This document shows positions 1 through 64,000 of a stretch of 64,000 nt of DNA, in pieces. The notes beneath the pieces were generated by a model. It was not told where the DNA came from, ran no database searches, and was given only the letters and a program-made list of their open reading frames with translations. The stretch is from an uncultured Spirochaetota bacterium. Its GTDB lineage: Bacteria > Spirochaetota > Brevinematia > Brevinematales > JAOACQ01. How positions within the stretch are numbered: position 1 is the stretch's first letter; every line of letters begins with the position of its first letter. A program made the position numbers and the translations under genes. The DNA lies in contig CAWAOD010000005.1 in NCBI GenBank assembly GCA_963783575.1, forward strand, positions 320,001 to 384,000, in the 5' to 3' direction.

Positions 1-1085
1 GGCTTAACAGCCTTAATATAAGAACTGTCGTGGTTACACCTGATTTTCCGGGATATCAAGATGAAGATGATTTCCAGGTTATACGCTTCACATCAATACC
101 ATTGCCAAGGAGAAAGCCTTACCGGCTGGGAATTTCACTGGCAAATATTAAATTAATGGAACAATTAAATTCAATTCCCTTCGATATTGTACATGCTCAT
201 TGCCCTTTTGTTACCGGACAGGTTGCCCTGGATATCGGGAAGAAGAGGGGCATTCCGGTTATTGCGACTTTTCATTCAAAATTTTATGAGGATTTTCTTC
301 AGGAAGTCAAATTTAAAACTATTGCAAAAATGTTGCTGAAACCGATAATTGATTTTTATAATCATTGTGATTTTGTATGGGCCGTAAGCGGTTCAACCGC
401 GGAAACTCTGAAAAGTTACGGCTTTAGGAAAAAAATAGAAATAATGGAAAACGGAGTGGAGACCTATAAATCCGGCAATCCTGATTCCGACCGGAATGCT
501 GTCAATGAAAAATACGGATTTGATGATAATGATCGGATACTTCTTTTTACTGGACAGCATATATGGCAGAAAAATGTAAAATTAATCCTCCAGGCACTGG
601 CAATACTAAAAAATAAGCATTTCCCATTCAAAATGATCTTTGTGGGCAGAGGTGATGCCGAACCGGAAATGAAAAAGATTGCCAGGCGTTTAAAATTTGA
701 TGAAGATGTTATTTTTGCGGGGTTTATTGAAAACAGGATATTACTGGAACAGTTGTATATTCGTTCGGATTTATTCATTTTCCCTTCATTTTATGATAAT
801 GCGCCGATTGTAGTCAGGGAAGCCGCTTACGCGGAATGCCCTTCAGTCCTTTTGAAAGGGAGTAATGCCGCGGAAATAATAGAAGATGGTATAAATGGCT
901 TTATCACTGAAAATTCTGCTGAAAGCCTTGCACATGTTATAATGAAAGCTTTTTCCGATCCTATCAAGCTTCAAAAGGTGGGAAAAAATGCGAAACTTAC
1001 TATAAGTAAACCCTGGAAAGAAGTTGTGACCGTTGTCAAGCAGAAATATTTGGAGATACTTAAGGATTGGCAGAAAAAGCAATAA
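1..1085 (+). CDS. Glycosyltransferase family 4 (diacylglycerol glucosyltransferase-like), 5' truncated by the window edge
   Basis: Frame is open from the window start. HAHCPF/TFHSKF motifs and a C-terminal GT-B D-x7-E type motif (FPSFYDNAPIVVREA). Confidence 0.85.
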   Translation, partial: LNSLNIRTVVVTPDFPGYQDEDDFQVIRFTSIPLPRRKPYRLGISLANIKLMEQLNSIPFDIVHAHCPFVTGQVALDIGKKRGIPVIATFHSKFYEDFLQEVKFKTIAKMLLKPIIDFYNHCDFVWAVSGSTAETLKSYGFRKKIEIMENGVETYKSGNPDSDRNAVNEKYGFDDNDRILLFTGQHIWQKNVKLILQALAILKNKHFPFKMIFVGRGDAEPEMKKIARRLKFDEDVIFAGFIENRILLEQLYIRSDLFIFPSFYDNAPIVVREAAYAECPSVLLKGSNAAEIIEDGINGFITENSAESLAHVIMKAFSDPIKLQKVGKNAKLTISKPWKEVVTVVKQKYLEILKDWQKKQ

Positions 1086-1102
1086 TCCACAGAAATCAGA
1101 CC

Positions 1103-1837
1103 TTAAATTTTGAATACCGAATTAAATGCAAGATATATGCCGAATCCAGCCATGAAGAACCCGCATAAAAATAAAACAGTTGAATATATTTTTATATTAA
1201 GCCATTTTTTCCCGAAGAAGGCTAAAAATGAAATCGGCGCATACCAGACGAAATCGGCAATCTCATGTCCCGAATAAAAGGCAATAATATTTGAAGGGCT
1301 TTCGAGAGAAACATGGTAATGCACCAGAAAGGCGGTTCCGATAGAAGCCCACCATATCCACCAGTAAGGATTGCTCATTGATACCAATATTCCTCCCAGA
1401 ACAGGGTTATTTATAAATGAATTTTTTATTTGATCTTTATTACTCGAGTTTGCGGCTATGTTATTTTTATTATTTTTTTGTGTCGTAATATCAGCTGTTT
1501 TATCAAATAAGTCAGTATTTATTTTTTTGGAAAAAACCTCATAAACCATGGTTATTCCAAGATATAACAGAAAACAACTTCCAAAAAAACTTATTCCCCG
1601 GATTATTAAAGTATTTTTCAATACTAATGATAAGCCGAAAAATATTAGCAGAACCAATGCCAATTCCAATACTGCATGGCCGCAAATTACAGCAATGCCA
1701 GTGAAATAACCGGTTTTATGGTTGCGAATAGATTTGGTAATCGTGTAGACCAGCAAAGGACCGGGAGCAAGTGCACCGGACAGAGCGGTTACAAATGATA
1801 ATGAGAAAATAAGCCGCCAATGATTGAATGTTTCCAT
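1103..1837 (-). CDS. LysE family translocator
   Basis: N-terminal ALSGALAPGP, central SNPYWWIWW, several TM helices. Confidence 0.85.
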   Translation of the reverse strand: METFNHWRLIFSLSFVTALSGALAPGPLLVYTITKSIRNHKTGYFTGIAVICGHAVLELALVLLIFFGLSLVLKNTLIIRGISFFGSCFLLYLGITMVYEVFSKKINTDLFDKTADITTQKNNKNNIAANSSNKDQIKNSFINNPVLGGILVSMSNPYWWIWWASIGTAFLVHYHVSLESPSNIIAFYSGHEIADFVWYAPISFLAFFGKKWLNIKIYSTVLFLCGFFMAGFGIYLAFNSVFKI

Positions 1838-2099
1838 AGATCAGTATTATAAAATTAATAAAAAATTCATGCAAGTCATCGAATTGCTTTATAAACAGAT
1901 TGTAAAGTTACATTTAATATTTTTGGAATTATTGATTCTCTATAAATTATGTAACTAACACCAAACAATATAGTTACAAACTAATATTTGCATTAAGTTA
2001 TTATAGATATTATCATAAATTCGTATATTTATAACGAAAACATGATGATTATTAAATTTTTCTATGCTGGTTATTAATATTTCAATAAAAGGAGCATTT

Positions 2100-3302
2100 A
2101 TGAAAATATGTTTAGCTTTACTGCTTTTGTTTATTCTATTAAGCTGCTCGCAAAGCATCCGTGTTACAAAAGCAGAAACGATACCTGAGCCGAAAAGTAC
2201 AGAATTATTCTCAAATGAAGAACTGGATAGTTCGATTTTTAATAAAACAGAAGCAATTCTTTTTACACAGTCCATTCAGAAAATGGCAAATCATGATTAT
2301 ACCGGAGCAGAAGCCGATTTGATAGATTTATTAGGTATGAAAACAAAAGAAAAAGTTCGTAATTATGCCAATCAAACTTTATATAGATTATATATGATTC
2401 TATCCCGCTGGGAAGATTATTATAGGATTTCTAGAGATCAAATATCAGGAACCTTTTCAAAATTACCCTATGAAGAATATATATTTCCTGAAAATTCAGT
2501 CGTAATACCATTAATAATTGGACAGCAAAATAAACTTGCAATTGATATAGATATTAACAGCCGTAAAAAAAGGTTTTTAATTGATACGGGTGCTACATTG
2601 ACGGTTGTTTCATCATCAATTCTAAATGATTGTAATTTGAAGCGGCTGATAGAGGATAATTCATTAAAAAACGGTACAATAACGGAAAAAAAAGTTAATA
2701 TTTCACCAACCTGCATCGATATTATGAAAATAGGAAAACTTGAAATACATAATATACCGGCAGAAATAATTCAAGCTAATAATTTCATGGATAACGGTTT
2801 CATATATGATGGAATTATCGGCTGGGATTTAATTCAGCATTTAACCCTGGAATTGGATTGTAAAAATAAATTGCTAACCCTATCAAAACCCGAAGAAAAA
2901 GAAAATTCGAAAAATAATCTATATAACCTTGGCTGGTTCCCGGTAGTTCAAATGGTAGACCATAAAGGTACAGTATTTTATTTTGAATTGGATACAGGTG
3001 CTTATGCAACTTTATTAATGAGCCACTATTTTACTAAAATTCCCGATAAAAATATATCAAAAGAGGTATTGTATATAACCGGCCTGGGAGGATATGATAA
3101 TTATATGGCCAGGTATGTAATAGATGTAAATTTAATTATCGGGGAATTTAATGTTTATTTCACAAAATTAGTGGAACATCCTCAATTTAAACAATTTATT
3201 CCTCTTGATGGAATTTTAGGAATGGATATTATTCAAAACAAAGATCATAAAATAATCATTGACAATTTGAACGGCAGATTTGATATAATGGACGCCGAAT
3301 AG
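2100..3302 (+). CDS. Lipoprotein with two retropepsin-like aspartyl protease domains
   Basis: RBS GGAG then ATG at 2100; lipobox-like LLSC; two DTGA motifs, each followed by a DGI(I/L)G motif. Confidence 0.8.
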   Translation: MKICLALLLLFILLSCSQSIRVTKAETIPEPKSTELFSNEELDSSIFNKTEAILFTQSIQKMANHDYTGAEADLIDLLGMKTKEKVRNYANQTLYRLYMILSRWEDYYRISRDQISGTFSKLPYEEYIFPENSVVIPLIIGQQNKLAIDIDINSRKKRFLIDTGATLTVVSSSILNDCNLKRLIEDNSLKNGTITEKKVNISPTCIDIMKIGKLEIHNIPAEIIQANNFMDNGFIYDGIIGWDLIQHLTLELDCKNKLLTLSKPEEKENSKNNLYNLGWFPVVQMVDHKGTVFYFELDTGAYATLLMSHYFTKIPDKNISKEVLYITGLGGYDNYMARYVIDVNLIIGEFNVYFTKLVEHPQFKQFIPLDGILGMDIIQNKDHKIIIDNLNGRFDIMDAE

Positions 3303-3379
3303 GAAATTAAAAATCTTTATTTGATTTTTTGCCGCAATTATTAAAAATGATTAAATTATTCTATTGCGGGGTTATTAAA

Positions 3380-4406
3380 TTGAAAGCAATGGTTTTGAAA
3401 GAAATTGCCGGACTTAACAAAAATAAAAATCCGCTTATTATGGAATATTTTCCGGATCCTGTTCCTGGTGAAAAAGAGATTCTGATACAAGTTTCAGTAT
3501 GCGGCATATGTCACACTGAGGCTCGATGAAATCGAGGGAAGGACGAAACCTTCGTTTTTCCCGATTATTCCAGGCCATCAGATCATCGGCAGGGTTATAA
3601 TGAGAGGAAATGGGGCTGATAAATTTAAAACAGGCGATAGGGTAGGGGTTGCTTGGATTTATTCATCCTGCGGAAAATGTAGTTATTGCCTGAACGGAAT
3701 GGAGAATCTTTGTCCTGAATTTAAAGCGACAGGCAGGGACTCGAATGGCGGATATGCCGAATATACAGTTGTAAATGAAGATTTTATTTATCCCATCCCG
3801 GAAAGTTTTACAGACGAAGAAGCAGCACCGTTATTATGTGCGGGAGCAATTGGATACCGCAGTATAATATTGACAGGAATTAAAGACGGTCAAAATCTCG
3901 GTTTAACAGGCTTCGGAGGTTCGGCACACCTGGTTTTAAAAACAGTAAAATACCTTTACCCCAATACTAAGATTTTTGTATATGCTAGAAGACCGGAGGA
4001 ACGCCAATTTGCGATGGGACTTGGCGCTTCCTGGGCGGGTGATATCCATGAAGATGCCCCTGAAAAACAAGAAGCTATAATCGATACTACTCCCATCTGG
4101 AAAACCGTGGTTGAATCATTGAAGAATCTTATGCCCGGCGGAAGGCTGGTAATCAATGCCATCCGAAAGGAAGACACCGATAAAGAAAGCCTCCTTGGGC
4201 TGGATTATGCCCGTCATTTATGGATGGAAAAAGAAATAAAAAGCGTTGCAAATGTAACCAGGAAAGATGTAAGAGATTTTCTCGAACTTGCGGCCAAAAT
4301 ACCAATAAAGCCGGAAATTCAGGTTTATCCGCTTGAAGATGCAAACCGGGCATTGCTGGAATTGAAAGGAAGCAGGATCAGGGGGTCAAAGGTTCTCAAG
4401 TTATAA
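3380..4406 (+). pseudogene. Zinc-dependent alcohol dehydrogenase with a +1 frameshift near 3520
   Basis: CGICHTE in the first frame; removing one G gives LDEIEGR...PGHQIIG, which joins ORF 3600-4406 (CGKCSYC...C). Could be an assembly indel. Confidence 0.85.
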
Positions 4407-4488
4407 GCATAGAGCTGTGTGACATCTTGGTCAATTGTTATAGATATTTTAAACAATAAACAGGTCGAAATGCCGGCTGGTTTTGACA

Positions 4489-5475
4489 TTACAGTCCGAA
4501 GACACCGGCAACTACATCAAGAAATGAATTTTCGGGAAGTATTGCTTTCAATAGAGGAAGCATTGTCGCCTGTATGAATGAGCCTGAAATGTAATGAATT
4601 TTAGGTTTTTGAGTCTCTATAATTGTTAATAATTTTTTTGAGACGGTAAAAGGAGAAGGTGCAATGATATGATTGGTTATAAATATTTCCCACAAAATCT
4701 TTACCCTGCTGTAATACGGCGAATTTTTTGACGCCGGGACTTCATCGATCATTTTTTGAATATCGGTGGAAAGCATTCCTTTTTTACAATACCTGGCAAC
4801 CATATTAGCATCTATCGATGTGTTAATATCGCCGGGAAGCAATGAAGAAACAAGTATGTTAAACTGTTTCAATTCCGTATAAAGTGATTCGGTAATTCTT
4901 TCCATTCCTGATTTTGAGGCTGAATAAAAGGAAGTGAATGGAAGTCCTGCAATCGATGCAAGAGAAGTCGTATTTATAATAAACCCGCTCATCCGTTTTC
5001 TCATATAAGGAAGAACAGCTTTTATTGTGCGTATGTGGCCGAAATAATTAACTTCAAACATTTTCTTAATATCTTCAAAATTTGTTTCCTCGAAAGAACC
5101 GAGGCCAGCAATTCCTGCATTATTTACAAGTATGTCCACAGGTCCCGATGATTCTATCTTTTCAACAGCTTTGATAACAGAGGCATCATCGGTAATATCC
5201 ATCGAAACATATTTAATTTTATTTAAATAATCGTCTAAATTTTTTATTATCATTTCAGGGGCGATGCATTTACCGGTTAGAACTTCGTTTTTCTTTGAGC
5301 CGGTTAGCCGGTATTTTGTATGATCGCGGATAAATATTTCCTTAAGTATTTTTAAATCAATATTCTCAGCATTTCTTGATGTTCCCGTAATATTATACCC
5401 TTTTGAGGCTAAGTAAATTGCATGCGATAAACCGAGTCCCGATGAAGCGCCCGTTATCAATATTTTCTTCGACAT
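4489..5475 (-). CDS. Short-chain dehydrogenase/reductase
   Basis: TGASSGLG, NNAG and YSASK motifs; about 50-aa insertion after the first Rossmann strands. Confidence 0.88.
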   Translation of the reverse strand: MSKKILITGASSGLGLSHAIYLASKGYNITGTSRNAENIDLKILKEIFIRDHTKYRLTGSKKNEVLTGKCIAPEMIIKNLDDYLNKIKYVSMDITDDASVIKAVEKIESSGPVDILVNNAGIAGLGSFEETNFEDIKKMFEVNYFGHIRTIKAVLPYMRKRMSGFIINTTSLASIAGLPFTSFYSASKSGMERITESLYTELKQFNILVSSLLPGDINTSIDANMVARYCKKGMLSTDIQKMIDEVPASKNSPYYSRVKILWEIFITNHIIAPSPFTVSKKLLTIIETQKPKIHYISGSFIQATMLPLLKAILPENSFLDVVAGVFGL

Positions 5476-5598
5476 AAATTTACCCTTCTGACAAAAATTA
5501 TAATGGAAATTATAGATTGTCATTAATAAAATGTCAAAAGGAAATATTTTTATTTGTGTTATTACCTTTAATTTTCGGGTAGAATTTTTAGCTTCGCT

Positions 5599-6455
5599 TT
5601 ATTTAATCTTCTCCGGTAAGCTCCATTTTATTTCAGGTTTTTTATAGTTTATTTCTTTTAAAAACTTATATATACCGAAACCAAATACAGAAACTGCAAA
5701 AATTGAAAATCCTTTTTCCAATTTATAATATTTTTCAATAACCTTATGAGCATATTGTACATAACCAACAATGAAACTATTAATATTAATGGTTTCACCG
5801 AACAGCATCATATATTGCTGAGCGGCTATGCAATCATCTTTTGAGTTGGGGCTTCCCGTCGGTGCCGCTATGCAAACAATATATTTTGAATTTCTGAATA
5901 ACTTGTCATTTCCTTTTTTAATTCATCTATTAAATTTTTGAAACTTAAAATTAGATCTGATAATTCTTGATAAGCTGGTTTATCGTAAAGGGCAATCAAT
6001 TTTAAAACAAGAGAGTTTAGCATTACTAACAGGCTTTTATATATTTAGATTTAATTATTTCGATATCATTATCATTTGTAATTACTATATATTTTCTGTT
6101 TCTTAAATTGTGTGAAGCTGTGGCTTTTTCTCCATATTGTATTAATTCTTCTATTTGATTATTTTGTAATCTATCATTTTTAAAACTTCTTACTGATCGT
6201 TCTTATGAAAAAGCAATTTATCATATTCAAGATTCACAGTTCATTTGGTGCAATTGCATCTTCCGGACAAATAACGGCATAGTGCCCGCAAGAAATACAA
6301 AGATTATTATTGATTATTTCCACTGAATCTTTTTTGAGAATCAATACATCCTCAGGGCATCCTAAACACATATTCCGCATTTTATGCATCTGGCATCATC
6401 AATTATTATATTATTCATTATTAATATCCTCACAGCAGCTATTATTTTTAAACAT
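5599..6455 (-). pseudogene. Decayed nitroreductase-family protein with an N-terminal 4Fe-4S dicluster domain
   Basis: Minus-strand fragments CIKCGICLGCPEDV and CISCGHYAVICPEDAI; nitroreductase-like C-terminal fragment (ORF 5599-5811); multiple stops and frameshifts. Confidence 0.65.
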
Positions 6456-6472
6456 GCTATCCTTTTTTATAT

Positions 6473-7026
6473 TCATTGATTTTCAGGTTCAAGTTCTTTC
6501 AAAGATTTGATTAATTCATAAATCCAGTCAATTTCATTCTTATAATATTGAATTCCGTTCTCCAGTATAAGCCTCTACAATTTTTTTTCTTTTTCACCTG
6601 ATGCGATACTATAGGCCTGCTTAATATGCTCAGGATTGGTATAAGTTTCAAGTATTTTTAAAATAAGGGTTTCATAGTCTCTTAAAAATTTAACTATTTT
6701 TCCGGTATCCATCCCTGCCATAAATGATAATTGAAGCAATTGAGAGTGCCTGATTTCATGTAATTCGGCCGGTTTCTGTAGCCATTGATAAAATGATTCT
6801 TTACCCAGATCCGTTATATAATAAACTTTTTTGTTAGGTTTCCCAGCTTGGTATTCGATTTCGCAGTCAATAAGCTTCTTTTTGTGGAGTTTTTTTAACA
6901 TACGGTATATTTGAGTATGTTCTGTCGACCAATAATGTTTGAGGCCATGATTAAATATTTTCATAATATCATATCCGGAAAGGGATATCGATCTATCAGA
7001 CCTAAAATTGCATGCTGTACAGACAT
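6473..7026 (-). pseudogene. PadR-family transcriptional regulator, disrupted
   Basis: RBS plus MSVQHAILGLI at 7026; frameshift at about 6983 into SGYDI...QIYRML...NKKVYYITDLG; in-frame TAG at 6575-6577 followed by RLILENGIQYYKNEIDWI. Confidence 0.8.
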
Positions 7027-7209
7027 TAATTTCTCCATATATGTGTATATACATCTGAAAATATTAAATCTGTCAAGCTTAATTTTAAAATTTTCAATAT
7101 GAATATTTGACAGTGAACCGATTATGTACAGACTGGAATTTTATATAATAATTGATTAATATATATATAGTAGGTATTACTAAAACTATTACTAAAGAAA
7201 GGAGGTTAT

Positions 7210-7584
7210 ATGGATAAGGTGGTTCATTTTGAGATTCCTTTTGATAACAAAAAGAGATCTCTGAAATTTTATTCCGATATTTTCGGGTGGAAGTTACAGG
7301 ATATTCCTGAAATGGAATATGTGATGGCTTATGCCGCTAATACCGACAAGAACAATATGGTGACAGATAAGGGAGCAATCAACGGCGGCATGTTCCTGAG
7401 AAATGACCAGGCCAAAGCTCCGATTGTAGTCATCGGGGTCGATTCGATCGATGAGACTGTCAGGAAAGTAGTCGCTGCAGGCGGAAAAGTGATTACTCCA
7501 AAGCAGTCAATACCTAACGGCTCTTACGCGAGGGTGGCAGACAGCGAAGGAAATGTCATCGGGCTTGCTGACAGTAATAAATAA
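7210..7584 (+). CDS. VOC/glyoxalase family protein
   Basis: VVHFEIP...FYSDIFGW...INGG...DSEGNVIGL; GGAGG RBS. Confidence 0.9.
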   Translation: MDKVVHFEIPFDNKKRSLKFYSDIFGWKLQDIPEMEYVMAYAANTDKNNMVTDKGAINGGMFLRNDQAKAPIVVIGVDSIDETVRKVVAAGGKVITPKQSIPNGSYARVADSEGNVIGLADSNK

Positions 7585-8402
7585 TACCGCAAAGTTGAAA
7601 AAATTGTTGGGAAGAACGGTCTTCCGCCGGATTGAATTATATTTGCAATTATATTAAAACAATATATCGGGATAAAAACTTTATTCATTTGAAGGAAAAC
7701 CTGTCCGGTCTTGCATCCCTGTTCAGAAAGGTAAAACAATTGGCGTTAATATGAGCGGTTCTTCCTAAGGAAGCTGCGCTTCTTTCCATAAATGAAAGCC
7801 ACATAGCAAAACAGGTCTTCAGGTATATTCAATAAGCTTTTCTGAGAAGATAATAAAGAAATGAATACCGGTAATATTCATGGGTTGGCGCCATTAGACC
7901 AAATTACGGGGATGATTTCAATCCCAATAATAATCCGCTTTTTGACAGCAAGCTCAGAAGCATGGTATCTATGATTTCAATGACAAATGAGCCGGATAGC
8001 CCAAAAAAGGACTTTTAAGATAATTTCCAGCCACTGGCAGTAAAAGTTATGCAAAGGAAACCACCGTAAAGTATGGAATCGGCTTTGAACAATTAAGTTT
8101 ACTGGAAAGCGAGGAGAGATTTCCACAACGCGGGCGTTCCCCAAGATTCACTATTCTCAAGGATTTCATATGGGAGGACAATATCTCTTGTTTTTTTCCA
8201 GTGTTTGATGCATTCCTTCGGCAATCTTCTAATCCATCAGCGGAGCTGCTCCAGATGATCCTAAACTTTGATAAATGTCTCCTGTGTTAAAACACCCGAA
8301 GCATATATATCTTTCGTTAAAGAAATAAACGTATCTGATGACCATATCTTGAAACATGTAATAAGGTGACAAAAATTAAAAATATTTTTTTGAGCCTCTT
8401 AT

Positions 8403-8436
8403 AAAACAAAAAGGCGGCTGCCGAATGAGCCGCCTT
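8403..8436 (-). terminator. Rho-independent terminator after serA
   Basis: AAGGCGGCT-8nt-AGCCGCCTT hairpin followed by a T-tract on the minus strand. Confidence 0.75.
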
Positions 8437-8472
8437 AATTATAAATTTATTATGGATCAAGCATCACGCTTG

Positions 8473-9639
8473 TTAATCAATAAGTCTGACCATAATTATG
8501 CCTTCCACTGCCTTGAGCTTATTAATAGTAGTTTCCGCCGGCTTATTGTCTACATCGATAATATTATATGCCAGTTCATCCCTGTGCTTATTTAACAGAT
8601 CGGCAATGTTGATCTTTTCTTCGGCAAGAATTGTTGTTACCTGGCCGACCATATTTGGAATATTCCTATTCGCAATGATTATCCTTGGATTTTTTGTCTT
8701 ATCCATACGGCATTCCGGAAAATTAACTGAATTTTTTATGTTTCCGGTTTCCAGAAAATCCTTAATCTGGTTAACAGCCATAATAGCGCAGTTGTCCTCC
8801 GCTTCGGGTGTTGATGCCCCAAGGTGCGGAATGTTGATGACACCTTCGGTTTTAAGCAATTCTTCGTCCGGAAAATCTGTAACATAAGCTTCAACTATTT
8901 TATCTTCTATGGCTTTCTTTAGATCGTTGTTATTCACAAGTCCGCCGCGTGAAAAATTGAGAAGGCGGACGCCTTTCTTCATAATCGCAAACTTTTCAGC
9001 ATTCAACATTCCTTTAGTTTTATCGTCAAGTGGAACGTGAATGGTAATATAATCCGAATTAGCAAAGATGCTGTCCAGACTGGTAGCTTTTTTAATCTGG
9101 TTTGAAAGTCCCCAGGCAGCGTCGATTGATATGTTAGTATCGTATCCCGATACTTTCATACCAAGGGCATGAGCGTCATTTGCTACTAAAACGCCAATTG
9201 CTCCAAGCCCGATTACGCCTAGCCTCTTGCCCCTAATTTCAGGGCCTTCGAATTTGGATTTACCATCCTCAATTAATTTCGGTACCGCATCACCCTTGCC
9301 GATCAATGTAGTCGCCCAGGACATTGCTTGGAAAATCTTGCGTGATGAAAGAAAAAGACCTGTTAATACCAGTTCTTTAACGGCATTTGCGTTGGCACCC
9401 GGGGTATTGAAAACAACGATGCCTTTATCGCTGCATTTGGGAATATTGATGTTGTTTACCCCGGCTCCGGCACGGGCAATAGCTTTAAGGCTCTGCGGGA
9501 ACTCCATATCATTCATTTTAAAACTGCGTACAAGGATCCCGTCGGGATTAACAAATTCAGTAGCGACCTCATAATTGTCCCTCGGAAAAAGATCAAGGCC
9601 AAGCGGTGAAATTTTATTGAGCGTTTGTATTTTAAACAT
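8473..9639 (-). CDS. serA: D-3-phosphoglycerate dehydrogenase with ACT domain
   Basis: RAGAGVNNI, GLGAIG and PHLGAST motifs; C-terminal ACT domain; directly downstream of serC. Confidence 0.93.
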   Translation of the reverse strand: MFKIQTLNKISPLGLDLFPRDNYEVATEFVNPDGILVRSFKMNDMEFPQSLKAIARAGAGVNNINIPKCSDKGIVVFNTPGANANAVKELVLTGLFLSSRKIFQAMSWATTLIGKGDAVPKLIEDGKSKFEGPEIRGKRLGVIGLGAIGVLVANDAHALGMKVSGYDTNISIDAAWGLSNQIKKATSLDSIFANSDYITIHVPLDDKTKGMLNAEKFAIMKKGVRLLNFSRGGLVNNNDLKKAIEDKIVEAYVTDFPDEELLKTEGVINIPHLGASTPEAEDNCAIMAVNQIKDFLETGNIKNSVNFPECRMDKTKNPRIIIANRNIPNMVGQVTTILAEEKINIADLLNKHRDELAYNIIDVDNKPAETTINKLKAVEGIIMVRLID

Positions 9640-9649
9640 AGAGCCCCTC

Positions 9650-10726
9650 CTATTTATTGTTTTTTTCAAATTCTTTCATAAACTCGACAAGCTTTTTAAC
9701 CCCTTCAACCGGCATTGCGTTATAAATACTTGCCCTCATTCCGCCAACAGTTCGGTGGCCTGCCAGGTTTACAAATCCTATCGGTTCGGCTTCCTTCAGA
9801 AATTTAGCGTTCAATTCATCGGTTGGAAGTACAAAAGGTATGTTCATAAGCGATCTGTCTTCTTTTCTTACCGTGCCTTTAAACATAGAAGATTGATCAA
9901 GGTAATTATAAAGGATTCCGGCTTTTTCAATGTTGATCTTTTCAATGGCTTTTACGCCTCCGAGTTCTTTTACCCATTCCAGGACAAACTTCATCATATA
10001 AATACTGTAGCAAGGCGGTGTATTATACAGTGACTTGTTTTTTGCATGTATCGAATACTGGAGCATTGTCGGTGTAGTGCTTCTATGCTTTCCGATAAGG
10101 TCATTCCTGATTATAACAACCGTCAAACCGGCGGGTCCCAGGTTTTTCTGAGCACCGGCATAGATAAGCGCAAATTTCTTAATATCCATTTCCTGTGAAA
10201 GGATATTCGAGGACATGTCTGCAACCAGCGGGATATTTCCGGTGTCAGGTATTTTTGTATAACGTGTTCCGTATATCGTGTTATTTGTTGTGATATGTAT
10301 ATATTTCGAATTCTGATTTACTTTTGGGAATTCAGGAATATAAGTAAAATTCTTATCCTTGGAAGAAGCCGTTACCTTTACATTACAGAATCTTTGAGCT
10401 TCCTCAATCGCTTTTGCAGCCCAATGGCCAGTTTCGATAAAATCGGCGGAATCATCCTGGTTAGCTAGATTCAAAGGTACCATTGCAAACTGCAGCGAAG
10501 CGCCTCCCTGCAGGAATAAAACAGTATAGTTCTCAGGAATTCCCATCAGTTCCCTTAGATAAACCTCCGCTTTATTGTGTATATCTTCATAAACTTTGGA
10601 GCGGTGGCTCATTTCCATAACAGACATACCGGCATTACCGTAATTGACCAGCTCGGAAGCGGCTTTTTTCAACACAGCTTCAGGCAGCATGGATGGCCCG
10701 GCAGAAAAATTGTAAACTCTTTCCAT
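9650..10726 (-). CDS. serC: Phosphoserine aminotransferase
   Basis: NFSAGP, EMSHRS, GAQKNLG and GHRTVGGMRASIYNA motifs. Confidence 0.97.
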   Translation of the reverse strand: MERVYNFSAGPSMLPEAVLKKAASELVNYGNAGMSVMEMSHRSKVYEDIHNKAEVYLRELMGIPENYTVLFLQGGASLQFAMVPLNLANQDDSADFIETGHWAAKAIEEAQRFCNVKVTASSKDKNFTYIPEFPKVNQNSKYIHITTNNTIYGTRYTKIPDTGNIPLVADMSSNILSQEMDIKKFALIYAGAQKNLGPAGLTVVIIRNDLIGKHRSTTPTMLQYSIHAKNKSLYNTPPCYSIYMMKFVLEWVKELGGVKAIEKINIEKAGILYNYLDQSSMFKGTVRKEDRSLMNIPFVLPTDELNAKFLKEAEPIGFVNLAGHRTVGGMRASIYNAMPVEGVKKLVEFMKEFEKNNK

Positions 10727-10895
10727 ACATTTTCTCCTTAATATTATTCTTTTTTTTAAGAGTCATAAAAACTAATAGAACTCTAACTTCATCCACAACG
10801 TAAACATTTCAGAAACATCCGGTTTAATGTTTTTGATTACTATGGAGCGAAATTAACAATTCCCTTTATTCCTCCAGAGATCCATTATTTAATTG

Positions 10896-11243
10896 TTATT
10901 TATTCTTCTCAAGCTCATCTATAAAATTTAATAAATTATCGCGGACAATAACAAAAGAAGGGCCGCCTCCAAACTCTATTCCTACAGAAGCGGCTTCTAA
11001 TATTTCAGCCCGTGTTGCACCTGAAGCAATTGCATTATTCGTATGAGTAACAAGGCAAGGTAAACAACGTGTTGCCACAGATGCTGTTACGGCCATCAAT
11101 TCTTTTATTTTACGATCCAGGATGCCATGCTTATAATAGATTTTCATCATTTCATTAAAACCATTAAAAAGATCCGGCGCTTCTTCTTCCATTCTTTTTC
11201 TGTTTTTTTCCCTATTTTTTAAAATCTCATCCGCACTTTCCAT
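10896..11243 (-). CDS. Carboxymuconolactone decarboxylase/AhpD family protein
   Basis: LDRKIKEL...CLPCLVTH...GATRAEILEA. Confidence 0.85.
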   Translation of the reverse strand: MESADEILKNREKNRKRMEEEAPDLFNGFNEMMKIYYKHGILDRKIKELMAVTASVATRCLPCLVTHTNNAIASGATRAEILEAASVGIEFGGGPSFVIVRDNLLNFIDELEKNK

Positions 11244-11333
11244 ATTGTTCTCCTTATCATATTATTAAGACTCTATGAAAAAGTGATTAATACTAGAAAG
11301 CTTAGTTTAATAAATACTTATATATACTTTTTA

Positions 11334-11954
11334 TTAACCCTTATGAGCGATTAAAATAAATTGATCATAACTTCTAATATTGCCATCTTTATCCGGTCTT
11401 TTAACTATATTATATTTATATATATTATCAACAAATAAATTACTATTATTAAACATCCCCTTTATTTCTTCTATTTCAAATCCATTATGTTCCACTTTCT
11501 CCAACCCATGGAAACTGCCATCTTCTTTATACAAATCTCCTATGACAATACATCCGTTTTCTCTTAACAAACTATGTAATATATTTAATACATTAGGAAT
11601 ATTTTTTATATGATGAAATGTCATTGAGGAAATAATCAAATCAAAACTTGACTGACTTATTTTTAATTTTTCTATATCACCTTCCATAATTTCAATATTT
11701 TTCAAACCGGCATTATAAACCTTTGTTTTTAATACTGAAAGCATTGCTTTTGAATTATCGATCATTAAAATTGAATTCACTAAAGATGAAAAAGATAAAC
11801 CTGCTAATCCTGTACCGCAGCCAAAATCTAATAATCTTAAATCGTTCTTAATCTGCACTTTCTTTTTTACTTCATCAGAAAATTTTTTTGATATTTCTAC
11901 ATAAAGAGGATTACAATCCCACATTTTTGATTTTTCTTCAAAATTATCAGTCAT
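11334..11954 (-). CDS. Class I SAM-dependent methyltransferase
   Basis: LLDFGCGTG and FDLIISSMTFHH motifs. Confidence 0.88.
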   Translation of the reverse strand: MTDNFEEKSKMWDCNPLYVEISKKFSDEVKKKVQIKNDLRLLDFGCGTGLAGLSFSSLVNSILMIDNSKAMLSVLKTKVYNAGLKNIEIMEGDIEKLKISQSSFDLIISSMTFHHIKNIPNVLNILHSLLRENGCIVIGDLYKEDGSFHGLEKVEHNGFEIEEIKGMFNNSNLFVDNIYKYNIVKRPDKDGNIRSYDQFILIAHKG

Positions 11955-12010
11955 AAATATTTTTCCTCAAATTAATTTTAATAAAAAATAACATGGACCT
12001 TTTGGTAAAT

Positions 12011-12646
12011 TCATGCTTTTTTCAGTGAAATAAAAGCGGATAAAATCCGGAACTCGTTCTTTACATAAACATTCCTGATATAAACTCCCGGCTTATCATT
12101 TTTAATTATTGCAGGAGCAAAATTGACAATACCTTTTACTCCTCCTGCGATCAGCTTATCGGCGACGGACTGAGCGGAAAATTCGGGGACAGTAATAACA
12201 CCCAGTTCAATTGACATTTCCCGGACCCTTTCTTCAATCTCATATGCCGGAAATAGTGGAATATGAGTTTTCATCATCTCAATCCTGTTAATATTCGAAT
12301 CAAAAGCCGCCGCTATTTCAAAACCAGTAAAAGCGGTTTCCCCGTAATTTAATATAGCCGAACCGAGCCTTCCCACACCCACAATACAGGATTTCCTTTT
12401 TATATCAATGCAAAGCCCCGATTCTATTAATTTTTTAATCTCAATTATATTATACTTTTGCCCTTCCGTTTTTTTACCCTCAATGCAGCTTAAATCCTTT
12501 CTAATAGTATGGGCTTTAATTGAAGTAAGAAGTTCCAGTTCCTTTGATGTTATAATCTGATAGCCTTTACCTATCAGATCCTCAATTACACCATATAATG
12601 AACAAAGTCTTTCTATCGACGGATCCGGTAACAGATTCCTTAACAT
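12011..12646 (-). CDS. rex: Redox-sensing transcriptional repressor Rex
   Basis: Winged-helix IRKDLS, GVGRLG Rossmann motif, GIVNFAP. Confidence 0.92.
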   Translation of the reverse strand: MLRNLLPDPSIERLCSLYGVIEDLIGKGYQIITSKELELLTSIKAHTIRKDLSCIEGKKTEGQKYNIIEIKKLIESGLCIDIKRKSCIVGVGRLGSAILNYGETAFTGFEIAAAFDSNINRIEMMKTHIPLFPAYEIEERVREMSIELGVITVPEFSAQSVADKLIAGGVKGIVNFAPAIIKNDKPGVYIRNVYVKNEFRILSAFISLKKA

Positions 12647-12674
12647 ATCCTGCCTTAATTAATAAATATGATAT

Positions 12675-12758
12675 CTGTGAAATATTTCACAATTATTATG
12701 CATTATCATATTTAAAATGTCAAGTGTTTTTATAAGATATTTGTGAAATATTTCACAG
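12675..12758. promoter_or_regulatory. Two Rex operator boxes
   Basis: CTGTGAAATATTTCACAA (12675-12692) and TTGTGAAATATTTCACAG (12741-12758); each matches TTGTGAA-N4-TTCACAA with one mismatch; upstream of rex. Confidence 0.88.
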
Positions 12759-12857
12759 ATATCATGGATAATGATATTCTAAAATATTAAGTTTGCATTT
12801 TTTTATAAGGCAAGATAAAATAGTTTTTAGTTATAATTAAATGTTATTGGAGGCTAT

Positions 12858-13634
12858 ATGCCGCTTAAAACTAAATTATCGCTGGGTTTGGGTTTCCTTT
12901 TTATTATTATCTTTATACTGGCATTCTTTTCATCTTATAACATAGGAAAATTATCAAGAGAATCGGATAATATTCTCAAAGATAATTATAATTCCATAAT
13001 CTATTCGAAGAATATGATATCTGCCCTGGATGATATTAGAAATTCGGTAACAAGCGGATTATTTTATAATAAAACAGACAAACAATTGACAGAATTTTAC
13101 AATCAGCTTTTCGATTCGGGAACAAATGAATTTGGAATAAATCTGAAAGCGGAAAATAATAATATTACTGAAATTCATGAGAAAGAATATGTCGATATTC
13201 TCAATAAAAATTATGAAATGTTTTTAAATATCTGTTTTCTTATAAAAGGGTCGAACACTAACCCCCTTTATTTTAATGAATTCCTTTCGATTTATGAAAA
13301 ACTGAAACATTCCGTCAATGATATTAATGATATTAACATGCAGGCTGTTGTCAGAAAAAGTCAAATGGCAAAAAACGAATCGAATAAAATCATTATGTTT
13401 ATGGCAATAGTCGGCTCGTTTTGTATTATTCTCGCATTCGGATATTTCTGGTATTTTCCATTTTATATTTCCAATACAATATCATATTTATCAAATAAAA
13501 TAAAGGAACTCCTGAAAAATATGGGAATATCACTGGACACAAAAACTAACGATGAGGTTTATATAATTTTACAGGCAATAAACCTGCTTGAAAATAAATT
13601 TACATTAAAAAAAGATGATAATGATAATAAATAA
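12858..13634 (+). CDS. Membrane protein with a four-helix-bundle sensor domain and no kinase domain
   Basis: TM, then ILKDNYNSI...NNITEIHE...NMQAVVRKS, then TM and a short tail; resembles the N-terminus of KinB-like sensor kinases. Confidence 0.6.
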   Translation: MPLKTKLSLGLGFLFIIIFILAFFSSYNIGKLSRESDNILKDNYNSIIYSKNMISALDDIRNSVTSGLFYNKTDKQLTEFYNQLFDSGTNEFGINLKAENNNITEIHEKEYVDILNKNYEMFLNICFLIKGSNTNPLYFNEFLSIYEKLKHSVNDINDINMQAVVRKSQMAKNESNKIIMFMAIVGSFCIILAFGYFWYFPFYISNTISYLSNKIKELLKNMGISLDTKTNDEVYIILQAINLLENKFTLKKDDNDNK

Positions 13635-13644
13635 AAAAAACTTT

Positions 13645-14157
13645 CTATTTAAAAAGCTTTAAATATTTTCCATACCCTTCCTTTTCAAGATCGGCTTTCT
13701 GTATAAAACGCATTGCAGCAGAATTCATACAGTACCTTAAGCCTGTAGGAGCTGGGCCGTCATTAAACAAATGCCCAAGATGAGAATTGGCATGGGTGCT
13801 TCTAACCTCGGTTCTTACCATAAAAAAGCTTGTGTCGGTCCTCGTTATAATATTGGTTTTTTCCAGGGGTTTTGTAAAACTCGGCCATCCGGTTCCCGAA
13901 TCAAATTTATCGGTTGAGCTGAATAAAGGTTCTCCCGAAACTATATCGACATAAATCCCTTCCCGTTCGTTGTTCCAGTATTCATTCTGAAAAGCCGGTT
14001 CTGTACCATTTTCCTGGGTCACTTCATACTGCATTGAAGTCAGTTTCTTTTTCAGTTCATTCTTATTGTATTTTTTACTGTCTTTTTCGTCTGCATAAGA
14101 TAGCATAAAAATCATACTAAATACCACTGCCAATAAAATTATATTTAATATCCTCAT
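13645..14157 (-). CDS. msrB: Peptide-methionine (R)-S-oxide reductase, exported
   Basis: GTGWPSF, HLGHLF and RYCMNS motifs; N-terminal signal peptide. Confidence 0.95.
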
Positions 14158-14249
14158 GATTTATACTCCTTTGATGATTATTCAAATAATACATCTATAT
14201 ATTTAAAATAAATATTAAGGTTAAATAAGTCAATGAGTTATGTAATAAA

Positions 14250-14394
14250 GGCACTTCTAAAAATGAGTTTTTAGAAGTGCATGTTTAAATATTGATGAAG
14301 TTTTTATCTTTCTTTCATACTATACTTACAAAAATTTAGTGGCAGTTCCATTTAATAAAAACTGGTTTTTTAATGAGATTTTCGAACTGCTCAT
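14250..14394. repeat. About 145-bp MITE-like dispersed repeat, copy 1
   Basis: Palindrome GCACTTCTAAAAA-TGAG-TTTTTAGAAGTGC plus a GCAGTTC...GAACTGC module; inverted homolog at 25605-25754. Confidence 0.75.
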
Positions 14395-14480
14395 AAACTA
14401 TTTCATAATAACAATCTTGACTTTACAGCCGGTAATTGTTTATAATTAATTATACTCACATAACGGTTAAGGAGAATCAT

Positions 14481-14855
14481 ATGAAAATTATTATAAGTAC
14501 GATTATTATGTTAATTTTGTTGTTATCCTGCAGTGAGACTCTGAATCTCAATAGGGTAAAGGGAATTCGCGGTAGTTTTGCTCCTGTTGTGACCGGTGAA
14601 GGTGTGATATTTTCCATTCTTGCTCCCGGTGCTTCATTTGTAACAATCGCCGGGAATTTTAACGGCTGGAATTCACAGACAACACCAATGACAAAGAAAA
14701 TTGGCGGCGTCTGGACAATAACGCTTCCGCTTGAAAAAAAAAGGAAATATAATTATATGTTCGTTATCGACGGATACTGGGTTGCCGATCCGGATAACCC
14801 CGTTACTGAAAATAATGGTAACGGTTCCGTCAATTCAGTTATTGTTTTGAAATAA
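14481..14855 (+). CDS. Lipoprotein with a glycogen-binding (CBM48/AMPK-CBM-like) domain
   Basis: LLSC lipobox; AGNFNGW...GVWTITL...YNYMFVIDGYWVADPDNP. Confidence 0.85.
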   Translation: MKIIISTIIMLILLLSCSETLNLNRVKGIRGSFAPVVTGEGVIFSILAPGASFVTIAGNFNGWNSQTTPMTKKIGGVWTITLPLEKKRKYNYMFVIDGYWVADPDNPVTENNGNGSVNSVIVLK

Positions 14856-14871
14856 ATTAAGGAGTAATAAA

Positions 14872-17505
14872 ATGATGAAAAAAATTATAATTTTATCAGT
14901 TCTTATATTTTGTTCTATTTATATATACTCTGAATTTGATATCTCTAAACTGAGCCTGGACAGAAATGTTCAGGAATATACTTTAAGCAACGGGCTTAAA
15001 GTGCTCATCAAGGAAGAAAACTCCGTACCGCTTGTCGGATTTTCGGTTACTTATAAAGTTGGTTTCCGGAATGAAAATGTGAATGGAAAAACCGGACTTA
15101 CCCATCTTGTGGAACATATGATGTTCAAAGGAACCCGGAATTATAAAAAAGGTGAAATTGCCAGGACTTTTGACGATGCCGGGGTGCATTTTAACGCTTA
15201 TACGGCTTATGATAAAACATCCTATTTTGAAATTCTACCAAAAGGCGGGCTTGAAACCGTAATTAAGATCGAATCCGACAGGATGGAAAATTCGATTCTT
15301 GCCCCGGATGAGTTTAAATCGGAAGACAAAGTCGTTTTAAGTGAAATAAAGCGTTACGAGAGTAATCCCGGCAATATGCTGGAAAGAAAGCTCCTTGGGT
15401 CGATTTATAAAGATCATCCGTATGCATTTATGTACGGTGCGATTAGCGATGTGGAAAAAGCTGAAAGGGATTATGTCTATAATCTGATTTACAAAAAATA
15501 TTACTGCCCGAACAATGCCTATATTGTTATTGTCGGCGATATCAAAGCCGATGAGGGAATGAGCCTGGTCGATAAATACTTTGGAAGCATCCCTCCCAAT
15601 AAAGATTTACCTGCAGAAAAACCTGATCCTATGAAGTTCACAACAAATGTTTCTATTTCAATGGAAGGTTCGGCAAGCGAGGATTTCGGCGAATTGAAGT
15701 TCAATTTGCCCGGGTGGGATATCAATAATAAAGATTTTATTGCACTGTCTTTCATTTCTTCGGCCGGAATCATAAACGGATTCGATTATGAAGCGACCCC
15801 TGACGGAGGGATAGGCACTTTAGGCTTTTCCGATGAGCCTTATTATCCCGACGAAACTATTGATACAAATTTTATTTCTGGCAATTTCAATTACTTTCAG
15901 ACAAAGATGTTTAACCAGGAAGTTATGGGATATGACACGATAAACTCCATCATGAATTCCCTTGTATATTTTGAAAGATACGGGAATTACCGGGATTATG
16001 AAAAGATATTTCAGGCATTCGGTAAATTGACCCCTGATGATGTTATCAATGTAATAAAAAAATATTTATCCAGAGAAAATGCCGGTTCAGGATATTTTAA
16101 AGTCAAGACTATGGATAAAAGGTTTAAGCCGGAAACTGTAACACAGACTGCTGAAAATTTCGGAAAGGACATTGATTTCAGCGATCTTGAGAATCCGACA
16201 CAGGAGCAGATAAATAAAACCCGGGAAATAGGGGAAACGGTATTCACTAATGCAAATATGACAATAAAAAATTACCTTTCCGATATGAAAGAGGAAAGAT
16301 TAGACAACGGCCTGACAATTATTTTCAAACCGTTATCTTTAAACAGGAAAATTTCCATTTCATTAGGAATTAAAGCCCCGGCATATTTTCAAAAAAGCCC
16401 TTATCAGCATGATATGGTTTATGATCTTGTCTTCGAGGGCGGGCCGCAGATTTTAGTCAGGAATGATCTTGAAAAATACGGCGCGAATTTTGGAGGCGAT
16501 TCCGGCTTGAATTTTACGGAATATAATATTGAAGTGCCTGTTGACAAATTTTCCGGTGCAATAGACTGCCTTGCCTTATCGCTTAAGGACAGGATATTTA
16601 TGCCGCTTGTAATGGATGAATTAAAGTTTAATTATATGAAAAGTATTGAGGAATCCAGGCAAAATCCCGATCCGAATTTCCATGCAAACCATGAATTGGG
16701 CAAAATGCTTTACGGGAATAAAGGTAATGGGTTGAACTATTTTGCGCAAAAAGAAGACATTCTTAAGAAAAAATTGAAAGATGCAGAGGATTTTTATATT
16801 TCATTTTACCGTCCTGAAAATACGGTGATCGTTATTGCGGGCAATCTGGATTATACGGATGTTTTAAAAATCGTCAGGGAGCGGTTTGGGGGCTGGAAAC
16901 AGAAACCCGCAGTTATAATTAATAATATACCGCCCCTTGAGAAACCGGACAAAAATATTACAAAAAAGGTTGATATGCCGGTTCAGCAGACCATAGTGTT
17001 GATGGCGGCTCCATCAACGAGTTATGCTGATATAACAAATCATATCGCTCTTTTAGTTGCCAATGATATTTTCGGAGGCAGCGGCCTGACTTCAAGGATC
17101 GCCCGCATGGTCAGGGATAAATACGGCCTGACATACAGCATATATTCTTCCGTTTCTCCATATGGCGGGCAGGATATTTTCAGCCTTTCAATGCAGAATT
17201 CCGGGCAGGATGTGGAAAAAGCCATGGCCATGTACCGGGAGGAACTCAAAAAGTACAAGGAAACAGGCCCTAACGAGCTTGAAATCGCAAGATTTAAGAA
17301 TAAATCTATGAGCGATGTTCTGTTCGGCTATGAAAACGGCTCATCAATAGCTTATCGCCTTCTTTATTATTCAATGGCCAGGAATAATATTAATGCGGAT
17401 AAATTGTTTATAGATATTCTCCATTCACTGAGCAGTGAAAGAATAAATGAAGCCTTAAAGGATGGGATTCCCGAGAAATATTTTATTTCAATAGCGGGAG
17501 AATGA
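14872..17505 (+). CDS. M16 family (pitrilysin-like) zinc peptidase, exported
   Basis: HLVEH inverted zinc motif, NAYT, a second M16 half (ERLDNGL...RDKYGLTY) and a signal peptide. Confidence 0.9.
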   Translation: MMKKIIILSVLIFCSIYIYSEFDISKLSLDRNVQEYTLSNGLKVLIKEENSVPLVGFSVTYKVGFRNENVNGKTGLTHLVEHMMFKGTRNYKKGEIARTFDDAGVHFNAYTAYDKTSYFEILPKGGLETVIKIESDRMENSILAPDEFKSEDKVVLSEIKRYESNPGNMLERKLLGSIYKDHPYAFMYGAISDVEKAERDYVYNLIYKKYYCPNNAYIVIVGDIKADEGMSLVDKYFGSIPPNKDLPAEKPDPMKFTTNVSISMEGSASEDFGELKFNLPGWDINNKDFIALSFISSAGIINGFDYEATPDGGIGTLGFSDEPYYPDETIDTNFISGNFNYFQTKMFNQEVMGYDTINSIMNSLVYFERYGNYRDYEKIFQAFGKLTPDDVINVIKKYLSRENAGSGYFKVKTMDKRFKPETVTQTAENFGKDIDFSDLENPTQEQINKTREIGETVFTNANMTIKNYLSDMKEERLDNGLTIIFKPLSLNRKISISLGIKAPAYFQKSPYQHDMVYDLVFEGGPQILVRNDLEKYGANFGGDSGLNFTEYNIEVPVDKFSGAIDCLALSLKDRIFMPLVMDELKFNYMKSIEESRQNPDPNFHANHELGKMLYGNKGNGLNYFAQKEDILKKKLKDAEDFYISFYRPENTVIVIAGNLDYTDVLKIVRERFGGWKQKPAVIINNIPPLEKPDKNITKKVDMPVQQTIVLMAAPSTSYADITNHIALLVANDIFGGSGLTSRIARMVRDKYGLTYSIYSSVSPYGGQDIFSLSMQNSGQDVEKAMAMYREELKKYKETGPNELEIARFKNKSMSDVLFGYENGSSIAYRLLYYSMARNNINADKLFIDILHSLSSERINEALKDGIPEKYFISIAGE

Positions 17506-17508
17506 AAC

Positions 17509-17940
17509 TTAATTTTCCTCCAGAAGTTCTTTTATTTTATTGAGAACCATTTTCCAGTTTTCAGCAGAATGGTTTTTTTCCTCGATGGTTGAGTTATTGT
17601 CTTGAGAAACCGTAAGTTCAATGCCATCTTTTTTCTTCTTAAGTTCATATGTTACATTTTTATAATTCTCAGGAATATCGGCCAAACCGGATAAACTGCT
17701 CCAATATGTTGTTTCTAAGATTTTTTCGGGAACGATTTTAATGATTTTACCTTTATCCTCATAAGTTTTACCTTCCCATACCCCTCTGTAAAAGATCATG
17801 CTGCCCTCTTTCCAATCCGATACGGCTTGTGTTCCGAATAAATACTTTTTTATCATTTCAGGATTTATCAGGGCATCCCAGACTTCTGTTACGGAAACTT
17901 TAATTATAACTGACTCTTTTGCGATTAGTCCCTTTTTCAT
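17509..17940 (-). CDS. SRPBCC/AHSA1 domain protein
   Basis: VWDALINP...SDWKEG...NWKMVLNKIK. Confidence 0.85.
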   Translation of the reverse strand: MKKGLIAKESVIIKVSVTEVWDALINPEMIKKYLFGTQAVSDWKEGSMIFYRGVWEGKTYEDKGKIIKIVPEKILETTYWSSLSGLADIPENYKNVTYELKKKKDGIELTVSQDNNSTIEEKNHSAENWKMVLNKIKELLEEN

Positions 17941-18140
17941 ACAAACCCCCATAGTATAACTTTTATTATAAGATAAATAAATTACATCAACTGGTCAACT
18001 TGTATTATAGAATTACTTCTCTGTCTATAAAAGTTATTATTACCGGTTTCAAACCATGATGCTTTTTATGACATGATTAATAAAATATTGTATAATATGA
18101 TTAAGCAGATCAACAATTATTTTTAATGGGAGAACAAATA

Positions 18141-19268
18141 ATGAGAAAAACCGCTTTAGTACATGACTGGCTGACCGGAATGAGGGGCGGTGAACGTGCG
18201 CTTGAAGCGATTTATGAGCTTTATCCCTCCCCTGTTTACACGCTTGTTCATACAAAGGGCTTTAGCAGCTCTATCATCAATAAAAAAAATATTCACACTT
18301 CATCGATACAAAAAATACCATTTTCCGGTAAAATTTACAAGGGCTTGCTGTCATTATTTCCAAAAGCCATTGAAGAATTCGATCTCACAGGTTATGACCT
18401 GGTTCTTTCAACTTCTCATGCGGTTGCGAAAGGAGTTTTGACGCATTCGAACCAGCTTCATATCTGCTATATGCATACGCCGATGAGATATGCCTGGGAT
18501 TTGTATTTTCAATATTTCCGGGAAGCAGGCATAGAGAAAGGCCCTATAGGATGGTATTACCGTAATGTTCTTCATGAAATCAGGACCTGGGACATAATTT
18601 CCGCCAGCCGTGTGGATTACTACCTTACAAATTCTTCTTATGTAGCCAGGAGGATTAAAAAGCTTTATAATCGAGAAGCCGAAGTTATATTCGGGCCGGC
18701 TGATGTAAAGTTCTTTGAGATTTGTAATGATAAAGACAACTATTATTTGACAGCTTCAAAGATGACTCCATATAAGAAAATGGATATGATTGTGAACTGC
18801 TTTAAGGAAATGCCGGATAAAAAACTTCTTGTAATAGGCGAGGGAGAGCAGTATAAAAAGATAAAAAAGATCGCCGCTAAATCAAAAAACATCGAACTTC
18901 TAGGTTACCAGCCTTTAGAAGCTTTAAAATATTATCTTCAGAAGGCGAAGGCTTTTATTTTTGCCGCGGAAGAAGACCTCGGGCTTCTCCCGATTGAAGC
19001 GCAGGCATGCGGAACTCCAGTGATTGCATTCGGTAAGGGCGGCGCAGCAGAAACTGTGATTCATGGTAAAACCGGTATTTTCTTCCTTGAACAGACTGAG
19101 GCAAGCCTCAAAGAGGCAGTGCTTCAATTTGAAAGTATGGACGGCAGTTTTGACCCTGGTGTTATTAGAAAGAATGCCGAAAGATTTTCAAGGGAAGAGT
19201 TTCAAAGGAAATATCATGATTTTGTTGAATCAAAATATTCTGATTGGATGAATAATAAAAATAGATGA
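18141..19268 (+). CDS. Glycosyltransferase family 4
   Basis: HDWLTGMRGGE, HTPMRYAWD and EEDLGLLPIEAQACG motifs. Confidence 0.92.
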   Translation: MRKTALVHDWLTGMRGGERALEAIYELYPSPVYTLVHTKGFSSSIINKKNIHTSSIQKIPFSGKIYKGLLSLFPKAIEEFDLTGYDLVLSTSHAVAKGVLTHSNQLHICYMHTPMRYAWDLYFQYFREAGIEKGPIGWYYRNVLHEIRTWDIISASRVDYYLTNSSYVARRIKKLYNREAEVIFGPADVKFFEICNDKDNYYLTASKMTPYKKMDMIVNCFKEMPDKKLLVIGEGEQYKKIKKIAAKSKNIELLGYQPLEALKYYLQKAKAFIFAAEEDLGLLPIEAQACGTPVIAFGKGGAAETVIHGKTGIFFLEQTEASLKEAVLQFESMDGSFDPGVIRKNAERFSREEFQRKYHDFVESKYSDWMNNKNR

Positions 19269-19297
19269 CTAATTTTCTTATTTTTTGAAGGTATTTT

Positions 19298-20743
19298 ATG
19301 AAAGAAAGATTGATGATTTTTGTAAGATGGGCGGCATTATTATTATTGGATCTTTTTGCTTATTATTTTGCTCTTTTCCTTGCGGTTTTTGTACGAGCAA
19401 ACATAATCAGCCTATTTTTCAGGCCTACCGCCACTTTTTATTTTTCTTACGAATATTTTGCCTCGATATGGTGGATTCCCCTGATATTGATTTGTGTTAT
19501 TTCCTTTGAAAGGCTTTATACAATCCGGTATCCTCTCTGGGAAGAAACAAAAGTGATTCTCAGGTCAACTACAATAACATTACTGTTCGTATTTTTCCTT
19601 GTTTCCGTCAGAAATATCTTCGCGGATATTTCCAGGTTGACATTTGTTCTCCTCTGGTTCTTTCTTTCAGCCTGTATGCCGCTGATCCGCTATTGGGGTA
19701 AAAGGCTGTTTTTTAATCTCGGAGTATGGAATGAAAATGTTCTGGTTTTAGGGGCAGGGGAAAGCGCGGTCAATACCGTACTTGGCCTTATTAGTGAAAG
19801 GCAATTGGGGTATAATGTCATAGGATTCCTGGATGATAAATCCGAAAAATCCGAAATTGAAATTAAACAAAAAAAATACAAAATATACGGAAAAATCAAA
19901 AATTATTCAAAATTCATTAATCTACTGAATATTTCAACTGTGATAATATCGCTTCCGGAATTATCCCGTGAGGAACTGGCCATTCTTACAAATAATGTAC
20001 AGAAAATTTCCAAAACCGTTATGCTGGTTCCGGATCTTGCAGGGATTGCTCAGATCAATACTGAATTGCATTATCTATTTATGCAGAAGACTTTTCTATT
20101 AAAAATAAATAATAATTTAAAATCCTCCATAAACAGGATTATCAAGACAATTTTTGATATAGTATTATCGATTCTGATTTTACCGTTTCTTCTGCCAATA
20201 ATCGGCGTCATTTCGATATTGATAAAACTTGACAGCAAAGGGCCTGCCTTTATTATCCAGGACAGGCTCGGAAAGGACAATACCGTTTTTCGATGCATAA
20301 AATTCAGGACTATGTTCAAGGATTCGGATAATATGCTGACAGATTATTTTGAACGGAATCCCGAAGCTTTGAAAATATGGAACAAATATAAAAAACTTAA
20401 AGAGTATGATCCACGTGTCACAAAAATAGGCAAAATACTTAGAAACTACTCTCTTGATGAATTTCCCCAGATTTTTAATGTACTTAAAGGCGAAATGAGC
20501 CTGATCGGACCGAGGCCTTATTTACCTAGGGAAAAAGGAGATATCGGCGATTATGCTGACCTGATCTTAATTACAAAACCGGGTATGACCGGATTATGGC
20601 AAATATCGGGAAGGAATGAACTTGTTTTTGATGAAAGACTGAAACTTGATACCTGGTACATCCAGAATTGGTCGCTATGGCTGGATATGATCATATTATT
20701 CAGTACACCCGGGGCTTTATTTAAAAGAAAAGGCGCTTATTAA
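19298..20743 (+). CDS. wbaP: Undecaprenyl-phosphate sugar-1-phosphate transferase (WbaP-like)
   Basis: N-terminal TMs; KFRTM, DPRVT, SLDEFPQ, GPRP and KPGMTGLWQ motifs. Confidence 0.85.
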   Translation: MKERLMIFVRWAALLLLDLFAYYFALFLAVFVRANIISLFFRPTATFYFSYEYFASIWWIPLILICVISFERLYTIRYPLWEETKVILRSTTITLLFVFFLVSVRNIFADISRLTFVLLWFFLSACMPLIRYWGKRLFFNLGVWNENVLVLGAGESAVNTVLGLISERQLGYNVIGFLDDKSEKSEIEIKQKKYKIYGKIKNYSKFINLLNISTVIISLPELSREELAILTNNVQKISKTVMLVPDLAGIAQINTELHYLFMQKTFLLKINNNLKSSINRIIKTIFDIVLSILILPFLLPIIGVISILIKLDSKGPAFIIQDRLGKDNTVFRCIKFRTMFKDSDNMLTDYFERNPEALKIWNKYKKLKEYDPRVTKIGKILRNYSLDEFPQIFNVLKGEMSLIGPRPYLPREKGDIGDYADLILITKPGMTGLWQISGRNELVFDERLKLDTWYIQNWSLWLDMIILFSTPGALFKRKGAY

Positions 20744-20751
20744 CATGCGCA

Positions 20752-20980
20752 ATCGTTGTGCTGCCGAGCTAACGCTCGGCGATCTAAATACTTATAGGGT
20801 AGTCATCATGGAACCTCCGTGTTCCATTAGTTAACTGGCGAACGGAGTTCGCCACTGGCTGATGAGTAAAAGTGAAGTCCTCAAGGAATATCCGTGTTCC
20901 CTGTGACATCGTGTCGCTGCCGAACTGGTGTTCGGCATTTTGTTTAATTATTGGGTGGTTATTATGGAACGTCCTGTTCC
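20752..20980. repeat. Cluster of six REP-like hairpins in three roughly 75-bp units
   Basis: GCCGAG-ctaacg-CTCGGC, TGGCGAAC-gga-GTTCGCCA and TGCCGAAC-tggt-GTTCGGCA, each followed about 30 nt later by GGAA(C/T)...GTTCC. Confidence 0.7.
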
Positions 20981-21092
20981 CAATGTTGCTTGGTTTCTCA
21001 GGTTAAACAAGTCTTAAACACATATTCATTTGGAAGTCAAATAGTCAGTTAGTTACAGGGTTTAATTATTATTACATCGCTATTGATCGGGA

Positions 21093-23621
21093 GTGATGGC
21101 AATGGAAATTATTGAAATTTCTCATGGCTGGTTATTTTCAGAGAAGGGTTCGGACGAATGGTTTCCCGCTCAAGTTCCGGGATGCGTTCATACCGATTTA
21201 TTGCTTAATAAAAAAATCGGTGATCCGTTTTACCGCATGAACGAGAAAGATCTTCAATGGATTGATAAAACCTGCTGGATATATAAGACAAATTTTAGAA
21301 TTGACGCCGTCTTGATGAATAAAAAGAATATAAGGCTGGACTTTAAAGGATTGGACACTTGTGCCTTTGTTTACCTGAACGGTGAATTGCTTTTCAAAGC
21401 AGACAATATGTTCAGGGAATGGAAAGCCGGTTGTAAAGGTTTCATCAAATCCGGTGATAATGAGTTGAAAATAGAATTCAGGCCGCCGGCGGAGATCGGT
21501 TTTGAGAAACTTCAAAGACTTGGTTTTCAGCCGCCGGCTGTGAACGATCAATCGGAAAATGGCGGAATGGGTGAAAACAGGATAAGCGTTTTTATCCGAA
21601 AGGCTCCGTATCATTTTGGCTGGGATTGGGGTCCAAGGCTTGTTACATCAGGGATCTGGCGGCCTATTTACCTCGAAGCCTGGGATGATGCGGTTATTGA
21701 AAATGCTTTCTATTTTGTTGAAAAAATAGAAAAACACAAAGCCATCATTTTTGCCGAATTCGAAATTCATTCATCGAAAATTCGAAATTTTGTTATAGAA
21801 ATTACCGATCTTAATAACAAGAAAATTTTGGTAGAAAAGACGGTTCATATTAAAAAAGGTGAAAATAAAATAAAATTAAGTTTTGAGATGGATAACCCAA
21901 TACTGTGGTGGATTAATGGCTTGGGCGATCCTTACTTGTATATTTTAAAAACTGAACTTAAAGTTGATGGAAAAACTATTGATGAAAAAACCGTTCCATT
22001 CGGTATAAGGACTGTGAAAGTTGTTCAAAAATCCGATCAGGCAGGCAGGGGATTTTATTTTGAGTTAAACGGGGTTCCCGTCTTTATGAAAGGGGCGAAT
22101 TATATTCCAAATGACAGTTTCCCATCACGTGTACCTGAGGAAAAGTATGAAAAGATCATTCAATCTGCCAAAGATGTGAATATGAATATGCTCCGTGTCT
22201 GGGGCGGTGGTATTTATGAAAACGATATTTTCTATGATTTATGCGACAGGAAAGGCATCCTGGTCTGGCATGATTTTATGTTTGCCTGCTCTATGTACCC
22301 GCTTGACAATGAATTTGAAAACAATATCAGGCAGGAATTCATTGATAATATAAAGAGGCTGAGGAACCATACCTGCATAGCCATCTGGTGCGGAAATAAC
22401 GAGATACAGAATGCCTGGGGCGAGGGAGACGAAAAAGCCGGATGGGGATGGAAACAGAAATTCAGTAAAAGTCAGCGCAAGTTTTTATGGGAGAGTTATT
22501 ACAAAAATTTTTATAAAATCCTGCCGGAAGTTTTGAAAGAACTTGATAACGGCAGGTATTACCGGCCTTCATCCCCAATCGCTGATTATTACGGCTATGA
22601 CGGGAAAACAGGCCTGATTTCCGGCGACAATCATTATTGGGCGGTATGGCACAACCGGGAACCTTTTGAGAAATATGCGGAAAACACCGGCAGGTTTATG
22701 AGCGAATACGGGTTTCAATCATACCCGGAAATCAAATCGGTCAAGAATTTCGTCATTCCTGAAGATTTTTCGGTTGATTCGGAAGTTATGTCGGCGCATC
22801 AGCGCAATGGAAAAGGGAATGAGATTATCAGGCAGTATATGGAGCGTTATTATAAAATGCCTGAGGATTTCAAATCAATCCTTTATTTAAGCCAGGTACT
22901 TCAGGCCGAGGGAATCAAAACGGGGGTGGAAGCTCATCGTTCTAAAATGCCTGTCTGTATGGGCTCTCTGTACTGGCAGTTAAATGACTGCTGGCCCGCG
23001 GCAAGCTGGTCATCAATTGACTATTACGGGCGCTGGAAAGCCCTCCATTATTTTATGAAAAAAGCCTTTGGAAAGTTTTTAGTATGTGCTTTTATGAATA
23101 CTGGAAATATTGAGATATTTATTATCTCAGATAATTTGACCCTTATTAATGCCGTTCTTGAAGTTAAATTTTTTGATTTCAGTGGGATCATTTTAAAAGA
23201 TATTTCATCAAAAATAACAGTTAAACCGAATTCTTCGGAAAAAGTTCTTGAAATCGGTAAAGCTGATTTTCCTGAAAATTTAAATCCTCAAAATTCTCTT
23301 TTGGTTATGGAATTAATTGATGGTAAAAACATTTTAACGGATAATATCTGTTACTTTTTACCTGTAAAGGAATTGATGCTGATCAAACCTTTAATTAATA
23401 CCATTATTGAAAATACTGATAAAGGCTATATTATTAAACTGGAGACCGATTATCTTGCAAAAAATGTATATCTGTCTTTCGAGAAAAATGACGGTTTTTT
23501 CTCGGACAACTATTTCGATTTAATCCCGGGCAGGAAAACCGGAATAACATTTACACCTGATGCAAAACTATTACAAATAAATGATAAGTTGAAAATAATG
23601 TCAATTGCGGATATTTATTAA
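21093..23621 (+). CDS. Beta-mannosidase, glycoside hydrolase family 2
   Basis: FGWDWGP, KGANYIP, LRVWGGG, WCGNNE, SEYGFQS and YWQLND motifs. Confidence 0.93.
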   Translation: MMAMEIIEISHGWLFSEKGSDEWFPAQVPGCVHTDLLLNKKIGDPFYRMNEKDLQWIDKTCWIYKTNFRIDAVLMNKKNIRLDFKGLDTCAFVYLNGELLFKADNMFREWKAGCKGFIKSGDNELKIEFRPPAEIGFEKLQRLGFQPPAVNDQSENGGMGENRISVFIRKAPYHFGWDWGPRLVTSGIWRPIYLEAWDDAVIENAFYFVEKIEKHKAIIFAEFEIHSSKIRNFVIEITDLNNKKILVEKTVHIKKGENKIKLSFEMDNPILWWINGLGDPYLYILKTELKVDGKTIDEKTVPFGIRTVKVVQKSDQAGRGFYFELNGVPVFMKGANYIPNDSFPSRVPEEKYEKIIQSAKDVNMNMLRVWGGGIYENDIFYDLCDRKGILVWHDFMFACSMYPLDNEFENNIRQEFIDNIKRLRNHTCIAIWCGNNEIQNAWGEGDEKAGWGWKQKFSKSQRKFLWESYYKNFYKILPEVLKELDNGRYYRPSSPIADYYGYDGKTGLISGDNHYWAVWHNREPFEKYAENTGRFMSEYGFQSYPEIKSVKNFVIPEDFSVDSEVMSAHQRNGKGNEIIRQYMERYYKMPEDFKSILYLSQVLQAEGIKTGVEAHRSKMPVCMGSLYWQLNDCWPAASWSSIDYYGRWKALHYFMKKAFGKFLVCAFMNTGNIEIFIISDNLTLINAVLEVKFFDFSGIILKDISSKITVKPNSSEKVLEIGKADFPENLNPQNSLLVMELIDGKNILTDNICYFLPVKELMLIKPLINTIIENTDKGYIIKLETDYLAKNVYLSFEKNDGFFSDNYFDLIPGRKTGITFTPDAKLLQINDKLKIMSIADIY

Positions 23622-23716
23622 AAACAGATATTTTTTTATTATAATTTCATTTTTAATTAATAAGAGCGGTACTATATTATATGCATTGCCTCCTATTCAG
23701 CCATGATCCTACCTAT

Positions 23717-23751
23717 AAAAAAAGGGACGCCACAAAGCGCCCCTTTTTTTT
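23717..23751. terminator. Bidirectional terminator between convergent genes
   Basis: A-tract, GGGACGC-loop-GCGCCC hairpin, T-tract. Confidence 0.65.
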
Positions 23752-25057
23752 AGAACATTGTCCCAAGAATCAAATCTTTAGCACCTGTTTTCTCATCTGT
23801 TACTTTCAGTAGATTTTCAAGGTATTGCCCGGCTTCATCCAGCTTTTGACTTTCATTATAATGGATTGTATAAATCACATCTGAAATGTTTACATAATCA
23901 CCGGTTTTCTTCAGAAAAGTAAACCCGACAGCCGGATCTACCTTATCCTCCTGTTTGAGCCTGCCTCCGCCCAGCATTACAAGCGCTTTTCCAAGTCCGA
24001 GTGGATCGATGGATTCAAGAAAACCTTCGCGTTCTGCTTTAATTTCTTTTGTGTACTTTGACTTTGGCATTTTTTTTGTATCAACTATGGTTTTTGTATC
24101 TCCTCCCTGGCTTTCTACAACTTCCAGGAATTTTTTCATTGCCGAACCGTTATTAAGAACTTCCCGGATTTTCAATCTGCCGTCATTAATATCTTTAACA
24201 CGGTCAAAACGTTTCAGCAGAAGCGAACCTTCAATTTCAACAAGTTCGTTGATCTGAGGAATATATTTGCCTTTTAGCACGTCGATTGATTCCTCAATTT
24301 CCAATGAATTGCCGATTTTATAACCAAGAGGTTCATCCATTCTTGAGAAAATAATACAAACTTTCATGCCGAAGGTTTCACCTATGCTTTTCATCGTTTC
24401 GGCAAGCTCTTTTGCGGATTTAAAATCTTTCATGAAAGCCCCTTTTCCAACCTTCACGTCAAGAACAAGCCCTTTTATTCCTTCTGCAAGCTTTTTGCTC
24501 ATAATGCTTGATGCTATGAGAGGGATTGACTCAACGGTTGCAGTTACATCCCGTAGAGCATAAAGCTTTTTGTCCAGCGGCGCTATTTCGGGAGTCTGCC
24601 CTATAAGCGCGCAGCCTATCCGTTCAGTTTGTTTCTTAAATTCATGTAAAGAAAGATTTACTGAAAAACCGGGTATGGATTCCAGTTTATCGAGAGTGCC
24701 TCCCGTATGTCCCAATCCTCTGCCTGATATCATGGGAACATAAAAGCCCAGAGAGGCAAGAGCCGGAGCGAGGGGGATTGAAATCTTGTCCCCTACACCT
24801 CCTGTACTGTGTTTATCGGCAATTATACCGTTAAGACCGGAAAAATCCATTATAGTTCCCGAATTCAGCATTTTTTCTGTCCATACGGACAGTTCTTCTC
24901 TATCGAGCCCATTGAAATAAACAGCCATAAGCATAGCAGACATCTGGTAGTCCCTGACATCTCCGTTCATATAACTGTTAAGGAAAAAGTTGATATCTTT
25001 ACCGGAAAGCTTTAAACCGTTTCTTTTATCGGCTATGATGTCGGAAAAAAGACGCAT
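23750..25057 (-). CDS. pdp: Pyrimidine-nucleoside/thymidine phosphorylase
   Basis: DKHSTGGVGDK, SGRGLGHTGGTLDKLE and SIMSKK motifs. Confidence 0.93.
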   Translation of the reverse strand: MRLFSDIIADKRNGLKLSGKDINFFLNSYMNGDVRDYQMSAMLMAVYFNGLDREELSVWTEKMLNSGTIMDFSGLNGIIADKHSTGGVGDKISIPLAPALASLGFYVPMISGRGLGHTGGTLDKLESIPGFSVNLSLHEFKKQTERIGCALIGQTPEIAPLDKKLYALRDVTATVESIPLIASSIMSKKLAEGIKGLVLDVKVGKGAFMKDFKSAKELAETMKSIGETFGMKVCIIFSRMDEPLGYKIGNSLEIEESIDVLKGKYIPQINELVEIEGSLLLKRFDRVKDINDGRLKIREVLNNGSAMKKFLEVVESQGGDTKTIVDTKKMPKSKYTKEIKAEREGFLESIDPLGLGKALVMLGGGRLKQEDKVDPAVGFTFLKKTGDYVNISDVIYTIHYNESQKLDEAGQYLENLLKVTDEKTGAKDLILGTMF

Positions 25058-25079
25058 TAATTTCTCCTGAAGATATTAT

Positions 25080-25556
25080 TTATTTCCATTTTTCGAGATT
25101 TATTCCAAGTTCCTTTGGCCCGAAAGCATATGGCAAGAGCTCATTTATGCCTGTGATACCGATTTTTGTCATTCCGGTATTTGACAGTATGATTTCCAGA
25201 TCAAAGCCCGATAACTGAGAGGCTTCGTAGAGCATCTGGCGGCAAGACCCGCAAGGAGCTGTAAAATCATCGCTTTTCGGTTCTTTATCAGTCCTTGCTA
25301 TAATAGCGATCGATTTAATTGATCGAATACCCATGGAATTAGCCCGGCATAATGCCGCTCTTTCCGCGCAGATACTAGATCCGTAAGCCGAATTCTCAAT
25401 GTTTGCACCGGTTATAATACTTCCGCTTGAAGCAAGTACCGCGGCGCCGACATAAAAGTGAGAATAAGGGTTATAAGCGTTTTCCATAGTTTCCTTTGCT
25501 GCTTTCAGAAGATCTTTTTGAATCTTAGAAAGATCCTCATACTTGATTATTTTCAT
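25080..25556 (-). CDS. cdd: Cytidine deaminase
   Basis: AYNPYSHFYVGAA, CAERAAL and PCGSCRQ motifs. Confidence 0.95.
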   Translation of the reverse strand: MKIIKYEDLSKIQKDLLKAAKETMENAYNPYSHFYVGAAVLASSGSIITGANIENSAYGSSICAERAALCRANSMGIRSIKSIAIIARTDKEPKSDDFTAPCGSCRQMLYEASQLSGFDLEIILSNTGMTKIGITGINELLPYAFGPKELGINLEKWK

Positions 25557-25604
25557 ATTGCCTCTAAATTAATAATAAATTAAAATTCTAAATTTGGTTT
25601 GAAA

Positions 25605-25754
25605 TATGGGCAGTTCTAAAATCTTCTTTAAACTACACTTTTTATCCAATGGAACTGCCCATGAAGTTTTTGTAAGTGTATATGAAAGAAGAACAAAAAC
25701 TTCATCATTAATTTAACAGGCACTTCTAAAAATGAGTTTTTAGAAGTGCCCATA
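25605..25754. repeat. About 150-bp MITE-like dispersed repeat, copy 2 (inverted relative to copy 1)
   Basis: Termini TATGGGCAGTTC and GAAGTGCCCATA; body aligns with the reverse complement of 14250-14394. Confidence 0.75.
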
Positions 25755-25778
25755 TTATAACTTTTATTTTTAGATATC

Positions 25779-25853
25779 AAAACTTTTGCAAACTAAACGA
25801 TTCTATATTTGGTAAGTCGAAAGTCGGTTAGTCGGTTAGTTTGCAAAAGTTTT
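25779..25853. repeat. 18-bp perfect inverted repeat enclosing AGTCGGTT-type short repeats
   Basis: AAAACTTTTGCAAACTAA ... TTAGTTTGCAAAAGTTTT. Confidence 0.7.
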
Positions 25854-25933
25854 ATTTGTAGTTTCACTTGAAAATTGTTATAATTTCCATTATCTTTCAG
25901 TCATATGAAAGTATACCAGGTTTAGAGGTTATA

Positions 25934-28157
25934 ATGCTTATTTATTCGTTTGTGTTTTTTCTCGCTTTTATCATTTATATCGAAATGGGTATTTATATTT
26001 TTCATCTCAATCCGAGATCGAAGCTTAATATCTGGTTTTTCATAATGTGCATTGTATTTGCGGTTTGGACAATGGATAATGTTTTGTTTCATATTATAAA
26101 AGATAAAGATAGAATCCTGTTATATCATAAAATATTTTCTTTCAGCTGGTGTATATTTCCGGGTATTGTTCTTCAATTGGTTTTAATATTGACTGGCAGG
26201 GATAAATTACTAAAAAAATGGTGGTTTTATTTTATCCTTTATCTGCCTGGAATTTTCATCGCTATTGAAGAGATTAATGGAGTATCCATTGTAAAGGAAT
26301 TTACCCCGAGTAATTTTGGGTGGAAAGCAGTTTATAACTTAAAATCATATCTTTACTGGATGTATGAATTTTATTATGTTATCTGCTTATTGGCAAGTAT
26401 CATAATTACCTGGAGATGGGGACAGATTACAGTTGATCCCCGTGAAAAGAAACAAGCCAATGTATTTAATATCTGCAGCAGTATAACTTTTATTTTGGGT
26501 TTCACTGCCGAAACAATACTACCCATCTTGAATATTCGATTTATACCGCCTATGGCAACGGTTTTTATGCTGCTTCTGATGTTTGGCACTTGGTATGCTA
26601 TAGCAAAATACAGGTTTTTAGCGGTTACGCCGTCATTTGCCGCCGATGAAATAGTATCCAATATGATGGATATAATGTTGATTTTGAATCCCGACAGCAG
26701 AATAACATCGGTAAATCAGAGAGCTTCTTGAATTAATAGGATACCGGGAAAATGAAATTAATGGAAAATCATTTTCAGATCTGATTATTGAAAAAAATGA
26801 TTTTGATTCGGAATTAACAAAAATTCAAGCGAGGAATAGTTATAAATCATTGATCAAATTAAATTTTATTACTAAAAAATACTCATATATTCCTGTCGGA
26901 GCTTCAATATCAAGAATAAATAATAAAGACGGCGATATTGCCGGAATATTAATCGTTGGGGAAGATCTTACACTGGCGAATCGGCTTCAGCTTGAAATTT
27001 CGGAAAAAGAGCAGATCGGTGATTTATTAAAGGGAGAGAAAGCTAATTTTTATTTAATGATGCAGAATGCTCCATATGGGGTTATGTATGTTGATAATCA
27101 TAGAGATGTACAGTATATAAATCCTCATTTTACAAATATCACAGGCTATACGACCGATGATATCGGCAGTCTTGATGACTGGTTTATCAGGGCACTGCCC
27201 GATACCATATATCGTAAGGAAATTTTGAATCATTGGGAAAAGGATATGGATTTTGAAGGAATTATCAGCAGGTCTTTCAGTTTAACAAGCAAAAGTGGAG
27301 AGTTGAAAGAAATAGAATTTAAAACGTCCTATTTGGATAAGAACAGGACAATAATAACTTTGCTGGATGTCACGGACAAGCAAAGAGCGGAGGAAGAAAT
27401 CAGGAATGCTAAAAATATGCTTGAAGTCCGTGTAACGGAACGTACGGCCGAACTGGAAAAGATTAACCGGGTTTTGATCGATGAAATAAAAGAAAGGAAA
27501 AAAGTTGAGAATAGGTTAAACATTTCATTGCATGAAAAAGAAATTTTATTAAAAGAGATACATCATAGAGTGAAAAACAACCTTCAGATAATTTCAAGCT
27601 TACTGGCGCTTCAATCAAATTATATAAACGATCCGCAAATCCTTGAGATTTTTAAGGAAAGCCAGAACCGGATTAAGACAATAGCTTTGATCCATGAAAA
27701 TTTATACCAATCTCCCGATCTTTCAAGAATCAATATGATGGAATACATTAATAATCTTGTGGCCGATTTACTCTATTCATATTGTGCAAATACGGATAAA
27801 ATTAAAACTACTATTCAAACAGATGATATATCTCTTAATATTGAAACAGCAATGCCCTGCAGCCTTGTCTTAAATGAGCTGCTGACAAATAGTATAAAGC
27901 ATGCCTTTCCGGATAACAGGAACGGAATGATTACAGTCAGGTTTAAATCGGAAATTGGAAATCAGATTAATATGGAAGTCAGCGATAACGGTATCGGCTT
28001 ACCTGAACAATTTTCGGTTAATAAAACAAAATCTCTCGGATTAAAGCTTGTCAAAAATCTAACAAAGCAGTTAAACGGTAAATTGAATATAAATAGTGAG
28101 GGCGGAACTGCCGTTAAAATAATATTTAAAGAATTAATATATCAGGATAGAGGATAA
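25934..28157 (+). pseudogene. 7TM-PAS sensor histidine kinase (HisKA_2 type), +1 frameshift near 26727
   Basis: 7TM domain then PAS start ...VNQRAS*; removing one T gives ELIGYRENEINGKSF in frame with ORF 26850-28157 (EIHHRVKNNLQ, NELLTNSIKHAF, DNGIG). Could be an assembly indel. Confidence 0.8.
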
Positions 28158-28187
28158 GTCTATCAAATTATCTATTAGAGGTTTTAT

Positions 28188-29201
28188 ATGAAAGAAGCCG
28201 GATATTATTCCAGAATTGAGGAAAATAAGGTGGAGTGCCACCTTTGTCCGCATAACTGCATTATTAAAAGCGGCAATTCAGGTATTTGCGGAGCAAGGAA
28301 AAATTTTGACGGAATATTGAACAGTTTGAATTACGGGGTTATTTCAAGTATGTCTTTGGACCCGATTGAAAAGAAACCTCTTTACCATTTCTATCCGGGT
28401 TCACAAATACTTTCAATCGGTACGGTAGGATGCAACCTGCACTGTCTTTTCTGCCAGAATTATAATATTTCAAGATATTTTGACGAATCCGATCTTATAC
28501 CGATGGAAAATTATAAACCTTCTGATATCCTGGATGAACTTAAAAAAAGAAACCGGAACTCCCCGGGGACATTTTTTTCAGGCGTTGCTTACACATATTC
28601 CGAGCCTCTTGTCTGGATTGAATTTGTTTATGAGACTTCCAGGCTATTGAAGGAAAACGGTTATCAAAATGTTCTGGTTACAAACGGGTATGTAAATCCC
28701 GAACCGTTGAAAGATCTTCTGCCATATATATCGGCTGCAAATATCGATTTGAAGGCATTTACGGAAGAGAATTACAAAAAACTCGGAGGAAAGCTTAAAC
28801 CGGTTCTTGATACGATAACGGCTTTCAAAAATGCAGGAGTTCACATCGAACTCACAACTCTTGTAGTTACAAAATTTAATGATAATCCGGATGAGCTTGA
28901 ATCCCTTGTAAAATGGATTGCAGGACTGGATAAAAAAATTCCGCTACATCTTTCACGGTATTTCCCGCAGTATAAATACAAAGAACCACCTACTGACAGT
29001 AAATTGCTAGAAAATATCCGCAAGATGGCTGAAAGTTACCTGAGTTATGTTTATCTTGGCAATACAGGCAGCGACTCTGACACACTCTGCCCGACATGCA
29101 GAAGTACGCTGGTCGAAAGGCAGGGGTATCATACAAGGATAAAAGGAATTATGGATAAAAAATGCAGGGAATGTGGAAATAAAACCGATATAATTCAATG
29201 A
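28188..29201 (+). CDS. amrS: AmmeMemoRadiSam system radical SAM enzyme
   Basis: CHLCPHNC...GICGAR, DPIEKKPLYHF, CNLHCLFCQN, YTYSEP and YVYLGN motifs. Confidence 0.9.
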   Translation: MKEAGYYSRIEENKVECHLCPHNCIIKSGNSGICGARKNFDGILNSLNYGVISSMSLDPIEKKPLYHFYPGSQILSIGTVGCNLHCLFCQNYNISRYFDESDLIPMENYKPSDILDELKKRNRNSPGTFFSGVAYTYSEPLVWIEFVYETSRLLKENGYQNVLVTNGYVNPEPLKDLLPYISAANIDLKAFTEENYKKLGGKLKPVLDTITAFKNAGVHIELTTLVVTKFNDNPDELESLVKWIAGLDKKIPLHLSRYFPQYKYKEPPTDSKLLENIRKMAESYLSYVYLGNTGSDSDTLCPTCRSTLVERQGYHTRIKGIMDKKCRECGNKTDIIQ

Positions 29202-29872
29202 CCCATTTTTTTCATAACTTCATGTACTAATTCCGCTGTAATTCCCCAGATTGTGCCCTTTTCCGTACGGTAGGCAAAAATACGGTAAAGCCTGCCTCCC
29301 CAGGGTTTTTCATAGTTTTCCGGAAGGCCAAGTTCTTTGACCGGTAAAAGCAGAATATTTTTTCCGTTTTCATCAATGCAGGAAGGCTGAACTTCAAGGC
29401 GGACTTTATATTCTTCAAGATTTTTTTCGTAGAAGAATGAAACCGGCAGTAAAAAAGCTTCTTCCACCTCGCTTTTACGTATATTAAGCTCAGAAATATC
29501 ATCAATAATGAGTTTGCCGATAAAAGCATCCACTACCACCCCCATCGGCGTGATCAATGTATCAAGCCTTCCGGCAATTACAATTTTATTTTTTTCAACA
29601 CCCAATTCTTCAATGGTTTCCCTTATCGCCGTTTTTTTGTATGATGGCCCATATCTGTCAATATCAAGTTTCGGATCTATCTTTCCGCCGGGAAAACAGA
29701 TTTCGCCTTTCTGGCGGATACTCTCGGACCGCTTTTGAAACAGAAAATGGTACTCCCCTGTTTTCCATACAAGCGGAATGAATACCCCGCTGTTAAAGAA
29801 TCTTTCCCTGCCTAAAAGACCAGGTTTGTGTGGTAATATTTTCTTTAAATTCTCAAAATCTTTTTGATCCAT
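29195..29872 (-). CDS. Nudix hydrolase, CoA pyrophosphatase-like
   Basis: GEICFPGG...AIRETIEELG and IWGITA motifs. Confidence 0.88.
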   Translation of the reverse strand: MDQKDFENLKKILPHKPGLLGRERFFNSGVFIPLVWKTGEYHFLFQKRSESIRQKGEICFPGGKIDPKLDIDRYGPSYKKTAIRETIEELGVEKNKIVIAGRLDTLITPMGVVVDAFIGKLIIDDISELNIRKSEVEEAFLLPVSFFYEKNLEEYKVRLEVQPSCIDENGKNILLLPVKELGLPENYEKPWGGRLYRIFAYRTEKGTIWGITAELVHEVMKKMGH

Positions 29873-29886
29873 TCAGGTTTCCATAA

Positions 29887-31098
29887 TTAAATTTGTTCAG
29901 CATACTTTTCAATCGAGTTCTTTAATATTTTTAACCCTTCTTCCATTTCCATCTTTGTGATGTTAAGCGCCGGAAAGATCCTTATAACTTTTCCCTGCGT
30001 CAGGTTGAGTATCAATCCCTTTCCCAGGCATTCAATATATATTTTTTCTGCAATATCTTTTTTGAAGAATTCCATCGCTATCAACAAACCTTTTCCCCTT
30101 ATAGAAAAGATTGTTCCGGGATATTTATTCATCCAGTTGTTTAACAGATTGAAAGTTAATGTACTTATTGAGTTTACATTATCCCATATCTTTTGTTCAA
30201 TCATATATTTAATCACTGCAAAGCTTACTGCGCAGCCAAGAGGATTTCCGACGTATGTACCGCCATGATCCCCTTTTTCCAGTCTTGAAGAAATTTCCTC
30301 AGTTATTGCAAAAGCCGCGAATGGAAATCCTCCGGCAATGCCTTTTGCCATTGTGAGTATATCAACCCTGACATTATCCCTAATTGAACAAAATGCCGGA
30401 CCGGTTCTCCAGAAACCCGTTTGAATTTCATCAATAATCAGGTATGCATGGTTTTTTATGCAAAGTTCGGATACTTTTTCAATATAATTATCCCCCGGGA
30501 CGTTAATTCCTCCCTCGCCCTGAATCGGCTCAAGAATAACAGCTGCAGTATCGTTTTTTATCTGTTTTGCTATAGTATCAATATCATTATAAGGAACAAA
30601 ACTAAAGTCAGGCATTAGAGGCTTGAATTTTTTAAGAACACTTGACTGCCCTGTTGCGGAAATTGTACCGATTGTTCTTCCATGGAAGCTTAATTCCGTA
30701 GATATTATATTTAGCTTGCCGGAGGCCTTCCTGGCTAATTTAATTGCTGCGTCATTAGCCTCGGCGCCGCTGTTTGTAAAAAAGATTCTGCTAAGATAAG
30801 GCGGTAATATCCCGGAAAGAAGTTCCAGCAGTCTTGCCCTTGCGGGTGAATAAGTGTTTCCGGAATTCGGGTTCTGAATAATCTTTTTCCCCTGTTCTGA
30901 CAATGCCCTGGTAATAACCGGATTTGCATGCCCGATGCATGTTACCCCCCAGCCTGAGGTAAAATCAAAATATTTTTTTCCATTTTCATCCCAGACATAA
31001 ACGCCTTTTCCTTTAGCAACGGAAATTTTCTTTTTATCCGTCGGAAAAGGCGCAAGGTATTTATCCTCAATTGAGATTGTTTTCATATTTTTATCCAT
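29887..31098 (-). CDS. argD: Acetylornithine aminotransferase-like class III aminotransferase
   Basis: NSGAEAN, FHGRT, EPIQGEGG, DEIQTG, AKGIAGG and HGGTY motifs. Confidence 0.8.
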   Translation of the reverse strand: MDKNMKTISIEDKYLAPFPTDKKKISVAKGKGVYVWDENGKKYFDFTSGWGVTCIGHANPVITRALSEQGKKIIQNPNSGNTYSPARARLLELLSGILPPYLSRIFFTNSGAEANDAAIKLARKASGKLNIISTELSFHGRTIGTISATGQSSVLKKFKPLMPDFSFVPYNDIDTIAKQIKNDTAAVILEPIQGEGGINVPGDNYIEKVSELCIKNHAYLIIDEIQTGFWRTGPAFCSIRDNVRVDILTMAKGIAGGFPFAAFAITEEISSRLEKGDHGGTYVGNPLGCAVSFAVIKYMIEQKIWDNVNSISTLTFNLLNNWMNKYPGTIFSIRGKGLLIAMEFFKKDIAEKIYIECLGKGLILNLTQGKVIRIFPALNITKMEMEEGLKILKNSIEKYAEQI

Positions 31099-31269
31099 AA
31101 TAGCTCCTGATTATTTTTAACGAATTATAATTATAAGTCATTGTGTTTAATAGTCAAAATATTGTTATGAACAGTCTGTAGTTGCGAAAATTTCCTGTTT
31201 ACCCTAAAATTAAATTGATGGTATAAGGTTTATATCTGAAACCATCCATTAATTTTCAAAATTAAATTT

Positions 31270-33039
31270 ATGGAACAAAAAATGCTTATCAGTTTATTAA
31301 TATGGGTATGGATAACGATCATTGCTTTAATATTCGGTGTTATGCTTATCAGGGTTATCTCCAGGCTTTTCAATCTTTATGAGAATGTAAATATTTCTTT
31401 ACCGGTTGTTTTTATTGCAGGTATTATGTTTTTAACCACGGTTTCAAGTTATTTTTCACTTTTTATTAAGATCGGACTGCTGGCGAACTGCATTTTGATT
31501 ATTACAGCCATAGTTTATTGTGTATTTGATTTTTCTTTTATTAAAATATTTTTATCTAACGGCATTAAACGTCTTAAAACTGTGAATATCTATATTATAC
31601 TTTTGTTTATTTCAATTTTCATAGTTTTTTTGATCGAATCCTCTTTTTATATTCCCAAGAATTATGACACATCGCTTTATCACGCCCAGGCGATTCACTG
31701 GATTGAGAAATTCAGGGTTATACCGGGGCTTGGAAATTTGTATTTCAGGCTTGCGTACAACAGCAGTTGGTTTATTACCTCGGCTTTATTCAGTTTTTCA
31801 TTTTTAGGGGGTCAATCTTTTCATATATTAAACGGAATATTTTCCATAATATTTTTAATCTATCTATTGACCGGCCTGGACAGGCTTTTTAAAGGGGAAT
31901 ACCATTCAGGTTATTTGTTCGGCGTGATAGCTCTTCCTATAATGCTTTTTCTTTATGCAAATTTTATATCGTCACCTGATACGGATACACCCGCAGTTAT
32001 TCTGATCTGGATGATTTTTCTTATATATTTTGAAAAATCAGATGAAAAAAATACCGGGAAGATCGATATTTCCAGCATTTTGGTTCTACTCTTTTCAGTA
32101 TTCCTCTTAACCGTAAAAATTTCAGGCCTGCCGATCCTTTTTTTTTCAGTATATATCCTTTTTATAGAGCTTAAATCCGGCAGAATTAATAATTTTATTA
32201 AACTTTCCTTTATAAGCCTGATCATTGTTCTTCCCTGGCTTATAAGGTTTGTGATTATTTCCGGTTATTTAGTCTACCCTTTTAATAACCTGGATATTTT
32301 TGCATTCGACTGGAAGATGCCGCTGTCGATTCTATTAAAGGACAAAACTGATATTGCGTTATGGTCTTTTAAAAAGCCCCCAGCTATGCCATTATGGGAC
32401 TATATACCGGCCTGGTATAGCTGGCTGCGCATACAATATAAAGCGGTTGTCTGGCCGTTAACAATAATGTTTTTTGCAGGCATCATGTATTATATTTATT
32501 CATTTTTATTTAAAAGAAAAAATTTCTTTGAGAAATTGAAAATCACCCGGGAAATAATTGTAATTCATCTTGCGGCATATATAAGCATTATCTTTTTGTT
32601 TTTAACGGCTCCGGATTTCCGATACGGAGCGGGATTTATAACGGCTTTTTTTATTATCCATATTATCCCCGCTTTACAAGCTGCATTAAATGGAAAAAGA
32701 ATTAAAGATATATTTATTAAAGGATATTCTGTTTTATGCATCATTTTAATTATCGTTTTGGAAATAATTCTTTTCAGCAGGTATTTTTATTATGGTAAAA
32801 GTGAAAATCTTTACGGTAAAGAGGACATCTCAGTTATCCCTTCAAGATTGATTATGCCCGCGGAATACAGGCGTGGTGCCCCAGGAATTAAAAGCTTTAC
32901 CCTGAATAAGGGCCTTAATGTTTATTCACATGGTGAACTTAACTGGTATGAACCATTTCCAAGCGCGGTTGAAATCAATCCCGGCCTTATGCAAAGAGGA
33001 AACAGGATTGAAGACGGCTTCAATATAATTTCAAAATAG
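31270..33039 (+). CDS. Polytopic membrane protein, LIC_10190-like (possible GT-C fold)
   Basis: YDTSLYHAQAIHW...PGLGNL...RLAYNSSW, ISGYLVYP...DWKMP and APDFRY motifs; many TMs. Confidence 0.7.
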   Translation: MEQKMLISLLIWVWITIIALIFGVMLIRVISRLFNLYENVNISLPVVFIAGIMFLTTVSSYFSLFIKIGLLANCILIITAIVYCVFDFSFIKIFLSNGIKRLKTVNIYIILLFISIFIVFLIESSFYIPKNYDTSLYHAQAIHWIEKFRVIPGLGNLYFRLAYNSSWFITSALFSFSFLGGQSFHILNGIFSIIFLIYLLTGLDRLFKGEYHSGYLFGVIALPIMLFLYANFISSPDTDTPAVILIWMIFLIYFEKSDEKNTGKIDISSILVLLFSVFLLTVKISGLPILFFSVYILFIELKSGRINNFIKLSFISLIIVLPWLIRFVIISGYLVYPFNNLDIFAFDWKMPLSILLKDKTDIALWSFKKPPAMPLWDYIPAWYSWLRIQYKAVVWPLTIMFFAGIMYYIYSFLFKRKNFFEKLKITREIIVIHLAAYISIIFLFLTAPDFRYGAGFITAFFIIHIIPALQAALNGKRIKDIFIKGYSVLCIILIIVLEIILFSRYFYYGKSENLYGKEDISVIPSRLIMPAEYRRGAPGIKSFTLNKGLNVYSHGELNWYEPFPSAVEINPGLMQRGNRIEDGFNIISK

Positions 33040-33070
33040 TTTCAAATCTTTTAATTATTATAAAAAAATG

Positions 33071-33099
33071 TTGACAAATTTATTTTTAATACTTAAAAT
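33071..33099 (+). promoter_or_regulatory. sigma70-type promoter of the XRE-cupin gene
   Basis: TTGACA-17nt-TAAAAT. Confidence 0.6.
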
Positions 33100-33161
33100 A
33101 TACTTAAGATAATTCAATAGGATTAAATATTATACAAACGAAAGTTACCGGAGTGTTTTTA

Positions 33162-33737
33162 ATGAAATATAAGTTCGGTGAAAAAATTCGGGAAATTAGG
33201 GAAAGAAAAAAAATAACGCTTCGTGAAGTTGCGCAGAAAGCCGGCTTTAGCGAAAGCCTGATATCACAGATTGAAAGGAACAAGGTATCGCCGGCAATAG
33301 ATACTCTTTTAAAAATCGCGGATATATTGGATATTGATCTGGATTATCTTTTCAGCGATTTTAAAAAGGAAAGAGCGGTTAACCTGGTCAGGGCAGGGGA
33401 AAGAAACAAAATTATCCTGCAGGGTATTGTGTATGAACAGCTTTCACACACATCGGCATCCGATGAAGAACATGCCATTGAGGCTTACTATCTTGAAATA
33501 AAACCCGGAGGCGCGAAAGGGAGTTATGAATATGGCCATAAGGGAAAAGAACTGGGAACAATCATTGAAGGATCCGGAGAGTTTAAGATCGGCAACAAAA
33601 GCTATATTTTGAATAAAGGCGACAGTATATCATTTTCGGCTGATGTACCGCATATTTTATCGAATACCGGTGATATAGATTTAAGGGCATTCTGGATCAC
33701 CACGCCGCCTAAAAAATTCATAAACGGACAGAAATGA
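33162..33737 (+). CDS. XRE-family HTH regulator with a cupin domain
   Basis: SLISQIERNKVSP HTH; cupin motifs HKGKELG and GDSISFSADVPH. Confidence 0.9.
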   Translation: MKYKFGEKIREIRERKKITLREVAQKAGFSESLISQIERNKVSPAIDTLLKIADILDIDLDYLFSDFKKERAVNLVRAGERNKIILQGIVYEQLSHTSASDEEHAIEAYYLEIKPGGAKGSYEYGHKGKELGTIIEGSGEFKIGNKSYILNKGDSISFSADVPHILSNTGDIDLRAFWITTPPKKFINGQK

Positions 33738-33820
33738 AAGATCGGATCGCCTTTTTTGTCGGGATAGCTTTACAGTTTTTATAAGCGGAAAACTAAATCT
33801 TACCCATAGATTTGGAGGTG

Positions 33821-33853
33821 CAGACCCCAGGCCTTACCAAGGTCTGGGGTTTG
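33821..33853. repeat. REP-like strong hairpin
   Basis: CAGACCCCAGGCCTT-acc-AAGGTCTGGGGTTTG just upstream of the next RBS. Confidence 0.55.
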
Positions 33854-33870
33854 ATTAATAAGGAGAATTT

Positions 33871-34680
33871 ATGCCGGAGAAAATAGATTTTACCGAAGTT
33901 TCCGGAAGGTACGAAAAGACTTCAATTCTTCAGAACTCGGCTTCGGAAACACTGTTTAATCTTTTAAACATTGGGGAAAATGAAGATGTCCTTGATGCCG
34001 GATGCGGCACGGGAAATCTTACAGACAAAATACGTAAAATTACTCGTGGAAAAGTGATTGGAATAGATGCTGCGCCCGGAATGATAAATAAGGCAATAAA
34101 GAAGTATGGCAGCGAAAATATAACCTTTTCCCTGGTTTCTGCAGATGAAATGAATTATAATGAGGACTTTGACGTAATATTCTGCAATTCAACTTTCCAG
34201 TGGTTTAAAAGCCCTGGAAAGCCCCTGGCAAAATTTTACCGGGCTTTAAAACATGGCGGAAGGGTTGGAATTCAATCTCCGGCAACAAAGAATTACTGCA
34301 TAAATTTCATAAACGCCGTAAGGAATGTTGAAATAAATCCCGTTACGGCTGAAGTATTTAAACATCATATTGATCCCTGGCTCTTCCTGGAAAATTCCGC
34401 CGATTATAAGAATCTTTTTGAGGATTCCGGATTTGTTGTTACTTTTTCGGAAATAATCAAAACCAGTTCGAAACATTCCATCGAAGAAGCATTCAGCGCA
34501 TTCGCCTCAGGGGCCATCGCGGGTTATCTGAACAGGGAATATTATGATGCGGAATTAAGCATTAATTATATTGAAGAATTCAAGAAAATTGTTAAGGAAG
34601 ATTTTGTCAGGCAGGCGGATGAATTCGGCCAGGTTGAACTTATATTTAACCGCATTTTTTTAACAGCAGTAAAAAATTAG
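33871..34680 (+). CDS. Class I SAM methyltransferase (Tam/BioC-like)
   Basis: VLDAGCGTG and FDVIFCNSTFQW motifs. Confidence 0.85.
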   Translation: MPEKIDFTEVSGRYEKTSILQNSASETLFNLLNIGENEDVLDAGCGTGNLTDKIRKITRGKVIGIDAAPGMINKAIKKYGSENITFSLVSADEMNYNEDFDVIFCNSTFQWFKSPGKPLAKFYRALKHGGRVGIQSPATKNYCINFINAVRNVEINPVTAEVFKHHIDPWLFLENSADYKNLFEDSGFVVTFSEIIKTSSKHSIEEAFSAFASGAIAGYLNREYYDAELSINYIEEFKKIVKEDFVRQADEFGQVELIFNRIFLTAVKN

Positions 34681-34691
34681 TGTGAATTAAT

Positions 34692-35523
34692 ATGCCTCAA
34701 ACTTTAACAGAAGCTTTTGATAAAATTGCAGGGAGTTACGACGCAGAAAGGAGAAAATTGATCCCCTGTTTTGATGATTTTTATAAAACCGCTGTTTACA
34801 TTGCCAAGACAGGCAAAAAAGAGCCTGAAATACTTGATATTGGCGCTGGTACTGGTTTATTCGCATATTTTCTCAGGGGAAAATACCCTGCTGCTAATTT
34901 TACATTGATCGATATTTCTGAAAAAATGCTGAATACAGCAAAGGAAAGGTTCAGCGAAGAAAAAAAATCCATTTTATCACCGGTAATTATGTTGATTATA
35001 ATTTTACCGGAAGTTTTGATATAATTATTTCCGCGCTTTCCATACATCACTTGGCGGATGAAGATAAAAAGATGCTTTTTGTCAAATGCTTTAGACTGCT
35101 TAAGCCGGGCGGTATATTTATTAACGCCGATCAGGCGGCAGGAAGCACCGGAGCCCTGGAGAAAATATACCGAGAATACTGGATTTCATTTATAGAAAAC
35201 AGCGGTTTAGAGACTGATAAAATCAAGGCTGCTTACGAAAGAATGAAACTGGACAGGATGGCGGCCGTGGGTTCACTGAAAATCAGCATAAATCTTAAAA
35301 TGTTTAAAAAACAGTATTTTATTGGTGTCATATCCTATTTTATAACAATGAGTTATAAATGCAATTAGAAAAGGTTGGTTATAGTTTTCAAATTTTAAAT
35401 CATTTTTCAGTGAACCCGGCCGTGGAAGACCAGTTAAGCTGGCTGAAAGAAGCAGGTTTTACAGATATTGACTACGTTTATAAATATTTTAATTTCGCGG
35501 TATTTTATGCAAAGAAACAATAA
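34692..35523 (+). pseudogene. Class I SAM methyltransferase disrupted by a frameshift and a MITE
   Basis: ILDIGAGTG; A8 tract at 34960-34967 lacks one base; after removing the MITE the frame reads MAAVEDQLSWLKEAGF...AKKQ*. Confidence 0.85.
35270..35416. mobile_element. 147-bp MITE
   Basis: TIRs GGTTCACTGAAAA and TTTTCAGTGAACC, flanked by direct repeats CGGCCGTG (35262-35269, 35417-35424). Confidence 0.9.
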
Positions 35524-35548
35524 TTTAGCTGAATATGGAGTAAAAAAC

Positions 35549-36577
35549 ATGAGGGAATATTTAAAAGTACCGGAATCCGATCCGGAAAAAATACTCAGGC
35601 TGAGGGACAGCAGTTTTGCCGCTGATTTATTTATTACTGCCGTGTCTTACCTGGATTTATTTTCATGGCTTGAAGCTAAGCCATCGGATTTTGAAACAAT
35701 CTGCGGTAATTTTAAGATCGCTTCCAGGCCGGCTGATGTTATGCTGACTTTATTTAAGTCATATGGGTTTATAGAAGAAAAAAAACATATATTTTATAAT
35801 ACGGGAATCTCTATGGATTATTTATGCCGCTCCTCGTTTTGGAACCTGGGGCCGTATGTCGAATCACTAAAAGACAGGCCTATAAGTTTAGACATGATAA
35901 AGGTTTTAAAAACCGGGAAGCCGGCCGGCTGGGGAGCTAAAAAAGACGGTAAGGATTGGTCTTCGGCAATGAATGACGAAAAGTTTGCCGGAGAATTTAC
36001 GGCCGGAATGAACAGCCGGGGGGCGTATCTTGCCGCTGGACTTGCTCAAAAGCTTGATCTGTCAGGTTATTCCAGAATACTGGATATCGGAGGGGCTTCA
36101 GGGATATATTCAATAATTCTGGCCGATAAAAATCCGGGCTTATCAGGAAGTATATTTGAAAAAAAACCGGTGGACATAGCAGCACGTTATACAATAGAAA
36201 AATTCGGACTTTCCGGCAGGATAAATATTGTTTCGGGCGATATGTTTGAAGATGAATTCCCGAAAGATTATGATGTTCATTTTATTTCTCATGTTTTACA
36301 TGATTGGGATAATGAAGCTGTAAAAAAATTATTGAGGAAATCTTATAATAGCTTGAAACCGGGCGGTATTATCGTAATACATGACGCGCATATCAATAAA
36401 AAGAAAACCGGGCCGGTTTCCGTTGCCGAATATTCCGCGCTGCTTATGTTTTCCACGGAAGGCAAATGTTATTCTGTCTCGGAATTGTTTGCTTTTTTGA
36501 AAGAAACCGGTTTCAAGGATTTAAAGTATTTACCGGCTGCTTTGAACCGAAGCGTAATCACAGGGAAAAAATATTAA
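35549..36577 (+). CDS. O-methyltransferase (Methyltransf_2 family with dimerisation domain)
   Basis: ILDIGGASG, GDMF, SHVLHDW and LKPGG motifs. Confidence 0.88.
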   Translation: MREYLKVPESDPEKILRLRDSSFAADLFITAVSYLDLFSWLEAKPSDFETICGNFKIASRPADVMLTLFKSYGFIEEKKHIFYNTGISMDYLCRSSFWNLGPYVESLKDRPISLDMIKVLKTGKPAGWGAKKDGKDWSSAMNDEKFAGEFTAGMNSRGAYLAAGLAQKLDLSGYSRILDIGGASGIYSIILADKNPGLSGSIFEKKPVDIAARYTIEKFGLSGRINIVSGDMFEDEFPKDYDVHFISHVLHDWDNEAVKKLLRKSYNSLKPGGIIVIHDAHINKKKTGPVSVAEYSALLMFSTEGKCYSVSELFAFLKETGFKDLKYLPAALNRSVITGKKY

Positions 36578-36659
36578 TCATGACGCTCAATCAAATAAAG
36601 ACATATATATAAATGCTATAAAATATGGATGCAGCATCATGCTGCTATGGAGGTAATAA

Positions 36660-37949
36660 ATGGGCAGAACGATAGCGGAAAAGATTTTTGACGCTCACCT
36701 GGTTAATAAACCTTTTGAGGATAGTTTCGTTTTGAAGCTTGATACGGTCTTTTGCCATGAAATAACAACGCCGATCGCAATTACCGACCTTATGGCAAGG
36801 GGTAAGGACAGGGTCTTTGACCCTTCAAAGATAAAAGCGGTGATAGATCATGTGACTCCGGCAAAGGATTCCAAAACGGCCGAGCAGGGAAAAATTCTTA
36901 GAGACTGGGCACGAAGAAACGGGATAAAGGATTTCTTTGATATTGGCAGAAACGGGGTTTGCCATGCAATATTCCCGGAGAAGGGATTTGTCAGACCGGG
37001 ATATACTGTAATTATGGGGGATTCCCATACCTGCACGCATGGAGCTTTCGGGGCTTTCGCAGCGGGAGTCGGTACAACTGACCTTGAAGTGGGTATTTTG
37101 AAGGGCGTGTGCGCGTTCAAATATCCGAAAACCATAAAATTTGTCCTGAAAGGAAAACTCCCGCAGGGTGTTTACGCTAAAGACGTGATTCTTTTCATAA
37201 TATCGCAGGTATCTGTAAACGGCGCGACCGATCATGTAATGGAGTTCACCGGACCGGCCGTTGATGAGATGACCATGGACTCCAGAATGACTTTGTGCAA
37301 TATGGCGATTGAGGCCGGTGCGACCTCTGGAATATGCTACCCAGATAAAATTACAGTCGATTATTTATGGCCGTTTATAAAAGATGAGTTCCGGACAAAA
37401 GAGGCGGCCCTCAAGGAATACAGCCGGTGGATTTCCGATCCGGACTCAAAATATACTAAAACTTTTGTTTATGATGTCGGCCTTCTGGAACCAATGGTTA
37501 CATTCGGTTACAAACCGGACCAGGTGAAGCCCGTCAGGGAAATGGAAGGCACAAAAATAGACCAGGTCTATATCGGAAGCTGTACAAACGGAAGGATTGA
37601 AGACCTTCGTATCGCCGCGGAAATCCTGAAGGGTAAAAAAGTAAGCGATAATTTACGGGGAATACTTTCGCCCGCAACCCCCGGGGTATATAAGCAGGCA
37701 ATAAAAGAAGGCATTATCGATATTTTTATGGATGCGGGTTTCTGTGTTACAAACCCGACCTGCGGCGCCTGCCTTGGAATGAGCAACGGCGTACTGGCGG
37801 AAAGTGAGTCCTGCGGTTCCACGACAAACCGGAATTTTTACGGAAGGATGGGAAGGGGAGGAATGGTTCACCTTATGAGCCCGGCAACTGCGGCTGCTAC
37901 CGCAATTAAGGGTGTTATCGCGAACTCGCCGCTGTATTGTAACAAATAA
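36660..37949 (+). CDS. leuC: 3-isopropylmalate dehydratase/homoaconitase large subunit
   Basis: DSHTCTHG, IGSCTNGR, CGACLG and STTNRNF motifs. Confidence 0.88.
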   Translation: MGRTIAEKIFDAHLVNKPFEDSFVLKLDTVFCHEITTPIAITDLMARGKDRVFDPSKIKAVIDHVTPAKDSKTAEQGKILRDWARRNGIKDFFDIGRNGVCHAIFPEKGFVRPGYTVIMGDSHTCTHGAFGAFAAGVGTTDLEVGILKGVCAFKYPKTIKFVLKGKLPQGVYAKDVILFIISQVSVNGATDHVMEFTGPAVDEMTMDSRMTLCNMAIEAGATSGICYPDKITVDYLWPFIKDEFRTKEAALKEYSRWISDPDSKYTKTFVYDVGLLEPMVTFGYKPDQVKPVREMEGTKIDQVYIGSCTNGRIEDLRIAAEILKGKKVSDNLRGILSPATPGVYKQAIKEGIIDIFMDAGFCVTNPTCGACLGMSNGVLAESESCGSTTNRNFYGRMGRGGMVHLMSPATAAATAIKGVIANSPLYCNK

Positions 37950-37983
37950 TTGTATAACAATTATAATATCGGAGGAATTATTT

Positions 37984-38508
37984 ATGAAAACATTCGGAGG
38001 AAAAGCTCTTTTTCTGGATAAATCGGACATTAATACGGATGAGATTATACCCGCGAAGTACCTGACGGAAATTACCAAAGAGGCTTTGAAGCCATATTTG
38101 CTGGAAGATTTAAAGATGGAAGGCTTAAATCCGGGAAGGGATATTCCGGGGAAAAGCGTTGTCATATCAAGGGCGAATTTCGGCTGCGGTTCATCGCGGG
38201 AGCATGCGCCATGGGCGCTTGAAATGAACGGGATTTACACGGTCATAGCGGAAAGTTACGCCCGTATTTTCCGGCAGAATATGTTCAATTGCGGAATGCT
38301 CGCGATAGAATTGCCGAAAGAAGTCATTGCTTCTATTTTTGATAATTATAAAGGCAGGAATGTGGAAATCGGCATAAATCTGGAAGGATCATTTCTGGAA
38401 ATCAAAGCCGAAGGTAAATCTGAGAAGTTCAACTTCATACTCAATCCTTTCGACAGGGAACTTGTCAAAGCCGGGGGCTGGGTCGATTACGCAGACGCTC
38501 ATTATTAA
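37984..38508 (+). CDS. leuD: 3-isopropylmalate dehydratase small subunit
   Basis: INTDEIIPAKYL, NFGCGSSREHA and ARIFRQN motifs. Confidence 0.9.
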   Translation: MKTFGGKALFLDKSDINTDEIIPAKYLTEITKEALKPYLLEDLKMEGLNPGRDIPGKSVVISRANFGCGSSREHAPWALEMNGIYTVIAESYARIFRQNMFNCGMLAIELPKEVIASIFDNYKGRNVEIGINLEGSFLEIKAEGKSEKFNFILNPFDRELVKAGGWVDYADAHY

Positions 38509-38530
38509 TGAGCATCATGCTCAACAAATT

Positions 38531-38792
38531 CCGCCCGAGAGGGCGGGTCATTGACGGGAAGAACGCTGCGAAAGAATATAACTTTTGCGTCCCTCCGTAA
38601 CTCACATCCTGTTCGGACAGATCTCCGGGCACGCGCGAGTCCTATCGCGCTCGCAAAAGTGACATTCTTTCTCCGCTATTCACTCCCGTAAATCTTGTAA
38701 GGAAGAACAGCCGGGAGATTTAATAACAATTCTTTTATAATCAATAATAATCTGAAATTACCTATTCTTTATTGTTATTGGCCGGCTGTTCT
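38531..38792. repeat. Structured non-coding region (branched long hairpin plus a second inverted repeat)
   Basis: ACGGGA...TCCCGT (38554-38689) with inner ACTTTTGCG/CGCAAAAGT; AGAACAGCCGG...CCGGCTGTTCT (38704-38792). Confidence 0.65.
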
Positions 38793-38856
38793 AAGGATTT
38801 TTGTGTAACTTTTATGTTTATGGAATAAGTGAAGATGGTTGTTTATAAAATGGTTC

Positions 38857-38886
38857 TTGACAATCAATAAATTAAAATACTATAAT
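38857..38886 (+). promoter_or_regulatory. sigma70-type promoter upstream of the cassette-like array
   Basis: TTGACA-18nt-TATAAT. Confidence 0.65.
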
Positions 38887-38999
38887 GAAAATATGTCTAT
38901 CCGTTGACCGGAAGTTTTATTGTTTTTTATCAAACAATGAATTCAATAACTGGGTTATTGTCCTAAAATGGCATGATATACGCAATACTTATATATCGA

Positions 39000-39008
39000 G
39001 TTAGGCGA
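39000..39008 (+). other. Putative integron core site (GTTRRRY) at the start of the first cassette
   Basis: GTTAGGCGA about 50 bp before the ATG; the gene is followed by TCGTACAAC at 39951-39959. Confidence 0.4.
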
Positions 39009-39054
39009 TAAATCACCTCACACTAATTTTACTAATAATTATAGAGGTTTATGT

Positions 39055-39930
39055 ATGAAATTAATTATTTTAACCGTATTAACGTTTCTTATTCAAATTA
39101 ACATTTATGGATTTCAATTCAGGTATATCAACACACCGGATTCAATTTCCTTTACTACCAAACTTTTATTGGAAGAGGGAATAAAACCAAAATATTTAGC
39201 TGAATGGACATCAGCTCTCAAATATTATAACGACATTGTTGATCCTTATTATAAAGAAAAATATATCTGGGAAGAGTCTAAAAAAAATTGGCTAAACTTT
39301 ACAGAAATATCTGAGTATATCAGTAATGAAATTTATTTTTATGATACAAATAATATACATGTTTCCGAAAAAGATTATTCGCTTCATTGCATGACTTCTT
39401 TTATATTATTAATGCGTGATAAAATAAGAGTAAATACTCCATTTTTTTATAAATATAAGGAAAATGAATCCAGTTCTGTTTATTCTGTTATAAAATGGTT
39501 AAAAAATCATAATATTTTTTTATCCGATAAAGAAAAAATGGCGTTTGAAACATTAAATAATTATTTTTCGATAACAAATAATATTGCTAAAGACAACAGT
39601 ATGTTTGACATTGCTTTAAATGAGCTAAATAAACGGTGGAGTAAAGAAGGTTTTCATTTCCCGAAAAATCCTAATTTAAAAGTATTACAGGTTTGGGCTA
39701 TTCAGATCAAAAAATACGTATATTTTTGTGATCATAATGCTATAGTGATAGAAAGAGATAATAAATTGTATTTAATTGAAAAAGAATCATATTATCATCC
39801 CTTTTCAATCTCAATATTTAAGGATTATGATGAATTGATAAAATATTTATATAGATTTTACTTTAATGATCCAAACGATGGAATTATGGTTACAGTAAAC
39901 GGGAAAATTGTTTGGAAGATACTTTATTGA
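39055..39930 (+). CDS. Exported hypothetical protein, DUF4300-like
   Basis: Signal peptide; LHCMTSF, DHNAIVI and IEK...HPF..SIF resemble DUF4300 motifs; very AT-rich. Confidence 0.5.
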   Translation: MKLIILTVLTFLIQINIYGFQFRYINTPDSISFTTKLLLEEGIKPKYLAEWTSALKYYNDIVDPYYKEKYIWEESKKNWLNFTEISEYISNEIYFYDTNNIHVSEKDYSLHCMTSFILLMRDKIRVNTPFFYKYKENESSSVYSVIKWLKNHNIFLSDKEKMAFETLNNYFSITNNIAKDNSMFDIALNELNKRWSKEGFHFPKNPNLKVLQVWAIQIKKYVYFCDHNAIVIERDNKLYLIEKESYYHPFSISIFKDYDELIKYLYRFYFNDPNDGIMVTVNGKIVWKILY

Positions 39931-40077
39931 ATTGATAGTGGGGTGGCCCTTCGTACAACAGCCTTATAGAAAAAGTCTAAATTAAATAACAGTTTTCCTT
40001 TCCATCCGGCTCCTGAAATTTTTATGTATAGTGTTGAACAGGCCTCAATCAGCCTGACAGAACAAGGGGGCATGCCC

Positions 40078-41427
40078 CATAAGCGCTAACTTGTTAAGGA
40101 AAAATATTCCACAATTTGCATTTTTCTTCTTCTCTTTTTATTAATAAGTCCTCTGGAAATTCTTATCCAATTTATAAAAATACCGGTAAGCGAAAGGCAT
40201 GGAATAATTACTCTCTGCATTTCATGAAGCATAAATGCAAATTCACGCCAACGGCTTACTATCCCTGCCCTGATTAATAATATCATAACCCCAGGGGAAA
40301 AAAGTTGGGCTTGCCAGATAAGTTTTTCGTTTAACAGGGCCACAAACAATTTGCCATACAGCCAAGCCTTGGAACTTTCATCTGTATATTTAGGCAAATG
40401 CCCAAGTTCCGCAAGTTGCTTAAAACGTTTAAATACTAATTCAACCTGCCATCGTAATCTATACCATCGCAGTATTTCTGCCGGCGGAAAACTTGACTCT
40501 TCAAAAGTTGTGAATACAATCACAAACTCCGCATATATTAGTGTCTCCGGTTTTAACTTCTGACTCTTTTTTATAGCATGCTTTTTAATACGTTTGTGAG
40601 CCTTAAGAATAGCTTGTTCAGATTTTCTTATAACACAAACTCTACCGGAAACAGTGGTTTTATCAGGGCATTGTAAATGAACATTCCATGAACATGCTTG
40701 TCCCGATTTCGAAACTTCTGATAATATATCCAGCCAATTAAATGGCTTACCGGATGAATCGCTAACTACAACATGATGAGGGCTGATGCGGACCAATAGA
40801 GAAGCTTTCTGCTCAACGGCAAACTTTATTCCCGGAGCCTGACCATAACCTCGATCACCTATAATATAATCACCCGGTTTCAAATCAAATTGTTTAAACG
40901 ACTCACCCGTCCCTATACCGTTCATTTGAGTTACGCGAAAGTAGTCACACTTGAATGTAGGTAGTCTAAGACTGTAATGAACCTTCCATAAACTTCCCGT
41001 CCTTCCAGGTTCTTTAACTACAGTAGCATCAAGAAGGCGAACTTCAAATCCATCTTTATTTTCCAGTTTCACACCTCGCTCCTCAAATAAACCTTCACAT
41101 AATGACGCCAACCAATCCGAACTCTTTCTTAATCGCTTCAGCAAGGCAACATCAGATAAATCTGCTAAATTGGCTTCACGAGCCCTTACTACTGTTTCTC
41201 TTAGAGAAAACCCGCCAGCCAGATGAATCAAAAGGGTTCTGAGCAAGTCCTCCTCAGATTTGCACTTACGCAATCCCCTTAATGCACCCGTTTCCTTTGC
41301 CTTTTCACGCCAACCTATTGGAAACATTGAAACTAAAATATTCCAATCTTCATTAATCATAGCCGCCTCCATATAAATATTATAGCTATGATTTGTAAAA
41401 ATATCAAGAATCAAGTTAGCGCTTATG
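40078..41427 (-). mobile_element. IS4-family insertion sequence (1350 bp)
   Basis: 16-bp perfect TIRs CATAAGCGCTAACTTG and CAAGTTAGCGCTTATG. Confidence 0.92.
40086..41360 (-). CDS. IS4-family DDE transposase
   Basis: LLDAT, GDRGY and YRLRWQVELVFKRFK (YREK motif); GGAGG RBS before ATG at 41360. Confidence 0.92.
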   Translation of the reverse strand: MINEDWNILVSMFPIGWREKAKETGALRGLRKCKSEEDLLRTLLIHLAGGFSLRETVVRAREANLADLSDVALLKRLRKSSDWLASLCEGLFEERGVKLENKDGFEVRLLDATVVKEPGRTGSLWKVHYSLRLPTFKCDYFRVTQMNGIGTGESFKQFDLKPGDYIIGDRGYGQAPGIKFAVEQKASLLVRISPHHVVVSDSSGKPFNWLDILSEVSKSGQACSWNVHLQCPDKTTVSGRVCVIRKSEQAILKAHKRIKKHAIKKSQKLKPETLIYAEFVIVFTTFEESSFPPAEILRWYRLRWQVELVFKRFKQLAELGHLPKYTDESSKAWLYGKLFVALLNEKLIWQAQLFSPGVMILLIRAGIVSRWREFAFMLHEMQRVIIPCLSLTGIFINWIRISRGLINKKRRRKMQIVEYFSLTS

Positions 41428-41573
41428 CCTTGTTCTGGCTACGAGGAAACTGACTAAATGGAAATGTCAAGAGTTTTTCCCATACCTGTACTCGGGTAAT
41501 TTCCCACCCCTTCCACAAGAGTATTTCCCATATGCTTCACAAGAGTTTTTCCCATAGGAGGAGGCAAGAATGG

Positions 41574-42323
41574 TTACTCAACCTCTTTATTCAAATTTTG
41601 TATTCTGTAAGATTCTCCGCTCAAGTTATAAATATTTGAATGATGTAAAAGCCTATCCAGAAGAGCGGTTGTCATAATCGGGTCTCCCATCATTTCAGCC
41701 CAATCCTGAAATCCCTTATTCGATGTTATCACAATTGATGTCTTTTCATACAATTCACTTACAAGACTAAAGAATAGATTTGCCTCCTTCTTTTCGATAG
41801 GTGTGTAACCTATCTCATCAATGATTAATAAGTGTGACTTCATCATCCGGTTCAGCCTGAAAGCAGAGCTTCTCTGGATGTCCGCCGTTTTCAGAAACTT
41901 AATGAGAGTAGTCATCCTTTCAAAGCAGACAATATATCCCTTTTCAACTGCCCGGATTCCGATACTAATTGCCAGATGCGTTTTCCCCAGCCCCGGAGAC
42001 CCAAAGAACAACAGGTTATGATGATTATCAATCCAGCAGAAATCCAATAGCTGTGAAACATCCATTTTAGATATTCCATTCACTTTTTCAAAATTAAAAC
42101 CTTCCACATCTTTACGGACTGGGAAGTGTGCTCCTGCCATATTCCGCTGAAAACGTTTTTCCACTCTATAATTCAATTCCAGAGAAAGCAGCCTCTGCAG
42201 AAAACTCAGATAAGACTCTTTTGCCTTTTCAGCCTCACCAATTTCCTCATCAATCCGTTTTATCATACCATTCAACCCGAGAGTTGTAAGCGCAGTTATG
42301 ATTTGTTCTCTTATCTTCAACAT
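41574..42323 (-). CDS. istB: IS21 helper ATPase
   Basis: GSPGLGKTHLA, LLIIDEIGY, TSNK and LLDRLLHH motifs. Confidence 0.95.
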   Translation of the reverse strand: MLKIREQIITALTTLGLNGMIKRIDEEIGEAEKAKESYLSFLQRLLSLELNYRVEKRFQRNMAGAHFPVRKDVEGFNFEKVNGISKMDVSQLLDFCWIDNHHNLLFFGSPGLGKTHLAISIGIRAVEKGYIVCFERMTTLIKFLKTADIQRSSAFRLNRMMKSHLLIIDEIGYTPIEKKEANLFFSLVSELYEKTSIVITSNKGFQDWAEMMGDPIMTTALLDRLLHHSNIYNLSGESYRIQNLNKEVE

Positions 42324-43870
42324 TGCCGGCCCCCGATGGAGTCACAGAGTCTCTGGTATTTCCCGATGTCTGATTTAGCTACTTCAAGATAGTGTTCAGG
42401 ATTCACTGAAGGCCTGACAATCTTTTCAACATTCAAGGGTATTTCTGCCTTTTCTGTTATAAAACAGTTCAGGTAATTATCCCACAAATCCTTCATGGAA
42501 TAACTATCACTCTCCAGGCAGTTTGAGATCGCTTGTGTAAGCTTCCCGGTATCAATTATCTTGTCCCTGAAGTATTTTCTTCCGGAAAGACATTGGTCCC
42601 TTACATAACGATTGAACTTCCTGAAATTACATTCAAGAAAATCCTTCCAGCCGGGAATATCAAAGTACCCGCTTACTTCTTCTTTCAATAACTGCACAGT
42701 CTTTCCCATTTCCCGGATCATTGCCCTGTTGGTTACAATCTGCCCCGGAATCACTGAAAGCCGGTATTCGGCGATTTGCTCTCCCGTTATCCTGTCAAAG
42801 ACAAAAAGCCGACTGCCCGTCTTGTAGATGTCCACCGAACCGTTCCTGTATTTTTCGGGAATATCATACTGGCTTGCATCAACTGCGATCCGGCATTTAT
42901 CGCTTACACTGCGCTCTTCCCTTGCTCCTATCCTGTCTTTACGGAATATCGAATTCCTGACAGATTGGAGATATGGTCTTTCCGTTTCAATCTCTATCAG
43001 CGGTATTTTCATTGTAGCCTGGGATATTCTCCCGTTGGCTTTTCTTTCCAGCCATTTCATCAGGCTTTCTTCCGCTTCCATTAAACTGTTGAACTCCCGG
43101 ACTGAGAAGAAACCGTGCTTGATGAATTTGACTACGTTTTCAATCTTTCCCTTACTTTCCGGGTCAGCAGGTCGGCACACATACATTTTAAGACCCATTT
43201 CCCCGATGAAATACTGAAAGTCTTTCGTGTAGATGATATCGCCTGAGTTCTCACTCGCAACCATCGTGCAGTCCTGATCGATGACAAGTTCATGCGGTAT
43301 CCCGCCCATATATGCGAAACAGTCCAACAGATGATTGATCAGGTCTTCTGTCCGGAATGGCCTCTCCTGGAGGGCCGCATACTTAAAACGACTGGCGGAT
43401 AACACCGCGGCAAATATGTAATACCTTCTGCCATATCTGTCGGTATATTGACCGAAATCAAGCTGGAGCTGCTTTCCATATGGCATGTCAGGCACTTTTG
43501 TGTAATACCGGCGCTTTTCATTCAAGGTAAGCTGCCCGCTTTCAATCAGGTAATGTACGAAATTCCTCATCGTATTTTCATTCGCCGGTAGTTTGCCTTT
43601 TACCTCCAATAAATAGTCATACACAGCAGACATATTCAGCCGGATGTAATCATTCTTTTCATATACTTTCAATATGTCTGTTTTTATTCCTTCGAATTCT
43701 TTTTCACGGAAAGAGAATTCCATCAGGCTTTTCTGGTATTCGGAATCGTTCATAGCCCAATATTTTCGGACTGTCTTAATATCTATTGACAGTTCCCGGG
43801 ATACACCATTTTTACTTTTCCCCAAAAGTTTCAGTTTTTTTATGTCCTGATACATAATATTTTTCACCAT
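42317..43870 (-). CDS. istA: IS21 transposase
   Basis: N-terminal HTH; QLDFG, LVIDQD and PESKGKIENVVK motifs. Confidence 0.93.
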   Translation of the reverse strand: MVKNIMYQDIKKLKLLGKSKNGVSRELSIDIKTVRKYWAMNDSEYQKSLMEFSFREKEFEGIKTDILKVYEKNDYIRLNMSAVYDYLLEVKGKLPANENTMRNFVHYLIESGQLTLNEKRRYYTKVPDMPYGKQLQLDFGQYTDRYGRRYYIFAAVLSASRFKYAALQERPFRTEDLINHLLDCFAYMGGIPHELVIDQDCTMVASENSGDIIYTKDFQYFIGEMGLKMYVCRPADPESKGKIENVVKFIKHGFFSVREFNSLMEAEESLMKWLERKANGRISQATMKIPLIEIETERPYLQSVRNSIFRKDRIGAREERSVSDKCRIAVDASQYDIPEKYRNGSVDIYKTGSRLFVFDRITGEQIAEYRLSVIPGQIVTNRAMIREMGKTVQLLKEEVSGYFDIPGWKDFLECNFRKFNRYVRDQCLSGRKYFRDKIIDTGKLTQAISNCLESDSYSMKDLWDNYLNCFITEKAEIPLNVEKIVRPSVNPEHYLEVAKSDIGKYQRLCDSIGGRQC

Positions 43871-44111
43871 TCCTGCCTTCCTTTAATGAATTTTCATTAA
43901 AGGTAATCTTCAAGCCTCTCTATGGGAAATCTGTTTGTGACAGGTATGGGAATTTCATTTATTGCTACCCTGGTAAATTAGTTTATCATTCCACCATGAT
44001 ATTTTATCAATTACAATAATCCTGTGCAGTACGCCAGTACTGCTGGCGACACGAGGTCGCACGGCTTTACGGCAACTATTGTTTGAAAAGAACCTTATGG
44101 GTCAAATTGAT

Positions 44112-44140
44112 TTGAAAACTTTTATGTTTAGTTCTATAAT
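44112..44140 (+). promoter_or_regulatory. Outward-facing promoter in the right arm of element X copy 1
   Basis: TTGAAA-17nt-TATAAT; identical at 47609-47637. Confidence 0.6.
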
Positions 44141-44467
44141 GAAACAATAAGTGTTTCGTCAGGAATAAAAGTGTTACCATTGTCTTGACGCATATGTGTT
44201 ACCCATGTCTTGAAGTCGGAACGGCGCTTTAGTGTTTAAAAAGTCCGCCGTCCTTGACGGAATTAAAAAATAGATTATTAATGGTTGGAATCGGTTGAAA
44301 TGAGTGGAAAGATGTTCATCAGATAATTTTTTTTCTGAGATTATGAAATTTTTAATACCCCTAGATTAATACCCCTAGATATTATTGTTATAGTCTGTTA
44401 TACTTGACAACTAGTGATACCAGAAGTAATTTCTCTCATAATTTAAAGACTCTTTTAGGAGGCAGTT

Positions 44468-45037
44468 ATGAGAAGTTTGATTGAGGCAACCTTTATGAGC
44501 ATCGATGGTGTTATTGATGCTCCAAAATTAGTAGAAGAGGCACAACCGTATTGGCTAAAAGACGAGGAAAATGCAAAGTATTCCTACAATCTCCTATTCA
44601 ATGCTGACGCATTACTTCTCGGCCGAAAAACGTATGAAGTTTTCGCAAAAGCATATCCAAATATGGCAAGTTCAACACCCGAAGTTCAGAAAGATTTTGT
44701 GGATCGTATGAATACTATCCCAAAATATGTTGCCTCAACAACCCTTACTCAGACAATATGGAATGCATCTATCATCAAAGACAATATTGCCGAAGAAGTC
44801 TTCAAGCTAAAACAGCAATCAGGCCAAAACATTCTGAAATACGGAACCGGTATACTTGACCATTTGCTGATAGAACATAACTTGATCGATTTTTTATATA
44901 TTTATTTGTATCCTTTCGTCTTTGGGCATGGTATAAGGCTCTTTGAAGACATAAGAGCAAGTAAGCATCTGAAACTTGTTGAAACTACAACTTTCAAGAG
45001 CGGCACTTTGATCCTTAAGTATAGTTGCAAGACATAG
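44468..45037 (+). CDS. Dihydrofolate reductase family / RibD C-terminal domain protein
   Basis: MSIDGVI, LLLGRKTYE, PKYVASTTL and FGHGIRLF motifs; AGGAGG RBS. Confidence 0.9.
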   Translation: MRSLIEATFMSIDGVIDAPKLVEEAQPYWLKDEENAKYSYNLLFNADALLLGRKTYEVFAKAYPNMASSTPEVQKDFVDRMNTIPKYVASTTLTQTIWNASIIKDNIAEEVFKLKQQSGQNILKYGTGILDHLLIEHNLIDFLYIYLYPFVFGHGIRLFEDIRASKHLKLVETTTFKSGTLILKYSCKT

Positions 45038-45377
45038 CGGCTTCAATAATAAAAATGTTATTACCATTTCAAACGGCATCCATGCCGTTTTTGTACTGAC
45101 TTTTGCCAAGCCCTTTGTCTAACAGCCTTGTAGAAAAAGTCTAATTTATATCCATACAGTTCTAAAAAATTTCATTAGCCGGAAAACACCGATTTTCTAT
45201 ATGTTGAGAAGATACTGCTTAAATGCCCCCGCAGTATGAGCGCCATTTCTGATTGAGCTTCACTCTAATCAAAGGGAATCTTGGTATAACAACCGTTGTT
45301 ATTTCCCTATAATGAGCAATCGACTTTTTCAAATTTCGCGGACAGGAAGTCCGCGACCTAAGCCTGCCCTGAGTTTG

Positions 45378-45476
45378 CAGACTGTGTGAAAACTCGGCTT
45401 TTTGAAGCGTAATTCTATATTTTCCGTTTTGTAACTTCTATAAATACATAATGAAAAATTGTTTTCACACAGCCTG
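45378..45476. mobile_element. 99-bp MITE sharing ends with the local IS1182
   Basis: CAGACTGTGTGAAAAC ... GTTTTCACACAGCCTG, flanked by TTG direct repeats. Confidence 0.9.
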
Positions 45477-45783
45477 TTGACGAAGGGAGCGCAGCAGGAC
45501 TGCAAAGTGAGGCTCTTTAATTATGAGAAAATCTTTAATAAAACCCGGAATAACAACACCTCATTGAATAGGCACAAGGATGTGCCATGACAAATTTACT
45601 TTGATTACACAGGCAGCAGAACGGTTTGCTCGCTTATAAGCTTGGGAAGTTCTGCCAGCAACACGATGTTGCAGAAATGGCGTTAATGCGTAGGGGTGGT
45701 TCTTTCTTCGCATACCTTCTTCCTTGCCATCAAGAAAGAAGGTGTGAAAGCCAGATTTGGAGCAAGAGCCTGCCCTGAGCTTG

Positions 45784-47474
45784 CAGACTGTGTGAAAACT
45801 CAGTAAAATTTTATAGTAAAATCGATTAATTATACAAAGACTCCATTTTTTGATATATTTTTCAAGCTAAAAAAATCTTAGTTTAAAAAATCTATCCGAA
45901 TACGATAAACGATGGTTTATTAGCATCAAACCAGAGTCATAAGTCTCTTTATTCCCAATATATTCAATACTTTTATTAAATTATGAATGAATCCTGCCAA
46001 ACTGGATTCCGTCAGAACGCCATCCTTTCCCTTCATTAAAAAATAACTGTAACCCATATTCCTTTTTATCGATCCAAATGGATGTTCACATATCTCTTTC
46101 CTTTTCTCTATGATCTTTTTCCCGGCTTCAGAACGAATTTTCCTCTTGAAGTTCTCAATTTCTTCTTTTCTAACTGGTACTTTGATACTTCGTCCTTCCA
46201 CGCTTTCAGTACACTTATTTCTTACTTCACATTGGCTGCATAAGCCGCACTTGTACCTGACTATCTCTTTTCCTCCATTGACCTTCTCTACTTTTTTCCC
46301 ATTTCTCACTAATGGGTTTCCCTCCGGACAATAATAAACATTTTGTCCCGGATCATATTTGAATTTATCAACCTGGTATTCTTCAGCAGGTACTCCTTTA
46401 TTATCTTCTTTGCCTCGAATCCTTGCCTTATGTCCGTCATCCGGATTCGGCATATATACGTTATGTCCCTTATCTATACATTCCAGTATCTGCGGTTCGC
46501 TGTAATAACCGGCATCCGATACTTTGACCGTTTCAGTCTCTACCTTAAGCTCGTCCTTTATTTCTTCTACTCGGTCACACATTCCTGCCATCTGTTTGAT
46601 ATCATTGTTTTCATTCGTCACATCAATCACCACAATCAGTTTATTCGCATCATCTACTGCCATCTGCAGATTATATGCAATGTCGGATTTCCCTTTATCA
46701 TTCATAAACCGGCTTTCCGGGTCATTTGAATAATATTTCTCCATTTCAGGATTTCCCTCAAAAATCTTTTTAATAGCCTCAACTTTATCCTTTTTTGTTT
46801 TCATTTTCTTTAAACGTTCCGCTATCTTTCCGGAAAGAAATTCAAATTCATTCTTTTCTTCCTTATCGTTCTTATCCATCTCATTCAAATATTCTTCGAT
46901 CTTTTGATCTATTCTATGTATGATTTCTTCTATGTTTTTCCTATGATAAACATTGTTATTGTGGTTTTGCGCACTGATCTTGGTTCCATCAATTCCAACA
47001 ACGTCAAATGATAAAAGCCCGGCTTTATGACATATCTTCAAAAATTCTCTGAATATCGACTGTATTCCCTTCTTATTATCTTTCCTGAAGTCGGCAATCG
47101 TCTTGAAATCCGGCGCTAGTCGTCCAGTCAGCCACATCAACTCTGTGTTTCTTCGGCACTCTCTCTCTAATTTCCTGCTTGTCCTGATTTTATTCAAATA
47201 TCCGTAAATATAGATTTTTAAAAGTATTTCGGATTTATATGAACTTCTGCCGGTTGATGCTTCTTTTACTTTAAAACCAACTCCTTTCATATTTAGCTTA
47301 TCAACAAAAATATCTATAAACCTTACCGGATCTTCTTCTCCTAACAGATCTTCCAGTGTTTCATTGAACAGAACTATCTGATCCCTTGATTCTCCCTCAA
47401 TATGCTTCATCTTTTACTCCGATTATTTTTGTTCTAATAATTATAGCATATTTACTGTGTTTTCACACAGTCTG
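45784..47474 (-). mobile_element. IS1182-family element copy 1 (1691 bp)
   Basis: TIR CAGACTGTGTGAAAAC(T/A)CAGTAAA, 24 bp with one mismatch; TTG duplication. Confidence 0.95.
45926..47410 (-). CDS. IS1182-family transposase
   Basis: PDFKTIADFRK, IDGTKI, DAGYYS, YYCPEG and EHPFGSIK motifs. Confidence 0.95.
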   Translation of the reverse strand: MKHIEGESRDQIVLFNETLEDLLGEEDPVRFIDIFVDKLNMKGVGFKVKEASTGRSSYKSEILLKIYIYGYLNKIRTSRKLERECRRNTELMWLTGRLAPDFKTIADFRKDNKKGIQSIFREFLKICHKAGLLSFDVVGIDGTKISAQNHNNNVYHRKNIEEIIHRIDQKIEEYLNEMDKNDKEEKNEFEFLSGKIAERLKKMKTKKDKVEAIKKIFEGNPEMEKYYSNDPESRFMNDKGKSDIAYNLQMAVDDANKLIVVIDVTNENNDIKQMAGMCDRVEEIKDELKVETETVKVSDAGYYSEPQILECIDKGHNVYMPNPDDGHKARIRGKEDNKGVPAEEYQVDKFKYDPGQNVYYCPEGNPLVRNGKKVEKVNGGKEIVRYKCGLCSQCEVRNKCTESVEGRSIKVPVRKEEIENFKRKIRSEAGKKIIEKRKEICEHPFGSIKRNMGYSYFLMKGKDGVLTESSLAGFIHNLIKVLNILGIKRLMTLV

Positions 47475-47712
47475 TTGACGAAGGGATGCTCCATGATATT
47501 TTTTCAATTACAATAATCCTGTGAAGTACGCCAGTACTGCTGGCGACACGAGGTCGCACGGCTTTACGGCAAATATGGTTTAAAAAGAATCTTATGGATC
47601 AGATTGATTTGAAAACTTTTATGTTTAGTTCTATAATGAAACAATAACTTGTTTTAGGAATAAAAGTGTTACCCATGTCTTGAGGTCGGACCCTATCAGC
47701 CTTTAGTTTAAT

Positions 47713-47741
47713 TTGACATTACACATTGTATTGTGTATAAT
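47713..47741 (+). promoter_or_regulatory. vapBC promoter with overlapping operator
   Basis: Consensus TTGACA-17nt-TATAAT, with inverted repeat TACACA-6nt-TGTGTA between the boxes. Confidence 0.8.
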
Positions 47742-47762
47742 AATGTATATTTGGAGGTAATT

Positions 47763-47969
47763 ATGGCAACTAATTTAAACATTGATATAGAGTTATTAGA
47801 TGCGGCATATGATATTAGCGGATTGAAAACAAAAAAAGAAACAGTGAACTTAGCTTTAAAAGAATTTATTCAGCGGCATAAACAAAAAGAAATACTAAAA
47901 TTTTTAAACAAGATTGATTATGATGACTCCTATGACTATAAAAATGAAAGAAATAGGATTCAAAAATGA
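47763..47969 (+). CDS. vapB: Type II antitoxin, VapB family
   Basis: MATNLNID...GLKTKKETVNLALKEF; overlaps the toxin start (ATGA). Confidence 0.88.
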   Translation: MATNLNIDIELLDAAYDISGLKTKKETVNLALKEFIQRHKQKEILKFLNKIDYDDSYDYKNERNRIQK

Positions 47970-48397
47970 AGATTTTAGTTGATACATCTGTTTGGTCTGA
48001 AGCATTACGAAGAAAAGATAGTTCTTTAAAATCAGAAGATACTTTCATTTACCAACTTGTTACAAACGATGAAATAGTTATTTTAACTGGAATAATATTA
48101 CAAGAAATATTAACAGGTATAAATAGTAATAAACTTTTTCATAATATTCAAAATACCCTGAGAGATTTTAGTTTTATAGAACCAGGAATTGAAGATTATA
48201 TTTATGCCGCTGAATTGAAAAACAAGTTGATGAAAAAAGGTATAAATGCAGGGTCAATAGATTTTCTTATTGCAAGTATTGCAATAAATAATGAACTATA
48301 TCTTGCAACTTATGATAATGATTTTGATAATATTTCCAAAAATAGCAATTTAAAAGTAATTACTCAAGAAAATTATAAGAATATGAAGAAATTTTAA
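47966..48397 (+). CDS. vapC: PIN-domain toxin, VapC family
   Basis: ILVDTSVW, QEILTG, DFLIA and TYDNDF motifs. Confidence 0.9.
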   Translation: MKILVDTSVWSEALRRKDSSLKSEDTFIYQLVTNDEIVILTGIILQEILTGINSNKLFHNIQNTLRDFSFIEPGIEDYIYAAELKNKLMKKGINAGSIDFLIASIAINNELYLATYDNDFDNISKNSNLKVITQENYKNMKKF

Positions 48398-48679
48398 ATA
48401 AACAGGCGGTAAAACGTGGCACAACGGCCTAGTAGAAAAAGTCTGGTTTACATCCATCCGGTTCTAAAAATTTTATTAGCCGGATAGCAGAAATTTTCTA
48501 TATGTTGAAAAGATACTGCTTAAGTGCCCCCCGCAGTATGAGCGCCATTTCTGACTAATCTTCACTCTGATCAAAGGGAATCTTGGTATAACAACCGTTG
48601 TTATTTCCCTATAATGATCAATCGACCTTTTCGTATTTCGCGGACAGGAAGTCCGCGACCTAAGCCTGCCCTGAGTTTG

Positions 48680-50370
48680 CAGACTGTGTGAAAACTCAGT
48701 AAAATTTTATAGTAAAATCGATTAATTATACAAAAACTCCATTTTTTGATATATTTTTCAAGCTAAAAAAATCTTAGTTTAAAAAATCTATCCGAATACG
48801 ATAAACGATGGTTTATTAGCATCAAACCAGAGTCATAAGTCTCTTTATTCCCAATATATTCAATACTTTTATTAAATTATGAATGAATCCTGCCAAACTG
48901 GATTCCGTCAGAACGCCATCCTTTCCCTTCATTAAAAAATAACTGTAACCCATATTCCTTTTTATCGATCCAAATGGATGTTCACATATCTCTTTCCTTT
49001 TCTCTATGATCTTTTTCCCGGCTTCAGAACGAATTTTCCTCTTGAAGTTCTCAATTTCTTCTTTTCTAACTGGTACTTTGATACTTCGTCCTTCCACGCT
49101 TTCAGTACACTTATTTCTTACTTCACATTGGCTGCATAAGCCGCACTTGTACCTGACTATCTCTTTTCCTCCATTGACCTTCTCTACTTTTTTCCCATTT
49201 CTCACTAATGGGTTTCCCTCCGGACAATAATAAACATTTTGTCCCGGATCATATTTGAATTTATCAACCTGGTATTCTTCAGCAGGTACTCCTTTATTAT
49301 CTTCTTTGCCTCGAATCCTTGCCTTATGTCCGTCATCCGGATTCGGCATATATACGTTATGTCCCTTATCTATACATTCCAGTATCTGCGGTTCGCTGTA
49401 ATAACCGGCATCCGATACTTTGACCGTTTCAGTCTCTACCTTAAGCTCGTCCTTTATTTCTTCTACTCGGTCACACATTCCTGCCATCTGTTTGATATCA
49501 TTGTTTTCATTCGTCACATCAATCACCACAATCAGTTTATTCGCATCATCTACTGCCATCTGCAGATTATATGCAATGTCGGATTTCCCTTTATCATTCA
49601 TAAACCGGCTTTCCGGGTCATTTGAATAATATTTCTCCATTTCAGGATTTCCCTCAAAAATCTTTTTAATAGCCTCAACTTTATCCTTTTTTGTTTTCAT
49701 TTTCTTTAAACGTTCCGCTATCTTTCCGGAAAGAAATTCAAATTCATTCTTTTCTTCCTTATCGTTCTTATCCATCTCATTCAAATATTCTTCGATCTTT
49801 TGATCTATTCTATGTATGATTTCTTCTATGTTTTTCCTATGATAAACATTGTTATTGTGGTTTTGCGCACTGATCTTGGTTCCATCAATTCCAACAACGT
49901 CAAATGATAAAAGCCCGGCTTTATGACATATCTTCAAAAATTCTCTGAATATCGACTGTATTCCCTTCTTATTATCTTTCCTGAAGTCGGCAATCGTCTT
50001 GAAATCCGGCGCTAGTCGTCCAGTCAGCCACATCAACTCTGTGTTTCTTCGGCACTCTCTCTCTAATTTCCTGCTTGTCCTGATTTTATTCAAATATCCG
50101 TAAATATAGATTTTTAAAAGTATTTCGGATTTATATGAACTTCTGCCGGTTGATGCTTCTTTTACTTTAAAACCAACTCCTTTCATATTTAGCTTATCAA
50201 CAAAAATATCTATAAACCTTACCGGATCTTCTTCTCCTAACAGATCTTCCAGTGTTTCATTGAACAGAACTATCTGATCCCTTGATTCTCCCTCAATATG
50301 CTTCATCTTTTACTCCGATTATTTTTGTTCTAATAATTATAGCATATTTACTGTGTTTTCACACAGTCTG
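48680..50370 (-). mobile_element. IS1182-family element copy 2 (1691 bp)
   Basis: Nearly identical to 45784-47474; same TIRs and TTG flanks. Confidence 0.95.
48822..50306 (-). CDS. IS1182-family transposase
   Basis: Protein identical to 45926-47410. Confidence 0.95.
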   Translation of the reverse strand: MKHIEGESRDQIVLFNETLEDLLGEEDPVRFIDIFVDKLNMKGVGFKVKEASTGRSSYKSEILLKIYIYGYLNKIRTSRKLERECRRNTELMWLTGRLAPDFKTIADFRKDNKKGIQSIFREFLKICHKAGLLSFDVVGIDGTKISAQNHNNNVYHRKNIEEIIHRIDQKIEEYLNEMDKNDKEEKNEFEFLSGKIAERLKKMKTKKDKVEAIKKIFEGNPEMEKYYSNDPESRFMNDKGKSDIAYNLQMAVDDANKLIVVIDVTNENNDIKQMAGMCDRVEEIKDELKVETETVKVSDAGYYSEPQILECIDKGHNVYMPNPDDGHKARIRGKEDNKGVPAEEYQVDKFKYDPGQNVYYCPEGNPLVRNGKKVEKVNGGKEIVRYKCGLCSQCEVRNKCTESVEGRSIKVPVRKEEIENFKRKIRSEAGKKIIEKRKEICEHPFGSIKRNMGYSYFLMKGKDGVLTESSLAGFIHNLIKVLNILGIKRLMTLV

Positions 50371-50522
50371 TTGACGAAGGGATGCTCCATGATATTTTTT
50401 CAATTACAATAATCCTGTGCAGTACGCCAGTACTGCTGGCGACACGAGGTCGCTCGGCTTTGCGGCAACTAAGCCTCGATTGTTGTAAAAATGATAGAAG
50501 AATAACACTACAAGGAAATGGT

Positions 50523-51039
50523 ATGATACTTCCCAAAATCCGTGATAAAAGATTTATCACAGTTCGTCGTGGTGGCGTGTTATTGGACGAAGACCATCAT
50601 CTATTGGCGATTTGGACAGCGCAATGTGCTCAGCATGTATTGCACTATTTTGAAGAAGTTCGTCCAAATGATGACCGTCCACTTCGTGCAATTGAATTAA
50701 CTCATGCATGGGGTAAATGGAGAAATTACAGTGAGACAAGCCCTGGATGCCGCAGGTGCATCAAATGCGGCAGCAAGAGAATTGTCCGGTGCAGCAAAAT
50801 ATGCGGCTTTATCCGCTGGCCAGGCTATTGCTGTAGCTCATGTTGCTGCACATGAATTGGGTGCAGCTGCCTACGCAATCAGGGCCGTAATGGCTGCATC
50901 TTCAGAAGATAAAAAGGATTTTGTTAAATATCAGGAATGTCAATGGCAACGAGACAGGCTTCCGGAAAAAATTCGTGATCTTGTTATTGACGATCAACGA
51001 TTGCGAAATGATATATGCTGGTTTGTTTTTAATTGTTAA
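50523..51039 (+). pseudogene. Imm5-like putative immunity protein, +1 frameshift at the G4 tract 50710-50713
   Basis: MILPKIRDKRFITVRRGG...DDRPLRAIE...HAW joins VNGEI...AGQAIAVAHVAAHELGAAAYA...ECQWQRDRLP. Confidence 0.75.
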
Positions 51040-51087
51040 AATGAAAACTATGAAGAGATTGATATTGATGGATTAATGAACAAAAGC

Positions 51088-51128
51088 AACCTTCTTTCTT
51101 GCCTTCAAGAAAAAGGTATGAAAGCCAT
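51088..51128 (+). repeat. Fragment of element X (internal hairpin)
   Basis: ACCTTCTTTCTTGCCTTCAAGAAAAAGGTATGAAAGCCA resembles ACCTTCTTCCTTGCCATCAAGAAAGAAGGTGTGAAAGCCA at about 45714-45753. Confidence 0.7.
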
Positions 51129-51147
51129 ATGCCGCGGCTTTGCGGCA

Positions 51148-52509
51148 TCATGCGGTTCCGCCGTACTTCTTCCAATTCCTTCTTGTAAAATAAAGCATCA
51201 ATGCTATAACCGGAATAAGCGCCAGCGCCCACCAGCTTAATTTAAAAACCTGAAGAAGCCAGTAACGGAAGAGGTTTCCCCCGTCAATAAAGCTTGTAAT
51301 TACACCGTCATAACCCTCAAACTTGAAATTTATCTTTTGAGCGATCGATGTAAAGAACCCCGCCAGCTGAGAAGCGGCATAGAGTTTTCCGATTATTATT
51401 GGAATCCCGATAAGGAAACCCCGAATCACATCGCCTTTAACCGCAACCATCACAAGAGCCATCATTCCGACAATATTGGGGAGATCTCCAAGTGGTATGA
51501 ATTTTATTCCGGGAAGTATAAAGGCAAGGATCAATGCCACCGGGATCAATAGAAAAGCGGTAACCACAATGGATGAGTTGCCTACGATTACTGCGACGTC
51601 AAGTCCTATTGAATAGCCGGCCATATCCGGAAAATATTTTTTTAGGAAATTCTTCATTCCTTCTGAAAATATCATTAAACCGGCTGACAGGACACCCGAC
51701 ATCAAAGGCAGGATATAAACCACAGCCGCCATGCTGAAAGCCAGTTCAAGGATTTCACGAATCCGATACCTGGCACCTATACCGAGTAATGTACCGATTA
51801 TGAATCCTATTATCATCGGTTCTCCAAGAATTCCGATTTTCTTTTTTATATTGTCAGGATTTGCTTTTAGTTTATTTATGAATGGAATTTTAGCAATTGC
51901 TTTATCTCCAATTACTCCAACTGGATAGTAAACCGCTGCCGATAGCGTTGAAATGGCAATTCCGGGCAGGCCTGAAAATTTGTTCACAAACGGTGCGCTC
52001 CAGTCTGCGAGCTTAAGGGTCACAATCGATGCGATAACTGCGGCGGCTATCGATAAATAAATATTGCCGGTTGCTTCCTGAACAAGCGCTCCCATAATTA
52101 TAAAATGCCAGTAGTTCCAGATGTCTATGTTTACGATTTTAGTCCATTTAAAAAAAAGCATGGCAAAATTTACCGCCAGGAGAAGAACAAGTAACAACGG
52201 CGCAAGTCCATATGACCAGGTGATTGCGGCAAGCGGAGGCCAGCCGACATCCAGCACATTGAGGTGAAGGCCGGTCTGTGAAATCAGTGATTTTACAGCC
52301 GGGCCGATGCTTTTAACAAAAAAGCCGAATATAACAAAAATCCCGATAAACCCGATTCCGATTGTAAGAGATGATTTGATTGCCTGTGTTAATTTGATCT
52401 TGAAAGTAAGAGAAAAAATGAATATTATCAGGGGTAGCATCACATACGCTTTGAAACTCAGGATATAATTTATGGCTTCGCTAATTATATGCATTAGGAA
52501 CTCCGGCAA
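51148..52509 (-). CDS. PTS galactitol-family IIC component
   Basis: DVGWP, NIDIWNYWH, GEPMIIG, IGLD and PLGDL motifs of the GatC family; start uncertain. Confidence 0.88.
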   Translation of the reverse strand: MPEFLMHIISEAINYILSFKAYVMLPLIIFIFSLTFKIKLTQAIKSSLTIGIGFIGIFVIFGFFVKSIGPAVKSLISQTGLHLNVLDVGWPPLAAITWSYGLAPLLLVLLLAVNFAMLFFKWTKIVNIDIWNYWHFIIMGALVQEATGNIYLSIAAAVIASIVTLKLADWSAPFVNKFSGLPGIAISTLSAAVYYPVGVIGDKAIAKIPFINKLKANPDNIKKKIGILGEPMIIGFIIGTLLGIGARYRIREILELAFSMAAVVYILPLMSGVLSAGLMIFSEGMKNFLKKYFPDMAGYSIGLDVAVIVGNSSIVVTAFLLIPVALILAFILPGIKFIPLGDLPNIVGMMALVMVAVKGDVIRGFLIGIPIIIGKLYAASQLAGFFTSIAQKINFKFEGYDGVITSFIDGGNLFRYWLLQVFKLSWWALALIPVIALMLYFTRRNWKKYGGTA

Positions 52510-52655
52510 TTGTATTAATTTGAAGAATTATCTTCAATATGAACATGATAGTTAATTATTGATTTAATTTCAAAGATTTGTTAAGATCATTAATCAGGTA
52601 AAAAGATTTCCTGACGTTAAAGGGTGAGCACTTTGTAACTTATTTAAGCAGGGTT

Positions 52656-53726
52656 TTGATGAATAAAAATCTGTTAAGTTATTATTTAAATTCAATCGAA
52701 CCTTATACTCCCGGTGAACAGCCAAGGAATAGCGATATTATTAAGCTGAATACAAACGAGAATCCCTATCCTCCTTCACCGAAAGTTCTGGAGGCTATCT
52801 CTGAGATCAAGAGTGAAAACTTGAGGCTTTATCCCGATCCGGAATGCCTTGAGCTGAGAGAAGTTATAGCTTATTGCTACCGGCTTCGTTACGACGAGGT
52901 TTTTATCGGGAACGGTTCGGATGAGATAATATCAATGGCATTTATGGCTTTTTTTAAAAAAAGGAAACCTATTTTGTTTTCTGATATAACATACAGTTTT
53001 TATAAAGTCTGCGCCTCACTTCTGGAAATTCCATATGAAATCGTTATACTTGATTCAGATTTCAATTTCATAATTGATCAATATAATAAGGATAATGACG
53101 GTATTATAATGGCAAATCCGAACGCTCCGACCGGCATGGAAATATCTCTTGATATTATCGAAGAAATTGTTAAATCAAATCCGGGACGGGTTGTTATTAT
53201 CGATGAAGCATATATGGGGTTCGGCGCGGTTTCAGCCGTTCCGCTGATCAAAAAATATCCGAATTTATTAATAATCCAGACATTATCGAAATCTCACTCA
53301 TTAGCGGGTATAAGGGTCGGATTTGCTCTCGGCGATAATTCCCTTATCGACGGACTATGGAAGGTTAAAAACTGCTTTAATTCATATACGGTTGATAGAA
53401 TTGCCCAGGCTTGCGCTAAAGCATCTTTGCTTGATTTTGATTATTTAAAAAATACCTCTGGGAAAATTATCGGAACCAGGGATTGGTCGATAAAAGCTTT
53501 GAAAGAAGCCGGTTTTAATGTATTAGATTCTAAAGCCAATTTTATCTTCACGGCCAATAATGCTGTCAGAGCTCCGGTAATTTTTGAATTTCTGAAGAAA
53601 GAAGGCATTCTTGTGAGACATTTTAATGATAAAAGAATAGAAAACTACCTCAGGATAAGTATAGGGCAGGATGAAGAAATGAATGCGTTGCTTGAGTCAT
53701 TAAAAAAGATTATTCCACAGAAATGA
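52656..53726 (+). CDS. hisC: Histidinol-phosphate aminotransferase
   Basis: KLNTNENPY, GNGSDE, NPNAPTG, DEAY and TLSKSHSLAGIRVG motifs. Confidence 0.95.
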   Translation: MMNKNLLSYYLNSIEPYTPGEQPRNSDIIKLNTNENPYPPSPKVLEAISEIKSENLRLYPDPECLELREVIAYCYRLRYDEVFIGNGSDEIISMAFMAFFKKRKPILFSDITYSFYKVCASLLEIPYEIVILDSDFNFIIDQYNKDNDGIIMANPNAPTGMEISLDIIEEIVKSNPGRVVIIDEAYMGFGAVSAVPLIKKYPNLLIIQTLSKSHSLAGIRVGFALGDNSLIDGLWKVKNCFNSYTVDRIAQACAKASLLDFDYLKNTSGKIIGTRDWSIKALKEAGFNVLDSKANFIFTANNAVRAPVIFEFLKKEGILVRHFNDKRIENYLRISIGQDEEMNALLESLKKIIPQK

Positions 53727-53780
53727 AGAACTGCCTGATTTAATAAATTTCTTTAAAGGAGGCCTAAATTGGTTTATAGA

Positions 53781-54170
53781 ATGAATGAAGAATTGGTAAA
53801 TGCCGTTCTGGAATCTTTGCCGGTGGAAATAACCGTTATTGATGATAAAGACGAAGTGGTGGGATGGAATAAACATGAAAACAGGCTTTTCACAAGGCCT
53901 GCAACATCAATGGGGCTTAATTTCAGGAACTGTCATCCCCAGGAAAGTCTTCCGAAAGTTGAAATGATAGTCGGTGAAATGAAGGAAGGAAAACGCGACT
54001 CGGCAAGATTCTGGATTGATCTGCCAGTCGGGCCGGAAAAACATAAGATCCTGATCGAATTTTTTGCCATGCGCGGTTATGACGGTAAATATCTCGGCTG
54101 TATGGAATGTACAAGGGATATTGAAGATATTATTCACCTTGAAGGTGAAAGAAGACTGCTGGATGAATAA
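53781..54170 (+). CDS. Stand-alone PAS domain protein (PAS_10-like)
   Basis: LPVEITVIDDKD, NCHPQES and GKYLGCME motifs. Confidence 0.8.
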   Translation: MNEELVNAVLESLPVEITVIDDKDEVVGWNKHENRLFTRPATSMGLNFRNCHPQESLPKVEMIVGEMKEGKRDSARFWIDLPVGPEKHKILIEFFAMRGYDGKYLGCMECTRDIEDIIHLEGERRLLDE

Positions 54171-54202
54171 TGTAAATTAATTAAAATAAGGAGCTTGATT
54201 GA

Positions 54203-55267
54203 ATGCGGTTGGACCACATCGGCATCGAAGTGAATGACATTTATAAAATGGAGCTGTTCTATAAAAAAATGTTCGGTTTCATGGAAACTTATCGCTATAT
54301 AAGCATGAATCATCCGGGACTTCGAACGGTTTTTCTTGAAAAGGACGGGCTCAGGCTTGAGCTCCTTGAAAGGCCGGAGAATAAAGATTTATACAAGAAT
54401 TATAACCGGCCCTTTCATATTTCCATCGAGGTTGAAAATGTTGATTCGGAATTTAAGCGTTTGTCGGACCTTGGCGCAGAATCATTGAAGAAGCCCAGGG
54501 ATACAGGCGATGGTTACCGTGAGCTGGTTCTAAACGATCCTGAAGGCAATACGGTCGAGCTTGCCCGAAGGATTAAAAAGGAACCGGTTTACCCTGTAAA
54601 AGGAGTGATATTTGATCTTGACGGGACTTTGATAGACAGCGAAGAAATTTATTATGAATCCGACAGGATTCTTATGGCCGGATACGGGATTGATCTTTCC
54701 CGGGAAATGAAAAATAAGTATGTCGGGATTTCGGCAATTGAAATGATGAGTGAATTGAAAGAGATTTATAATTTACCTGATTCCGTTGATGAACTTGTCC
54801 GAAAGAAAAATGATTACTATTTAAAAATTGCGAAAAAAAAATCAATCATATTTCCCGAAATGTTAAAATTCCTTAAAATGATAAAAAATAGCGGTTTTCC
54901 GACAGCGGTGGCTTCCGGAACCTCTCAGACAATTCTGGACAGGCTTCTGATTGTGCTGGATTTGAAAAAGTACTTTGATGCGATAGTTTCCGCTGAGTCC
55001 GTTAATAAAGGAAAACCGGCACCGGATATCTTTCTGAAGACTGCAAAAGATCTTGGGATCGATCCGCAGTTTTTTGCCGTAGTCGAGGATTCTAGATATG
55101 GCGTTGAAGCAGCAGGAAGGGCTTTTATGCGCTGCATCGCAGTCCCGTACTTGCAGGTTAAACCCCTTCATGAGAGCTTTTTAACGGCAGGACTTCTTTT
55201 TGAAAACGGAATGACGGATTTTCAAGCCGAAAAAGCATTGGAATGGGTCAAGAACAGCGGATTATAA
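54203..55267 (+). CDS. VOC/glyoxalase domain fused to a HAD-IA phosphatase
   Basis: LDHIGIEV...FHISIEV...DPEGNTVEL, then FDLDGTLIDS, KPAPDIF and VEDS. Confidence 0.88.
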   Translation: MRLDHIGIEVNDIYKMELFYKKMFGFMETYRYISMNHPGLRTVFLEKDGLRLELLERPENKDLYKNYNRPFHISIEVENVDSEFKRLSDLGAESLKKPRDTGDGYRELVLNDPEGNTVELARRIKKEPVYPVKGVIFDLDGTLIDSEEIYYESDRILMAGYGIDLSREMKNKYVGISAIEMMSELKEIYNLPDSVDELVRKKNDYYLKIAKKKSIIFPEMLKFLKMIKNSGFPTAVASGTSQTILDRLLIVLDLKKYFDAIVSAESVNKGKPAPDIFLKTAKDLGIDPQFFAVVEDSRYGVEAAGRAFMRCIAVPYLQVKPLHESFLTAGLLFENGMTDFQAEKALEWVKNSGL

Positions 55268-55298
55268 AACAGGCACTTCTAATAACTCATTTTTAGAA
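55268..55298. repeat. Partial third copy of the GGCACTTCTAA hairpin repeat
   Basis: AACAGGCACTTCTAATAACTCATTTTTAGAA. Confidence 0.6.
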
Positions 55299-55310
55299 AA
55301 TGGAGAATTT

Positions 55311-56888
55311 GTGATAGAAATATTGCATGCCAAGGATGGAAATAAAACCTTAAAAAAGAACGGTATTTATCTTTTAAGTCCTTATCATCCCGGCTTGGAT
55401 GTAGAAAAATTTCTCGATAAACGATTCTCTTCTTCTGATAAGCAATTTTACATCCTTTTCGGCGGCGCATTGGGATATCTTCCTGAAGCATTATTGAAAA
55501 GAAGCATCAAACCGGAAGATATTTTTTTATTTGAACCCGAAAAGGAATTCGAGCCGGATTTTCAATACAGATTTTCCGGAATTAATATTATAAGCTATTC
55601 GGCAGCTTATTATCAGGAGTTTGAGAAACGGCTTTTATCCAAAAAAAAGCCGGTTATCCTAGCAATGGAATCCTTTAAAAAGGCTTACCCGGATTTATAT
55701 GATTGGTTTTCTAATTTTATTTCCCTGGAACTTAAAACGGCTGTTGAAAATCTGAAGGTGAGCGCTTATTTTTCAAAGGTTTGGTTTATTAATTTTATAA
55801 GGAATATGAGTAACGCAATATACGGTGAGCGATTCTATTCTTATGTTAAAAACGGCTTAAGTATTGATATGACTGTTATTGTTACCGCGGCAGGGCCTTC
55901 TTTAAACAAATACCTTGAAGATTTAAAAAAAAACAGGGATAATTTAATAATTCTTAGTGTTTTATCTTCAGCAGCGACATTGCTTAAAAGCGGAATCCGG
56001 CCGGATTTTGTGATCGTAAGTGATGCTGGAGTAAGTAACAGGCTTTACTCTTATAATCTTCCACAGGATATCCCTGTCTTTGCAAGCGTTTATGCCAGCA
56101 GTTCACTTATCTCCGTAATAAAAAACCCGATAATTTTTTACGATCTGGAACAGGAAATCGAAAATCCTTCTTTCCAGCTTAAGTATCCCTCGGTTACTAT
56201 TGACGCCGGATTAATAGCAAAAAGATTTTTTAAGGAAATATCCGTAAACAGAAATAATAAATCTAATATTGTTTTTTGCGGATTTGACCTTTCCCATTCC
56301 ATTAATTACGGAAGCCACAGCAGGTATAATGCTCTCATGGATTTGCGCGAAACAAAGTATAGTAGGTTGAATACAATAACGGGCGGTTTGAGCTCATTTA
56401 TGGCCGGGAAGGATTTGGTTCCCTCAGTAGTTCCGGGGTATTACACGGAATCTAGGTTTTTAATGGTCAAAAAACTCGCTGAAACCTGCTTTAAAGGCTG
56501 TTATTATCTTTCGGGCGGAAACCGCTTCAATGGATTGAAAGAAATAAGCTCATTATCTGATATCTTACAGGGCGGTGCCCATATTGATAAGGAAAAAGAA
56601 CTGGATAAAATAAGAAATAATTTTCAGGCGATAAAAAGCGGGAACTCATCAATTCCAGGTGTCATAAATAAAATAAAGATTAATCTTAAAGATAATATCA
56701 GTTTAAACAAAAACGATGTATCAAATGAGTATTCCGGAAATATAAATCAAAATATTTTCATAAGGGAAATTCTGTCAGAAATACCGGTTGATAAAATCGG
56801 CAGGTATTACCTGAATAAAATAAATAAAATAACGGCACATAAAGATTACAGCTCTTTTAACCATTCTTCCCAGGCTTCCGGCCGGTAA
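55311..56888 (+). CDS. MAF_flag10/MptE-like (DUF115) protein, possibly in flagellin glycosylation
   Basis: LLSPYHP, AAGPSL, GIRPDFVIVSD and VFCGFDLS motifs. Confidence 0.75.
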   Translation: MIEILHAKDGNKTLKKNGIYLLSPYHPGLDVEKFLDKRFSSSDKQFYILFGGALGYLPEALLKRSIKPEDIFLFEPEKEFEPDFQYRFSGINIISYSAAYYQEFEKRLLSKKKPVILAMESFKKAYPDLYDWFSNFISLELKTAVENLKVSAYFSKVWFINFIRNMSNAIYGERFYSYVKNGLSIDMTVIVTAAGPSLNKYLEDLKKNRDNLIILSVLSSAATLLKSGIRPDFVIVSDAGVSNRLYSYNLPQDIPVFASVYASSSLISVIKNPIIFYDLEQEIENPSFQLKYPSVTIDAGLIAKRFFKEISVNRNNKSNIVFCGFDLSHSINYGSHSRYNALMDLRETKYSRLNTITGGLSSFMAGKDLVPSVVPGYYTESRFLMVKKLAETCFKGCYYLSGGNRFNGLKEISSLSDILQGGAHIDKEKELDKIRNNFQAIKSGNSSIPGVINKIKINLKDNISLNKNDVSNEYSGNINQNIFIREILSEIPVDKIGRYYLNKINKITAHKDYSSFNHSSQASGR

Positions 56889-57187
56889 CCGGCCGTGGCT
56901 TTTCTCCCGTTTCTGACAACAGGCGTTTTAAAAAGCAGAGGATCGGTTAGCAATTCGGCTTCGATATCGAAAGCCATATATTTCAAATTCCGCTTCTGAA
57001 ATTCCTTTCCTTCCCTGTCGATAAGGTTTTCCAGACCGGCTGAATTTTTAACGCTTTCCAATTCTCCCTTTGACATATTCTTTTCATTTAAATCAATAAA
57101 CTGATACGCGATTCCGCGTTCTTTAAAAAACCTTTCGGCTTTTTGGGTGTCCCTGCATTTTCTGGTTCCGAAAATCTGGATATTCAT
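56846..57187 (-). CDS. ArsC/Spx family protein
   Basis: MNIQIFGTRKCRDTQKAERFFKER and LFKTPVVRNG motifs. Confidence 0.85.
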   Translation of the reverse strand: MNIQIFGTRKCRDTQKAERFFKERGIAYQFIDLNEKNMSKGELESVKNSAGLENLIDREGKEFQKRNLKYMAFDIEAELLTDPLLFKTPVVRNGRKATAGYRPEAWEEWLKEL

Positions 57188-57204
57188 GCTTATTTCCTGT
57201 TAGA

Positions 57205-58520
57205 TTATTTATTTATATTTTCCAAAAATATACATTCTTTAATTACTTTTAAATTTACCAGCAATAAATTAATAATGAGCATTGAAATCGGAACGTCGGC
57301 AAAAATATAAAACATTCCTATATATTTTACAAGTATTCCCCCGATAAGATAGCCGGCAGGTACTAAAAAAGCGGTAACCATGCCATTCAAGCCCCAAAAC
57401 CTGCCCCTGTATTCATCGGATGTGAATTGCTGCATTAATAAATTGGTAGTAACAAAAAAGCTTGTCAAACCGATACCAAGAATAATTCCCCCAAACATAA
57501 AGATGTAAGTCATATTCCAATTGCTGATATTTGACTGTACCTGCGGAAACAGAGCGAGAGAAACCAGCATTTCACATAAACTGTACGATAACAGGCTCAG
57601 GAAAATAATTTTTCTAATTTTAAATCGATTGACAAACCCCGAGCAATAACCGATCCGATAACAAGCCCTATCCAGCCGCCGCTCAACGCCAGCGCTAATT
57701 GAAGCGGCGCGGACTTTAGAATTACATTGAACAGGTATGGGATATAGACCGAAATTGTCGGTTGTATAATAAATGATGTCAATGCTCCTGTCAGCAGCAG
57801 GTTAAAAACTAAGGCATTGTTTTTCACGTAAACAAAGCCTTCGAATAATTCTTTAAATACTTTTTTTGTTTCTTTTAATAAAGATACACTTTTTGCATTG
57901 AATGCCCTGATAAATGGTAAAGTGATATTATTCTCTAAAACAGCGGAGACAAAATATGATACGGCATTAATCATAAATAAAACAAACACACCGGTCAGGT
58001 TGTATAATGCACCGCTTATTATGAATCCTGTTGCCGCACAAAAAGTAAAAACAAACTGGCTCATAGATATAGCTTCTGCCAGCTGCTCTTTTTCAGCAAT
58101 ATTCGGAAGAATTGCTGTGGATGCAGGATTAAATACCGCTCCGCAGCTTCCCAGGAACATAGCGCTTATATAAAGTATCCATATCCGGAGCGTATGGTTA
58201 TAAAATAATATTGCGACCGTTAATACTACCAGACCCCTGATTATATCCATCCATACCATTATTAATTTTCTGTTGAATCTATCCGCAATAACACCGCCGA
58301 ACATTGAAACAAAAACAATAGACAGGTTATCTATCACTAAAAAAGAGGCCATTTTTAAACCTGATTTTGTTATATCGAGGATATACCAGCTTAATGCAAA
58401 CGCATAAATCTGGTCACCTAACTGTGAAATAACTTTACCTGAAAATAAAAGTTGAAAATTTCGATTTAGAAACACACTCCTTTGTTTTGACATACTTAAA
58501 TTATCAAAACCGTTTCCCAC
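57205..58520 (-). pseudogene. MFS transporter (DHA3/macrolide efflux-like), frameshifted at 57637-57640
   Basis: ISQLGD and GVIADRFNRK motifs; C-terminal EYRGRFWG lies in another frame; one indel in a G4 tract rejoins them. Confidence 0.8.
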
Positions 58521-58627
58521 CCTTTCCTCCTTTAATAATACTATATCATAAATAAGTCTATTACACAATTCATTCAACCGCAATCCATGTAATTCAAATA
58601 TTTTATAAAATTTAATAATTAAGAATA

Positions 58628-58656
58628 TTGACAAATAATATAAACCTATGTATGCT
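58628..58656 (+). promoter_or_regulatory. Putative sigma70 promoter of the hybrid kinase
   Basis: TTGACA-17nt-TATGCT. Confidence 0.5.
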
Positions 58657-58790
58657 TGAGATTGTTGGAATTTTAGCTGTATGGGGCTATATCCTTTAAC
58701 TGAAAATAAACATCGATGTTATAAAAGACATTCTTTAATAATCAATAACCGGTAATAAATATAAATTAATTGGTCATTAAGGAAATTTGA

Positions 58791-60707
58791 ATGAAACGGT
58801 TTAACTCTGATCTTGTTCAAAAGAATCTGGTTATTCAATTTATTATTATAATATTTTTCAGTATACTGTATTATTTTATATTCATTTTACTTTACAATAC
58901 AACAGGAAATATCATAGCGGCAATACCGTTGATATTTATAATTATATCCGGATGGTTTTCCGGTATAATTGGAGGAACTGTATCGGGGTTTATTTTTTTT
59001 ATAATAAACTTTATTCTCTTTTCGGTTATTAAAGGCTATTCTATTTCGGATAATTTAAATAATATTCCATATAATCTCTCTTTGCCGCTGACCGGAGCTA
59101 TAACTGGTCTGATAAAAGAGCTTCTTATAAAAACGTGGAAGCAATCCGAACAATTAAAACAGGTAAATAAAAATTTAGAAAATGATGTAATAATGAGAAA
59201 AAAGGCAGAAAAAGCGCTGGCAGAAGATAAGGAATATCTTTCGGCTGTTTTAAAAAACATTGGAGAAGGAGTAATTTTCGCAGATACCGGTATCAGGATA
59301 GCATTAATGAATGAAGCGGCGGAAAATCTTACTGGATGGAATAGGAATGGGGCTTATGGAATGCTTTTATCCGAAGTATTCAAAATTAAAGACAAAATAC
59401 TAAATGGCGTTGAACCGATCGAATTTCCCAACCAAGCTCAACTAATCTCTAAAAATGGGGCGGAAATTTCAATTATTCTGAGTGGAGCAGCGGTTTATGA
59501 TAAAGAAAAAAATATTCTTGGAACCGTATTAGTATTTAGAGATATTACTGAAAAAAAAATAATAGAGGACAAACTGGCAAAGGCTCAAAAACAGGAATCA
59601 ATCGGAATTCTTGCCGGCGGTATAGCCCATGATTTTAATAATCTGCTTACGGGTATTTTCGGTTTTATCGAATTGGCAAGAGAAGATTTACCTGAAGATT
59701 CGGAAGCCTTTCATTTGCTGGGTGATGCTATGAAAGTCTCTAATAAAGCAAAGGATTTGACCAGGCGTCTCCTAACATTTTCAAAGGGTGGCCTGCCTGT
59801 TAAGAAAACCGTTTCCATAAAAGAGATGATTAAATATAAATATCGTTATGTTTTAGCTGATGATAACATAAAGTGCAATTATGAAATACCGGATAATCTC
59901 TGGCTTTGCGATATAGATGAAGATCAGGTTAGACAGGCGATTGACAATATAATTATCAATGCCAGGCAGGCATCGCCTGAAGATGGTATTGTCACATTAA
60001 AGGCGGAAAATATAATAATCGGGCGGGACAGCGAGCTTCCTCTTGAAAATGGGCTATATGTAAAAATCTCAATTATCGATCATGGTATAGGAATTCCACC
60101 GGAAATCCAGAACTATATTTTCGATCCTTTCTTTACAACAAAACCTGAAGGTAACGGACTTGGTCTCACCGCGGCTTTTTCAATAATACAGAAGCATTCG
60201 GGTTTTCTGGATATGCAGTCGGAAAAAGGTAAAGGGACTGTTTTCAATATTTATCTACCTGTTGCTCATAATGAAGGAATAATTAAAGAAGTTACTTCAG
60301 ACGGATCTGACCAAAAAAATAAACAGCCGGGATATAGAAAAATTCTTGTCATGGATGATGAAAAATATATTCTAGATCTTACAAGTAAGCTATTGAATAA
60401 ATCCGGATATAGCGTTGAAGTTGCTCTAAATGGCCTGGAAGCTTATGATAAATATAAAAAAGCATTTGAATCAAATAATCCTTTCGATCTGGTTATCCTT
60501 GATTTGACTATGTCTTCCGGTCCCGGCGGCAAAGAAACTCTTGTAATGCTGGCAGGTATCGATCCCGGCGTTAAAGCCGTCGCTTCCAGCGGATATTCCG
60601 AAGATCCGGTTATGGCAGAGCCACATGCAAACGGTTTTATAGGTACTCTTCCGAAACCTTATACATATCCCGATTTGCATAAAATCCTTCAGAAATACTC
60701 TAAGTGA
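58791..60707 (+). CDS. Hybrid PAS sensor histidine kinase/response regulator
   Basis: TMs, PAS, AGGIAHDFNNLL, FDPFFTTK, GLGL; receiver motifs ILVMDDE and ILDLTM. Confidence 0.92.
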   Translation: MKRFNSDLVQKNLVIQFIIIIFFSILYYFIFILLYNTTGNIIAAIPLIFIIISGWFSGIIGGTVSGFIFFIINFILFSVIKGYSISDNLNNIPYNLSLPLTGAITGLIKELLIKTWKQSEQLKQVNKNLENDVIMRKKAEKALAEDKEYLSAVLKNIGEGVIFADTGIRIALMNEAAENLTGWNRNGAYGMLLSEVFKIKDKILNGVEPIEFPNQAQLISKNGAEISIILSGAAVYDKEKNILGTVLVFRDITEKKIIEDKLAKAQKQESIGILAGGIAHDFNNLLTGIFGFIELAREDLPEDSEAFHLLGDAMKVSNKAKDLTRRLLTFSKGGLPVKKTVSIKEMIKYKYRYVLADDNIKCNYEIPDNLWLCDIDEDQVRQAIDNIIINARQASPEDGIVTLKAENIIIGRDSELPLENGLYVKISIIDHGIGIPPEIQNYIFDPFFTTKPEGNGLGLTAAFSIIQKHSGFLDMQSEKGKGTVFNIYLPVAHNEGIIKEVTSDGSDQKNKQPGYRKILVMDDEKYILDLTSKLLNKSGYSVEVALNGLEAYDKYKKAFESNNPFDLVILDLTMSSGPGGKETLVMLAGIDPGVKAVASSGYSEDPVMAEPHANGFIGTLPKPYTYPDLHKILQKYSK

Positions 60708-60800
60708 GTCAGTCAGTCAGTTAGTCTGCTGGTTCGCTAGTTGTTTCATGCCAATAAGCTACTGACTAACGGACTAGCCGACTGGCTGGCTTTTGACTAA
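60704..60800. repeat. Inverted arrays of degenerate AGTC/GACT short repeats
   Basis: GAGTCAGTCAGTCAGTTAGTC... then ...ACTGACTAACGGACTAGCCGACTGG. Confidence 0.6.
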
Positions 60801-60806
60801 TATCAA

Positions 60807-62159
60807 TCAGTTTGATATAATATTTATGATATCAAGAATATTTTCTTTGAGCCACTGGCGGTTCATCCATCCGCTGGGATTTACAAATCGCCCCTGCAGG
60901 ATAACACCAAAATGAAGATGATCTCCCAGTGCATAACCGGTATGGCCTGTTCTGGCTATGACCTGTCCGGCTGAAACAATATCGTCTTTTTTTACCATAA
61001 GAATCGAGCAATGAGCGTATAGTGTGTATAATCCCATTCCATGACGTATAAGTATCATATTCCCGCTTGATCCGTTATATCCAGCAAATATAACCGTTCC
61101 GGGATTTGATGAGAATATATCTGCATTTTTTGAGCTTGCAAGGTCCATACCCAGATGATAAGAATCCCTGACGTTTTTTTTGTTTAATTTGAATATTCGG
61201 TGTTCTCCGTATGGTGAAGTAACAACTGCGTTCAATAATGGTTTGAACGGTTTAAAAGAGATAAAATCTATCCGGTTTGTCATTGGTATGGATGTAATGT
61301 CTCCTACATTTATTGCTATTTTTTTCTGGAATTCCTTCATAATCATTTCATACTGCTTCAATCTGTTCTTTGGAGCATTTTTTATGCCCAATGCTTCTTC
61401 GTTGATTTTATCGCCGGTAAAACTGCTGTCGATTTTTAGATAAGATACTTTATAATCAATTATTTTTGATTCTATCGGGATTTGATTGGAGCTTACATTC
61501 CCGGCTTTATCCAGAGCAATGATGTTTATACCGAATTCTTTTTGATAAACAGGCCAGGCAAAAAGCGAAGCATAATTATCGGTATTTCCCATCTTTAAAG
61601 GAAAAAAACGGTTTCCTTCATAATCGGTCAGCCATACTGACTTTAAATTATCATCCCTTACTTTGAATATAACAACGGCGCTTCCGCCAAGTTTTATTTG
61701 AGACGAGGTTTTTATTATCTCGATTTCCGGCGGTTTTGCATCAATTATAACCGGAAGTGAATATGAACGTCCGGATATTGATAATATGAAAAATAAATCA
61801 GGCGGAAAAAAAGGCGGAGATTCAAGCGTATTAAAAGAAATGAGGATGTTTGTTTTATAGGTTTCAATCGATGTAATACTCATCCTGATTTTATAATAAC
61901 GGCATTCAAGGCCTGCTTCCATTCCATTAGTCTGTGTTGAACCGTCCAAAATAATTTTCAAAGAATAATTTGTATTCCAGTAAATCACAGTATCATTGAT
62001 AAGATTTGTAATTTTTTCCTGTTGGTTGGTAAATGAGCTATTTTCAAAACCGAAATTAGAAATAAAAGTAATTGAAGAAGAGGTAATATCATTGTTACCC
62101 GCAAAAACAGATAATATTCCTGTAAATATTAAAAATAACATTGTAAAACAACTCCTCAT
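60807..62159 (-). CDS. M23 family metallopeptidase
   Basis: HLGMD, LYAHCS and HLHFG motifs; signal peptide. Confidence 0.9.
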   Translation of the reverse strand: MRSCFTMLFLIFTGILSVFAGNNDITSSSITFISNFGFENSSFTNQQEKITNLINDTVIYWNTNYSLKIILDGSTQTNGMEAGLECRYYKIRMSITSIETYKTNILISFNTLESPPFFPPDLFFILSISGRSYSLPVIIDAKPPEIEIIKTSSQIKLGGSAVVIFKVRDDNLKSVWLTDYEGNRFFPLKMGNTDNYASLFAWPVYQKEFGINIIALDKAGNVSSNQIPIESKIIDYKVSYLKIDSSFTGDKINEEALGIKNAPKNRLKQYEMIMKEFQKKIAINVGDITSIPMTNRIDFISFKPFKPLLNAVVTSPYGEHRIFKLNKKNVRDSYHLGMDLASSKNADIFSSNPGTVIFAGYNGSSGNMILIRHGMGLYTLYAHCSILMVKKDDIVSAGQVIARTGHTGYALGDHLHFGVILQGRFVNPSGWMNRQWLKENILDIINIISN

Positions 62160-62224
62160 TTCATAACTCCGAAACCATAAATTCTTAACAGTTATTTTAA
62201 GTCAGTTCTGTTTTTTTTACAATT

Positions 62225-62445
62225 AAACCGATCGGGTGGTCAACCAGTCAACCAGTCGATTAGTCGAAGTCGGGAAGTCAGTTTGTCGGTTAGTCGAAAG
62301 TTTGTAAGTCAATTAGCCGCTTTTTGTTAGTTAAATTAGTTTATTATTGATAATCCCAGCTTATTAATTAACAGACAAACCGACTTCCAGACAAGCCTAC
62401 GAACTAACTAATAGACTAAATGACTTTCGACTAACAGACTAGTCA
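62225..62445. repeat. Inverted arrays of degenerate (TT)AGTC(G)/(C)GACT(AA) short repeats
   Basis: Left arm GTCGATTAGTCGAAGTCGGGAAGTCAGTTTGTCGGTTAGTCGAAAG; right arm GACAAACCGACTTCC...GACTTTCGACTAACAGACTAG. Confidence 0.65.
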
Positions 62446-62517
62446 TTGATTTTACTTTTTAAAACGATATTGTTATAATTTTATGTTGTTTTCAATTGCA
62501 ATTAAGGAGAAAATATC

Positions 62518-63723
62518 ATGGGAAAAACGATTTTTAATACTATTGAGGAGGCTATTGTTGAGATAAAAAAAGGTGAGATGGTTATTGTTGTGGATGATGA
62601 AGACAGGGAAAATGAGGGAGATCTCATAATGTCGGCAAAATTGGCTACTCCTGAAAAGATAAATTTTATTTTGAAAGAAGCCAGAGGGCTTCTCTGCGCG
62701 CCGATGTCGGCCGATGTAACCGAAAAACTGGATCTTTCCATAATGGTGGATGACGCTGATGAGAAATGGGGAACTGCCTTTACAGTTTCCGTTGACGCGA
62801 AAGAAACCTCAACCGGTATTTCGGCTCAGGAAAGGGCTTTAACGCTGCATGAACTTGCCAGGGCAGATGCAAAAAAGGAAGATTTTGTTCGTCCCGGGCA
62901 TATATTCCCTTTAAAAGCAAGGAAGGGCGGGGTTTTAAAAAGAACAGGACATACCGAGGCAGCTGTGGACTTAATGCAGTTGTCCGGGCTTGAACCGGTC
63001 GGCGTGATTTGTGAAATCCTTAATGAAGACGGTAGTATGGCAAGACTTCCTCAGCTCCTTGAATTTGCTGAAAAATTCAGATTTAAAATAATCAGTGTGG
63101 CTCAGATTATAGAATATAGAAGAAACAAAGAAAATCATATATGGCGGGAAGCCGAAGCGCATCTACCGACAAAGTTCGGTGATTTCAAAATCATAGTTTA
63201 CCGTACTGATATAGATGATAAAGATCATGTTGCGCTGGTCAAAGGTGATATTTCTAAATGCGGCAGGGCACTTGTTAGAGTTCACTCCGAATGTTTTACT
63301 GGAGATGTTCTTGGTTCTCTTCGATGCGATTGCGGAGATCAGCTTCATCAGGCAATGAAAATGATAGAAAAAGATGGATGCGGTGTTCTTCTATATATGC
63401 GCCAGGAAGGCAGAGGAATAGGGCTGGTAAATAAAATCAAGGCTTATGCGCTTCAGGAAAATAACGGCCTTGATACTGTCGAAGCCAATATACATCTGGG
63501 GTTTAAAGCCGATCTTCGTGACTATGGAATAGGGGCACAGATATTAAAAGACCTTGGTTTAACAAAGATCAGGCTAATAACAAATAATCCGACTAAGGTT
63601 GTCGGTTTAAGGGGATATGGAATAGAAATTGTGGAAAGGGTTCCTATAATCACCAGGACCAATGAATTGAATTTTAAATATATGATGACAAAAAAGAATA
63701 AGATGGGACATATTCTGGATTGA
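62518..63723 (+). CDS. ribBA: Bifunctional DHBP synthase / GTP cyclohydrolase II
   Basis: [34 protein letters not shown] and RQEGRG motifs. Confidence 0.97.
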
Positions 63724-63756
63724 CATCAATTGGCATCAATTGACATCAATTGACAT
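63720..63756. repeat. 10-bp tandem repeat TTGACATCAA, about 3.5 copies
   Basis: TTGACATCAA TTGGCATCAA TTGACATCAA TTGACAT; includes the stop codons of both convergent genes. Confidence 0.75.
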
Positions 63757-64000
63757 GGGTAATCAGATCGTGAGAATCTTCAGTTATTCTTTTATAAATA
63801 TAATTTGCTATGACTTTCATATTCTGCGCTTCTATATTATCGAATTTGAACCCGGCAGCGTCATCCCTTTTTGCTATCAAAGTGGATAAAGTTCTTATTT
63901 TTGTACCGTAAAGAGATATTAAAAGAGGATCATAAACCATTTTCGGAATTAACAGGCTTGCTTCAAGAGAATCATGGAACTTAATGGCTACTCCCCCGGC
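63746..64000 (-). CDS. C-terminus of a probable PilZ-domain protein, truncated by the window edge
   Basis: Frame open to the window end: AGGVAIKF...AAGFKFDNI...IANYIY. Confidence 0.55.
   Translation of the reverse strand, partial: AGGVAIKFHDSLEASLLIPKMVYDPLLISLYGTKIRTLSTLIAKRDDAAGFKFDNIEAQNMKVIANYIYKRITEDSHDLITHVN

Follow-up and report, generated by a model that had tools for sequence, protein, structure and literature searches.

An integron-like cassette array in a Spirochaetota genome with attC sites probably wrecked by IS1182 and IS481 elements

In a 64,000-nt stretch of the genome of an uncultured Spirochaetota bacterium (hereafter the window), four co-oriented cargo loci follow a promoter and a GTTAGGC sequence, and a recurrent non-coding sequence, element X, stands behind them where an integron would carry attC sites. 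This raises the question of whether the locus is a cassette array in which X has replaced the attC sites, or whether X itself acts as the unit of recombination and expression in a different gene-capture system, both of which had been proposed in a first-pass annotation. We find that the locus (38857-51149) is very likely the decayed remnant of an integron-like cassette array without an integrase, its attC sites having been wrecked by IS1182 and IS481 elements. The first proposal was essentially right, and none of the three observations named as speaking against it was made, these being X copies that mostly follow core genes with no bias in the preceding core, cargo homologs that are never associated with attC, and an interval that is invariant among relatives.

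Layout of the array and its cargo genes

The promoter, the GTTAGGC sequence (39000-39006) and the four co-oriented cargo loci that had been described were all located using ORFs, Pfam matches and promoter consensus; the features listed in this paragraph lie on the plus strand. At the head of the array is a putative Pc-like promoter (TTGACA-18-TATAAT, 38857..38886) matching the consensus at 12/12 positions, which is one of 48 promoter-like matches, against 43.8 ± 6.5 in shuffles and so no excess. The first cassette is a DUF4300 gene (39055..39930; PF14133, E 3.9e-14) followed by the R'' box GTACAAC (39953..39959) of a destroyed attC. Cargo 2 is a RibD_C/DHFR-like gene (44468..45037; PF01872, E 1e-16), behind which lie the pre-attC leader and R'' box of a second destroyed attC (45067..45123, with GTCTAAC at 45117-45123). 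The third is vapBC (47713..48397), with its own predicted promoter (47713-47741; 12/12), vapB at 47763-47969 and the PIN gene vapC at 47966-48397, followed by the R'' box GCACAAC (48419..48425) of the third. The fourth is an imm5-like gene (50523..51039) found as two Pfam halves with a frameshift near 50710, which is either real or an assembly error.

Within 38500-51300 there is no intact attC half, the sites in the window being reduced to R'' boxes, whilst 29 attC right halves occur elsewhere in the genome and none in the array. For one of these right-half sites, folding gave an attC-like stem (z -3.46, 0/200 shuffles), and the genome's other arrays carry ordinary-looking, intact attC-like sites. 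The lack of intI had been noted and holds for the array; as no intact attC half is present either, this is a former array rather than a current CALIN. Only GTCTAAC had been noted to fit RYYYAAC strictly; GTACAAC is nonetheless no poor core in this genome, where it opens several intact attC-like sites (C5:460328, 461136 and 464893; C9:383760).

Homologs of the cargo genes are in some cases found in true attC cassettes. In relative G008, an imm5 homolog (94 % identical, in a single frame and with the same 5' leader) has GCCTAAC right after its stop codon, and vapBC homologs sit between attC sites in three of the eight loci read, the closest (64 %, also G008) not being in a cassette. For cargo 2, attC flanks were seen neither at the closest DHFR homolog (83 %) nor at any of the four DHFR loci read, and this gene may therefore never have been a cassette; its leader is continued in relative G011 by an intact attC (L028) or by another IS end (L031). 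A search of genome contigs for DUF4300 confirmed no relatives among 54 candidates. Comparison of the leuD-gatC interval, as had been suggested, revealed a different interval in a genome of the same genus. Among 40 relatives searched at the DNA level, the array head gave short matches in five genomes and X in two, leaving no close strain for a comparison of cassette order; contigs of three sequencing runs (shares 0.06-0.07) included none spanning the array, and no RNA run was listed.

The attI-like head and its recombinase

Over 38849-39004 the sequence matches the head of a further array (C16:120306-120152) at 87 % identity. An attI-like site (38976..39006, plus strand) lies here, with the crossover triplet GTT at 39000-39002. 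This motif is present in seven copies in the genome, which are alike as far as the GTT and diverge beyond it. One copy directly follows a recombinase gene (C5:457129-458194), and the copy in the window has no adjoining recombinase. An attI with a GTT crossover beside a recombinase gene was thus found in this genome (G000) and also in G011, where two identical recombinase-attI copies part in sequence just past the GTT. The recombinase of the present genome is a single, frameshifted copy 86 kb from the array.

The IntI-specific domain is reportedly required for integron activity. In the intact G011 homolog of the recombinase, however, 24 residues stand where IntI4 (2A3V) has 66, and no recombinase scored above the TIGR02249 cut-off in G000 or in any of the family genomes (12/12). 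The locus therefore lies outside the strict definition of an integron, which calls for an IntI recombinase with an additional domain near patch III. Cassette recombination would instead have been carried out by an Xer-type enzyme, making this a putative case of an attI/attC platform served by a recombinase that lacks that domain.

The head of X and an IS1182 that targets the R'' box

GTACAAC, GTCTAAC and GCACAAC each continue at the same nucleotide into one motif of ∼20 nt, as had been reported, and 26 of the 27 copies of this end in the genome follow AAC, far more than expected from a background of 1.5 %; the ends in this count were chosen by internal sequence only. The C(A/G)GCCT start given for X holds as a motif, whilst its boundary has to be moved: the C is the last base of AAC, and the element begins at 39960, 45124 and 48426. 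Judged by its sequence, the first ∼20-90 nt of X is the orphan end of an IS1182 whose insertion point lies directly behind the AAC of the attC R'' box. These orphan ends are located at 39960..40025 (X1; the side downstream of the transposase gene, with the terminal repeat common to full IS1182 copies), 45124..45210 (X2) and 48426..48679 (X3, including the first half of a repeat, M, described below; 91 % identical to X2).

Full copies of this IS, e.g. C16:115957-117672 (NF033551, 278.6 bits; cut-off 270), have 17-nt imperfect terminal inverted repeats and split recognisable attC sites; a relative in G011 scores 277.4 bits. Of the 27 ends, 24 have a co-oriented stop codon no more than 130 nt away; AAC and an attC arm come next after each of the eight far ends, and AAC flanks both sides of all eight two-ended copies. 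The copies form a decay series, from full length to stubs of 40-158 nt. Relatives of the element are found at AAC in 12 of 14 loci (eight genomes) and at GTT in the other two. An IS with the exact end sub-type that opens X (...AAAAGTCT) was not found intact in searches that included 40 relatives and a metagenome pattern search, the latter giving one match to the X head in an unrelated context. A scan of genome contigs for IS1182-B yielded two loci, one of them useful.

These target sites bear on a further explanation, namely that the AAC cores reflect a preference of IS for hairpins behind genes, at a locus that was never a cassette array. IS1182 members do target hairpins, according to PMC4923244, and none of the DHFR homologs read belongs to a cassette. 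However, the attI-like head is common to six other sites, recognisable attC sites are interrupted by full IS copies, the leader before X2 is an attC leader in G011, and imm5 and vapBC homologs bear cassette marks. The split attC sites largely refute this explanation, which we hold to be highly improbable.

The tail of X and an IS481-type element downstream of attC

Two of the three X copies end in sequence from the 3' terminus of an IS481-type element. In X1 this end occupies 44081..44222 (plus strand) and includes an outward promoter match (TTGAAA-17-TATAAT, 44112-44140; 11/12); over 147 nt it shows 72 % identity with the 3' terminus of an IS481 that is intact in G011, and its translation resembles the last 27 residues of that element. 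In X2 (47487..47692, plus strand) the end of M (47487-47575) is joined to the IS481 end (47576-47692), with the promoter at 47609-47637. Both promoter hexamers are kept in all seven IS481 tails that are long enough, and the retained end probably supplies a promoter to the next gene. An origin of the X-terminal motif from a RAYT/HUH element was considered, and dropped once the motif was identified as the right end of IS481.

The best family for the transposase is NF033577 (E 1.2e-63), with 215.3 bits against a cut-off of 224. IS481 elements have TGT...ACA ends; the left tips here are TGT or GGT and the right tips GACC or TACC, not ACA. For the clade of at least 52 % identity, 18 of 19 loci lie 18-21 nt past an attC GTT (15 genomes from four families, 12 of the 15 genomes belonging to one genus and thus not being independent), compared with none of the six parsed loci of a clade at ∼40 % identity. 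An IS481-type clade spread over four families of spirochaetes seems to choose insertion points at a constant distance on the downstream side of the attC crossover, a behaviour that may be undescribed: we found no description of IS1182 or IS481 homing to attC, or of a cassette platform lacking the IntI domain, in a literature search by title and abstract start that covered few subscription journals.

In this genome, five of the eight IS481 tails lie behind an AAC-linked IS1182 end, with differing junctions, and the same kind of scar is also present in G001. One array in G011 has both IS1182 and IS481 intact at their sites. No intact IS481 of the tail type was found in G000, and the two-step history proposed below therefore rests on relatives.

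The middle of X

X had been described as the same element three times over, placed as one large structured repeat where attC sites had been. Instead, what lies behind the cargo genes is wreckage of IS1182 and IS481 around a general intergenic repeat. With IS removed, 28 nt at the start and 195 nt at the end are common to X1 and X2, whilst X3 has just an 85-nt end in common with X1 and 266 nt (91 %) plus 118 nt in common with X2. A fragment of X after imm5 does exist (51089..51149, plus strand), but it lacks the AAC-linked end and is the end of M, 88 % identical to X2 over 43 nt. A MITE was rejected as the identity of X, as no copy has a second end or a duplication and both lengths and contents vary, and an Rfam scan of 38400-51400 gave one weak match below the gathering score, likewise rejected.

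The middle of X1 holds a palindromic repeat (40058..41438) that recurs at a Y1/RAYT-like gene (C3:121285) and is split here by an IS4 (40078-41427; transposase 40086-41414, minus strand). The repeat is followed by an IS21 (41459..43993, minus strand; istA 42317-43870, istB 41574-42323) without the 5-bp target duplication seen in nine of 12 two-ended IS21 copies; this IS21 marks a rearrangement point inside X1. Beyond it lies the 3' end of the mosaic repeat M (43994..44078, plus strand), 96 % identical to 50387-50471 and with other copies at C5:72710 and C11:630225. In X2, M (45215..45783, plus strand) carries two REP-like hairpin halves, with up to ∼30 genome matches per position, and contains a 99-bp MITE (45378-45476) of a second IS1182 type. 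A full copy of that second type follows (45784..47474, minus strand; transposase 45926-47410; NF033551, 347 bits), and another lies in X3 (48680..50370, minus strand; transposase 48822-50306), which with its flanks is 99.7 % identical to 45767-47575. This IS is REP-targeting, with REP flanks in all 32 full copies and a 3-bp duplication in 23. X3 closes with the end of M (50383..50468, plus strand) and has no IS481 tail. The core of M occurs at 33 loci in the genome, three of them behind an AAC-linked end.

X1, X2, C5:482425 and C4:13042 have one common junction of M end and IS481 tail. Taken with the 91 % identity of X2 and X3, this indicates block-wise copying or conversion for part of X, and independent deletion alone does not account for all of X. 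One could go further and view X as a composite non-autonomous element (an IS1182 end plus an IS481 or M end) that arose once and was copied into R'' boxes by IS1182 transposase or gene conversion, bringing its promoter with it. The shared junction and the similar X2 and X3 heads fit such an origin, as do the consistently retained hexamers and the presence of an intact IS1182-B transposase. We nevertheless consider it improbable, as the X tails are followed by neither an AAC duplication nor an attC remainder, the junctions differ at C4:5162, C9:122713 and in G001, the X1 middle is unrelated to that of X2 and joined via the IS21 without target duplication, and the tail is missing from X3.

The second original proposal, in which X serves as the unit of recombination and expression in a separate capture system that needs no integrase, finds some footing in the X head behind every AAC-bearing cargo of the window, and in two contigs of a related population, one of which places imm5 next to an X tail, in an altered order, whilst the other joins 44190 to 50470 (single contigs, depth ∼3, 82 % likeness). 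Ordinary repeat recombination can, however, change cassette order, and the array holds no dedicated recombinase. Moreover, X copies are not homologous over their full length, have IS1182 termini as heads and no second terminal repeat, and their body mostly lies away from such ends; the genome's other arrays use intact attC-like sites, and no Rfam family was recognised. We give this proposal very little credence: X is no new recombination site, and a false lead is thereby removed.

Proposed history of the locus

Returning to the decayed array, we infer the following order of events. An Xer-type recombinase without the IntI-specific domain, acting in trans, would have placed the cassettes in the attI-like site at 39000. 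An IS1182 would then have inserted antisense directly after the R'' AAC, duplicating it, and an IS481 in the cassette sense about 19-21 nt past the G of the R' GTT. Subsequently, deletions and rearrangements brought about by IS may have removed the inner parts of both IS together with the intervening attC stem; GTTRRRY would be missing because deletions between the invading IS took the attC body. The end product would read gene-AAC-[IS1182 end]-[filler]-[IS481 3' end with promoter]-next gene, where the filler is the common intergenic repeat M, attracting further IS, and excision of the cargo genes through attC recombination would have ceased to be possible.

The locus can be read as a worked example of two attC-homing IS erasing attC sites; such arrays would escape attC-based searches, and the erasure would be one concrete route from a mobile cassette to a fixed, expressed gene. 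More speculatively, the scars could be a selected end state and a functioning second-stage system, in which deletion between two undescribed attC-homing IS locks a gene in place and leaves it a strong promoter in the form of the IS481 end, with the shared repeats allowing reshuffling without an integrase. This we regard as possible but rather unlikely; if true, it would constitute a recurrent domestication route for cassettes of an integron-like platform lacking the IntI domain.

Comparison with known systems

Integron arrays and CALINs (Cury et al., 2016; PMC4889954) resemble this locus in attI-like head, promoter, co-oriented small cargo, R'' boxes after stop codons, toxin-antitoxin cargo and lack of a nearby integrase; here, in contrast, the array has no intact attC, the recombinase lacks the IntI-specific domain, and the genome has several integrase-less attI heads. 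Group IIC-attC introns, as characterized by Leon et al. (2010; PMC3001079), home to attC, block Pc read-through and offer the next cassette an outward promoter, Pout. The likeness lies in attC-homing elements with an outward promoter of their own, whereas the elements here are DNA transposon ends with no RT or ribozyme, whose promoter is a consensus match only; the array contained no RT ORF and no Rfam match above the gathering score.

Among IS, the IS1111-attC group is reportedly specialized on attC. Its members have an IS110-family DEDD transposase, whilst the parents here are IS1182 and IS481-like DDE enzymes, of which IS1182 enters at the R'' AAC and duplicates 3 bp, and IS481 sits just outside attC, downstream of R'. 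Within the IS1182 family, IS1272/TnSha1 targets hairpin DNA and deletes part of the stem, with neither duplication nor sequence consensus (PMC4923244); the IS1182 described here, by contrast, has a constant target, AAC, which it enters in a single orientation and duplicates.

The repeat between the cargo genes downstream of leuD is a mosaic

The 4.9 Mb source genome (G000; 18 contigs, denoted by C and a number) is rich in insertion sequences, with 68 IS1182 profile matches alone, and the window corresponds to C5:320001–384000. Between leuD, which ends at 38508, and a minus-strand PTS EIIC gene (51148–52509) we found four co-oriented cargo loci, four full IS and one MITE. The Pc-like promoter (38857–38886), the GTTAGGC site (39000–39006), the four cargo annotations (DUF4300, RibD_C/DHFR-like, vapBC and imm5-like) and the three AAC cores lay where the first-pass annotation had placed them. 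A common motif indeed follows each core, although the C given as its first base is the last base of AAC. The spacers after cargo 1, 2 and 3 (X1, X2 and X3) had been described as copies of one repeat, element X, standing in for attC sites or acting as a recombination unit of its own. Without IS, and with ends delimited by us, they measure 379, 779 and 384 nt. X1 and X2 agree over their first 28 and last 195 nt, X1 and X3 only over a final 85 nt, and X2 and X3 over two stretches, one of 266 nt (91 %) and one of 118 nt; as the shared segments differ, X is a mosaic and not a single repeat. The array is real but its central interpretation was wrong, and it belongs, as a variant, to known kinds.

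In G001, a 57 % complete genome of the same genus, no array lies downstream of leuD: a single 303-aa gene comes next, and after it a gene resembling that at window 52656; the neighbours differ again in four other family genomes read. As a small two-gene pair and what we take to be a group II intron-like fragment follow leuD in another genome (G011, locus L040), this spot may attract insertions. Another intergenic repeat, with ∼20 genome matches, occupies 38526–38850, between leuD and the array promoter.

An IS1182 end at AAC opens the spacers

What comes directly after AAC is a terminal repeat of one IS1182 type, IS1182-B. Its full copies (∼1.7 kb) reside inside attC sites with their transposase (NF033551, above cut-off) antisense to the cassettes. 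A BLAST query of 70 nt from inside the element retrieved 27 ends, of which 26 are directly preceded by AAC (genome frequency 1.5 %) and 24 lie ≤ 130 nt from a co-oriented stop codon. Each of the eight far ends borders on AAC, with an attC arm beyond it. Since the left flank varies (TAAC, GAAC or CAAC), the target duplication is AAC. A decay series runs from two-ended copies through one shortened to 1299 nt to stubs of 40–158 nt. Relatives in eight genomes were at AAC in 12 of 14 loci and at GTT in two (18 returned; three own-genome loci and one partial locus excluded). An intact copy of the exact sub-type opening X was not found in the source genome, relatives or metagenome searches. The transposase frame is split in the same way in five IS1182-B copies (C5:474567, C5:477313, C5:479964, C10:75675 and C10:80794), so the element seems to have gone on transposing in a broken or recoded form. 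IS1182-B also has a MITE of ∼110 bp with both ends, which lies within an attC at C16:118846–118937, with AAC duplicated.

An IS481-type end closes X1 and X2

The last 120–140 nt of X1 and X2 hold the terminal codons of an IS481-type transposase gene together with the element's right end. They match an intact G011 element at 72 % over 147 nt, with agreement of the C-terminal translation. A predicted promoter (TTGAAA-17-TATAAT) falls within the last transposase codons. Eight such tails were detected in G000, five of them behind an AAC-linked IS1182 end; seven extend to the promoter and all seven keep both hexamers. No full copy of this kind was found in G000, and in G001 the same scar stands ahead of a gene.

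Intact IS481-type elements home to cassette starts. In a survey of 34 loci (5′ end missing in seven, two of the ∼40 % clade unparsed), 18 of 19 loci in the clade at ≥ 52 % identity lay 18–21 nt after GTT (15 genomes from four families, 12 of these genomes in one genus), compared with none of six parsed loci in the ∼40 % clade. This GTT is the attC R′ box in the flanks displayed, and one G011 array holds an intact IS1182 and an intact IS481, each at its respective site. Targeting of attC by IS is reportedly already known from the IS1111-attC group; for IS1182 or IS481 we found no paper describing it, in a search covering few subscription journals.

The middle of the spacers

X2 and X3 contain in their middle a non-coding repeat, M, found at 33 loci in the genome (window 45215–45757 and 32 others; also L029 in G001). 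It has an internal inverted repeat, a sharp 3′ end and no match in Rfam. Three of the 33 lie ≤ 250 nt from an AAC-linked IS1182 end. M carries REP-like hairpins, and all 32 full copies of a second, REP-targeting IS1182 are in such flanks; hairpin targeting is known for IS1272 (PMC4923244). A third IS1182 type (C5:71000–72660 and kin) occupies the loop of the hairpin ending M. Against an origin of X by insertion and deletion alone (below), an identical junction of M with the IS481 end is present at four sites and X2 and X3 are near copies of each other, so parts of X also underwent block copying or conversion.

The middle of X1 differs, comprising a palindrome split by IS4, then IS21. Palindromes of this kind also occur at a Y1/RAYT-like gene; two such genes, with palindromic repeats, are at C3:121030–121239 (L013, frameshifted) and C4:184483–184686 (L014). 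The IS4 (within 40058–41438) is in or beside a RAYT-type palindrome in five of nine two-ended copies. The IS21 lacks the 5-bp duplication present in nine of 12 two-ended copies and therefore marks a rearrangement.

The host platform is integron-like

Intact attC-like sites span ∼150–255 nt, with cores such as GTACAAC...GTTGTAC; in the one site folded, the bottom strand forms a long stem with cores paired (z = −3.46, 0/200 shuffles). A right-half profile seeded with 12 sites gave 32 matches in G000, 29 above the threshold score of 20 (11 seeds and 18 new), and none inside the array. A 27-nt motif ending in GTT has seven copies in G000 (raw count), including window 38976–39002. Another copy is directly 3′ of a tyrosine recombinase gene (C5:457129–458194, L001). 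This gene has two frameshifts, real or due to assembly error, and runs in the same direction as a ∼25-kb array; a search of G000 for a further recombinase of its type found none. The attI-like heads not behind a recombinase are at C4:7113, C5:115001, C9:382262, C9:129797, C16:120180 and window 38976. In G011, two identical recombinase-plus-motif copies part just after GTT, as expected for attI with different first cassettes.

The recombinases of G011 (L046 and L053) and L001 are Xer-type, without the IntI domain and with an ∼80-residue N-terminal extension, and each shares its orientation with attI and a long array of cassettes. The intact G011 protein has 24 residues in place of 66 in IntI4, and no protein in 12 family genomes exceeded the integron-integrase profile cut-off. 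Because Cury (2016; PMC4889954) and Ghaly (2022) define IntI by its additional domain, we term the platform integron-like, not an integron.

Proposed formation of the scars

The identities of the modules and both target preferences are direct observations. IS1182 would have inserted after R″ and IS481 after R′, bracketing attC, and the sequence between their outer ends would then have been lost to leave the observed scar, which would also account for the lack of GTTRRRY ahead of cargo 2 and cargo 3; we infer this order of events, the cause of the deletion and the activity of the promoter. Promoter supply by the IS481 end would parallel Pout of group IIC-attC introns (PMC3001079). A full IS1182 insertion has a regenerated attC behind the element whereas scars have none, and scar-bound genes should therefore be fixed in place.

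Evidence that the cargo belongs to cassettes was mixed, with marks for vapBC and imm5 but not DHFR. An imm5 homologue of 94 % identity has an identical leader and GCCTAAC after its stop codon, and vapBC homologues lay between attC sites in three of eight loci read (10 returned), the closest homologue being outside those three. The corresponding figure for DHFR was none of four (nine returned), and a genome contig search found no relative of the cargo 1 DUF4300. In a related population, imm5 is joined to X tails in a different order on two single contigs of low depth, one of which lacks the REP-targeting IS; these contigs hint weakly at strain variation, and their rearrangements fit ordinary recombination between repeats.

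A second scar type was seen at C13:203400–214000 and C12:23370–25100, where AAC and a 40–65-nt IS1182 stub are followed by a different shared filler and an attI-like GTT motif ahead of the next gene.
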